DNA from: Candidatus Iainarchaeum sp.
GTDB taxonomy: Archaea > Iainarchaeota > Iainarchaeia > Iainarchaeales > CSSED10-239
Reading direction: 5' to 3'
NCBI GenBank assembly: GCA_037441475.1
Contig: JBBISB010000001.1
Coordinates: 637,465 to 669,464, forward strand
DNA length: 32,000 nt
Position numbers and translations under genes: made by a program. Of this stretch, positions 1 to 32,000 are shown in pieces. The notes under the pieces were generated by a model. It had not been told where the DNA came from. It saw nothing but the letters and a program-made list of their open reading frames with translations, and ran no database searches. The first letter of the stretch is position 1. Every line of letters begins with the position of its first letter.

Positions 1-255
1 TTAAACCATGTTTCTGTTTCTTGTGCCTCTGTTTTAGCAAAGGTTGTAAGGGATCAAATGATCTCCCAGCTAACAGGAACTGATATATCAGGTTATTCTT
101 CAGATCCTAGTACAATAGATTTTTTAAAAAAATATATTTTAGAACATAAAAAAATACCTCCCTATGCAAGAGACAAATGGGAGACAATAACAAAGGTAAT
201 GAATGAACTTTATCAAAATAAAATAGGGTGGTTTAATGACAAACAATCTAGATGA
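1..255 (+). CDS. 3' end of a CDS entering from upstream of the window (product unknown)
   Basis: The frame of the 58..255 ORF stays open back to base 1 (LNHVSVSCASVLAKVVRDQ-MISQL...), so the listed Met is probably internal. No recognisable motif. Confidence 0.4.
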   Translation, partial: LNHVSVSCASVLAKVVRDQMISQLTGTDISGYSSDPSTIDFLKKYILEHKKIPPYARDKWETITKVMNELYQNKIGWFNDKQSR

Positions 256-616
256 AATTGACAGAGCAATAAAGCAGATGATCTTAGATTTCGCTCGTAA
301 GAATAAACCAGATAAGTCAGAGCCCATTAATCTTAATATCCAGTTTAATAGAAACAAAGAGGACTTTGAGATGTGTGATGACATTGATAGCTTTGTTTTT
401 GATAAAGAGAACATCTACTTAACAATGTACACTCCTCACAACTTAAACAAAATAAGGTTTGATGTTGATAATGATAGAAACATCTTAATGATAAGAAGTC
501 ATGATTTTTCTTTCTATAAAGAAGTATGGCTTGGTTTTAAGGTTGTAAAGGAAAGTGTAGTTTCAAGTTATAAAAACAACATCTTAGAGATTAAACTCTC
601 TATTGAACAGATATAA
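236..616 (+). CDS. small heat-shock protein (Hsp20/alpha-crystallin-like)
   Basis: The C-terminal ~80 aa follow the alpha-crystallin pattern: ...IYLTMYTPHNLNKIRFDVDNDRNILMIRS...FYKEVWLGFKVVKESVVSSYKNNILEIKLS. Compare the family consensus 'kA.y.NGvL.i.lpK'. Overlaps the previous ORF by 20 nt. Confidence 0.5.
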   Translation: MTNNLDEIDRAIKQMILDFARKNKPDKSEPINLNIQFNRNKEDFEMCDDIDSFVFDKENIYLTMYTPHNLNKIRFDVDNDRNILMIRSHDFSFYKEVWLGFKVVKESVVSSYKNNILEIKLSIEQI

Positions 617-1676
617 GTTTTTTAAAGAATAAATCTGTTTTCTTAATAACGAACTTCTTATATTTTTTTGTATCAGGAGAGTATGCTTTTCTCATATCTT
701 TTCTAATTTTTTTAAGTTTTTCAAAAGGTCCATACTGTGTCACTTGATTTTCCTTTATTAAAAGATAGCTTAAGTAGTTTAAGGAAAGAACTGTTGAGTA
801 TTTGTTAACAGTTCCATACTCTAAGGTAAAGTGAATGTTTTCTTTTCCCTTTGAGTTATTAAAAAAACAATTTTCCATTCCACCTATATGGTCTGTTCCT
901 TTTTTTTTTGTACTCTCTGTATTCTTTATTTTTAATCTTTTAACAAATGGTTTTATTTCTTTTGAGTTTAATTTATTTGCAGTAAAAACATCTAAGTTAT
1001 ACTTCTTTGCAGCCCCTGTATGGATGTCTATAAAAACAACTCTCTTGTAACCTGTAGTTATTTTTTTTAATTCTTTTTCTAAAGCCAAGATAGATTTTTC
1101 TTTTTTAAAACCTGCAAAGCAAACTCCTTTAGGATATTTATTTTGTCCTCTTCCTAAAACAGTAATTGTTTTGGAAATCCCATGCTTTTCAATAAGCTTT
1201 ACAACTCTTGTATAGTAGTTTAGTTTTGAAAGTTTTTCATTAACAAGAGGTTTTTTCATATCAAAAAGATTTTCTTCTTTAAAAAGGCGATTTCTTTCAA
1301 AGAAGTTATTAACTTCACTAAAGTCAAGATTGTTGTTTCTATTAAGATCAACATTATTTTCATTATATCTTCTATTATTCTTAAAGCCATAAGGGTTAAG
1401 AGCATGCACTAGAAGAGCACTATACTTTTCTTTTATTTTTTCAAAGTATTTTTCTAAAAAGAAAAGTTGTACAGCACTTCCAGTATACCCCTCCACCCCA
1501 TGTGTTGCAGAGACAAGCACCAGTAATGTTTCTTTCTTCTTTGTTTCATGCAAGGCAAAGTCTATGGTTAAGTCATCAATTATATTTACTTTACTTTTTT
1601 TTAATTTTTTTGTATCTTCTAAAAATTTCTTTCTTGCAGAAAAGTAGTCTTTAGAAAAATATTTTTCATAAATCAT
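600..1676 (-). CDS. M14-family zinc carboxypeptidase/deacylase-like protein (DUF2817-like)
   Basis: HxxE zinc motif in SATHGVEGYTGS and a downstream FIDIHTG histidine, the M14 / succinylglutamate desuccinylase-aspartoacylase-like arrangement. Starts 2 nt after the upstream GH3 gene ends. Confidence 0.6.
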   Translation of the reverse strand: MIYEKYFSKDYFSARKKFLEDTKKLKKSKVNIIDDLTIDFALHETKKKETLLVLVSATHGVEGYTGSAVQLFFLEKYFEKIKEKYSALLVHALNPYGFKNNRRYNENNVDLNRNNNLDFSEVNNFFERNRLFKEENLFDMKKPLVNEKLSKLNYYTRVVKLIEKHGISKTITVLGRGQNKYPKGVCFAGFKKEKSILALEKELKKITTGYKRVVFIDIHTGAAKKYNLDVFTANKLNSKEIKPFVKRLKIKNTESTKKKGTDHIGGMENCFFNNSKGKENIHFTLEYGTVNKYSTVLSLNYLSYLLIKENQVTQYGPFEKLKKIRKDMRKAYSPDTKKYKKFVIKKTDLFFKKLISVQ

Positions 1677-1678
1677 AA

Positions 1679-3427
1679 TTATTCATAACTCTTTTCTATC
1701 TTGAAATTATCTCTAAACTTATGGTCAGGATGTATATTTATTGGTTTTGGGTTTCCTGAACCAACCACTCTTTTCTGATTAAACAAATCATAGCTTCCTT
1801 TCTCTAAGATAGAAACAATAGGAGGATCCATTCTTCCAAACTCCTCTCTCATTTGTTTATAGTCATTAATTATTTCTTTAAGGTTTAAGTCTAGTTTGTT
1901 TTTAAAATCAATAATTTTTTTATCATCTTCTTTTTCTAAAACATCTAATAATATTTCATATCTTGGTTTTTTAGAAAGATCTACAAGGTATGGAAGTAAT
2001 GTGTAGTGTTTAAGCTTAATATCAGTTTCTTTAATAGTTTTATTAATTGCCTTAACAATCTCATCTTCATATGCAAGTTCTCCTGCAATGTTAAGATAAT
2101 TCTCTCTATTGTAAAACTTAATCTCTGGTATCTTTTTAAAAAATCCAGTTACTTTAATGACATCTCCCATGTCATACCTATAAAGTCCTTCCTGAGTTGT
2201 TATTATAACCTTATATTTCTTATTAAGTTTTAATTTTTCAACAGTTATTGTTTCTTTTTTTTCTTTATCAATATCAATAAACTCAAAGAAGGTGGTGTTA
2301 AGTGGAAAAACTCCTGAGATTCCATCTTTAGAAAGCCCAATAGATATTCTTCCTTCAGATGCATTTATCCCAGAATCTCTAATCTCTATTTTCTTTCCAA
2401 TCTTTTCCATTAAAGTATCAATATACATCTCATTTGTCTTTGACCTAAAGCAGCTAACTAAACCTATGTTAGGCCAAATATCAATTGCTTTAAAATCTTT
2501 TATAGCTGAAAGATATTCTGCTCTCTTTGGGTTTGTTTTTTTAATAGTTTTAATAAGCTTATCTCTATTTTTTTTAATATAGTCTAAAAAAAGTATTGCT
2601 TCAATTGGTGCTGTAAAAGCTATCTGTGTAATATTTTCTTGTAAGGCATAGATTGCCATTTTTTTAATTTTTTTATCAAAGTTCATTTCATTATAGACTG
2701 TTATTGGGTTTGATATTTTTCTTTTAACATACCATGGAGATTTGTGTGGAAGATATCCAGATATACTTCCATAAGGTATCTTTCCTTTTGTCTTTCCTTC
2801 AAAGTAAGGTCCTGCAAAGTAAAGGGTTTTTCCATTTGCAATCTTAACATAATCTTTTAAGACATAAACAGCCCAGAGTGCAAATTCTTTGTTATAATTT
2901 TTAATTCTCTGTTTTGTAATAGGTACAAGTTTTATTTTACTTGTAGTTCCAGAGGTAGATGCAAAGTAAACTACTTTGTCTTTTGTAAAAATATTCTGTT
3001 CTCCATTCTTAAGTCTTTCAACATCTTCTAAGATATCAGCAAATTTAATAATAGGCACCTTTCTTTGATACTCTTCAATACTCTTAATTTGAGAGAATGA
3101 ATATTTTTTTCCATACTCTGTATTTTTGTTTCTTTTAATAATCTTAAGTAGAACTTTCTTTTGTGATTTTAAGGGATCAATTAAAGCATCTTGAAAATCA
3201 ATAATCTGTTTTATCTGGTTTAAAATATATCTATAGTTTATCAAGTCATCTTTTATTTTTTCACTTGTTTCTTTTATTTTTTTACTTGTTTTTGTAGATA
3301 TTTTTTTAAGGTCCAAGCTTGTTTCTTTAAAAGTACTGCTTGTCTTTTCAGATATTCTTTTTAAATTTTCACTAGTACTCTTAAGCACACTAGTTGTTTT
3401 TTCTTTTATTTTTTCTATTGTCTTCAT
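1679..3427 (-). CDS. GH3-family adenylate-forming acyl-acid amido synthetase
   Basis: YFASTSGTTSK-IKLVPIT (adenylation motif I) and GLYRYDMGDVIKV (the GH3 'YRYxxGD' motif). Length of 582 aa is typical. The N-terminus carries a Ser/Thr/Lys-rich repeat extension. Confidence 0.75.
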   Translation of the reverse strand: MKTIEKIKEKTTSVLKSTSENLKRISEKTSSTFKETSLDLKKISTKTSKKIKETSEKIKDDLINYRYILNQIKQIIDFQDALIDPLKSQKKVLLKIIKRNKNTEYGKKYSFSQIKSIEEYQRKVPIIKFADILEDVERLKNGEQNIFTKDKVVYFASTSGTTSKIKLVPITKQRIKNYNKEFALWAVYVLKDYVKIANGKTLYFAGPYFEGKTKGKIPYGSISGYLPHKSPWYVKRKISNPITVYNEMNFDKKIKKMAIYALQENITQIAFTAPIEAILFLDYIKKNRDKLIKTIKKTNPKRAEYLSAIKDFKAIDIWPNIGLVSCFRSKTNEMYIDTLMEKIGKKIEIRDSGINASEGRISIGLSKDGISGVFPLNTTFFEFIDIDKEKKETITVEKLKLNKKYKVIITTQEGLYRYDMGDVIKVTGFFKKIPEIKFYNRENYLNIAGELAYEDEIVKAINKTIKETDIKLKHYTLLPYLVDLSKKPRYEILLDVLEKEDDKKIIDFKNKLDLNLKEIINDYKQMREEFGRMDPPIVSILEKGSYDLFNQKRVVGSGNPKPINIHPDHKFRDNFKIEKSYE

Positions 3428-3463
3428 ACTCTTTCAAAAATATTTTTTTAATAAAAAAATAAG

Positions 3464-3536
3464 TGGTCCTGCCCAGGCTCGAACTGGGGATCTCCGCAAT
3501 GTCAATGCGACGTCATAACCACTAGACCACAGGACC
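3464..3536 (-). tRNA. tRNA-Val (anticodon GAC)
   Basis: Reverse complement GGTCCTG-TG-GTCTAGTGGTTATGAC-G-TCGCA-TTGACAT-TGCGG-AGATC-CCCAG-TTCGAGC-CTGGG-CAGGACC-A folds as a 73-nt cloverleaf. 7-bp acceptor stem, TTCGA T-loop, anticodon loop TTGACAT. No encoded CCA and no intron. Confidence 0.9.
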
Positions 3537-3567
3537 TTTATATCTATAATATATGTAAAATAGCTTT

Positions 3568-4506
3568 TTATATCTTTTTAATTTTTAAAATCAGTTCACA
3601 GGCTTTACAAACTTCTTGACTTGTTTCTTCCTTACATATTTTGCATTTTTTTAGTTTCTGTTTGTCTTTTAATAAAGGAGATATGTTTGTAATTTCTTTA
3701 AGCTTTAAAAAACTCTTAACTAAAGAAAACTTAGCTCCTGGGTGCAAAACCTCTGTCTCGTTTAAAAAACTTCTAAAATGATTTCTCTTAGCTGTTCTAA
3801 AGAAAGGACAGTTGCAATCATGGAAAGGTATATTATTGTATAAAGCGTAAGCAGCAATTTCTTTTTCTGGTGTCAAGTAAAATGGCTTAACTCTTGGTTT
3901 TGTTTCTTCCATGTCAATAATACCAGTTGAAGGTCCAGTTCTTAAAAATCTAACCACATCATTATCTAGAAGATTCATCAAAATAGTTTGACATTCATCA
4001 TCTAGGTTATGTCCTGTTAAAAGTTTACTTACATCTTCTCTGTTTGCAAGTCTGTTTAATGTTTTTCTTCTCAAAACTCCACAGTAAGTACAAACAGTTC
4101 CTTCGCGTCTATCATACTTCTCTCCAATCTCTTGAGTTGAGATATCAAATTCTTTTTTATGAGAGGAGGATACAAGTTTTATGTTTTCTTTAAAACAAAA
4201 ATCTTTTACCACTTGATATGTTTTATTTGAGTAGTTGTCTGTTCCTTCGTCTACAAAGATAGCACAAAACTTAATTCTTCTTTCTTTAAATATTTTATTT
4301 ATTAAGTATAATAAAACCATTGAGTCTTTTCCGCCAGAGGTTGCAACTCCAAGATAATCTTTTTGTGAAAAAAGTTTAAACTGTCTTATGGTTTTTTTAA
4401 ATCTATTTTCAAAAAAATCATTAAAGTGATCTTTACATAAATTATGCTTACCATAAGCTAAGTATATCAAAGCATCCTTTGAACATTTTTCACATTTAAT
4501 ATTCAT
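3568..4506 (-). CDS. tRNA 2-thiolation PP-loop ATPase, TtuA/NcsA(Ctu1) family
   Basis: PP-loop SGGKDS. Candidate Fe-S ligand cysteines CTYCG and CNCPFF. N-terminal (CEKCSK...CKDH) and C-terminal (CKICKE...CKAC) zinc-finger-like CxxC pairs, as in TtuA/NcsA proteins. Confidence 0.8.
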   Translation of the reverse strand: MNIKCEKCSKDALIYLAYGKHNLCKDHFNDFFENRFKKTIRQFKLFSQKDYLGVATSGGKDSMVLLYLINKIFKERRIKFCAIFVDEGTDNYSNKTYQVVKDFCFKENIKLVSSSHKKEFDISTQEIGEKYDRREGTVCTYCGVLRRKTLNRLANREDVSKLLTGHNLDDECQTILMNLLDNDVVRFLRTGPSTGIIDMEETKPRVKPFYLTPEKEIAAYALYNNIPFHDCNCPFFRTAKRNHFRSFLNETEVLHPGAKFSLVKSFLKLKEITNISPLLKDKQKLKKCKICKEETSQEVCKACELILKIKKI

Positions 4507-4514
4507 TTTTTAAA

Positions 4515-4694
4515 TCACTTTATAACTTGCAAAACTTCAATCTCAGTTTCTTTCTTAATAACAGTTGATATTGGCCTAAAAGTACCATCTATCTTAACTA
4601 AAACAATCTCTGGACTTATCTTTAAATCTATTAATATCTCTCTTAAGGTTTTATTAAAATCTTCCTTGGTTATTGTAATTTTTTTCTTAATCAT
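4515..4694 (-). CDS. 59-aa ThiS/MoaD-like beta-grasp protein lacking a C-terminal Gly-Gly
   Basis: Hand-translated; below the 60-aa cutoff of the ORF track. Sequence: MIKKKITITKEDFNKTLREILIDLKISPEIVLVKIDGTFRPISTVIKKETEIEVLQVIK*. The pattern 'pe.v.V.vNG..v.....i...d.ieil.vv' matches ThiS/MoaD, but it ends in VIK rather than GG. Its stop lies 8 nt upstream of the thiolase start. Confidence 0.45.
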   Translation of the reverse strand: MIKKKITITKEDFNKTLREILIDLKISPEIVLVKIDGTFRPISTVIKKETEIEVLQVIK

Positions 4695-4727
4695 ATTAAA
4701 TCAACAGGTTTTTAGTTATTTTTAATA

Positions 4728-4754
4728 AAAATAAGCTCAATTTAAGCTTATTTT
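4728..4754. repeat. 10-bp perfect inverted repeat AAAATAAGCT-n7-AGCTTATTTT in a divergent promoter region
   Basis: Read directly from the sequence. Lies between the ThiS-like/thiolase operon (-) and rpl15e (+). Confidence 0.6.
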
Positions 4755-4852
4755 TCCATCTAATATATAAATCTTTTGTTTCATAATTATATATTATTAT
4801 TTACTTTAAAATAATATAAGTTTAAAACAAATTAAAAAGAGTGTGATTTTTT

Positions 4853-5461
4853 ATGACAACAGCAAGCCAATATATAAAAAAAACTATAGAGAACGAGTAT
4901 AAGAAAACAAGAGATGCTAATTACGACTATAGAAAAGTATATTCAAAAAAATTAATAGATTTTAGAAAATTAGAAGGTTCTATTGTAAAGGTTGATAAAC
5001 CATCTAATATTGTTAGAGCAAGAGAACTTGGTTACAAAGCAAAGCAAGGTATTATTGTTGTCTTTGTAAAGGTAAGAAAAGGTTCTGGTTTAATCTTAAG
5101 ACCAAAGAATGCTAGAAGACCAAAGAGAATGGGAATTAATAAAATAACAAGGAGAATCTCAATTCAAAGAATGGCTGAGCAAAAAGCAGACAAGGCTTAT
5201 GAAAATTTAGAAGTTTTAAACTCTTACTATGTTGGAGAAGACGGTCAAAAGAAATATTTTGAAGTTATAATGATTGATCCAAACCACCCATCAATAGTAA
5301 ACGATATGGATCTTAATTGGATAGTTTCTGAAAAGCATAAAAAAAGAGCTCAAAGAGGTCTTACAAGTGCTGGAAGAAAGAATAGAGGTCTTGTAAAGAA
5401 AGGAAACGGTACTGAAAAGAACGGTCCTTCAAACAGAGCTAAATTAAGAAAAGCTAAATAG
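4853..5461 (+). CDS. rpl15e: 50S/large-subunit ribosomal protein eL15
   Basis: Full-length basic protein with eL15 signature stretches (YIKK...YRKV..., VRKGSG, RPKRMG, GLTSAGRKNRGL). GAGTGTGA Shine-Dalgarno-like element upstream. Confidence 0.9.
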   Translation: MTTASQYIKKTIENEYKKTRDANYDYRKVYSKKLIDFRKLEGSIVKVDKPSNIVRARELGYKAKQGIIVVFVKVRKGSGLILRPKNARRPKRMGINKITRRISIQRMAEQKADKAYENLEVLNSYYVGEDGQKKYFEVIMIDPNHPSIVNDMDLNWIVSEKHKKRAQRGLTSAGRKNRGLVKKGNGTEKNGPSNRAKLRKAK

Positions 5462-5494
5462 TTATAAACCTTTTCTTTCTTTATCTTTTATATT

Positions 5495-5761
5495 ATGGTA
5501 TATATGGATAATATCTTATATTTGAGTGCATTTACACACATCATCTGGATTGTACTCTTAATAGTAATTTCAGTTGTTATATACTCATGGACAAAAAGCA
5601 AAATATCAAACAACACAATGTCTGTTGTAATAACAATTATTATTGTATATTTATTATTTGTACAATACCCTCATTTCGTGTGGTTTGCAGTTGTTGGTGC
5701 TTTAATAATATCAATAAGTAAACCTGACTTTAGTAAATTAATGAAGGATTTTAGAATTTAA
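5495..5761 (+). CDS. small integral membrane protein (3 predicted TM helices)
   Basis: An ORF of hydrophobic helices in the same orientation as rpl15e. No family recognised. Confidence 0.4.
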   Translation: MVYMDNILYLSAFTHIIWIVLLIVISVVIYSWTKSKISNNTMSVVITIIIVYLLFVQYPHFVWFAVVGALIISISKPDFSKLMKDFRI

Positions 5762-5776
5762 GAAAGTGATTATAGT

Positions 5777-6082
5777 TTGGAAGCAATATTGACTAGGATT
5801 TTTTTACTTGTTATTATTATTCTATGTATCAATTATAATTTTTTAATTTTTATTCCTTTTATTTTAGGTATATACTTTTTATTTGAGAAAAGTTGGTGGA
5901 ATCTTTTGGTGTTAGGAGGTTATGTTGTAATTTTCTTTCTAATGGCAAGTGATGTTCCTTTCCTTCTTTATTCAACAATTATTCTTTTATTAATAGTTAT
6001 TATTACAAATTACTTTTCTGGAAGTAAAGAGAAAGAAGATACTGGAGATATTGATTTCAGTAAACTTTTTGGAAACATGTAA
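5777..6082 (+). CDS. small integral membrane protein with an acidic C-terminal tail
   Basis: TTG start in the ORF track. Three hydrophobic segments followed by SGSKEKEDTGDIDF. No family recognised. Confidence 0.4.
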   Translation: MEAILTRIFLLVIIILCINYNFLIFIPFILGIYFLFEKSWWNLLVLGGYVVIFFLMASDVPFLLYSTIILLLIVIITNYFSGSKEKEDTGDIDFSKLFGNM

Positions 6083-6111
6083 GTCTTTTAAAAAAAGAGG
6101 GTTTTTAAAAA

Positions 6112-6513
6112 ATGCACAAGATAGTTAAGTCATCTGTAAGGGCTGTTAAAAAAGAAGTTAAATCTTTTTTATTAAAACCAAAACCCTCTCTTCATTCAAC
6201 AAACAGAGGAAAAGATAATCCTTCTTTGTTTAATAGAGGAAAAGAATTTGTTGTTGATATCTTAAAGTTTAAAACTAAAAGACCATCAAAAGAAAGCTCT
6301 ATGGAGTTTATAAAAAAAAATAAAAGTTTCTTTTCTAAAAGTAATTTAAAGGCTCTTCTAGCTTACATCTTCTCTGATTTTTCTATGGACCAGATAGAGG
6401 ACATGATACGATATATCTTTGGGAATCTATCAGAAGAGCAAAGAGATAATGTTTTACTTGACATTATCGAACATATAAACGAGAAAGAGTATGGGTTTTT
6501 ATTAAAGGATTAA
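6112..6513 (+). CDS. hypothetical protein (basic N-terminus, helical C-terminus)
   Basis: ORF preceded by AGAGGG. Contains an in-frame A9 run (6312-6320). No family recognised. Confidence 0.4.
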   Translation: MHKIVKSSVRAVKKEVKSFLLKPKPSLHSTNRGKDNPSLFNRGKEFVVDILKFKTKRPSKESSMEFIKKNKSFFSKSNLKALLAYIFSDFSMDQIEDMIRYIFGNLSEEQRDNVLLDIIEHINEKEYGFLLKD

Positions 6514-6520
6514 TAAAAAC

Positions 6521-7102
6521 TTATTTTAGTTTATTTAAAATATTTCTATTTTCTTCTAAAATATCTTTCATAATTTTTGTAAGTCCATTCATCTGTGCTT
6601 TAAGTTCTCTTACTTGCTCTTCAATTTCAGAAAGTTGTTTTGAATCAATTGTAGGTGCTATTGGTTTTTCTTTTTTTAAATTTTTAATAATATCTTCCTG
6701 ATTAATTTTATTAACATCACTTGTAGTTTTCTTAAGCTCTGTTTCTAAAAAATCTTCATATTTACTTTTGTTTTTTTCTATAAAATCTGTTTTAGTTGTT
6801 TTTTTAGAAATTACTTCTTTTTCAGGTTCTTCTTCATCAAGTTCTTCTTGAGAAATCTCTTCCTCTTCTTGAGAAGCATCTTCTTTTACAGAAGATAAAT
6901 TTTCTTCCTTTTCTTTTTTAACAGAAGTTAAAGGTTCTTCTTTCTTTTCTGTTTTTCTTGATGCTAAAACAGCATTATAATTATTTTCAATATCTTCTTC
7001 ATCAACACCTATGTCTTTAAGTGTCGAATAAATAGTTTCTTTATCTATATTAGCATCCATTAGTTCAATAATGGTGTCTTGAATTAATTTTTTTTCAACC
7101 AT
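6521..7102 (-). CDS. hypothetical acidic coiled-coil protein with a small N-terminal helical (UBA-like?) domain
   Basis: N-terminal IIELMDANIDKETIYSTLKDIGVDEEDIENNY, then a long E/K/S-rich linker, then a C-terminal heptad-like segment SEIEEQVRELKAQMNGLTKIMKDILEEN. Confidence 0.45.
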   Translation of the reverse strand: MVEKKLIQDTIIELMDANIDKETIYSTLKDIGVDEEDIENNYNAVLASRKTEKKEEPLTSVKKEKEENLSSVKEDASQEEEEISQEELDEEEPEKEVISKKTTKTDFIEKNKSKYEDFLETELKKTTSDVNKINQEDIIKNLKKEKPIAPTIDSKQLSEIEEQVRELKAQMNGLTKIMKDILEENRNILNKLK

Positions 7103-7211
7103 ACTTAATCTATATTCTAAACTATAATAGTTAATATCTTAAATGTAAGTTATTAAAAATGTTTTGTTTTAAATAATAAATATAATATATAATTTTACGA
7201 GATTTTTAAAT

Positions 7212-8648
7212 ATGATATCCTTAAACACATGGAACACTTTATATGAAGGCAAGTATGCTGATCAAGAGCTTAGTGTTCTCTATAAAGACGATATCTTTGT
7301 TTCTTTCTTAAGGTTAAGAGATAAAACAAATGTCTTAATACAGGTATATAAGGTTTTTGTTGTTAAAGGAGAGATTGAAACTTTTGCATCCACTCTTCCA
7401 TACCCTGCTATTGTTTATCATAAGCATGTGGATATTGGTTCTTCAAATAACTTTAAGTATCTTTTATTACATACAGACACAGAGTATATAGATGTAAATA
7501 CTCTTTCATATCATGTAGATAAAAAAATAACTGAACTAAATAAAATGATTGGTTCTGTAATCTCTGTTGTTAAGTCATATAACATTAAGTTAATTTCTTT
7601 AAAACTTGCAGAAAAAAGAGATAATGATTATTTTTTTTCAGATCCTGAAATCTTAAAATCACTTTCAAACATGCCTCTTTCCTTAGACTTTAAATCTTCA
7701 ACACCTTTAGATAAGTTAATCCTAGGTAAAAAGAAAGACGTAACAGTTACAACCTCTCTTTCAAACCTAAAGAATGTAACCGTCTATGGTCCTCTTCTTG
7801 ATGAAAGGTTGTTTGTTTCAAAGTTAATATGTGAAAATTATTTACTTTCTTCAAAAACAGTTATTGTCTTTGATACTTTAAACAACTATGTTAGTTTAGG
7901 GTATCCTCAACAAAACTCCAAGGTCTTAGAGGACTTTGAACTTAATATGGATGCTTTTGGTTTTCCAGTTAAAAAAATAAATTACTTAGATATTAATATT
8001 CCTCTAAGCAAAATACCTTTTGATGCTTTTGTAAATCTTTTTTCTTTTAAGGATGTTTCTTTAAAGATAATAAACCAGGTTTACAGTAAAGATATAATCA
8101 CTGTTAAAGATCTTATTTCAAGTGTTAAAAAAATAAAAGTTGATCAAGAGATTAATGATTTTGAAAAACAAAGAGTAATTTCAAAATTAATGGTCTTAGA
8201 TAAAAAATATGGTTCTTTCTTTGGAAAATCAGATATTTCTTTACTTTTTAAACAAAGATATCAAAATATTGGTTCTGTAAAGATAATTACCTTAAACCCT
8301 AAAGACCCTATTTACCCTTTCTTTATAAAAAACCTTGTTGAAGAGATTTCTTTGTCTGTTAAAGATGAGGTTTTATTGGTTTTTCCTGAGTTAAGTGCTG
8401 TTTTCAATAATCTTTATTTAGGAAGCAGTATAATGCAGACAATAAAAGATAATTCCACCTTAAACTCCTTAATAACAAGCAAGTCTGAAAATGACTTTAG
8501 GGAGGGTGTTTTTCCAGGTGTAAAGATACATGCCATAAAGGATAATGATGCTGTTATCTATTACCCTAACAGAGACCCTATAAGGCTTCTTTTAAGACCT
8601 ACTTTTACATCTAGTGTTATTAATTATAAGCTTAAGGACAAGTTTTAG
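7212..8648 (+). CDS. hypothetical protein, 478 aa (possibly a degenerate HerA/DUF87-like P-loop fold)
   Basis: Long ORF with a TATA-like AT box upstream. No intact Walker A. See the finding on the degenerate motif layout. Confidence 0.55.
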   Translation: MISLNTWNTLYEGKYADQELSVLYKDDIFVSFLRLRDKTNVLIQVYKVFVVKGEIETFASTLPYPAIVYHKHVDIGSSNNFKYLLLHTDTEYIDVNTLSYHVDKKITELNKMIGSVISVVKSYNIKLISLKLAEKRDNDYFFSDPEILKSLSNMPLSLDFKSSTPLDKLILGKKKDVTVTTSLSNLKNVTVYGPLLDERLFVSKLICENYLLSSKTVIVFDTLNNYVSLGYPQQNSKVLEDFELNMDAFGFPVKKINYLDINIPLSKIPFDAFVNLFSFKDVSLKIINQVYSKDIITVKDLISSVKKIKVDQEINDFEKQRVISKLMVLDKKYGSFFGKSDISLLFKQRYQNIGSVKIITLNPKDPIYPFFIKNLVEEISLSVKDEVLLVFPELSAVFNNLYLGSSIMQTIKDNSTLNSLITSKSENDFREGVFPGVKIHAIKDNDAVIYYPNRDPIRLLLRPTFTSSVINYKLKDKF

Positions 8649-8842
8649 TTTTTATGACGTAAGCTACATAACTGTTTAAAAACCACCCTTACCAAAACCT
8701 TTATATACCTGAAAAACTATGTTATTTATATAGGTATGCTTATTTCTATAAAATTTATATTAAGTTTAAAGGTATAAGTAAAAAAATATATGTTAAAAAA
8801 ACAACTATTTTTATAAACATTAAAAATATAGAGGTGTAAACA

Positions 8843-9748
8843 ATGGTTAAATGTCCAGAATGTGGAAACACAAAGGTCTACAGAGATTCAAAAAGTGGAG
8901 AATATATCTGTAGTAAATGTCATACTGTTTTATCAGATTACCAAATAGATACAGGTAAGGATTGGAGAACTTTTGATAATTCTGAAAAACAAGATAATGT
9001 TAGTACCGGTTCACCAATGAAGTATACAAAAATAAACAAAGGTCTTGAAACAATGATTGAAAGATCAGGAAGAGACTTGAGAGGAAACAAACTTTCCACA
9101 AAATCAAGAGCTCAGATGTACAGACTTATTAAATGGCATAAAAGATCTTCAATATCAAACTCAGTTCAAAGAAATTTATCCATAGCTTTAACAGAACTTA
9201 AAAGAATTTCATCTTACCTTAACATACCAAATCCTTTAGTTGAAACAGCAGCTTTACTTTACAGAAAGACTGTTGAAAAAGGACTTATAAGAGGAAGATT
9301 AATTGAGGCTGTTGTTGCTGCTGTTCTTTACTCTGTTTGTAGGACATACAATGTTCCAAGAACATTAAATGAAATGGCTGAAGCTTCAGGTCTTACAAAG
9401 AAAGAAATTGGAAGAACATATAGGTTTATTGTAAAAGAACTTGATATTGCTGTTCCTTTAACAGATCCTAGTTACTATATCTCAAGATTTGTTTCTGTTT
9501 TAACATTATCAGCTGAAGTTGAAAATAAAGCAAAAGTTATTGTTAAAAAAGCAATAGCATCAGGTTTAATCTCTGGAAGAGGTCCAACTGGTGTTGCTGC
9601 AGCTGCTGTTTACATAGCTGCTTTAATGACTGGTGAGAGAAGAACTCAAAAAGAGGTTGCAAATGTTGCTGGTGTAACTGAAGTAACCATAAGAAACAGA
9701 TACAGAGAGCTTAAAGCAAAACTTAAGCTTAACATAGATGGAGAGTAA
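8843..9748 (+). CDS. tfb: transcription initiation factor IIB (TFB)
   Basis: N-terminal Zn ribbon CPECG...CSKC, two cyclin-like repeats, and the hallmark C-terminal HTH AGVTEVTIRNRYRELK. GAGGTG Shine-Dalgarno element 6 nt upstream of the ATG. Confidence 0.95.
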   Translation: MVKCPECGNTKVYRDSKSGEYICSKCHTVLSDYQIDTGKDWRTFDNSEKQDNVSTGSPMKYTKINKGLETMIERSGRDLRGNKLSTKSRAQMYRLIKWHKRSSISNSVQRNLSIALTELKRISSYLNIPNPLVETAALLYRKTVEKGLIRGRLIEAVVAAVLYSVCRTYNVPRTLNEMAEASGLTKKEIGRTYRFIVKELDIAVPLTDPSYYISRFVSVLTLSAEVENKAKVIVKKAIASGLISGRGPTGVAAAAVYIAALMTGERRTQKEVANVAGVTEVTIRNRYRELKAKLKLNIDGE

Positions 9749-9824
9749 AATCTCTTTCTTTTCTTTTTCTTTTTAATTTAAATAATAAATACTATTTATA
9801 ATTTATTTGTTTTATAAATATCAT

Positions 9825-10286
9825 ATGGAACCAATTAAGATATCTTATAAGTAAGTAGAAGATTGGTGCAGAAAGATCTATCTTCAAGCAAAGAAACAAA
9901 ACTATTCTCCTGATATTCTTTTAGGAATATCTGTTGGTGGTCTTTTCCCTACAGTTCATCTTGCAAGACTTTTTAACACTAAAAATGTTGTTAGTATAGC
10001 TGTTAAGTCCTATGATAAAAACAAAAGAGGAAAGATAGAAGTTATTAACCTTCCCTCAAAACAACTTTTAAAAAATAAAAAAATATTAATTATTGATGAG
10101 ATCCTTGATTCTGGAAAAACAATTGAATTTATTTCTTCACTTTTAATAAACAAATTTCAGGTAAAAGAAATTAAGACAGCAACCATATATGTTAATAAAA
10201 AAAACTGTTCCTTCTATCCTGATTTCTATGTTAAAACAAACCCCCAGTGGCTTGATTTTCCATGGGATAGATTTGAAAAGGTTTAG
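9825..10286 (+). pseudogene. type I phosphoribosyltransferase (purine/xanthine-guanine PRT-like) interrupted by one in-frame TAA
   Basis: Hand translation gives MEPIKISYK*VEDWCRKIYLQAKKQNYSPDILLGISVGGLFPTVHLARLF...KKILIIDEILDSGKTIEF...DFPWDRFEKV*. PRPP-binding loop ILIIDEILDSGKT is present. TAA at 9852-9854. The 143 codons after it are stop-free and contain no in-frame ATG/GTG/TTG, which is why the ORF track misses them. Confidence 0.7.
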
Positions 10287-10389
10287 TTTATATATTTTTT
10301 GCCTCTTAAATATATATACTTGTAGAAATATGCAAGTGAATCTTTTTTAACTATTTAAAATTATAAAAAAAATAAAAATGTGATTACAA

Positions 10390-11307
10390 ATGAGTGAAAA
10401 TACAAATATTTACGATTTAGCAATTGTTGGAGGAGGAGCAGCAGCAATGTCATGTGCCCTTTACTCAGGAAGATATAAAATGTCTACTGTAATGTTTACA
10501 GATTCATTTGGAGGAACAACAGCCTCAGCCCACATGATTTGGAACTACCCTGGTTTTTTAGAAATCTCAGGTATGGACCTAATGTCAAAAATGACAGAAC
10601 AGATAAACCACCTTAAGATACCAATAAAGTATGAAAAGGTAATAGATATTAAAAAAGAAAATAATTACTTTATTGTAAACTCAGATCAAGAGTCTTTAAA
10701 AGCAAAAAAAATATTAATAGCCATAGGTATGAAGAAAAGAACCCTTAACATACAAGACGAAGATAAGTTTTTAGGAAAAGGCGTGCATTACTGTGCTACT
10801 TGTGATGGTGCTTTCTACAGAGATAAAGTGGTTGGAGTTATTGGAGGGTCTGACGCTGCAGTAACAGCAGCTCTTTTACTTTCAGAGCTTGGAAAAAAAG
10901 TTTACTTAATCTATAGAGGAACTTCCTTAAGAGCAGAACCTATGTGGCTTGATTCTCTTTACAAACAAAAAAATGTTGAGATTCTTTATAACTCTGAACT
11001 TAAAAAGTTAGTTGGTAATGAAAAATTAGAAAAAATTATTCTTAAGGACGATAAAGAAATTGTTCTTGATGGTATCTTTATAGAGATTGGTCATGTTCCA
11101 AACACAGAGCTTTTAGAAAAATTAAACCTTACCTTAGATTCACATGGAGAGATAATTGTTGATAGAGAGCAAAGAACAAATATACCTGGTGTCTTTGCTG
11201 CTGGAGATTGTACAAACCAATCTGAGCTTAAACAAATAGTAACTTCAACCTCCCAAGGAGCAGTGGCTGCCTACCATATGTTCAAGGATTTAAAGGCTGA
11301 ACAATGA
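10390..11307 (+). CDS. trxB: thioredoxin-disulfide reductase
   Basis: FAD motif VGGGAAA, redox-active CATCDG, NAD(P)H motif GGSDAAVTAA, C-terminal FAAGDC. Confidence 0.9.
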   Translation: MSENTNIYDLAIVGGGAAAMSCALYSGRYKMSTVMFTDSFGGTTASAHMIWNYPGFLEISGMDLMSKMTEQINHLKIPIKYEKVIDIKKENNYFIVNSDQESLKAKKILIAIGMKKRTLNIQDEDKFLGKGVHYCATCDGAFYRDKVVGVIGGSDAAVTAALLLSELGKKVYLIYRGTSLRAEPMWLDSLYKQKNVEILYNSELKKLVGNEKLEKIILKDDKEIVLDGIFIEIGHVPNTELLEKLNLTLDSHGEIIVDREQRTNIPGVFAAGDCTNQSELKQIVTSTSQGAVAAYHMFKDLKAEQ

Positions 11308-11413
11308 CAGCTATACATAAAAAGATACCTTTATTAAACATACCATTAATCATATTATTAAGGGGTTTTTTAAAAACATTTTTTAAATAAAATAACATCT
11401 AATAAAAACAATA

Positions 11414-12109
11414 ATGAGGGGTTTTATGACCGATATAAATAGTAAAGTAAAAAAGTCTTTTGAGTCAATTAATAAGAATCTTTATAGGACAAACAAGGTT
11501 TTAGAGCTTTATAACCCATTACATGATATAATAAACAGCTTAATAAACGATTATAAAGAAATTTATGAAATAGGAAAGAAAAACGAACATTTAGAAAAAG
11601 AAATTGAAGAAGAAATTAAAAAAAGAGAGCTCATCTCTTTGTTTAAGAAAATGCATTTAACTGTTGCTGAAATTAAAGAGGAAATGGATATTTTCTATAA
11701 AGAGATGCAAGATGCAGATAAGTTTTTTGAAAAATACAGAACATACAGAACATATGTTTTTACAGATACTTTAAAGGCAAAAGACTATATCCAAAAACTA
11801 ATCTCTTCCTTTGACATTAAAGACTTTATTTTAAAGTTTAATGTTGTTGGAACCATTGATCTTTCAGACATTTCAACAAAAGTAAAAGGTAAAAAACAAG
11901 GTATTGATATAGTTGTTCCATCTGAAAACCTTGGTTTAATCTTTGATGAAATCTTAAAGTCTAAGACAGTTAAGTTTAGATTAGTATCTGATGCTATAAC
12001 CATCTATTTCGAGAAAGACATTATTCTTTATATAGAAGGACAAAGTAAGAAAATCAAGTTATGTGATATTGAAGCACAAAACTTTAATGCTAAGGTTATT
12101 GAAGATTAA
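11414..12109 (+). CDS. hypothetical coiled-coil protein
   Basis: ORF. A GAGGGG Shine-Dalgarno-like element favours the internal ATG at 11426 as the true start. No family recognised. Confidence 0.5.
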   Translation: MRGFMTDINSKVKKSFESINKNLYRTNKVLELYNPLHDIINSLINDYKEIYEIGKKNEHLEKEIEEEIKKRELISLFKKMHLTVAEIKEEMDIFYKEMQDADKFFEKYRTYRTYVFTDTLKAKDYIQKLISSFDIKDFILKFNVVGTIDLSDISTKVKGKKQGIDIVVPSENLGLIFDEILKSKTVKFRLVSDAITIYFEKDIILYIEGQSKKIKLCDIEAQNFNAKVIED

Positions 12110-12156
12110 AAAAAACCTTAGTCTTTTTATTCTTTTTTAAACATGATTATTTCATT

Positions 12157-12822
12157 ATGGATAGATTAATAACAATCATTGACCAACCAAACTGGAAACT
12201 ACTATTATTTGATTTAGTTAAATCAAATGATTTTGATATTTGGAACATTGATATAGTATCCTTAACAGAGCTTTATTTAAAAAAAATAATTCAGCTTAAA
12301 GAGGGTAATTTAATGGTTCCTGCAAATGCTCTTTTAGCTGCCAGTATTCTACTTAAAATAAAAACATATACCTTAAAGCTTACAAGCATAGAACCTGAAG
12401 AAGAATTAATAATACCAAAAGAAGAGGATCTTTTGCTTAATGCTTTAAATCTTGATAACCAAATAAGGAATAAAGAAGGACAAGTTTCTTTAGATGACTT
12501 AATAGAAGCCATTGATTCTATAATGAATAGACCAACTAAAAAGAACTTAGAAAAAATGATTAAGGAAAAAGCTGAAATTGAATTTATTCTTCCAAGGACT
12601 ATTGAAGACATTAACTACAGGATAGATGTTCTTTATACCTCTATTAAAAAACAAGCTGATGATGAAGGTTGTTTAACTTTTAAAAAACTTTTTTCAAATA
12701 ACATTAATAACTTTGATGTTGTAAACAATCTTTTTATACCTCTTTTATTTCTTCATCAAGAAGAAAAAATAAATGTTTGGCAAGATGACTTTTTTTCTGA
12801 AATTTTTATAAAAGTTATTTAA
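12157..12822 (+). CDS. scpA: segregation and condensation protein A (kleisin ScpA)
   Basis: N-terminal ScpA signature: NWKLLLFDLVKSNDFDIWNIDIVSLTELYLKKI. Length and helical C-terminus fit the family. Confidence 0.8.
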   Translation: MDRLITIIDQPNWKLLLFDLVKSNDFDIWNIDIVSLTELYLKKIIQLKEGNLMVPANALLAASILLKIKTYTLKLTSIEPEEELIIPKEEDLLLNALNLDNQIRNKEGQVSLDDLIEAIDSIMNRPTKKNLEKMIKEKAEIEFILPRTIEDINYRIDVLYTSIKKQADDEGCLTFKKLFSNNINNFDVVNNLFIPLLFLHQEEKINVWQDDFFSEIFIKVI

Positions 12823-12880
12823 TTTTTTCTTTTTAAGTAATTTTTTCTTTTTTCTTTGTTTAATCTTTTTTTTAAAAACT

Positions 12881-12923
12881 TTAACACATATTTATAAATA
12901 TTATGTATGTATATTTTATCTAT
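12881..12923 (+). promoter_or_regulatory. candidate archaeal promoter block (TATA core TTTATAAATA at 12891-12900), duplicated at 14793-14835
   Basis: The 43-nt block ttaacacatatttataaatattatgtatgtatattttatctat is 40/43 identical to the block upstream of the second adhesin gene. It lies 57 nt upstream of the ATG at 12957. Confidence 0.5.
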
Positions 12924-12956
12924 TTTGTAGTTATTATTTAAGAAGGACCTTGTCTT

Positions 12957-14741
12957 ATGAAAAAAATAAAAAAACTTATTTCTAAAAATAAAGATGTGAA
13001 AAAAGATATGAATCATAATAAAAAAGCTCAAGTCTCAATTGAGATGATTGTTATTTTAGGAATATTGATTTTAGGTGCTGTTATTTTAGCAACCTTTCTA
13101 GGTCTTTTTGGTGAAAAAACAACCCAGTTAACAGATCTTAATGAAGTTGCTGAAGGTACTTTTGATGGTTTTTTAAATAATTTAGGAAATTCTTCAGATG
13201 GAAGTTTCCCACAGCAGCCAGGAGGTACAGGAATAAACTATACTTTAACATTAATTCCAAACAATGCATCTTTTGGAACAGCAAACACCTCTGGTAGTTA
13301 TCAGTCAGGTTCTTTAGTAACTGTTACAGCAACTCCTAGTGCAGGTTATTCTTTTGTAAACTGGACAATCACTTCAACAGGTGTTGTTGCAAGTACAAAT
13401 GCAAGTTATTCTTTTACAATGCCAACAAACAATTTAGGTTTAACAGCTAATTTTTCTTCAAAAGCTCCTACCTTATATACCTTATCATTAGTTGAAAATC
13501 CAAATGAACCTAATGCAACATTGATTGGTGCTGGAAGTTATGCCGCAGGAACAGTAGTTTCAGTTTCCATAACCACTACAGGTTCAATATTTTTTAATAA
13601 TTGGACAAACCAAGGCGGAACTGTAGTAAGCTCTGTTGCAAATTTTAATTATACAATGCCTGCAAGTAATACAACATTAACAGCAAACTTTTCTACTGCT
13701 GCAACTATGGTTTCTTATTTCACTTCTACATGGGATACAACAAAAACAAGCCCAGGTTCTTCTAATAGTAATCAAATAAAATTACCATTAGTTCCAACAG
13801 GGACATATAACTTCGTTGTTTATTGGGGAGATAGAACTACAAACACTATAACCACTTGGAATTCTTCAAATGCAACCCATACATACTCTTCACCTGGAGA
13901 GTACACAATATATATCTCAGGTGTAATAAATGGATTTTCATTTAATAATTCTGGAGATAAATTAAAATTATTACGAATAGGTTCTTGGGGTCAATTAAAC
14001 TTAGGAAATACAGGTGGTTATTTCTATGGTGCACAAAATCTAGAAATAGATGCAGCAGATTCTCTTGATTTAAGAGGAACAACAAATTTATCTTCTATGT
14101 TTAGAGATTGTTCTTCAATTACAACTATTCCTTCATTAAATAAATGGGATGTTACATATGTAACTGATATGAGTTCAATGTTTTCATATGCAACTTCATT
14201 TAATGCTCCTTTAAATACTTGGGATGTTAGAAATGTAACAAATATGTCTGGGATGTTTAATGGAGCTACTTCTTTTAATCAATATATAAATGACTGGGAC
14301 ACTTCAAATGTTAGTGATATGCAATACATGTTTTTAGGTGCAGAAAAATTTAACCAGCCCTTAAACCAATGGAATGTTTCAAATGTTAGAAATATGGCTG
14401 GAATGTTTGCAAGTGCACAGAATTTTGATCAACCTTTAAACAGTTGGGATGTTTCGAAGGTAACGCTTATGGAGGGTATGTTTGGTAATGCGTATTCTTT
14501 TGATCAGCCTTTAGATAGATGGGATATTTCAAACGTTATTTTTATGGATTATTTTTTTGGAGATATAACTTTATCCACTAAAAATTATGATGCAATATTA
14601 AATTCTTGGGCTAATCAAAAATTAAAACAAAATGTTGTTTTTGATGCAGGGTATAGTAAGTATAGTTCTTCTGGTGAAGCTGCAAGAGATGTATTAATTA
14701 AAAACTATAATTGGACTATTAAAGATGGCGGTCTTCAGTAA
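12957..14741 (+). CDS. class III signal peptide (type IV pilin-like) surface protein with 2 InlB-B-repeat-like domains, a PKD-like module and DUF285/BspA-like 26-residue repeats
   Basis: ...NHNKKA|QVSIEMIVILGILILGAVILATFL is an archaeal prepilin-type signal. An alternative start is ATG 13008 (MNHNKKAQ). Repeats at 13239-13454 and 13476-13691 (...GYSFVNWT...LTANF). PKD-like module WGDRTTN...THTYSSPGEYTIYISG. About 7 repeats of W[DN]V.NVT.M..MF..A.SFNQPL. Confidence 0.85.
   Translation: MKKIKKLISKNKDVKKDMNHNKKAQVSIEMIVILGILILGAVILATFLGLFGEKTTQLTDLNEVAEGTFDGFLNNLGNSSDGSFPQQPGGTGINYTLTLIPNNASFGTANTSGSYQSGSLVTVTATPSAGYSFVNWTITSTGVVASTNASYSFTMPTNNLGLTANFSSKAPTLYTLSLVENPNEPNATLIGAGSYAAGTVVSVSITTTGSIFFNNWTNQGGTVVSSVANFNYTMPASNTTLTANFSTAATMVSYFTSTWDTTKTSPGSSNSNQIKLPLVPTGTYNFVVYWGDRTTNTITTWNSSNATHTYSSPGEYTIYISGVINGFSFNNSGDKLKLLRIGSWGQLNLGNTGGYFYGAQNLEIDAADSLDLRGTTNLSSMFRDCSSITTIPSLNKWDVTYVTDMSSMFSYATSFNAPLNTWDVRNVTNMSGMFNGATSFNQYINDWDTSNVSDMQYMFLGAEKFNQPLNQWNVSNVRNMAGMFASAQNFDQPLNSWDVSKVTLMEGMFGNAYSFDQPLDRWDISNVIFMDYFFGDITLSTKNYDAILNSWANQKLKQNVVFDAGYSKYSSSGEAARDVLIKNYNWTIKDGGLQ
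13256..13416 (+). repeat. near-identical block A shared by the two adhesin paralogs (partner 15177-15337)
   Basis: 157/161 nt identical by hand alignment, while the sequence immediately upstream of the block is unalignable. Confidence 0.85.
13845..13961 (+). repeat. perfectly identical block B shared by the two adhesin paralogs (partner 16750-16866)
   Basis: 117/117 nt identical. The extended segment 13821-13970 vs 16726-16875 has only 4 mismatches, and the flanks are clearly more diverged. Confidence 0.9.
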
Positions 14742-14744
14742 TCC

Positions 14745-14752
14745 TTTTTTTT
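14745..14752 (+). terminator. oligo-T tract (T8) immediately after the first adhesin gene
   Basis: taatccTTTTTTTTaaaa starts 4 nt after the stop. Oligo-T tracts are the usual archaeal termination signal. Followed by a fresh promoter block. Confidence 0.4.
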
Positions 14753-14760
14753 AAAAATAA

Positions 14761-14792
14761 TTAGTAATTATCTTATTTAGTAATTATCTTAT
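14761..14792. repeat. perfect 16-nt tandem duplication (ttagtaattatcttat x2)
   Basis: Read directly from the sequence. Sits immediately 5' of the duplicated promoter block. Confidence 0.9.
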
Positions 14793-14835
14793 TTAACACA
14801 TGTTTATAAATATTATGTATTAATATTTTATCTAT
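14793..14835 (+). promoter_or_regulatory. candidate archaeal promoter block (TATA core TTTATAAATA at 14803-14812), copy of 12881-12923
   Basis: 40/43 identity to the upstream copy. The 15-mer atgtttataaatatt (14800-14814) also recurs exactly at 24901-24915, upstream of the GT2 gene. Confidence 0.5.
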
Positions 14836-14874
14836 ATACATCCTTATGTTATAAAATTATAAGCGTCTTTAATT

Positions 14875-17673
14875 ATGAAGAAAATAAAAAATAAATTAGT
14901 TATTAAAAAAAAAGAGAAGAAAGATATGAATAAAAATAAAAAAGCCCAGGTCTCAATAGAGATGATAATTATTTTATCTGTTTTAATTTTAGGGGCAGTA
15001 GTATTTGCATCTTTACTTCTAGGCTTTTTTAATAAAAGTGTTGATAGAAACACAGATGTTGATGATGTAGCAAGTAATACTGTTAATAGCTTCATTAAAG
15101 ATCTTGTAAATTATAATGATAGTAATAATCAAACCACTCCAAGTCCAACACCAATATTTTATAATCTAGTATTAACTCCAAACAATCCTTCTTTTGGAAC
15201 AGCAAACACCTCTGGTAGTTATCAGTCAGGGTCTTTAGTAACTGTTACAGCAACTCCTAGTGCAGGTTATTCTTTTGTAAACTGGACAATCACTTCAACA
15301 GGTGTGGTTGCAAGTACAAATGCAAGTTATTCTTTTAATATGCCTTCAAGTAATTTAAGCTTATCAGCAAACTTTGTTTTAGCCCCTCCTACAAACTGTA
15401 CTTTAACCTTAAACAGAAATCCTGTTTCAGGTGGAACAGTTTCAGGCGCAGGGACTTTTCCTTGTAATTCTTCTGTGACAGCAACAGCAACTCCTGCAAT
15501 TAACTATGCTTTCACTAATTGGACAACAACAAGTGGGACTGTTACAACAAACCATTATACTTTTAATTTAAATTCTTCTCAAACATTAACAGCAAACTTT
15601 ACACCTTCTGCTTATAATCTTAATTTAACAAAATCAGGAAGTGGAACTGGAACTGTTACAAGTTCTCCTGTTGGTATATCTTGTGGTTCAAGTTGTACTA
15701 CAGCATCTTATGCTTTTCCTGTTAATCAACTTGTTACTTTAACAGCAACTGTTGTTAGTGGACATACTTTTGCAGGTTGGTCAGGGGATTGTTCAGGCAC
15801 AAATCAAACCTGTACTGTTACAATGTCTCAAGCAAGAAATGTAACTGCAACTTTTAATCTTCCAAACATATATTTATTATCTGTATCTAAAGAAAATCCG
15901 CTTGGTGGCTGGGTTGTAAGTTCTGGACCTACCCTAGGTATTAGTTGTGGTTCTGATTGTTCTGAAATTTATTCTTTAGGAGTTAATGTTTCTTTAACAA
16001 CAACAAATCTTCTTCCAGGTTATACTTTTGTTGAATGGAGAGATGCTTGTACAGGATCTGCAGCTATCTGTTCATTTACTATGGATGGTCCAAAATATGT
16101 AACTGCTGTTTTTGCTCCTATTAATCATACTTTAAATGTAAATAAAGTAAATCCTTCTTACGGTCTTGTACAGACTGTTTCTCCATCTACAGGAATTATC
16201 TGTGGTCTTGATTGCTCTGAAAGTTATTTTTATGGAACTAATGTTACTTTAAATGCTTCTGGTTTAAGTGGGGGAACTTTTGCAAGATGGTCTGGTGCTG
16301 GTTGTTCAGGCACAGATAACTGTATAGTTACAATGGATGCTGCAAAAACTGTAACTGCAACTTTTAATGCTCCTGTTTCAAATTATTTATTAACTGTTAA
16401 TAAGAATGGTACTGGTTCAGGAAGAGTTGTAAGTTCTACAATAGGTATTGATTGTGGAAGTACATGTTCTGCAAATTATGCTCAAGGAACAGTTATTAGT
16501 TTAACAGCTAATCCTGATGCAGGAAATACTTTTACTGGATGGTTAGGAGATTGTTCTGGAACTGGTCAATGTTTTGTGACTATGGATTCTGCAAAAAATG
16601 TTACTGCTGTATTTAATGCTACTAATTCATTCATTTCTAAATGGGTTACAAATAATTCTGAAGAAAGTAATTCTAATCAAATAAAATTACCGCTTGTTTC
16701 TTCTGGAACTTATAAATTTACAGTATATTGGGGAGATGGAACTACAAATACTATAACCACTTGGAATTCTTCAAATGCAACCCATACATACTCTTCACCT
16801 GGAGAGTACACAATATATATCTCAGGTGTAATAAATGGATTTTCATTTAATAATTCTGGAGATAAACTTAAATTAACTCAAATTTCAAAGTGGGGACCAT
16901 TAAGACTTGGAAATACAGGTTCTTATTTCTATGGTGCACAAAACCTAACAATAACTGCAACAGATGTTTTAGATTTAACTGGTACTACAAATTTATCTTT
17001 AATGTTTAGTAACTGTTCTTCAATAACAACAATTCCTTCTATTAATAGTTGGAATGTTTCAAATGTTACAAATATGGGATTTATGTTTTATTATGCAAGT
17101 CAGTTTAATAGTCCTTTAAATAATTGGAATGTTTCAAATGTAACGAATATGCAGAGTATGTTTTATGGTGCAACTAATTTCAACCAACCAATCGGAGATT
17201 GGAATGTTTCAAATGTAACGAATATGAGTAATATGTTTTCTTATGCAACTGCTTTCAACCAACCAATCGGTTCTTGGAATGTTTCAAAAGTAACTACAAT
17301 GCAAAGAATGTTTTTTCGTGCTTCTAATTTTAATAGACCTGTAGGAGATTGGAATGTTTCAAGTGTGAATAATATGGAAGGTATGTTTTTGAATGCATCT
17401 AGCTTTAATCAACCTCTTGGTAATTGGAATCCAATAAATGTAAATAATTTTTCAATGTTTATTTCTAATACCAGGTGTTGTATTTTATCTACTGCAAATT
17501 ATGATAATTTATTAATTGGATGGTCTTCTAAAAATTTGCAAAGAAATGTTAGATTAGATGTAGGTACAAGATATAGCTCAGCAGGTGAAACTGCAAGACA
17601 ATCAATTATAACTAACTATAATTGGTATATTCATGATAATGGTAAGCAGTGGTTAAAAATATTTATAAATTAA
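14875..17673 (+). CDS. class III signal peptide (type IV pilin-like) giant surface protein with 6 InlB-B-repeat-like domains (4 cysteine-containing), a PKD-like module and DUF285/BspA-like repeats
   Basis: ...NKNKKA|QVSIEMIIILSVLILGAVVFASLLL. Alternative start ATG 14926. Repeats span 15160-16617; the last four each contain GIxCGxxC...GW.G.C.G...C.VTM....VTA.F. Then WGDGTTN...THTYSSPGEYTIYISG and about 8 WNVSNVTNM..MF..A..FNQPI repeats. Confidence 0.85.
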   Translation: MKKIKNKLVIKKKEKKDMNKNKKAQVSIEMIIILSVLILGAVVFASLLLGFFNKSVDRNTDVDDVASNTVNSFIKDLVNYNDSNNQTTPSPTPIFYNLVLTPNNPSFGTANTSGSYQSGSLVTVTATPSAGYSFVNWTITSTGVVASTNASYSFNMPSSNLSLSANFVLAPPTNCTLTLNRNPVSGGTVSGAGTFPCNSSVTATATPAINYAFTNWTTTSGTVTTNHYTFNLNSSQTLTANFTPSAYNLNLTKSGSGTGTVTSSPVGISCGSSCTTASYAFPVNQLVTLTATVVSGHTFAGWSGDCSGTNQTCTVTMSQARNVTATFNLPNIYLLSVSKENPLGGWVVSSGPTLGISCGSDCSEIYSLGVNVSLTTTNLLPGYTFVEWRDACTGSAAICSFTMDGPKYVTAVFAPINHTLNVNKVNPSYGLVQTVSPSTGIICGLDCSESYFYGTNVTLNASGLSGGTFARWSGAGCSGTDNCIVTMDAAKTVTATFNAPVSNYLLTVNKNGTGSGRVVSSTIGIDCGSTCSANYAQGTVISLTANPDAGNTFTGWLGDCSGTGQCFVTMDSAKNVTAVFNATNSFISKWVTNNSEESNSNQIKLPLVSSGTYKFTVYWGDGTTNTITTWNSSNATHTYSSPGEYTIYISGVINGFSFNNSGDKLKLTQISKWGPLRLGNTGSYFYGAQNLTITATDVLDLTGTTNLSLMFSNCSSITTIPSINSWNVSNVTNMGFMFYYASQFNSPLNNWNVSNVTNMQSMFYGATNFNQPIGDWNVSNVTNMSNMFSYATAFNQPIGSWNVSKVTTMQRMFFRASNFNRPVGDWNVSSVNNMEGMFLNASSFNQPLGNWNPINVNNFSMFISNTRCCILSTANYDNLLIGWSSKNLQRNVRLDVGTRYSSAGETARQSIITNYNWYIHDNGKQWLKIFIN

Positions 17674-17722
17674 ACTATCTTAATATATATAGATATTTTT
17701 TTTAAAAAAAAGATGATTATAT

Positions 17723-18196
17723 ATGATAAACAAAAAAGGACAAGTCTCTATTGAGTTAATTATTTTAGTTGGTATGCTTATTATAGGTGCTGTTGTTTTA
17801 TCTGTTACTTTGATTAGTTCATATAAAAAAAATATAGAAACAACAGATGATACTGCAAAAAAACAAAGTAACCTTATAGATAATTTTGTAGAAGATCTTG
17901 ATGATGTTCAATCCGGAAACTCTGGAGGACAGATAAATCAATTTAGTGTTACTCTTACTAATCCACGTCCAATTAGTTATCCTCCTGGAAATGTATCTTT
18001 TAATATTTCATATGATTATAATGTAGGTCCAGTTACTTGTAATTGGGATTTAAGTTCTATGACATATGGAGAGCAAAATTTCCAAGGTTGTTCTACTTTA
18101 CGTAATTTAGGTTTAGGAGAATATACTGCAGATTACACAGTTACAGATGGTTCTAGCACTAGAACAGGGACTGTGTCCTTTAGAGTTAATAATTAA
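17723..18196 (+). CDS. small type IV pilin-like protein (class III signal peptide) with a PKD/Ig-like C-terminal domain
   Basis: MINKKG|QVSIELIILVGMLIIGAVVLSVTLI has a short canonical leader. The C-terminus ...CNWDL...LGLGEYTADYTVTDGSSTRTGTVSFRV resembles a PKD fold. A TTTATAAAT core lies 53 nt upstream. Confidence 0.8.
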   Translation: MINKKGQVSIELIILVGMLIIGAVVLSVTLISSYKKNIETTDDTAKKQSNLIDNFVEDLDDVQSGNSGGQINQFSVTLTNPRPISYPPGNVSFNISYDYNVGPVTCNWDLSSMTYGEQNFQGCSTLRNLGLGEYTADYTVTDGSSTRTGTVSFRVNN

Positions 18197-18210
18197 ATTA
18201 AAGATTTTTT

Positions 18211-18675
18211 ATGGACCAAACAAGTAGTGATTACCTTAAGCAAGCAATAGAGGCAATCCTCTTTTTATCCCCAAAATCTATTTCTTTATCAAAGATATAT
18301 GCCTCTTTTCCAAACATCCCAAAGAACATAATAGATATCCAGATAGATGACTTGATAAACAGTTATCAAAAAAGACAAACATCTTTAGAAATTGTAAAAG
18401 ATAACAATAAACTTGAAATTGTTGTAAAACCAGAGTTTCATTCCTTTAACATCTTTGCAACAGGAACAACTCTCTCAAAATCAGAGCTTAAGACCTTAGC
18501 CTTCATCTCTTTAAATGCCCCAGTAGAGCAAGCAAAGATAAGTAAGAAAAGACCTTTTGAAGATCTAAAGATATTAAAAGACCTAGATCTAATATCTATT
18601 GAAAAGAAGGGACGAAAGAATATCTTACAAACAACCAAAAAATTTTCTCTTCTCTTTAAAAATAAGAAAAAGTAA
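18211..18675 (+). CDS. scpB: segregation and condensation protein B (ScpB)
   Basis: N-terminal signature LKQAIEAILFLSPKSISLSKI (family consensus 'EAlLFas.epls'). The size fits a single or double wHTH protein. Starts 14 nt after the pilin-like gene stop. Confidence 0.8.
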   Translation: MDQTSSDYLKQAIEAILFLSPKSISLSKIYASFPNIPKNIIDIQIDDLINSYQKRQTSLEIVKDNNKLEIVVKPEFHSFNIFATGTTLSKSELKTLAFISLNAPVEQAKISKKRPFEDLKILKDLDLISIEKKGRKNILQTTKKFSLLFKNKKK

Positions 18676-18713
18676 CCTTTAAATAAATATAACTCTTATA
18701 TTTATTATATCTT

Positions 18714-21161
18714 ATGAATAAAACTATTTATGTGGTGAAAAATATTATGAAAAATAAATATATATTATTAATTTTACTTTTAGTTCTTTTAGTACCAAAC
18801 ATCTTTGCATTGGTACCAAATGCAAATATGAAGATATTTGCTGTTGCTGGAGATAAAGGAGCACAAGATGCAACCCTTAACATAAAGATTGTTCCTGGTG
18901 CCGGAAAGATATTCTCTTCAATAGATGAATCAATAGTAGGTTCATCCACCCAAGAGTCTTTTAAAAATGCAATTTCTGTTGCAAATAAAAATATTGGAAA
19001 CAACATACGTTCAAAGTATGATTTTACAGTTGATATTGAATCAAGTGCATACAGTATAGATGGGCCATCAGCAGGAGGAGCAATGGCTCTTTTAATAATT
19101 TCAATGTTTAAAGATACTCCAGTAAGTAATAAAGTAAGTATGACAGGAACAATTACAGCTGATGGTTATATAGGGGATGTTGGTGGAGTTTATCAAAAAA
19201 CAAAAAAAGCAGCTGAAGTAGGTATAAAGCTTTTCTTTGTTCCACAAGGTAACAGAACACAAGTTATTAATGAAGGTGGAAATATTCAGCAAATTGACCT
19301 TATTGAGTATGCTTACAAGGAATGGGGACTTAAGATAATAGAAGTTTCAACCATGGATGAAATCTTAGCTTACGCTTTTAGAGACATTGATTCAATAGAT
19401 ATAAATACTACTCAAAAAGAAAAAGTTGATGATTTTATTTATACCTCTATAAGTTATTCAAAAGCAGTTGAACCTTTTAAAGATGTTACTTATAATTACA
19501 TAAAACAAACTGATGAAAAGTTAGTTAATGTTAAAAAACACTTAGCTTCTTCAAGTATAAAAGATACTGAGGTTTTACAAAATCTATTATCTACCATAAA
19601 CTATTCTGAAGAACTTTTAAATGTTGCAAACAAATATTATCAATACAATTATTTTTATTCTGCAGCAAACAATTCATTTTTAGCATATGTAAATGTTATT
19701 ACTGTAGATGAGATTATAACAAACCCATCCATCTTAGCAGACTCTTCAATAATCTTTAACTTAAGGATTAAAGAGCTTGAAGAAAAGATAACCTTAACTG
19801 AAAATAGATCCTACAACTGTTCTCTTGAAAACCTAGAGTGGTGTGTTGGTGCAAGACAAAGAGTTACATGGGCAAGAGATAAACTTGAAAAAATAAGTGT
19901 GACTTCCACTTCTAATAATTTTACAAAAATACAAGATTATGCTTATGCTGTTGCATGGACAGATATTGCAAATAGTTTTTTAGACCTCTCAATTACAAAA
20001 ACAAATATTTATTTTGTAGAGTCAGGATATTTTAAAAAACAAGCACAAGATAATATAATCTCTGTTGAAAATCAATTGATATTAGTTGCACCAGAAATAG
20101 CAACTAGTGAAGACTTAAGAAGAAGACTTGATGCTGCTAAAAGAAACTATGATAGAGAATGGTATGTGACCTCTCTTTATGATTCAGCAACTGCTTTAGC
20201 TGTTATAAAAACACAAGAGGAAAATAAAAATACAATTTCAACAACAGCATTTACTGCAAAGTATGATCTTTTAGCCTCAAAGTTAAGATCTCAAGCAGCA
20301 ATGAATAATGAAAATAATGTTTGGTCAAAGACTTTCTTAGACCATGCCATCTATTATTATAATGCATATAATGAAAATAAAATGAAAGATGAAGAAAAAG
20401 CAAAATCAAATATGAATGTTTCAAACTCAATCTTAAATTTTTCAAACTACTTATATGATGTTGAGACTTTAGTTTTAGATTATTACCTTAATACAGATAT
20501 TGATGCTTTAATAGTTGATATTACAAGTTCAACAGAAGGTTCAGTTATAATTGTTAATAAAAATAATGAACCTATAAAACAAGTTTCTTCACAGAATGTA
20601 TATGTTTACAGTAAAGAAAGAAAAGACTTTAATCTTTATTTAATTGTTGCAGCTTTGTTCTTAATGATTGTAGCTATTATTGTTGAGGTTGAAAGGTTTA
20701 AAAGATACCATTCAAAGGAAGGAATAATAAAGCAAATAGGTTACTTAGATGAAAAGCTTCTTGATGGAAAGATTAGTTCTTTTACCTATAAGGAAATGAG
20801 AGAGAAGTATCTTTTAGAGCTTGAAAAAATAAAATCTAAAGAAGCATCTAAAAAGAAAGAGTTAAAGAAAACAGAAGATGTTTTAACCTCTGCAGATGAA
20901 CTTGAAAAAAGAGTAATTGATAAACAAATAGAGGAACTTGAAAGAAGAAGAAAAGAAATTTCTCTTAGAGGAAAAAGTGAATCTATTAAGAGTGTTAAAG
21001 AGATTGTTTCAAACATCAAGCCTACAGTTAAGGAAGATGTTAAAAAACAAGAAACTTTTAAAAAACCTTCTTTAAAAAAAGAAACTTCTTCTAAAAAAGA
21101 AGAAATTAAAAAAAAAGAAACTAAAAAGAAAAAGGATCTTTCAATTAAGAAAGGTCTTTAA
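18714..21161 (+). CDS. membrane-anchored Lon-type (S16) serine protease domain protein without an AAA+ module
   Basis: N-terminal hydrophobic signal/anchor KYILLILLLVLLVPNIFA (likely start ATG 18747). Lon proteolytic core with the catalytic Ser in SIDGPSAGGAMAL and the catalytic Lys in GGVYQKTKKAAEVG. About 430 aa helical region, a second TM (LYLIVAALFLMIVAIIVEV), then a K/E-rich tail. Confidence 0.8.
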   Translation: MNKTIYVVKNIMKNKYILLILLLVLLVPNIFALVPNANMKIFAVAGDKGAQDATLNIKIVPGAGKIFSSIDESIVGSSTQESFKNAISVANKNIGNNIRSKYDFTVDIESSAYSIDGPSAGGAMALLIISMFKDTPVSNKVSMTGTITADGYIGDVGGVYQKTKKAAEVGIKLFFVPQGNRTQVINEGGNIQQIDLIEYAYKEWGLKIIEVSTMDEILAYAFRDIDSIDINTTQKEKVDDFIYTSISYSKAVEPFKDVTYNYIKQTDEKLVNVKKHLASSSIKDTEVLQNLLSTINYSEELLNVANKYYQYNYFYSAANNSFLAYVNVITVDEIITNPSILADSSIIFNLRIKELEEKITLTENRSYNCSLENLEWCVGARQRVTWARDKLEKISVTSTSNNFTKIQDYAYAVAWTDIANSFLDLSITKTNIYFVESGYFKKQAQDNIISVENQLILVAPEIATSEDLRRRLDAAKRNYDREWYVTSLYDSATALAVIKTQEENKNTISTTAFTAKYDLLASKLRSQAAMNNENNVWSKTFLDHAIYYYNAYNENKMKDEEKAKSNMNVSNSILNFSNYLYDVETLVLDYYLNTDIDALIVDITSSTEGSVIIVNKNNEPIKQVSSQNVYVYSKERKDFNLYLIVAALFLMIVAIIVEVERFKRYHSKEGIIKQIGYLDEKLLDGKISSFTYKEMREKYLLELEKIKSKEASKKKELKKTEDVLTSADELEKRVIDKQIEELERRRKEISLRGKSESIKSVKEIVSNIKPTVKEDVKKQETFKKPSLKKETSSKKEEIKKKETKKKKDLSIKKGL

Positions 21162-22204
21162 TTTTTTTTAATTTTTAAATCCATTACAATCTGTACAGTT
21201 GTTGCAGAGAAGCTTCTAATTACCTTTTTATAGATAATCTCTATTTTACATTTATTTTTATTTTCTTTTTCTCTTATAATCTTTGTAATATCTTCAAATG
21301 GATTGTTTTTAGGTACAAAGTTATAGATATGTATTATTCCATTATTCTTTATTGAAAAGATTGCATCATCTAAAAAGTCTTCAGCTGATTTTGGAAGTGG
21401 CATTGGTATCCTATCAAAGTAATCTGGATACTGTTTAGAGACTTCTTTAACATCCCCTTCTATTCCATTAATGGTTTTTTCCATTTTATTAAATATTATG
21501 TTTTCTTTAAGGTATTTTGCTCCTAATGGGTTAAGCTCAATTGCAATTACCTCCTTTGGTTTTGCAAGCTTTGTTATCTGTATAGCAAAAGGTCCTACTC
21601 CTGCAAAGAAAACTCCAACCACTTCATTTTTTTTAACAAGGGAAGCTATTCTTTTTCTCTCTGTTGAAAGTCTTGAAGAATAGAACACTTTTTCTACATC
21701 TGTTTTAAGGAAACAACCGTTTTCCTGCACCATTGTTTCTTTACTGTTTTCTCCATAAACATAAGTTAAATCTTGGGTTCTAAAGGTTCCGTGATGTTCT
21801 TTTTCCTTATTAAGTATGGTTTTTATGCGTGGGTGTAAGGATATAAGTGCTTTTCCAATCTCTTTACTATATTTCTTTATTACTTCCTTATCGTCAATAT
21901 TAATTATTAAGATATCTCCAACAATATCATAAGAGGTTGGAAGTTTCTCTTTTATCTCTTTAGGTATTTTTTCTGAAAGTAGGTCTTTATACCCTAAGCC
22001 AATTTCTTTTTGTTTTTCTGGTTTTTTAATATCTATTTTTTCAAAGTTTTTTAAACTTTCAGTTATTTTTTTTACAGGTATGATTAAATGTTCTTTTTCT
22101 TTAATCACCTTATACTTTGAATTAAAGTTATTCTCTTCTTTTATCTTTGTGATTATTTCTTGTGCTTTTTTGTTTACAACTTTAATTCCTATTATTTTTT
22201 CCAT
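21158..22204 (-). CDS. trm5: tRNA (guanine37-N1)-methyltransferase, Trm5/Tyw2 (Met-10+) family
   Basis: SAM-binding motif VVGVFFAGVGPFAIQ, downstream IPMPLPKSAEDFL (equivalent of the 'NLP' motif), and family-typical length of 348 aa. Confidence 0.75.
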   Translation of the reverse strand: MEKIIGIKVVNKKAQEIITKIKEENNFNSKYKVIKEKEHLIIPVKKITESLKNFEKIDIKKPEKQKEIGLGYKDLLSEKIPKEIKEKLPTSYDIVGDILIINIDDKEVIKKYSKEIGKALISLHPRIKTILNKEKEHHGTFRTQDLTYVYGENSKETMVQENGCFLKTDVEKVFYSSRLSTERKRIASLVKKNEVVGVFFAGVGPFAIQITKLAKPKEVIAIELNPLGAKYLKENIIFNKMEKTINGIEGDVKEVSKQYPDYFDRIPMPLPKSAEDFLDDAIFSIKNNGIIHIYNFVPKNNPFEDITKIIREKENKNKCKIEIIYKKVIRSFSATTVQIVMDLKIKKN

Positions 22205-22220
22205 AACTGTATTTTCTCTT

Positions 22221-22595
22221 TTATATATATTTTACTTTTCTTCTCTCTAAAAGATCTTCAGGAGAGATACTGTAGTTAAGGTCATCTATTTTATTTGTAA
22301 TGTCTTTTATAATTTCTTTTTTTATTTCAAGGATATCTTTCTTTGTACATACTTTATTAAAAGTAATTTCAATTATTTTAAAGTTAATGGTTTTGGTTAA
22401 GGTGTAAAAAACATAACAAGTAGTTTTTTTAATTTTTTTAATATCTTCGTCTTGAATTTCAAGAATAATTTTCATTTTTTCTGTGTTTTTAAGGGTTATG
22501 TAATACTTTTCTTTAGTTTTAAGTAGAAATTTCTTATATTCCTTTTCAGAAATTTCAAACCTTGTAAACCCACCAAGCTTATATTCTTTACTCAT
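22221..22595 (-). CDS. hypothetical protein
   Basis: ORF directly upstream of, and on the same strand as, the trm5-like gene. No family recognised. Confidence 0.4.
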   Translation of the reverse strand: MSKEYKLGGFTRFEISEKEYKKFLLKTKEKYYITLKNTEKMKIILEIQDEDIKKIKKTTCYVFYTLTKTINFKIIEITFNKVCTKKDILEIKKEIIKDITNKIDDLNYSISPEDLLERRKVKYI

Positions 22596-22786
22596 TTTAT
22601 TCCTCTCTTTTAGTATGTATATATAAAAGAAGAATAGATTTTTATTCTATTCTGTTCTATAATAATATATATGAGTAAAACTAGATTAATTATAAGCGTT
22701 GTATCTGCATCTTTTTTACTATCTGTAATTCCTGCAAAAAAGATGATTGATAGTAACATAAAAAAAGCTTTTCAAAAGAAGCAACA

Positions 22787-32000: not shown

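What the first reader, a model, noticed from the sequence alone, without database searches (positions are those of the whole stretch)
12157..18675. scpA and scpB are separated by the 5.4-kb adhesin cluster
The ScpA kleisin (12157-12822) and ScpB (18211-18675) are partners of SMC. They are commonly adjacent and co-transcribed in bacteria and in many archaea. Here three surface-protein genes with their own duplicated promoter blocks lie between them, and scpB starts only 14 nt after the small pilin-like gene. The inserted genes look noticeably less AT-rich by eye than the flanks. This looks like an insertion into a conserved gene pair. It would place scpB under the control of a pilin promoter, or require an internal promoter.
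Basis: partly seen in the sequence, partly recalled or inferred. Interest (0 to 1): 0.6.

Follow-up and report, generated by a model that had tools for sequence, protein, structure and literature searches.

The report
Variable pilin-adhesin slot splitting scpA-scpB
In this tiny-genome DPANN archaeon (genus Candidatus Forterrea) the chromosome-condensation genes scpA and scpB are separated by three pilus-type surface-protein genes, an old inherited arrangement at a site where relatives keep changing their adhesin genes, so the split is real but largely ordinary.

Summary
scpA (12157-12822) and scpB (18211-18675) are real, single-copy genes. Three co-oriented genes with archaeal class III (type IV pilin) signal peptides lie between them. 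Two of these are tandem DUF285/InlB-B-repeat adhesin paralogs with a duplicated promoter block. The 14-nt spacer before scpB is correct.

In this family, genera g3 and g4 have scpA and scpB 11-18 nt apart. A strongly supported clade (g1 = Forterrea, plus g2 and g5) always has at least one pilin gene between them. So the split is one old event, followed by growth of the cassette in place in Forterrea. It is not a recent import: third-position GC and synonymous codon usage are native. The higher GC comes only from a Thr/Ser/Ala/Gly-rich protein composition.

Cassette content differs in every species, and even between about 95%-identical strains. One relative keeps a pseudo-scpA 3' relic plus a second promoter copy, which shows local segmental duplication.

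Outside the family, scpA and scpB are mostly unlinked. Published counts put scpB remote from scpA in 61 of 160 archaeal species that have both.

scpB is probably co-transcribed with the last cassette gene. This is inferred; no RNA data were available.

This scan has already described the same slot in related genomes (e1-3199921, e1-3200611, e1-2517663).

The parts
11414..12109 (+). hyp231. A conserved hypothetical protein and the left neighbour of scpA in genera g1, g2 and g5 only.
   Evidence: No family match: the only Pfam hit (Mod_r, 18 bits) is sub-threshold, and there is no PDB hit. Orthologs (49-84% identity) sit upstream of scpA in all g1/g2/g5 loci and are missing from the g3/g4 loci.
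12157..12822 (+). scpA (kleisin subunit of SMC-ScpAB), 221 aa.
   Evidence: PF02616 at 40.5 bits, with N- and C-terminal stretches both matched. Single copy in the genome. 77-82% identical to the orthologs of G001-G004 and 61-63% to those of G005 and G006.
12823..12878 (+). T-rich tract after scpA (T6, T6, T6, then T8A5 at 12866-12878). Looks like an archaeal oligo-T terminator or intergenic punctuation.
   Evidence: Sequence. The T7+A4+ motif is about 7-fold enriched in intergenic DNA of this genome. A terminator function is inferred.
12880..12923 (+). Promoter block, copy 1 (TTTAACACATATTTATAAATA...). Its TATA-like element precedes the first adhesin gene.
   Evidence: 93% identical to 14792-14835. 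The same block follows scpA in G001, and collinear homology with G003 runs through it to window 12976. Promoter activity is inferred.
12957..14741 (+). adh594. A pilin-signal adhesin with 2 Flg_new_2 repeats plus DUF285/PARCEL repeats. The probable true start is the ATG at 13008.
   Evidence: PF03382 at 189.9 bits and PF18998 at 91.6 bits. The class III motif KKAQVSIE starts at ORF residue 22.
14745..14757 (+). T8A5 punctuation after adh594.
14792..14835 (+). Promoter block, copy 2.
   Evidence: (family D14, 93% identity)
14875..17673 (+). adh932. A tandem paralog of adh594 with 6 Flg_new_2 repeats plus DUF285/PARCEL repeats. The probable true start is the ATG at 14926.
   Evidence: PF18998 at 207.5 bits (6 stretches) and PF03382 at 192.8 bits. 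Paralogous blocks are 76-90% identical to adh594 at offsets of 1918-1921 and 2905 nt.
17696..17711 (+). T8A8 punctuation after adh932, immediately upstream of the pilin gene.
17723..18196 (+). pil157. A small class III signal-peptide pilin whose C-terminal half looks Ig/PKD-like by eye (not tested). It is the family-conserved pilin linked to scpA.
   Evidence: Starts MINKKGQVSIELIILVG.... It is the reciprocal best hit of the pilins next to scpA in G005 and G006 (between scpA and scpB) and in g4 genomes G014, G015, G017, G018 and G019 (directly upstream of scpA).
18197..18210 (+). 14-nt spacer between pil157 and scpB (ATTAAAGATTTTTT). It holds a T6 run but no T-run/A-run punctuation.
18211..18675 (+). 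scpB (kite subunit), 154 aa.
   Evidence: PF04079 at 72.3 bits. Single copy. 83-90% identical to the orthologs of G001-G004 and 67-69% to those of G005 and G006.
18714..21161 (+). Lon-C (S16) domain membrane protein. It is the conserved right neighbour of scpB across the family.
   Evidence: PF05362 at 64 bits. It is directly adjacent to scpB in 18 of the 19 family loci where this can be seen.

Best explanation
The interval between the scpA stop and the scpB start is an old, inherited slot for pilus-type surface proteins in one lineage of Iainarchaeota/Diapherotrites (DPANN). A small type IV pilin-like gene came to lie between the formerly adjacent scpA and scpB in the common ancestor of genera g1 (Candidatus Forterrea), g2 and g5. 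In Forterrea the slot then grew and diversified in place. This happened by tandem segmental duplication seeded at the promoter block and the signal-peptide 5' ends, by repeat-domain expansion, and by recombinational replacement of adhesin ectodomains. The result is a different set of pilin-anchored adhesins in each species and strain. In this genome the likely transcription units are scpA, adh594 and adh932, each followed by T-run/A-run punctuation, and then pil157-scpB (possibly continuing into lon). On this reading scpB is read from the promoter of the last cassette gene. The shown steps are gene identities, synteny, phylogeny, native composition and the duplication relics. The inferred steps are transcript structure, pilus assembly and a host-attachment role.
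For: (1) Synteny. The backbone trxB-hyp231-scpA-[cassette]-scpB-lon is present in all g1/g2/g5 loci. Cassette gene products (aa) are: G000 594+932+157; G001 259+177+581; G003 127+730+258; G005 899; G006 266; G007 71+73; G010 81; G013 81 plus 3 non-pilin genes. In g3 and g4, scpA and scpB are 11-18 nt apart. (2) A tree of ScpA+ScpB+Lon puts g1+g2+g5 in one clade with 100/100 support, with g3 and g4 outside it, so one insertion suffices. (3) DNA homology with four congeners ends at window 12827-12976 and resumes at 18179-18205 for three of them (at 18308 for G006, whose contig ends inside scpB). Flanking proteins of the closest congeners (G001, G003) are 68-90% identical, but cassette proteins are at most about 41% identical over partial lengths. 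(4) Composition is native: GC3 is 0.12-0.16 against a genome mean of 0.19, and RSCU correlation is 0.946 and 0.966 (55th and 81st percentile). T+S+A+G makes up 38-39% of the two adhesins and 31% of pil157, against 22% genome-wide, which explains the high GC2. (5) Duplication mechanism. The promoter block and 5' coding sequence are duplicated in G000. G001 carries a pseudo-scpA 3' relic (ScpA residues 129-221, 77% identical to its own ScpA, with stops) plus a second promoter block inside its cassette. (6) Strain-level turnover. Metagenome loci L035, L036 and L037 have flanks 94-96% identical, but the central adhesin's C-terminal 1.4 kb is non-homologous between L035 and L037, and L036 has an extra adhesin. 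(7) Pilus machinery is present: 5 T2SSE-type ATPase matches, 3 prepilin-peptidase (A24) matches and 11 class III proteins in the genome. (8) Co-transcription. The junction from the last cassette gene to scpB is 9-25 nt in 8 of 9 Forterrea-lineage loci, although the upstream genes' 3' ends are non-homologous. This is the one junction in the cluster without T-run/A-run punctuation.
Against: No transcript data were available. The spacer holds a T6 run, which can terminate archaeal RNA polymerase. A TATA-like TTAATAATTAAATTA overlaps the pil157 stop about 26 nt before the scpB ATG, so an scpB promoter of its own cannot be excluded in a 72% AT genome. G001 has a 205-nt junction. The base of the family tree is an open polytomy, so adjacency in g3/g4 as the ancestral state rests on parsimony plus mixed outgroups. 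pil157 orthologs lie upstream of scpA in part of g4, so a local gene-order swap rather than an insertion from elsewhere may have created the split. The relatives are MAGs, and two congeners have contig breaks inside the cassette.
Confidence: 0.72

Rival explanations
1. Recent horizontal insertion. On this reading the 5.4-kb adhesin cluster is a foreign island that recently landed between scpA and scpB in this genome.
For: Overall GC of the cluster is slightly higher than its flanks. DUF285/PARCEL and InlB B-repeat modules are typically bacterial families, so the domain modules may ultimately have a bacterial origin.
Against: GC3 and RSCU are native, and the GC excess is only at codon position 2. 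There is no integrase, tRNA or flanking direct repeat. Every congener and two sister genera already have pilin-type genes at the same site. The promoter block after scpA is conserved between species.
Confidence: 0.05
2. Neutral gene-order drift with independent expression. On this reading the slot is simply a permissive intergenic site, scpB has its own promoter, and the pilin genes have no regulatory relationship with it.
For: scpA and scpB are unlinked in most other families of the order and in 61 of 160 archaeal species with both genes (PMC7055376). Six archaeal ScpA/ScpB pairs did not bind each other in vitro (same paper). In g5, a conserved 66-99-nt non-coding region precedes scpB whatever gene lies upstream, which suggests an scpB promoter there. 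G018, G013 and L039 hold non-pilin cargo in the same slot. A TATA-like element sits about 26 nt before the scpB ATG.
Against: In Forterrea the junction is only 9-25 nt in 5 of 6 distinct last-gene types. About 32% of tandem junctions genome-wide are 30 nt or shorter, so a binomial estimate gives p of about 0.015; this is rough, because the lineages are related. A promoter embedded in non-homologous 3' coding ends is unlikely to be re-created after each replacement.
Confidence: 0.2
3. Assembly or binning artefact. On this reading the cassette was mis-joined between scpA and scpB in a metagenome-assembled genome.
For: The genome is a MAG. Repeat-rich adhesin genes break contigs in two congeners, G002 and G004.
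Against: The window lies in a 671-kb contig. The same flanks bracket a cassette in at least 9 independently assembled loci. One is the curated complete genome CP045477 of Candidatus Forterrea multitransposorum.
Confidence: 0.01

Closest known systems
Bacterial scpA-scpB operon (Bacillus subtilis type) and archaeal scpA/scpB arrangements surveyed by Jeon et al. 2020 (IUCrJ, PMC7055376)
   Same: The two proteins (kleisin ScpA and kite ScpB) are the same, and an SMC gene is present elsewhere in the genome. In sister genera g3 and g4 the two genes are juxtaposed as in bacteria.
   Different: Here 5.4 kb and three unrelated genes separate them. smc is also unlinked (contig C2), unlike the smc-scpA adjacency reported for most Euryarchaeota. 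Separation of scpB from scpA is itself common in archaea, at 61 of 160 species.
Archaeal type IV pilin-like proteins with class III signal peptides (for example Methanococcus maripaludis Epd pilins, Sulfolobus Aap/Ups pilins). This comparison is from established knowledge.
   Same: The N-terminus is a short basic leader, then a [GA]|Q cleavage-type motif, then a hydrophobic helix. Prepilin peptidase and assembly ATPase genes are present.
   Different: Two of the three proteins carry 550-900-aa adhesin ectodomains (InlB B-repeat plus DUF285/PARCEL). The genes are not next to the assembly machinery, which lies at C1:483646-490586.
Integration or variability hotspots between conserved core genes in prokaryotic genomes, and variable surface-protein loci such as Mycoplasma vsp/vlp families. 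This comparison is from established knowledge.
   Same: The boundaries between two core genes are fixed. Content differs per species and strain. Conserved 5' promoter and signal-peptide sequences are reused by paralogs. Tandem duplication and recombination are evident.
   Different: No recombinase, invertible element or silent-cassette archive was found. Turnover is seen between lineages, not shown within a clone.
Localized recombination-driven variation in Candidatus Forterrea multitransposorum (Probst and Banfield 2018, PMC5905446)
   Same: It is the same genus. That paper reports highly localized strain variation explained by homologous recombination. This matches the adhesin-module replacement seen here between loci about 95% identical.
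   Different: The paper does not mention this locus, pilins or scpA/scpB. Whether its SNP hot spots include this slot was not determined.

Membership tests
SMC-ScpAB complex genes (ScpA kleisin, ScpB kite) | ScpA matches the SMC_ScpA profile over both the N-terminal and the C-terminal winged-helix parts | tested here: met
   PF02616 at 40.5 bits against a cut-off of 24.6, in 2 stretches. The genome search matched profile positions 1-68 and 126-231. Scores are below the NCBIfam equivalog cut-offs (56.6 against 234), as expected for a divergent DPANN sequence.
SMC-ScpAB complex genes (ScpA kleisin, ScpB kite) | ScpB matches the SMC_ScpB profile (tandem winged-helix) | tested here: met
   PF04079 at 72.3 bits against a cut-off of 27.4, covering profile positions 2-150 of 160. 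TIGR00281 scores 55.8, below its cut-off of 89.2.
SMC-ScpAB complex genes (ScpA kleisin, ScpB kite) | An SMC ATPase is encoded in the same genome | tested here: met
   A 1084-aa open frame at C2:43470-46706 matches TIGR02169 at both ends (275.9 and 230.4 bits). Each hit is below the equivalog cut-off of 729.
SMC-ScpAB complex genes (ScpA kleisin, ScpB kite) | ScpA physically binds an ScpB dimer | not testable with these tools
   Six archaeal pairs failed to bind in vitro (PMC7055376).
scpA-scpB operon (juxtaposed, co-transcribed pair) | The two genes are adjacent on one strand with no intervening gene | tested here: not met
   There is a 5388-nt gap holding three genes. The feature is met in genera g3 and g4 of the same family, with 11-18 nt gaps.
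Archaeal type IV pilin-like (class III signal peptide) proteins | An N-terminal basic leader, a [GA]-Q-x-[ST]-x-E type motif and a hydrophobic helix of about 20 residues | tested here: met
   The motifs are KKAQVSIE, KKAQVSIE and KKGQVSIE, each followed by a hydrophobic stretch. The PF04021 hits are sub-threshold, at 17.3 and 19.5 bits against 23.7.
Archaeal type IV pilin-like (class III signal peptide) proteins | A prepilin peptidase and an assembly ATPase are encoded in the genome | tested here: met
   PF01478 gives 3 matches (best 52.8 bits). PF00437 gives 5 matches (best 168.6 bits).
Archaeal type IV pilin-like (class III signal peptide) proteins | The proteins are processed and assembled into a surface filament | not testable with these tools
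   This needs proteomics or microscopy.
Horizontally acquired genomic island | Atypical composition or codon usage, a mobility gene, or att-like direct repeats or a tRNA at the border | tested here: not met
   GC3 and RSCU are native. The Pfam searches of the three cassette proteins gave no integrase or transposase domain. No Rfam family, tRNA included, matches in 11000-20000. No flanking repeats were found.
Variable surface-protein locus or hotspot between core genes | Fixed core-gene boundaries with non-orthologous content in close relatives | tested here: met
   The homology breakpoints are at the scpA stop and the scpB start. Gene sets differ in 7 congeners and differ between loci about 95% identical.
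Programmed antigenic or phase variation system | A dedicated recombinase, invertible promoter, silent cassettes or hypermutable repeats that switch expression within a clone | not tested
   None was noticed in the window. Within-population read data were not available.

The most novel reading that the evidence does not exclude
The scpA-scpB interval in Forterrea may be a dedicated expression site for host-attachment pili. A promoter conserved just after scpA, together with reusable signal-peptide 5' ends, would let adhesin modules be duplicated and swapped by homologous recombination. The obligatory read-through into scpB-lon would keep the site transcribed, and would tie kite-subunit expression to pilin expression. 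This would be a DPANN analogue of bacterial surface-antigen variation loci.
Probability: 0.15. Interest if true: 0.55.

Novelty: new member of a known kind. Interest (0 to 1): 0.3.

Why it matters
DPANN archaea such as Forterrea are thought to depend on host cells, so their pilin-anchored adhesins are the likeliest contact molecules. This locus offers a well-bounded, fast-evolving adhesin site with conserved flanks. Those flanks are useful as PCR or metagenomic anchors for tracking strain-level adhesin diversity. For SMC biology it adds a case where a juxtaposed archaeal scpA-scpB pair was split without loss of either gene. This fits published doubts that archaeal ScpB is an obligate ScpA partner. 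It does not reveal a new mechanism.

Tried and rejected

(2) Promoter modelling. An EM motif search on 325 upstream regions converged on a T-run/A-run motif, not a BRE/TATA model. Positional profiles show a Shine-Dalgarno-like G signal at -12 to -8 and only a weak T-then-A signal at -31 to -19. This is not good enough to score an scpB promoter in a 72% AT genome, so I dropped it.

(3) Foreign-origin hypothesis. Rejected on GC3 and RSCU.

(4) Replication origin near the locus. The cumulative GC skew of contig C1 has its minimum near window 2.5-7.5 kb. However, the curve is flat over 250 kb, no cdc6 gene is in the window, and the orthologous locus in the complete Forterrea genome is at 575-580 kb of 840 kb. 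I do not rely on it.

(5) The resemblance between ScpA's NKEGQVSLD and the pilin motif NKKGQVSIE (family D12). The ScpA motif is conserved across the whole family and weakly in the outgroups. It is therefore intrinsic to ScpA and the resemblance is taken as coincidence.

(6) Genome-wide search for the promoter block. Only the two local copies were found. Other hits were low-complexity AT-rich matches or other class III 5' ends.

(7) hyp231 and the G001 259-aa orphan gene. No family or structure matches were found.

(8) Rfam scan of 11000-20000. Nothing was found.

Full report
**What is in the sequence**

The window is G000:C1:637465-669464 of a 769-kb, two-contig genome with 28.4% GC. Close relatives found with ScpB include the complete genome of Candidatus Forterrea multitransposorum (CP045477). 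Others are MAGs labelled Candidatus Iainarchaeum or Diapherotrites. The organism is therefore a DPANN archaeon of the Forterrea genus.

- ORF 12157-12822 is ScpA: PF02616 at 40.5 bits, with N- and C-terminal parts both matched.
- ORF 18211-18675 is ScpB: PF04079 at 72.3 bits.
- Both genes are single-copy.
- An SMC-like 1084-aa frame lies on the other contig.

Three + strand genes lie between scpA and scpB.

- adh594 is at 12957-14741. It has 2 InlB-B-type repeats plus DUF285/PARCEL repeats.
- adh932 is at 14875-17673. It has 6 such repeats plus DUF285/PARCEL repeats.
- pil157 is at 17723-18196.

All three carry an archaeal class III (type IV prepilin) N-terminus, K-K-[AG]-Q-V-S-I-E followed by a hydrophobic helix. 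In the two adhesins this follows a 17-codon Lys-rich extension, so their real starts are probably 13008 and 14926. The genome has 11 such proteins, 3 prepilin-peptidase matches and 5 T2SSE-type ATPase matches.

The duplicated promoter block is real. Positions 12880-12923 and 14792-14835 are 93% identical and contain TTTATAAATA. There are two copies only. The pil157-to-scpB spacer is 14 nt.

**Composition**

The cluster is slightly more GC-rich than the genome's genes on average. adh594 and adh932 have GC 0.32 and pil157 has 0.306. The gene mean is 0.287, SD 0.035.

- All of the excess is at codon position 2 (z = 2.6 and 3.4 for the adhesins, 1.7 for pil157).
- GC3 is lower than average: 0.12-0.16 against 0.19.
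- Thr+Ser+Ala+Gly make up 38-39% of the adhesins and 31% of pil157, against 22% genome-wide.
- The adhesins' synonymous codon usage correlates with the genome's at 0.946 and 0.966, the 55th and 81st percentile of long genes.

It reflects protein composition, not foreign origin.

**Synteny**

I located ScpA and ScpB in 40 relatives, fetched the loci and annotated them by BLAST against the window's proteins.

Across genera g1 (Forterrea), g2 and g5 the backbone is trxB-hyp231-scpA-[cassette]-scpB-lon. The table gives the cassette in each genome.

| Genome (genus) | Cassette between scpA and scpB |
|---|---|
| G000 (g1) | 594+932+157 aa |
| G001 (g1) | 259+177+581 aa |
| G003 (g1) | 127+730+258 aa |
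| G004 (g1) | like G003, with a contig break inside the cassette |
| G002 (g1) | contig break; class III gene at the scpA-side edge, 218-aa ORF with no class III motif on the scpB side |
| G005 (g1) | one 899-aa gene |
| G006 (g1) | one 266-aa gene |
| G007 (g2) | two mini-pilins, 71 and 73 aa |
| G010 (g5) | one 81-aa pilin |
| G013 (g5) | 81-aa pilin plus three other genes, one with a sub-threshold UPF0175 match (26.9 vs 27.9 bits) |

Every cassette holds genes with the class III motif, and most of their genes carry it. The exceptions are G001's 259-aa gene, G002's 218-aa ORF, one of G007's two mini-pilins (which the motif scan missed), and G013's three extra genes.

In genera g3 and g4, nine genomes have scpA and scpB 11-18 nt apart. 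G018 (g4) has an independent 2.1-kb insert without pilin genes.

A maximum-likelihood tree of ScpA+ScpB+Lon places g1+g2+g5 in one clade with 100/100 support, with g3 and g4 outside it. One old event therefore explains the split, plus one extra event in G018.

**Beyond the family**

The pair is not conserved in the wider order. Of 19 genomes from other families:

- 1 has the genes adjacent;
- 3 have them 0.5-2.1 kb apart;
- 5 have them 5-123 kb apart;
- 9 have them on different contigs;
- 1 (G039, 67% complete) gave no match to either gene.

Jeon et al. 2020 counted scpB remote from scpA in 61 of 160 archaeal species that have both genes. They also found no ScpA-ScpB binding for six archaeal pairs (PMC7055376).

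**How sharp and how dynamic the slot is**

Collinear DNA homology between the window and four congeners ends at 12827-12976, just past the scpA stop. In G003 it includes the promoter region. It resumes at 18179-18205, which is 6-32 nt before the scpB ATG, in G001, G003 and G005. In G006, whose contig ends inside scpB, it resumes at 18308.

Flanking proteins are 68-90% identical to G001 and G003. Cassette proteins are at most about 41% identical, over partial lengths.

The promoter block that follows scpA is also present in G001, and collinear homology with G003 runs through it to 12976. G001 additionally carries a relic inside its cassette. It is the last 279 nt of scpA (residues 129-221, 77% identical to its own ScpA, interrupted by stops), followed by a second promoter block. 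A 259-aa orphan gene lies between the two copies. That is direct evidence for segmental duplication, or a Campbell-type event, at the scpA-proximal edge. It parallels the promoter-plus-5'-coding duplication that produced adh594 and adh932 in this window.

Metagenome contigs add strain-level turnover.

- L035, L036 and L037 have flanks 94-96% identical to each other.
- L035 and L037 lose homology over about 1.4 kb, the C-terminal two-thirds of the central adhesin.
- L036 has an extra adhesin gene.
- A g5-like contig (L039) has an 82-aa pilin plus seven other genes in the slot.

This fits the localized, recombination-driven variation reported for Candidatus Forterrea multitransposorum (PMC5905446). 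That paper does not mention this locus.

**An unexplained detail**

pil157 is the reciprocal best hit of pilins that lie directly upstream of scpA in five g4 genomes: G014, G015, G017, G018 and G019. The pilin-scpA linkage may therefore predate the split. If so, the event may have been a local swap of gene order rather than an arrival from elsewhere. Parsimony on the tree slightly favours two independent gains. I cannot decide between these.

**Who transcribes scpB**

No RNA data could be obtained. The indirect evidence is as follows.

- scpA, adh594 and adh932 are each followed by a T8A5-8 motif, at 12866-12878, 14745-14757 and 17696-17711. This motif is about 7-fold enriched in intergenic DNA. 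It is compatible with archaeal oligo-T termination, which is established knowledge.
- The pil157-scpB junction has only a T6 run.
- In 8 of 9 Forterrea-lineage loci the junction between the last cassette gene and scpB is 9-25 nt. This holds although the 3' ends of those genes are non-homologous. A promoter re-created inside each new 3' end is unlikely.
- In g5, by contrast, a conserved 66-99-nt non-coding stretch precedes scpB whatever gene lies upstream, which suggests an scpB promoter there.

I therefore favour pil157-scpB co-transcription in this genome, possibly continuing into lon after a 38-nt gap. My confidence in this step alone is about 60%. Against it stand the T6 run and a TATA-like TTAATAATTAAATTA about 26 nt before the ATG.

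**Verdict**

The split is real and lineage-specific at family level. It is old, compositionally native, and part of a variable surface-protein slot. This scan has already met the same slot in relatives: mini-pilins (e1-3199921), a five-gene cassette with a toxin-antitoxin pair (e1-3200611) and the 899-aa adhesin (e1-2517663). My independent synteny analysis agrees with those notes. It adds the phylogenetic polarity, the composition test, the pseudo-scpA duplication relic and the strain-level module replacement.

Separation of scpA and scpB is common in archaea, so the SMC angle is ordinary. The adhesin-slot angle is a modestly interesting new example of a known kind.

Noticed in passing
window 17723-18196; L011:5271-6602, L013:641-1939, L031:3262-3693, L032:3170-3658, L033:3161-3586: The pil157 pilin family is linked to scpA on either side. 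It lies between scpA and scpB in Forterrea, but directly upstream of scpA in five g4 genomes, and these are reciprocal best hits. No full-length ortholog was found elsewhere in the family's genomes. It is unresolved whether this reflects a gene-order swap or repeated gain next to scpA.
   Followed up: partly
L004:5273-5551 (G001, = CAZQEL010000003.1): A pseudo-scpA 3' fragment (ScpA residues 129-221, with stops) and a second copy of the post-scpA promoter block lie inside the cassette of a congener. They flank a 259-aa orphan gene. This is a footprint of segmental duplication or single-crossover integration.
   Followed up: yes
window 11414-12109: hyp231 is a 231-aa protein with no family or PDB match. 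It is the conserved upstream neighbour of scpA in exactly the clade (g1, g2, g5) where scpA and scpB are split, and it is absent from the g3/g4 loci. Its left-flank change therefore falls on the same branch as the split.
   Followed up: partly
window 12469-12494 versus 13017-13042, 14935-14960 and 17729-17754: The ScpA middle region encodes NKEGQVSLD, which resembles the pilin cleavage motif NKK[AG]QVSIE at DNA level (73-81% over 26 nt). The ScpA motif is conserved across the family and weakly in the outgroups, so the resemblance is probably coincidental.
   Followed up: yes
window about 4507-4852; contig C1 about 640-645 kb: The cumulative GC skew of the 671-kb contig has its minimum here. 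This coincides with a switch of gene strand (- genes before 4506, + genes after 4853) and a 346-nt intergenic region with 21% GC. No cdc6/orc1 gene is in the window, so this is a weak candidate for a replication landmark only.
   Followed up: partly
whole genome; window 12866-12878, 14745-14757, 17696-17711: T-run followed by A-run (T7+A4+) is the most enriched intergenic motif in this genome, about 7-fold over coding DNA. It is found in about half to two-thirds of tandem junctions longer than 80 nt, but in only 5 of 138 junctions of 30 nt or less. It could be a terminator or a TATA-like element.
   Followed up: partly
window 18714-21161: An 815-aa protein with a Lon C-terminal (S16) protease domain near its N-terminus and no AAA+ module is the invariant downstream neighbour of scpB throughout the family. 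It is often only 0-75 nt away or overlapping.
   Followed up: no
L035:6770-8185 versus L037; L036:1-4423: Metagenome contigs of Forterrea multitransposorum-like strains have flanks 94-96% identical. They carry non-homologous C-terminal portions of the central adhesin, and one has an extra adhesin gene. This indicates strain-level module replacement.
   Followed up: partly

What the first reader, a model, noticed from the sequence alone, without database searches (positions are those of the whole stretch)
12957..18196. Pilin-anchored adhesins: archaeal prepilin-type N-termini fused to bacterial-style InlB-B-repeat / PKD / DUF285 (BspA-like) modules
All three ORFs begin with a basic leader ending K-K-[A/G], followed by Q-V-S-I-E and about 20 hydrophobic residues. 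That is the archaeal class III signal peptide / DUF361-type 'QxSxE' prepilin motif, cleaved before Q by FlaK/PibD/EppA-type peptidases. The 594-aa and 932-aa proteins carry, in place of a small pilin head, 2 and 6 InlB-B-repeat-like units of 70-84 aa. These are followed by a PKD-like module (WGDG...H.Y..G.Y) and 7-8 copies of the 26-residue repeat W[ND]VSNVTNM..MF..A..FNQP. That repeat is characteristic of DUF285/BspA-like surface proteins of Mycoplasma, Listeria and Bacteroidetes. The third gene is a short pilin-like protein with a PKD-like head, possibly the fibre or partner subunit. No assembly ATPase, platform protein or prepilin peptidase is in the window. In a small-genome archaeon, such large N-terminally anchored or pilus-displayed adhesins are obvious candidates for attachment to a host or partner cell. 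I do not recognise this domain combination as a described system.
Basis: partly seen in the sequence, partly recalled or inferred. Interest (0 to 1): 0.85.

Follow-up and report, generated by a model that had tools for sequence, protein, structure and literature searches.

The report
Archaeal pilin-anchored adhesin gene cassette
Three neighbouring genes in a tiny-genome (DPANN) archaeon encode surface proteins with a pilus-subunit-type N-terminal anchor fused to a stalk and a bacterial-type repeat head, probably for sticking to other cells; the design principle is known, but this fast-evolving archaeal version has not been described.

Summary
ORFs A (12957-14741, 594 aa), B (14875-17673, 932 aa) and C (17723-18196, 157 aa) all carry K-K-[A/G]|Q-V-S-I-E followed by a hydrophobic helix. 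A and B add 2 and 6 InlB-type B-repeats (Flg_new_2), a PKD-like beta-sandwich and a DUF285/PARCEL solenoid with a 25-aa period (not 26).

The N-terminus is a roughly 60-residue module of the EppA/Epd (DUF361, PF04021) prepilin class. In DPANN archaea it occurs alone (73-85 aa), with small heads, or fused to many different heads. Related members lie inside complete Epd-type pilus loci with an ATPase, two platform genes and a Peptidase_A24.

The organism is a sister of Ca. Forterrea (Iainarchaeota). The cassette sits between scpA and scpB in at least five genomes and evolves 4-5 times faster at non-synonymous sites than its flanks, with domain and repeat-number changes.

Most likely these are modular pilins, meaning prepilin-anchored adhesins. 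Pilus machinery in this genome could not be checked.

Novelty is moderate. Class III signals on non-pilin domains are known in archaea. Bacterial prepilin+DUF285 and prepilin+B-repeat architectures are already catalogued. The archaeal tripartite version and its variable cassette are not described. Caveat: the public scaffold has a 100-N gap inside gene B.

The parts
12883..12908 (+). Promoter-like element AACACATATTTATAAATATTATGTAT upstream of A (TATA-like TTTATAAA at 12891-12898)
   Evidence: Read directly. A near-identical copy lies upstream of B, and blastn shows the A/B duplication includes about 77 nt upstream. Promoter function is inferred.
12957..14741 (+). Gene A, 594 aa: class III module + 2 B-repeats + PKD-like sandwich + DUF285 solenoid + C-terminal cap
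13008..13196 (+). A: prepilin-type N-terminal module (short leader MNHNKKA, predicted cleavage before Q25 at 13029, hydrophobic helix, amphipathic helix ending FDGFLNNL)
   Evidence: Motif. PF04021 E=0.0045, or 0.0016 on the isolated module. AF2 helices at residues 21-47 and 61-77. Family alignment A1.
13233..13700 (+). A: two Flg_new_2 (divergent InlB B-repeat) domains, the predicted stalk
   Evidence: Pfam PF18998, 2 stretches, E=3e-26. AF2 confidence is low here.
13713..13985 (+). A: PKD-like beta-sandwich (F.STW...WGD....H.Y..G.Y)
   Evidence: AF2 pLDDT >96 with beta strands over residues 255-343. PKD_4 is sub-threshold. The homologous region of P0002 passes the PKD thresholds.
13989..14738 (+). 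A: DUF285/PARCEL solenoid (about 8 units of 25 aa) plus alpha/beta C-terminal cap
   Evidence: PF03382 1e-56 and TIGR02167. Repeat spacing. AF2 pLDDT 96-99. Foldseek best matches are LRR proteins, all weak.
14795..14820 (+). Promoter-like element AACACATGTTTATAAATATTATGTAT upstream of B (TATA-like at 14803-14810)
   Evidence: Duplicate of the element before A.
14875..17673 (+). Gene B, 932 aa: class III module + 6 B-repeats (four with 2 Cys pairs each) + PKD-like sandwich + DUF285 solenoid + cap; tandem paralog of A
   Evidence: A versus B: 56% identity over the N-terminal 250 aa, and heads about 63%.
15157..16623 (+). B: six Flg_new_2 domains; the copy number is uncertain
   Evidence: Pfam gives 6 stretches. 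DNA repeats are spaced 249-258 nt. The public scaffold has a 100-N gap corresponding to window ~16324-16436.
16627..17670 (+). B: PKD-like sandwich, DUF285 solenoid (75-nt DNA period) and C-terminal cap
17723..18196 (+). Gene C, 157 aa: the same class III module (MINKKG|QVSIE, cleavage before Q7 at 17741) with a small beta head
   Evidence: 41 representatives found by exhaustive HMMER. The single-sequence AF2 model shows a helix over residues 4-58 then beta strands, at low confidence.
12157..12822 (+). scpA, conserved left border of the cassette slot
   Evidence: PF02616. 81-82% identical in Forterrea and L003, with the cassette in the same slot.
18211..18675 (+). scpB, conserved right border, starting 14 nt after C
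   Evidence: PF04079. Synteny.

Best explanation
A, B and C are modular pilins of the archaeal EppA/Epd (DUF361, PF04021) class.

Architecture:
- Each begins with a self-sufficient, head-less, Flp/Epd-like pilin module. This consists of a basic leader, a predicted cleavage site K-[A/G]|Q, Glu at +5, and an N-terminal helix of roughly 50 residues.
- In A and B the module carries a stalk of 2 or 6 Ig-like InlB-type B-repeats.
- The stalk is capped by a PKD-like sandwich and a DUF285/PARCEL leucine-rich-repeat-like solenoid, which is the binding head.
- In C the module carries only a small beta head.

Inferred mechanism:
1. The K-rich leader stays in the cytoplasm.
2. An EppA-type prepilin peptidase cuts before Gln.
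3. The hydrophobic helix holds the protein in the membrane.
4. From there it is fed as a minor subunit, probably at the tip, into an Epd-type type IV filament, or it stays as a helix-anchored stalk.
5. Either way the head is presented outside the cell for adhesion to a partner cell or surface.

The cassette is a fast-diversifying surface-recognition locus. It changes by tandem duplication that includes the promoter, by swapping of domains, and by changes in repeat number.

Shown: the domain architecture, family membership of the N-terminal module, co-occurrence of related members with pilus machinery in other DPANN genomes, conserved position, and accelerated evolution.

Inferred: cleavage, filament incorporation, and adhesive function.
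For: Motif and architecture:
- The motif and hydrophobic helix are present in all three proteins, with 3 matches against 0 expected.
- Q+1 and E+5 are invariant across 40 module sequences.
- 35 of 40 module sequences hit PF04021.
- The module profile's best PDB match is an archaeal type IV pilin N-terminal helix, 6w8u, E=0.012.

Family structure:
- The module occurs alone in 73-85-aa proteins, in roughly 150-aa proteins, and in 260-960-aa proteins. The larger ones carry DUF285, Flg_new_2+Lcl_C, RCC1, CHB_HEX_C/Fn3_assoc or Big_7/PKD heads.
- This mirrors the size classes of M. maripaludis EppA substrates, which have Q+1 and E+5 and are scattered over at least 4 loci (PMC3875500).

Link to pilus machinery:
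- Relative P0169 sits in a locus with T2SSE, 2x T2SSF, PF04021 pilins and Peptidase_A24+Arc_PepC.
- About 16 of roughly 62 archaeal motif-bearing loci from GTDB representatives have such machinery within 8 kb.
- The Iainarchaeota locus L037 was confirmed by Pfam.
- The motif's taxonomic range (DPANN, Thermococci, Methanococci) matches the reported range of TFF 'System 1'.

Anchoring and head:
- There is no C-terminal anchor.
- The head is a confident beta-sandwich plus solenoid with LRR-like fold matches.

Recurrence and evolution:
- The class III + DUF285 fusion recurs in L003/P0022, Forterrea L019 and L010, each with different middle domains.
- Cassette dN is 0.07-0.08, against 0.017-0.022 in the flanks, at similar dS. 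The closest relative also has 9 DUF285 units where B has 6.

Precedent:
- Analogous bacterial prepilin+DUF285 and prepilin+B-repeat proteins are catalogued.
Against: - No prepilin peptidase, ATPase or platform gene is present in the window, in 10 kb upstream, or within 10 kb of Forterrea's separate four-pilin operon. The rest of the genome could not be read.
- PF04021 scores of A, B and C are each below Pfam's gathering threshold.
- The pilin module has no beta-sheet head, so classification as a pilin rests on the helix alone.
- AF2 confidence is low for the linker and stalk of A, and for C as a whole.
- Bulky cargo of 500-850 residues may be hard to accommodate in a filament other than at the tip.
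- In M. maripaludis, five of six extra DUF361 proteins are dispensable for piliation. Carrying the signal therefore does not prove filament incorporation.
- Overall dN/dS is below 1 (0.19-0.30). The data show relaxed or partly diversifying selection, not demonstrated positive selection.
- No ligand or host is known.
Confidence: 0.5

Rival explanations
1. Processed but not polymerised. The class III signal is cut by a prepilin peptidase, but the proteins stay as single membrane-tethered stalks or short pseudopilus/bindosome-like assemblies. The 2- or 6-domain stalk lifts the DUF285 head through the S-layer.
For: - Archaeal class III signals on non-pilin proteins are widespread. Roughly 1,355 genomes carry such binding proteins without a detected TFF locus, and 1,019 of those still encode a peptidase.
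- No machinery lies near the cassette.
- Large heads are sterically awkward for a filament.
- The two different stalk lengths fit a spacer role.
Against: - The N-terminal module equals that of head-less 73-85-aa proteins, which look like fibre subunits.
- Members with the same motif sit in full pilus loci.
- The invariant Glu+5 is a filament-assembly feature in bacterial type IV pilins (general knowledge).
Confidence: 0.28
2. Ordinary uncleaved signal-anchor. The N-terminus is just a type II membrane anchor, and its resemblance to prepilins is vestigial.
For: - Individual PF04021 scores are below threshold.
- Machinery in this genome is not shown.
- The apparent leader of A and B is unusually long (24 aa) if the first ATG is used.
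Against: - K-[GA]-Q-x-S-x-E is strictly conserved across proteins whose remaining sequence has diverged to 25-50% identity. A simple anchor would not preserve Q+1 and E+5.
- 35 of 40 family members match PF04021.
- Forterrea keeps at least 7 prepilin-like genes.
Confidence: 0.12
3. Not adhesins. The heads capture nutrients (bindosome-type scavenging), or the proteins are structural cell-envelope components.
For: The 2026 TFF survey proposes substrate scavenging as the main role of SPIII fusion proteins. The function of DUF285 is experimentally unknown.
Against: - There is no solute-binding-protein domain and no adjacent ABC transporter.
- Ig-like stalks with an LRR-like solenoid are typical of protein- or glycan-binding adhesins (general knowledge).
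- Rapid diversification and repeat-number variation fit recognition of variable partner surfaces better than uptake of a fixed nutrient.
Confidence: 0.1

Closest known systems
Methanococcus maripaludis Epd pilins / EppA substrates (DUF361 = Pfam PF04021, UPF0333)
   Same: - Short basic leader ending in G/A, with Gln at +1, Glu at +5 and a hydrophobic helix.
- Size classes of about 70, about 150 and over 200 aa.
- Genes scattered away from the ATPase and platform genes.
- The same Pfam family is hit.
- Related DPANN loci have the two-platform-gene 'System 1' layout.
   Different: - Here the module is fused to 500-850 residues of recognisable adhesin-type domains (Flg_new_2, PKD-like, DUF285).
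- The genes form a hypervariable cassette at scpA/scpB.
- Processing and piliation have not been tested.
Bacterial modular type IV pilins (S. sanguinis PilB/PilC; InterPro architectures IPR012902-IPR005046 and IPR012902-IPR013378 in PMC8179133 Dataset S1)
   Same: - A functional module is grafted by a linker onto a pilin N-terminal module.
- The very same cargo families (DUF285, InlB-type B-repeat) are found on bacterial prepilins.
- PilB is a proven adhesin.
   Different: - The N-terminal module differs: archaeal PF04021/EppA type, not the bacterial N-methylation motif IPR012902.
- The pilin module here lacks a globular beta-sheet.
- B-repeats and DUF285 are combined in one protein here, which the bacterial list does not contain.
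- The survey did not cover archaea.
Sulfolobales bindosome sugar-binding proteins and other SPIII 'binding proteins'
   Same: A class III signal peptide and hydrophobic helix precede a non-pilin functional domain, and the genes lie away from the TFF machinery.
   Different: Those carry solute-binding domains next to ABC transporters. Here the cargo is stalk domains plus an LRR-like solenoid, with no transporter nearby.
PARCEL/DUF285 surface proteins of Mollicutes, Listeria and Flavobacteria ('BspA family' in NCBI naming)
   Same: The head shows 40-55% identity to bacterial homologs over the PKD-like module and the DUF285 repeats. The repeats are tandem with a 25-26-aa period.
   Different: - The anchoring differs: a lipobox in Mycoplasma and a T9SS C-terminal domain (PF18962) in Flavobacteria, against an N-terminal prepilin module here.
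- In 2010 PARCEL was reported absent from archaeal genomes.
- True BspA repeats (LRR_5) were not detected.

Membership tests
Pfam PF04021 Class_IIIsignal (DUF361/UPF0333; EppA-type archaeal prepilins) | Basic leader ending with Gly/Ala at -1 (Lys at -2), Gln at +1, Glu at +5 | tested here: met
   KKA|QVSIE (A, B) and KKG|QVSIE (C). Q and E are invariant in 40 family members. These features are as defined for M. maripaludis in PMC3875500.
Pfam PF04021 Class_IIIsignal (DUF361/UPF0333; EppA-type archaeal prepilins) | About 20 hydrophobic residues after the cleavage site, forming the N-terminal helix | tested here: met
   Sequence. AF2 helix over residues 21-47 in A and 4-58 in C (moderate to low confidence).
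Pfam PF04021 Class_IIIsignal (DUF361/UPF0333; EppA-type archaeal prepilins) | HMM score above Pfam's gathering threshold (23.7 bits) | tested here: inconclusive
   A 17.3, B 14.8 and C 19.5 bits, with E 0.0045, 0.029 and 0.0009. At family level, 35 of 40 members hit at E<=0.01, best 3.6e-7.
Pfam PF04021 Class_IIIsignal (DUF361/UPF0333; EppA-type archaeal prepilins) | Cleavage by an EppA/Peptidase_A24 prepilin peptidase encoded in the same genome | not testable with these tools
   Only about 42 kb of the 671 kb contig could be read, and no peptidase is in it. Related Iainarchaeota and DPANN loci do encode Peptidase_A24+Arc_PepC next to pilins with the same motif.
Type IV filament subunit (pilin) / modular pilin sensu PMC8179133 | Pilin module (alpha-1 helix, usually packed on a beta-sheet head) followed by a linker and a non-pilin functional module | tested here: inconclusive
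   The helix, linker and grafted modules are present. The module has no beta-sheet head and resembles head-less Flp/Epd pilins.
Type IV filament subunit (pilin) / modular pilin sensu PMC8179133 | Incorporation into a filament built by a T2SSE ATPase and T2SSF platform | not testable with these tools
   Needs the complete genome and an experiment. Indirect support: about 16 of roughly 62 archaeal loci with the motif carry such genes within 8 kb.
DUF285 / PARCEL (PF03382, TIGR02167) | HMM above threshold, with tandem amphipathic repeats of about 25-26 residues | tested here: met
   PF03382 at 189.9 and 192.8 bits against a cut-off of 25. TIGR02167 at 75.6 and 101.8 against 30. The period is 25 aa / 75 nt.
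BspA-type leucine-rich repeat (Pfam LRR_5), as implied by the name 'BspA family' | Match to the BspA-type LRR model | tested here: not met
   No LRR_5 hit appeared in the Pfam scan at E<=0.1. Only the fold is LRR-like, with weak Foldseek matches to TLR2, ribonuclease inhibitor and SspH1 at E>=6e-3. 'BspA family' is NCBI's name for homologs.
Flg_new_2 / InlB B-repeat (PF18998, TIGR02543) | HMM above threshold, tandem units of 70-85 aa | tested here: met
   A has 2 stretches at 91.6 bits and B has 6 stretches at 207.5 bits, against a cut-off of 23.6. DNA spacing is 249-258 nt.
PKD domain (PF00801/PF18911) | HMM above threshold and a beta-sandwich fold | tested here: inconclusive
   A and B score about 16 bits against 27. 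The homologous segment of P0002 scores 30-31 bits, above threshold. AF2 gives a confident beta-sandwich.
Bindosome-type SPIII substrate-binding proteins | Solute-binding domain and linkage to an ABC transporter | tested here: not met
   There is no SBP domain and no ABC transporter among the neighbours.

The most novel reading that the evidence does not exclude
The scpA/scpB cassette is the partner-recognition locus of Forterrea-clade DPANN archaea. A horizontally shared bacterial-type PARCEL head has been grafted onto an archaeal Epd-type pilin. It is displayed at pilus tips on stalks of tunable length, and its rapid domain and repeat turnover sets or tracks host specificity. That would make it an archaeal counterpart of pilus-mediated episymbiosis in CPR bacteria.
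Probability: 0.22. Interest if true: 0.72.

Novelty: new variant of a known kind. Interest (0 to 1): 0.5.

Why it matters
How DPANN archaea recognise and attach to partner cells is largely unknown, and Iainarchaeota (Diapherotrites) have no cultured host system. This locus gives concrete, testable candidates:
- **A defined attachment module.** The family has a clear processing motif and interchangeable heads.
- **An easy place to find it.** It sits at a conserved genomic position across genomes.
- **Variation worth tracking.** It evolves several-fold faster than its neighbours and varies in repeat number between populations.

It also extends the modular-pilin idea from bacteria to archaea. The same PARCEL/DUF285 head is mounted on whichever surface-anchoring device a lineage uses: a lipobox, a T9SS tail, a bacterial prepilin or an archaeal prepilin. 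The PARCEL family was reported absent from archaea in 2010.

Finally, it flags an annotation problem. Gene B is broken by a scaffold gap and is called only as a fragment in the public record.

Tried and rejected
2. **Structure of C.** Only a single-sequence model was possible under the tool's input limits. It has pLDDT 47 and was not used for fold search.
3. **Pilus machinery in the source genome.**
   - The source genome is not among the GTDB representatives scanned.
   - 10 kb upstream of the window contains none.
   - The TFF preprint has no held supplements.
   - The Forterrea paper does not mention pili.
4. **Profile search with the module alignment.** It returned only 12 short proteins and none from the source contig.
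5. **478-aa DUF87-like protein (7212-8648) as a pilus ATPase.** Rejected. The only hit is a weak HerA-type match, with no T2SSE hit.
6. **Small ORFs 5495-7102 as pilins.** Rejected. They have no class III motif.
7. **'SPLIATVLL' N-termini of P0002 and P0079 as a second pilin type on DUF285 proteins.** No Pfam support was obtained, so this is left as an unverified resemblance.
8. **Positive selection on the cassette.** Not shown. dN/dS is 0.19-0.30, which is elevated but below 1.
9. **Mobile element or viral origin of the cassette.** Not supported. There are no integrase or transposase genes, and the same slot with conserved flanks is used in five genomes.


Full report
**Observation.** The three ORFs are real and lie at the stated coordinates: A 12957-14741 (594 aa), B 14875-17673 (932 aa) and C 17723-18196 (157 aa), all on the + strand.
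- All three carry K-K-[A/G]-Q-V-S-I-E followed by about 22 hydrophobic residues.
- A degenerate DNA pattern for this motif occurs three times in the window, against 0.00 expected in 100 shuffles.
- Pfam and NCBIfam give strong hits. Flg_new_2 (divergent InlB B-repeat) gives 2 stretches in A (3e-26) and 6 in B (2e-62). DUF285 gives 1e-56 and 2e-57. TIGR02167 (PARCEL) and TIGR02543 also hit.
- The DUF285 period is 25 aa / 75 nt, not 26. There are six clear units plus about two degenerate ones.
- Class_IIIsignal (PF04021, the former DUF361) matches the extreme N-terminus of all three proteins but below the gathering score. PKD is also sub-threshold.
- A and B are tandem paralogs. Their duplication includes a TATA-containing upstream element.
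- Both have an in-frame Met at codon 18 that would give a 7-residue leader like C's.

**Organism and data quality.** Neighbouring genes include TFIIB, L15e, Trm5/TYW2, fibrillarin/Nop upstream, and ScpA/ScpB. Together with 28% GC, they identify a small-genome archaeon.
- The window comes from NCBI MAG GCA_964526055.1, contig CAZGHU010000001.1 (671,531 bp).
- tblastn shows a close relationship to 'Candidatus Forterrea multitransposorum' (CP045477.1, complete genome, 839,632 bp; a Diapherotrite/Iainarchaeote). Identities are TFIIB 97%, ScpA 82%, ScpB 86% and TrxR 78%.
- The public scaffold has a 100-N gap inside gene B, exactly at a B-repeat DNA repeat. As a result, B is annotated there only as a 363-aa fragment.
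- The window version is a continuous ORF, but the number of B-repeats is assembly-dependent.

**What the N-terminus is.** An exhaustive HMMER scan with C found 41 cluster representatives. Thirty-five of them share an N-terminal module of about 60 residues. It consists of a short basic leader, [GA]|Q-[VI]-S-x-E, a hydrophobic stretch, then an amphipathic helix ending [VI]D[DN]F[VIL]xD[LM].
- In an alignment of 40 modules, Q+1 and E+5 are invariant.
- 35 of 40 match PF04021 at E<=0.01, best 3.6e-7.
- The profile's best PDB hit is the N-terminal helix of an archaeal type IV pilin (6w8u, E=0.012; weak but specific).
- The module occurs alone in 73-85-aa proteins, with small beta heads (about 140-167 aa, like C), and on large multidomain proteins.
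- Heads found on it include DUF285, Flg_new_2 x4-8 with or without Lcl_C, an RCC1 propeller, CHB_HEX_C/Fn3_assoc x3 and Big_7/PKD.
- This is the pattern described for M. maripaludis EppA substrates: a 5-13-aa leader, Gln+1 and Glu+5. That organism has a 74-aa head-less major pilin, 130-156-aa minor pilins and larger paralogs. The genes are scattered over at least four loci away from the ATPase and platform genes (PMC3875500).

**Link to pilus machinery.** A short relative (P0169, named UPF0333) lies in a low-GC locus that encodes a complete set of pilus genes:
- a T2SSE ATPase;
- two T2SSF platform proteins;
- four PF04021 pilins;
- a Peptidase_A24+Arc_PepC prepilin peptidase.

A DNA-motif scan of 185,579 species-representative genomes found 66 stretches. 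About 62 are archaeal. They come from Iain-, Woese-, Nano-, Micr- and Aenigm-archaeota, Thermococci and Methanocaldococcus. This matches the reported range of archaeal TFF 'System 1' (bioRxiv 10.64898/2026.04.22.720090).

In about 16 of these 8-kb loci, phmmer detects a T2SSE, T2SSF or peptidase gene. The Iainarchaeota locus L037 was confirmed by Pfam. It has T2SSE, 2x T2SSF, 56-59-aa PF04021 pilins, Peptidase_A24+Arc_PepC, and a 165-aa pilin beginning KSKKG|QISIE.

For the window's own genome I could read only the window plus 10 kb upstream, and no machinery is there. Forterrea has a separate operon of four prepilin-like genes, also without machinery within 10 kb. Whether this clade has the peptidase, ATPase and platform is therefore the main open point.

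**The head.** AF2 with a 58-sequence alignment predicts residues 250-594 of A at pLDDT 96-99. The fold is a beta-sandwich (255-343), a repeat solenoid, and an alpha/beta cap.
- The N-terminal helix (21-47) is moderately confident. The stalk is poorly predicted because the alignment is shallow there.
- Foldseek against PDB returns only weak matches (E>=6e-3), all of them leucine-rich-repeat solenoids.
- No solved homolog exists by sequence.
- The sandwich is homologous to a segment of P0002 that passes the PKD thresholds.
- Head homologs number more than 2,700 and span DPANN, Asgard, CPR and Flavobacteria. In Flavobacteria they carry a T9SS tail instead.
- In 2010 the PARCEL/DUF285 motif was reported absent from archaeal genomes (PMC2996958).

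**The cassette.** In the window, Forterrea (L019), L003, L026/L058 and L053 the cassette sits between scpA and scpB. In the more distant L010 (ScpA 48% identical) a 509-aa class III + CHB_HEX_C/Fn3 + DUF285 protein and a 79-aa head-less module protein lie just upstream of an intact scpA-scpB pair.
- Contents differ between genomes: 594/932/157 aa here, against 127/730-798/258-262 aa in Forterrea and L003.
- Every cassette protein keeps the same N-terminal module.
- Against the closest relative (L009), dS is similar across genes (0.20-0.36). dN is 0.070-0.081 for B and C, against 0.017-0.022 for scpB, the Lon_C protein and Trm5. That gives dN/dS of 0.19-0.30 against 0.05-0.09.
- The B ortholog in L009 has nine clear DUF285 units rather than six.

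**Interpretation.** The best reading (confidence about 0.5) is that A, B and C are modular pilins of the Epd/EppA class.
- The head-less pilin module is cleaved before Gln.
- It then either enters an Epd-type filament as a minor or tip subunit, or tethers the protein in the membrane.
- This presents a stalk of Ig-like B-repeats and a PKD+DUF285 binding head for adhesion.

Rivals:
- Processed but non-polymerised stalk adhesins (0.28).
- An uncleaved signal anchor (0.12). This is disfavoured by the invariant Q+1/E+5 in otherwise rapidly diverging proteins.
- A non-adhesive scavenging or structural role (0.10). This is disfavoured by the lack of solute-binding domains or transporters.

**Comparison with what is known.**
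- Class III signal peptides on non-pilin proteins are established in archaea, for example the Sulfolobales bindosome. A 2026 survey reports 4,364 SPIII binding proteins and mentions adhesin-like SPIII proteins in TFF loci.
- Modular pilins are established in bacteria, where S. sanguinis PilB is a proven adhesin. That paper's Dataset S1 lists IPR012902+DUF285 (about 22 proteins) and IPR012902+InlB-type repeats (about 16 proteins). It lists none with both and covers no archaea.
- No paper in the library links BspA with DPANN, and the Forterrea genome paper does not mention these genes.

**Verdict.** This is a new variant of a known kind, not a new category. The new elements are:
- the archaeal PF04021-type module;
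- the tripartite stalk+PKD+DUF285 cargo;
- the conserved but fast-evolving position of the cassette next to scpA/scpB.

Interest is moderate at 0.5. The locus provides well-defined candidates for DPANN cell-cell attachment, but processing, display and binding are all still inferred.

Noticed in passing
window 18714-21161 (+): An 815-aa protein with only the Lon_C (S16) protease domain and no AAA+ module. It has an N-terminal signal/TM segment, a C-terminal TM segment and a long K/E-rich tail, plus a weak SepM-family hit. It always follows scpB next to the cassette (window, L003, L009, L010, L053, L058). It could be an extracytoplasmic processing protease; any link to the cassette is unknown.
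   Followed up: partly
window 12157-12822 and 18211-18675; L010 10368-11511: scpA and scpB are split by the adhesin cassette in five Forterrea-clade genomes. In the more distant L010 the cassette lies just upstream of an intact scpA-scpB pair. This is an old, unexplained linkage between a surface-protein cassette and chromosome-segregation genes. C ends only 14 nt before scpB, so co-transcription is likely.
   Followed up: partly
window ~16324-16436 (L001 8614-8713): The public scaffold of GCA_964526055.1 has a 100-N gap inside gene B at a B-repeat DNA repeat, with near-duplicate flanks. In the public gene calls B appears only as a 363-aa C-terminal fragment, plus an 83-aa reverse ORF (14844-15095) that is probably spurious.
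   Followed up: yes
window 24401-27109: A cluster of glycosylation-type genes: GtrA-like (24401-24841, -), GT2 (24924-25664, +) and an Alg9/PMT_2-like membrane glycosyltransferase (25661-27109, -). A and B carry 21 and 40 N-x-S/T sequons, against 13.6+/-3.2 and 26+/-4.1 in shuffles. Much of the excess comes from the conserved W[ND]VSNVTNM repeat core.
   Followed up: partly
L042 319-2070 / L082 9531-11282 (Forterrea genome): A separate operon of four consecutive prepilin-like genes (157, 169, 100 and 166 aa; leaders ending KKA|Q, KKG|Q, NKG|Y, EKG|L). It is flanked by ABCE1, RFC, PCNA and LonB, with no pilus machinery within 10 kb.
   Followed up: yes
window 7212-8648 (+): A 478-aa protein with only a weak DUF87/HerA-type P-loop hit (E=4e-4) and no NCBIfam match. 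It is conserved (81%) and syntenic in L003. It is flanked by small, very hydrophobic ORFs (5495-6082) and an acidic coiled-coil-like ORF (6521-7102). Function unknown.
   Followed up: partly
window 15682-16572 (B residues 270-566): Four of B's six B-repeats carry two conserved Cys pairs each (GIxCGxxC ... GDCSG...C), which suggests disulfide-stabilised stalk domains. A's two repeats and B's first two lack them.
   Followed up: no
P0002 and P0079: Other DPANN DUF285 proteins (Nanoarchaeia, Ainarchaeum) begin with '...SPLIATVLL...', which resembles the other archaeal pilin/archaellin-type N-terminus. No Pfam hit confirmed it. If real, the DUF285 head has been grafted onto two different archaeal prepilin types.
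   Followed up: partly

What the first reader, a model, noticed from the sequence alone, without database searches (positions are those of the whole stretch)
13256..16866. Mosaic identity between the two adhesin paralogs suggests recent gene conversion or cassette exchange
Hand alignment shows two islands of near-identity between paralogs that are otherwise clearly diverged. Island A is 13256-13416 vs 15177-15337, with 157/161 nt identical. Island B is 13845-13961 vs 16750-16866, with 117/117 nt identical. The sequence just 5' of island A cannot be aligned, and the DUF285 repeat regions differ substantially. Identity at synonymous sites over 117 nt is not explained by protein-level constraint alone. 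It points to recombination between the tandem paralogs. Such recombination could also drive changes in repeat number (2 vs 6 B-repeats) and surface variation.
Basis: seen in the sequence. Interest (0 to 1): 0.6.

Follow-up and report, generated by a model that had tools for sequence, protein, structure and literature searches.

The report
Gene-conversion patches between archaeal adhesin paralogs
Two neighbouring surface-adhesin genes of a tiny DPANN archaeon are old, strongly diverged duplicates, but short stretches of 140-170 bases have recently been copied from one gene to the other; this is a real but ordinary case of gene conversion in a surface-protein family.

Summary
Both are far beyond chance (0 of 20000 shuffles). 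Synonymous divergence is 0.03-0.075 inside the islands and 0.8-1.1 outside. The outside value matches the divergence between species of this genus. The signal-peptide leader is conserved as protein but has dS 1.1, so protein constraint does not produce nucleotide identity here.

A third paralog about 449 kb away shares a separate patch with gene 2 (157/170), at a place where genes 1 and 2 are only about 60% alike. Gene 2 is therefore a mosaic of two donors. A sister species has a similar island at the same scpA-scpB locus.

The best reading is recent short-tract ectopic gene conversion among pilin-signal, B-repeat plus PARCEL/DUF285 adhesin genes. RadA is encoded in the genome. This is a known kind of process in a new host group.

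Read-level support could not be tested because the run finder was unavailable. The claimed link to the 2-versus-6 repeat difference is not shown. However, another public assembly of this genome carries about one extra B-repeat in gene 2.

The parts
12880..12923 (+). Promoter block of gene 1. It contains a TATA-like TTTATAAATA at about 12891-12900 and is 41/44 identical to the block upstream of gene 2.
   Evidence: (D13). Sequence on both sides of the block, including the 5' UTR, is unalignable. The promoter role is inferred from position and the TATA-like motif.
12957..14741 (+). Gene 1 (594 aa). It has a class III (prepilin-type) signal/TM helix, a disordered linker, 2 B-repeat beta domains and a PARCEL/DUF285 solenoid module.
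   Evidence: ORF, Pfam, NCBIfam. AlphaFold model with mean pLDDT 82.
13250..13416 (+). Island A, copy in gene 1 (aa 99-154). It covers all but the last strand of B-repeat domain 1.
   Evidence: (dS 0.075).
13821..13961 (+). Island B, copy in gene 1 (aa 289-335). It lies inside the N-terminal beta subdomain of the DUF285 module.
   Evidence: (dS 0.032).
13962..14240 (+). Segment 3' of island B with intermediate divergence from gene 2 (dS 0.48). It may be an older conversion tract. At a low mismatch penalty the tract runs 13821-14134 (270/314).
   Evidence: Calling it an older tract is an inference.
14792..14835 (+). Promoter block of gene 2, the partner of 12880-12923.
14875..17673 (+). Gene 2 (932 aa). 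It has the same architecture as gene 1 but with 6 B-repeat units; units 3-6 are a four-cysteine subtype.
15171..15337 (+). Island A, copy in gene 2.
16372..16620 (+). Last B-repeat unit of gene 2, where two assemblies of this genome disagree. The NCBI record carries a 100-N gap and about 133 nt absent from the window, consistent with one extra in-frame 252-nt unit.
   Evidence: The size of the extra unit is an inference from the repeat register.
16726..16866 (+). Island B, copy in gene 2.
17125..17294 (+). Third tract. Here gene 2 is 157/170 identical (core 99/102) to the distant paralog g3 at G000:C1:205094-205263, while gene 1 and gene 2 are only about 60% alike.
   Evidence: site patterns 7:51:12; dS 0.12 vs 1.0-3.2 in the flanks.
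17723..18196 (+). Small third gene with a class III signal peptide (157 aa). It belongs to the same cluster but not to the identity islands.
12157..12822 (+). scpA, the conserved left border of the variable adhesin cluster.
18211..18675 (+). scpB, the conserved right border of the variable adhesin cluster.

Best explanation
Genes 1 and 2 are an old tandem duplication of an archaeal surface adhesin. Each has a prepilin-type signal/anchor, a B-repeat stalk and a PARCEL/DUF285 repeat head. After they had diverged to near saturation at silent sites, short stretches were overwritten by the paralog's sequence through non-reciprocal homologous recombination (ectopic gene conversion). This happened at least twice between genes 1 and 2 (islands A and B). 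It happened once between gene 2 and a third family member about 449 kb away. The recombinase was presumably the genome's own RadA.

What is shown: the mosaic pattern, its statistical significance, its restriction to silent-site identity, the incongruence among three paralogs, the presence of RadA, and a comparable island in a sister species.

What is inferred: the mechanism (conversion, not some other replacement), the direction of transfer, and any consequence for the cell surface. As by-products, the islands are in-frame direct repeats 1921 and 2905 nt apart. Crossing-over at them would produce chimeric adhesins or change gene copy number.
For: Identity of the islands. 0 of 20000 shuffles reach the observed identical runs. 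dS is 0.075 and 0.032 inside the islands vs 0.83-1.13 in the flanks. The flank dS matches that of flanking housekeeping orthologs between this genome and a same-genus genome (0.36-2.3). The signal/leader segment has dS 1.14 with dN 0.22, so protein constraint alone does not give nucleotide identity in these genes. Identical codons are in excess given identical amino acids (P about 1e-7). In island B, paralog g3 is only 53-55% identical in nucleotides although its protein is related. Informative sites are 52:1:1 for (g1,g2) in island B but 7:51:12 in favour of (g2,g3) in g2 17119-17304, and about equal elsewhere. The g2-g3 tract is 157/170 with dS 0.12. Island ends do not coincide with domain ends. 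A RadA/Rad51 gene is present (306 bits). Apart from one 6.35-kb tandem duplication and the contig-end overlap (96 nt), these tracts and g3's internal repeat (95 nt) are the longest exact repeats of the 769-kb genome. A 250-nt island of 88% identity, with 60-nt windows reaching 90-98%, lies between the tandem pilin-signal genes at the syntenic scpA-scpB locus of same-genus genome G001.
Against: No reads could be examined, so the assembly of this repeat-rich locus is unverified. The two available assemblies agree on the islands but are probably built from the same data, and they disagree 130-260 nt upstream of island B. The same contig holds a perfect 6352-nt tandem duplication, which may be an assembly error and lowers trust in how repeats were handled. 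No second strain was found, so no donor/recipient polarity or population variants are available. Island B coincides with the most conserved protein motif of the family, so part of its identity at replacement sites is expected anyway.
Confidence: 0.8

Rival explanations
1. Assembly or polishing artefact. The assembler took one path through both paralogs, or read-based polishing homogenised two similar stretches, so the near-identity is not in the organism.
For: This is a metagenome-type assembly with 100-N gaps. Another assembly version breaks inside gene 2's repeat array and differs there. A perfect 6352-nt tandem duplication elsewhere on the contig looks suspicious. Reads could not be checked.
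Against: A graph path error needs shared k-mers at both ends of the swapped stretch, so most of a 117-nt exact run would have to be truly shared (inference). Island A keeps four private differences that split it into runs of 41, 74 and 31 nt, so the two copies were assembled separately. Polishing can only homogenise sequences that are already similar enough for reads to mis-map, whereas the flanks are 50-70% identical. The g2-g3 tract and the G001 island show the same pattern at independent places and in an independent genome.
Confidence: 0.07
2. Both genes independently received the same segments from a third source, for example another strain's allele or a mobile PARCEL cassette, and did not copy from each other.
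For: PARCEL/DUF285 sequences are reported to spread by horizontal transfer and intragenomic shuffling (PMC2996958). The scpA-scpB cluster differs in gene number and architecture between species of the genus.
Against: No other copy of either island exists in the genome. None was found in the metagenome or species-representative collections by exact 29-30-mers. No protein above 55% identity to gene 1 was found among 5.8 billion clusters. Two independent hits of the same segment at homologous in-frame positions is less parsimonious than one transfer between neighbours.
Confidence: 0.05
3. Selection on the nucleotide sequence itself keeps the islands identical, for example an embedded RNA, an internal regulatory site or a recombination box.
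For: The 44-nt promoter block shows that short non-coding elements are conserved between the two genes. In the S. aureus lpl cluster a conserved central nucleotide segment within each ORF is read as a recombination site (PMC2568036).
Against: No Rfam family reaches its gathering score anywhere in the two genes. g3 carries the homologous protein segment at only 53-55% nucleotide identity. Same-genus orthologs share no such nucleotide conservation, with adhesin proteins only 35-45% identical. The g2-g3 tract lies in a different part of the gene, so there is no fixed box.
Confidence: 0.03
4. Template/variable repeat pair of a diversity-generating retroelement (DGR).
For: The repeat size (about 120-160 nt) is right. 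DGRs are known in DPANN archaea (from memory). The genome encodes a reverse transcriptase.
Against: The four differences in island A are G/C, A/T, T/G and T/G, which is not adenine-specific on either strand. Island B has none in 117 nt. The RT genes lie about 290 kb away, and no island copy lies near them. The islands are not at the C-terminus of the target proteins.
Confidence: 0.01

Closest known systems
Staphylococcus aureus lpl tandem lipoprotein paralog cluster (Tsuru and Kobayashi 2008, PMC2568036)
   Same: Both are tandem paralogous surface-protein genes that are diverged overall but share a highly conserved nucleotide segment inside each ORF. In both, the phylogenies of gene parts are incongruent, and homologous recombination at the conserved segment is read as shuffling the variable parts.
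   Different: The lpl case is bacterial and was resolved with more than ten genomes and many paralogs, all sharing one central conserved region. Here there is one genome, two tandem genes plus one distant gene, and three different tracts each shared by only one pair.
Gene conversion between paralogous adhesin/outer-membrane genes of Helicobacter pylori (homA/homB, alpA family; PMC2795765 and PMC5971833 listed; babA/babB from memory)
   Same: In both cases segmental non-reciprocal exchange between adhesin paralogs at separate or adjacent loci produces chimeric adhesins.
   Different: The H. pylori case has been demonstrated experimentally and in populations of a host-associated bacterium. Here the exchange is only inferred from one archaeal assembly.
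PARCEL / DUF285 (BspA-like) repeat surface proteins (Roske et al. 2010, PMC2996958)
   Same: Both genes pass the curated cut-offs of DUF285 (PF03382) and the PARCEL repeat model TIGR02167. The paper describes tandem paralogs placed among housekeeping genes and proposes intragenomic shuffling and recombination between variant copies.
   Different: The paper found no archaeal example in 2010 and showed no conversion tracts. Here the PARCEL module is attached to an archaeal prepilin-type signal peptide and not to a lipoprotein signal.
Neisseria pilE/pilS pilin antigenic variation (from memory)
   Same: Both involve pilin-type proteins in which short segments are replaced by gene conversion from paralogous copies.
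   Different: Neisseria uses promoterless silent cassettes, a dedicated initiation site and a high programmed frequency. Here all three copies are complete genes with their own starts and signal peptides, and nothing indicates programming.

Membership tests
Ectopic (non-allelic) gene conversion between paralogs | Tracts of much higher identity than the rest of the paralog alignment, beyond chance | tested here: met
   0 of 20000 codon-column shuffles reach the observed runs of 74 and 117 nt.
Ectopic (non-allelic) gene conversion between paralogs | The excess identity holds at synonymous sites and is not explained by protein constraint | tested here: met
   dS is 0.03-0.075 inside vs 0.83-1.13 outside. 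Codon identity given the same amino acid is 93/96 inside vs 64% outside. The leader is conserved as protein with dS 1.1.
Ectopic (non-allelic) gene conversion between paralogs | Phylogenetic incongruence along the gene when a third sequence is added | tested here: met
   Site patterns are 52:1:1 vs 7:51:12 in different segments. Max chi-square is 40.3, with 0 of 2000 permutations reaching it.
Ectopic (non-allelic) gene conversion between paralogs | Replacement in place, with homologous and colinear in-frame flanks | tested here: met
   Both flanks of each island align as protein in the same order. The offsets of 1921 and 2905 nt equal the 1918-nt gene offset plus multiples of 3.
Ectopic (non-allelic) gene conversion between paralogs | The pattern is present in the organism's DNA and not only in the assembly | not testable with these tools
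PARCEL / DUF285 repeat surface proteins | Tandem 25-26-residue repeats matching PF03382 / TIGR02167 above the curated cut-off | tested here: met
   PF03382 scores 190 and 193 bits (cut-off 25). TIGR02167 scores 76 and 102 bits (cut-off 30).
Archaeal type IV pilin-like (class III signal peptide) proteins | N-terminal class III signal peptide followed by a hydrophobic helix | tested here: inconclusive
   PF04021 scores 17.3 bits for gene 1, below the 23.7 cut-off. The KKAQ/VSIEM motif followed by a predicted helix at aa 28-47 is present. Three prepilin peptidase genes and five T2SSE ATPase genes are in the genome. Processing itself was not tested.
Diversity-generating retroelement target (VR/TR pair) | Differences between the repeats confined to adenines of the template repeat | tested here: not met
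   The differences are G/C, A/T, T/G and T/G in island A and none in island B.
Diversity-generating retroelement target (VR/TR pair) | Reverse transcriptase close to the repeats | tested here: not met
   The only RVT_1 matches are at C1:360158 and C1:366509, about 290 kb away.
Programmed pilin antigenic variation (pilE/pilS type) | Silent, promoterless donor cassettes feeding one expression locus | tested here: not met
   All three paralogs are full-length ORFs with start codon and signal peptide. Genes 1 and 2 each have the conserved promoter block.

The most novel reading that the evidence does not exclude
Short-patch gene conversion among pilin-anchored PARCEL adhesin genes may be a selected surface-variation mechanism of these ultrasmall, probably host-attached archaea. 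On this reading the scpA-scpB cluster is a variation hotspot. The identity islands would serve as in-frame recombination joints that reshuffle stalk length and binding head, and so change which partner cell can be bound.
Probability: 0.1. Interest if true: 0.6.

Novelty: new member of a known kind. Interest (0 to 1): 0.3.

Why it matters
DPANN archaea have very small genomes and are thought to depend on attachment to other cells, yet little is known about how their surface proteins diversify. This locus shows that, in a 769-kb genome with almost no other repeats, homologous recombination between adhesin paralogs has occurred recently and repeatedly. It links tandem and distant family members. 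The result gives a concrete place to look for surface variation once population or long-read data exist. It is also a warning for annotation and assembly: gene 2's repeat array already differs between two public versions of this genome. The process itself is well known in bacteria, so this extends a known mechanism to a new host group and does not reveal a new one.

Tried and rejected

(2) Other strains: exact 29-30-mers from both islands found nothing in metagenome contigs or genome contigs. The 5.8-billion-cluster protein search gave no hit above 55% identity to gene 1 apart from itself. Gene 2's exact product is not on record.

(3) DGR: rejected on the mismatch spectrum and the distance to the RT genes. 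A blastn self-comparison of the RT-bearing unit printed no repeat at E <= 1e-3.

(4) Embedded RNA: no Rfam family reaches its gathering score in the genes.

(5) Stacked alleles of two strains mis-assembled in tandem: the 3' flanks of the two genes share only a T/A run, and the 5' flanks share only the 44-nt promoter block. Nothing supports this, though only reads could exclude it.

(6) Fold search of the gene 1 model against the PDB gave no match with E <= 0.001. There were only weak LRR and Ig-like pilus-adhesin resemblances.

(7) A tree of DUF285 modules with orthologs was started but dropped. Variable repeat number and short unmasked length would give an unresolved tree, so the three-paralog site-pattern test was used instead.

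Full report
**Observation.** The two ORFs are 12957-14741 (594 aa, gene 1) and 14875-17673 (932 aa, gene 2), both on the + strand. Island A, 13256-13416 vs 15177-15337, is 157/161 identical. Island B, 13845-13961 vs 16750-16866, is 117/117 identical. A codon-guided alignment of the two alignable modules gives slightly larger maximum-scoring tracts. These are 13250-13416 vs 15171-15337 (162/167) and 13821-13961 vs 16726-16866 (139/141). Outside the islands, 30-codon windows show 47-80% nucleotide identity and about 43-77% third-position identity. In 20000 shuffles of codon columns per module, the longest identical run never exceeded 53 and 60 nt, against 74 and 117 nt observed.

**What the genes are.** Pfam finds the divergent InlB B-repeat domain (Flg_new_2) twice in gene 1 and six times in gene 2, followed by DUF285. 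It also gives a sub-threshold class III signal peptide match. NCBIfam names the DUF285 repeats PARCEL repeats (TIGR02167) and the B-repeats TIGR02543. An AlphaFold model of gene 1 (mean pLDDT 82) shows these elements:
- a helix at aa 28-47, directly after the KKAQ/VSIEM motif;
- a disordered linker at aa 49-92;
- two beta domains at aa 94-168 and 174-247;
- a confident module at aa 255-594, with an N-terminal beta subdomain and then a repeat solenoid.

Island A covers aa 99-154, which is all but the last strand of the first B-repeat domain. Island B covers aa 289-335, inside the beta subdomain. Neither island ends at a domain border. The genome is 769 kb in two contigs with about 28% GC. Its close relatives' proteins are labelled as a DPANN-type 'ainarchaeum' by NCBI. 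It encodes three prepilin peptidases and five T2SSE-type ATPases. The reading as pilin-signal-anchored adhesins is therefore reasonable, but it is inferred.

**Is the identity more than protein constraint?** Nei-Gojobori estimates are:

| Segment | dS | dN |
|---|---|---|
| Island A | 0.075 | 0.016 |
| Island B | 0.032 | 0.009 |
| Linker before A | 0.88 | 0.69 |
| Segment after A | 0.83 | 0.64 |
| Segment before B | 0.94 | 0.41 |
| Distal DUF285 part | 0.97 | 0.45 |
| 13962-14240 | 0.48 | 0.26 |
| Signal/leader | 1.14 | 0.22 |

The 13962-14240 segment is intermediate and may be an older tract. The signal/leader segment is an internal control: it is conserved as protein, so constraint on the protein does not yield nucleotide identity in these genes. 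Among codons encoding the same amino acid, the identical codon is used in 50/52 and 43/44 cases inside the islands, against 64% outside (P about 5e-8 and 1e-7). For scale, flanking housekeeping orthologs between this genome and the same-genus genome G003 have dS 0.36-2.3. The two paralogs are thus about as old as the species of the genus, and the islands are at least ten times younger.

**A third paralog makes gene 2 a mosaic of two donors.** The genome has a third DUF285 gene, g3, within the stop-to-stop frame G000:C1:203717-205468. It has its own class III-type signal and a different stalk. In island B, g3 is only 53-55% identical in nucleotides to genes 1 and 2. In gene 2's repeat region, however, 17125-17294 matches g3 205094-205263 at 157/170 (core 99/102), with dS 0.12 against 1.0-3.2 in the flanks. 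Genes 1 and 2 are about 60% identical there. Informative sites run 52:1:1 for (g1,g2) in island B and 7:51:12 in favour of (g2,g3) in that tract. The three patterns are roughly equal elsewhere. The maximum chi-square of 40.3 was never reached in 2000 permutations. The two loci are about 449 kb apart, so the exchange is not limited to tandem neighbours.

**How unusual this is in the genome and in relatives.** A scan for exact repeats of 30 nt or more found one perfect 6352-nt tandem duplication, simple tandem arrays and the contig-end overlaps. After these, island B (117 nt), g3's internal repeat (95 nt), island A (74 nt) and the g2-g3 tract (72 and 71 nt) are the longest exact repeats of the whole genome. 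The cluster sits between scpA and scpB. That frame is conserved in same-genus genomes G003, G004 and G001, where flanking proteins are 66-97% identical. The genes in between differ in number and architecture and are only 35-45% identical. In G001, the two tandem pilin-signal genes at this locus share a 250-nt stretch at 88% identity, with 60-nt windows reaching 90-98%, against background identity on either side. This is an independent instance of the same pattern.

**Mechanism.** The flanks of each island are homologous, colinear and in frame. The offsets of 1921 and 2905 nt equal the 1918-nt gene offset plus multiples of three. The simplest account is therefore in-place, non-reciprocal replacement, that is, ectopic gene conversion. 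A RadA/Rad51 gene is present. Direction and timing cannot be derived from one genome. As direct in-frame repeats, the islands would also allow crossing-over that fuses gene 1's 5' part to gene 2's 3' part or changes copy number. That is an inference and was not observed. The 44-nt block upstream of both genes (41/44 identical, with a TATA-like motif) is flanked by unalignable sequence. Its extent fits a core promoter, so selection is as likely as conversion there.

**Assembly question.** The NCBI record GCA_964526055.1 (CAZGHU010000001.1) is another version of the same genome. It is identical to window 6957-16324, including gene 1, both copies of island A and the first five B-repeats of gene 2. 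It is identical again from 16436 onward, including island B. Between those points it has a 100-N gap, preceded by about 133 nt that the window lacks. Of these, 37 nt are unique and 96 nt are 97% identical to the end of unit 5, in frame. With a true gap of about 64 nt this would be exactly one extra 252-nt unit, whose first 119 nt equal unit 6. The window version thus equals that version minus one unit, deleted between identical stretches. This is either an assembler collapse or a real length variant.

This disagreement does not touch the islands. A path error in an assembly graph needs truly shared k-mers at both ends of the swapped stretch. Island A also keeps four private differences. An artefact therefore cannot create the pattern from 50-70% identical sequence (inference). 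I put the artefact reading at about 7%.

**Other rivals.**
- A DGR is excluded. The mismatches are not adenine-specific, and the only reverse transcriptase genes lie about 290 kb away.
- No Rfam family reaches its gathering score in the genes.
- No other copy of the islands exists in the genome or in the scanned collections, which argues against a third donor.
- All copies are complete genes, so there is no silent-cassette system.

**Comparison with the known.** Segmental conversion and recombination among paralogous surface-protein genes is well documented in bacteria. The S. aureus lpl tandem cluster, with its conserved intragenic segment and incongruent gene halves (PMC2568036), is the closest formal analogue. 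H. pylori adhesin paralogs are another. PARCEL/DUF285 proteins were proposed to diversify by intragenomic shuffling, and no archaeal members were known in 2010 (PMC2996958). A literature search for gene conversion together with DPANN and surface proteins returned one paper, on DNA methylation. A 2026 survey of archaeal type 4 filament systems mentions adhesin-like proteins, but its passages on DPANN and adhesins do not mention such exchange.

**Verdict.** The finding is real and well supported at sequence level. It is a new example of a known process and not a new kind of system. The suggested link to the 2-versus-6 repeat difference is not supported: units 3-6 of gene 2 are a distinct four-cysteine subtype absent from gene 1.

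Noticed in passing
G000:C1:358557-371259 (outside the window): A perfect 6352-nt tandem duplication (100% identical copies). Each copy holds an RVT_1 reverse transcriptase match interrupted by one TAA and a 455-aa protein with a class III-type signal peptide. The end points lie in or at the edge of a proteasome-like gene and inside a helicase-like gene. It is either very recent or an assembly error. A blastn self-comparison of the unit printed no repeat at E <= 1e-3.
   Followed up: partly
window 16372-16620 vs L019 9424-9767: Two public versions of this genome disagree on gene 2's B-repeat array. The NCBI record has a 100-N gap and about one extra in-frame unit that is itself a mosaic of units 5 and 6.
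   Followed up: yes
window 31582-31808: Five head-to-tail copies of a G+C-rich 34-nt unit (85-100% identical) in a 28% GC genome, close to the contig end (D2).
   Followed up: no
G000:C1:379046-380811 (-) vs C1:501931-503945 (+): Another dispersed paralog pair, 76-81% identical over about 1.8 kb, with exact stretches up to 63 nt. One copy lies in genes with Fn3-associated-type motifs. In the other copy my script listed no methionine-initiated ORF of 150 aa or more, so it may be decayed.
   Followed up: partly
L022 (G001:C3) 7799-8150 vs 9132-9483: In the sister species, the 3' 280 nt of scpA plus 70 nt downstream are repeated (90% over 352 nt) on the other side of a 259-aa ORF inserted at the cluster's edge. 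This looks like the footprint of an insertion by recombination.
   Followed up: partly
L030 (G005:C38) 8479-8768 vs 10541-10830: A 290-nt direct repeat (96.6%) brackets a two-gene insert next to a 959-aa pilin-signal DUF285 adhesin in another same-genus genome.
   Followed up: no
G000:C1 ends vs C2 ends: Both ends of contig 1 overlap the ends of contig 2 in reverse orientation (92-97% over about 110 nt), partly through 15-nt tandem repeats. The two contigs probably close into one circle.
   Followed up: no
G000:C1:205018-205283 (gene g3): The 75-nt PARCEL units inside g3 are 92% identical to each other over 191 nt, with a 95-nt exact stretch. This indicates recent intragenic duplication or homogenisation.
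   Followed up: partly
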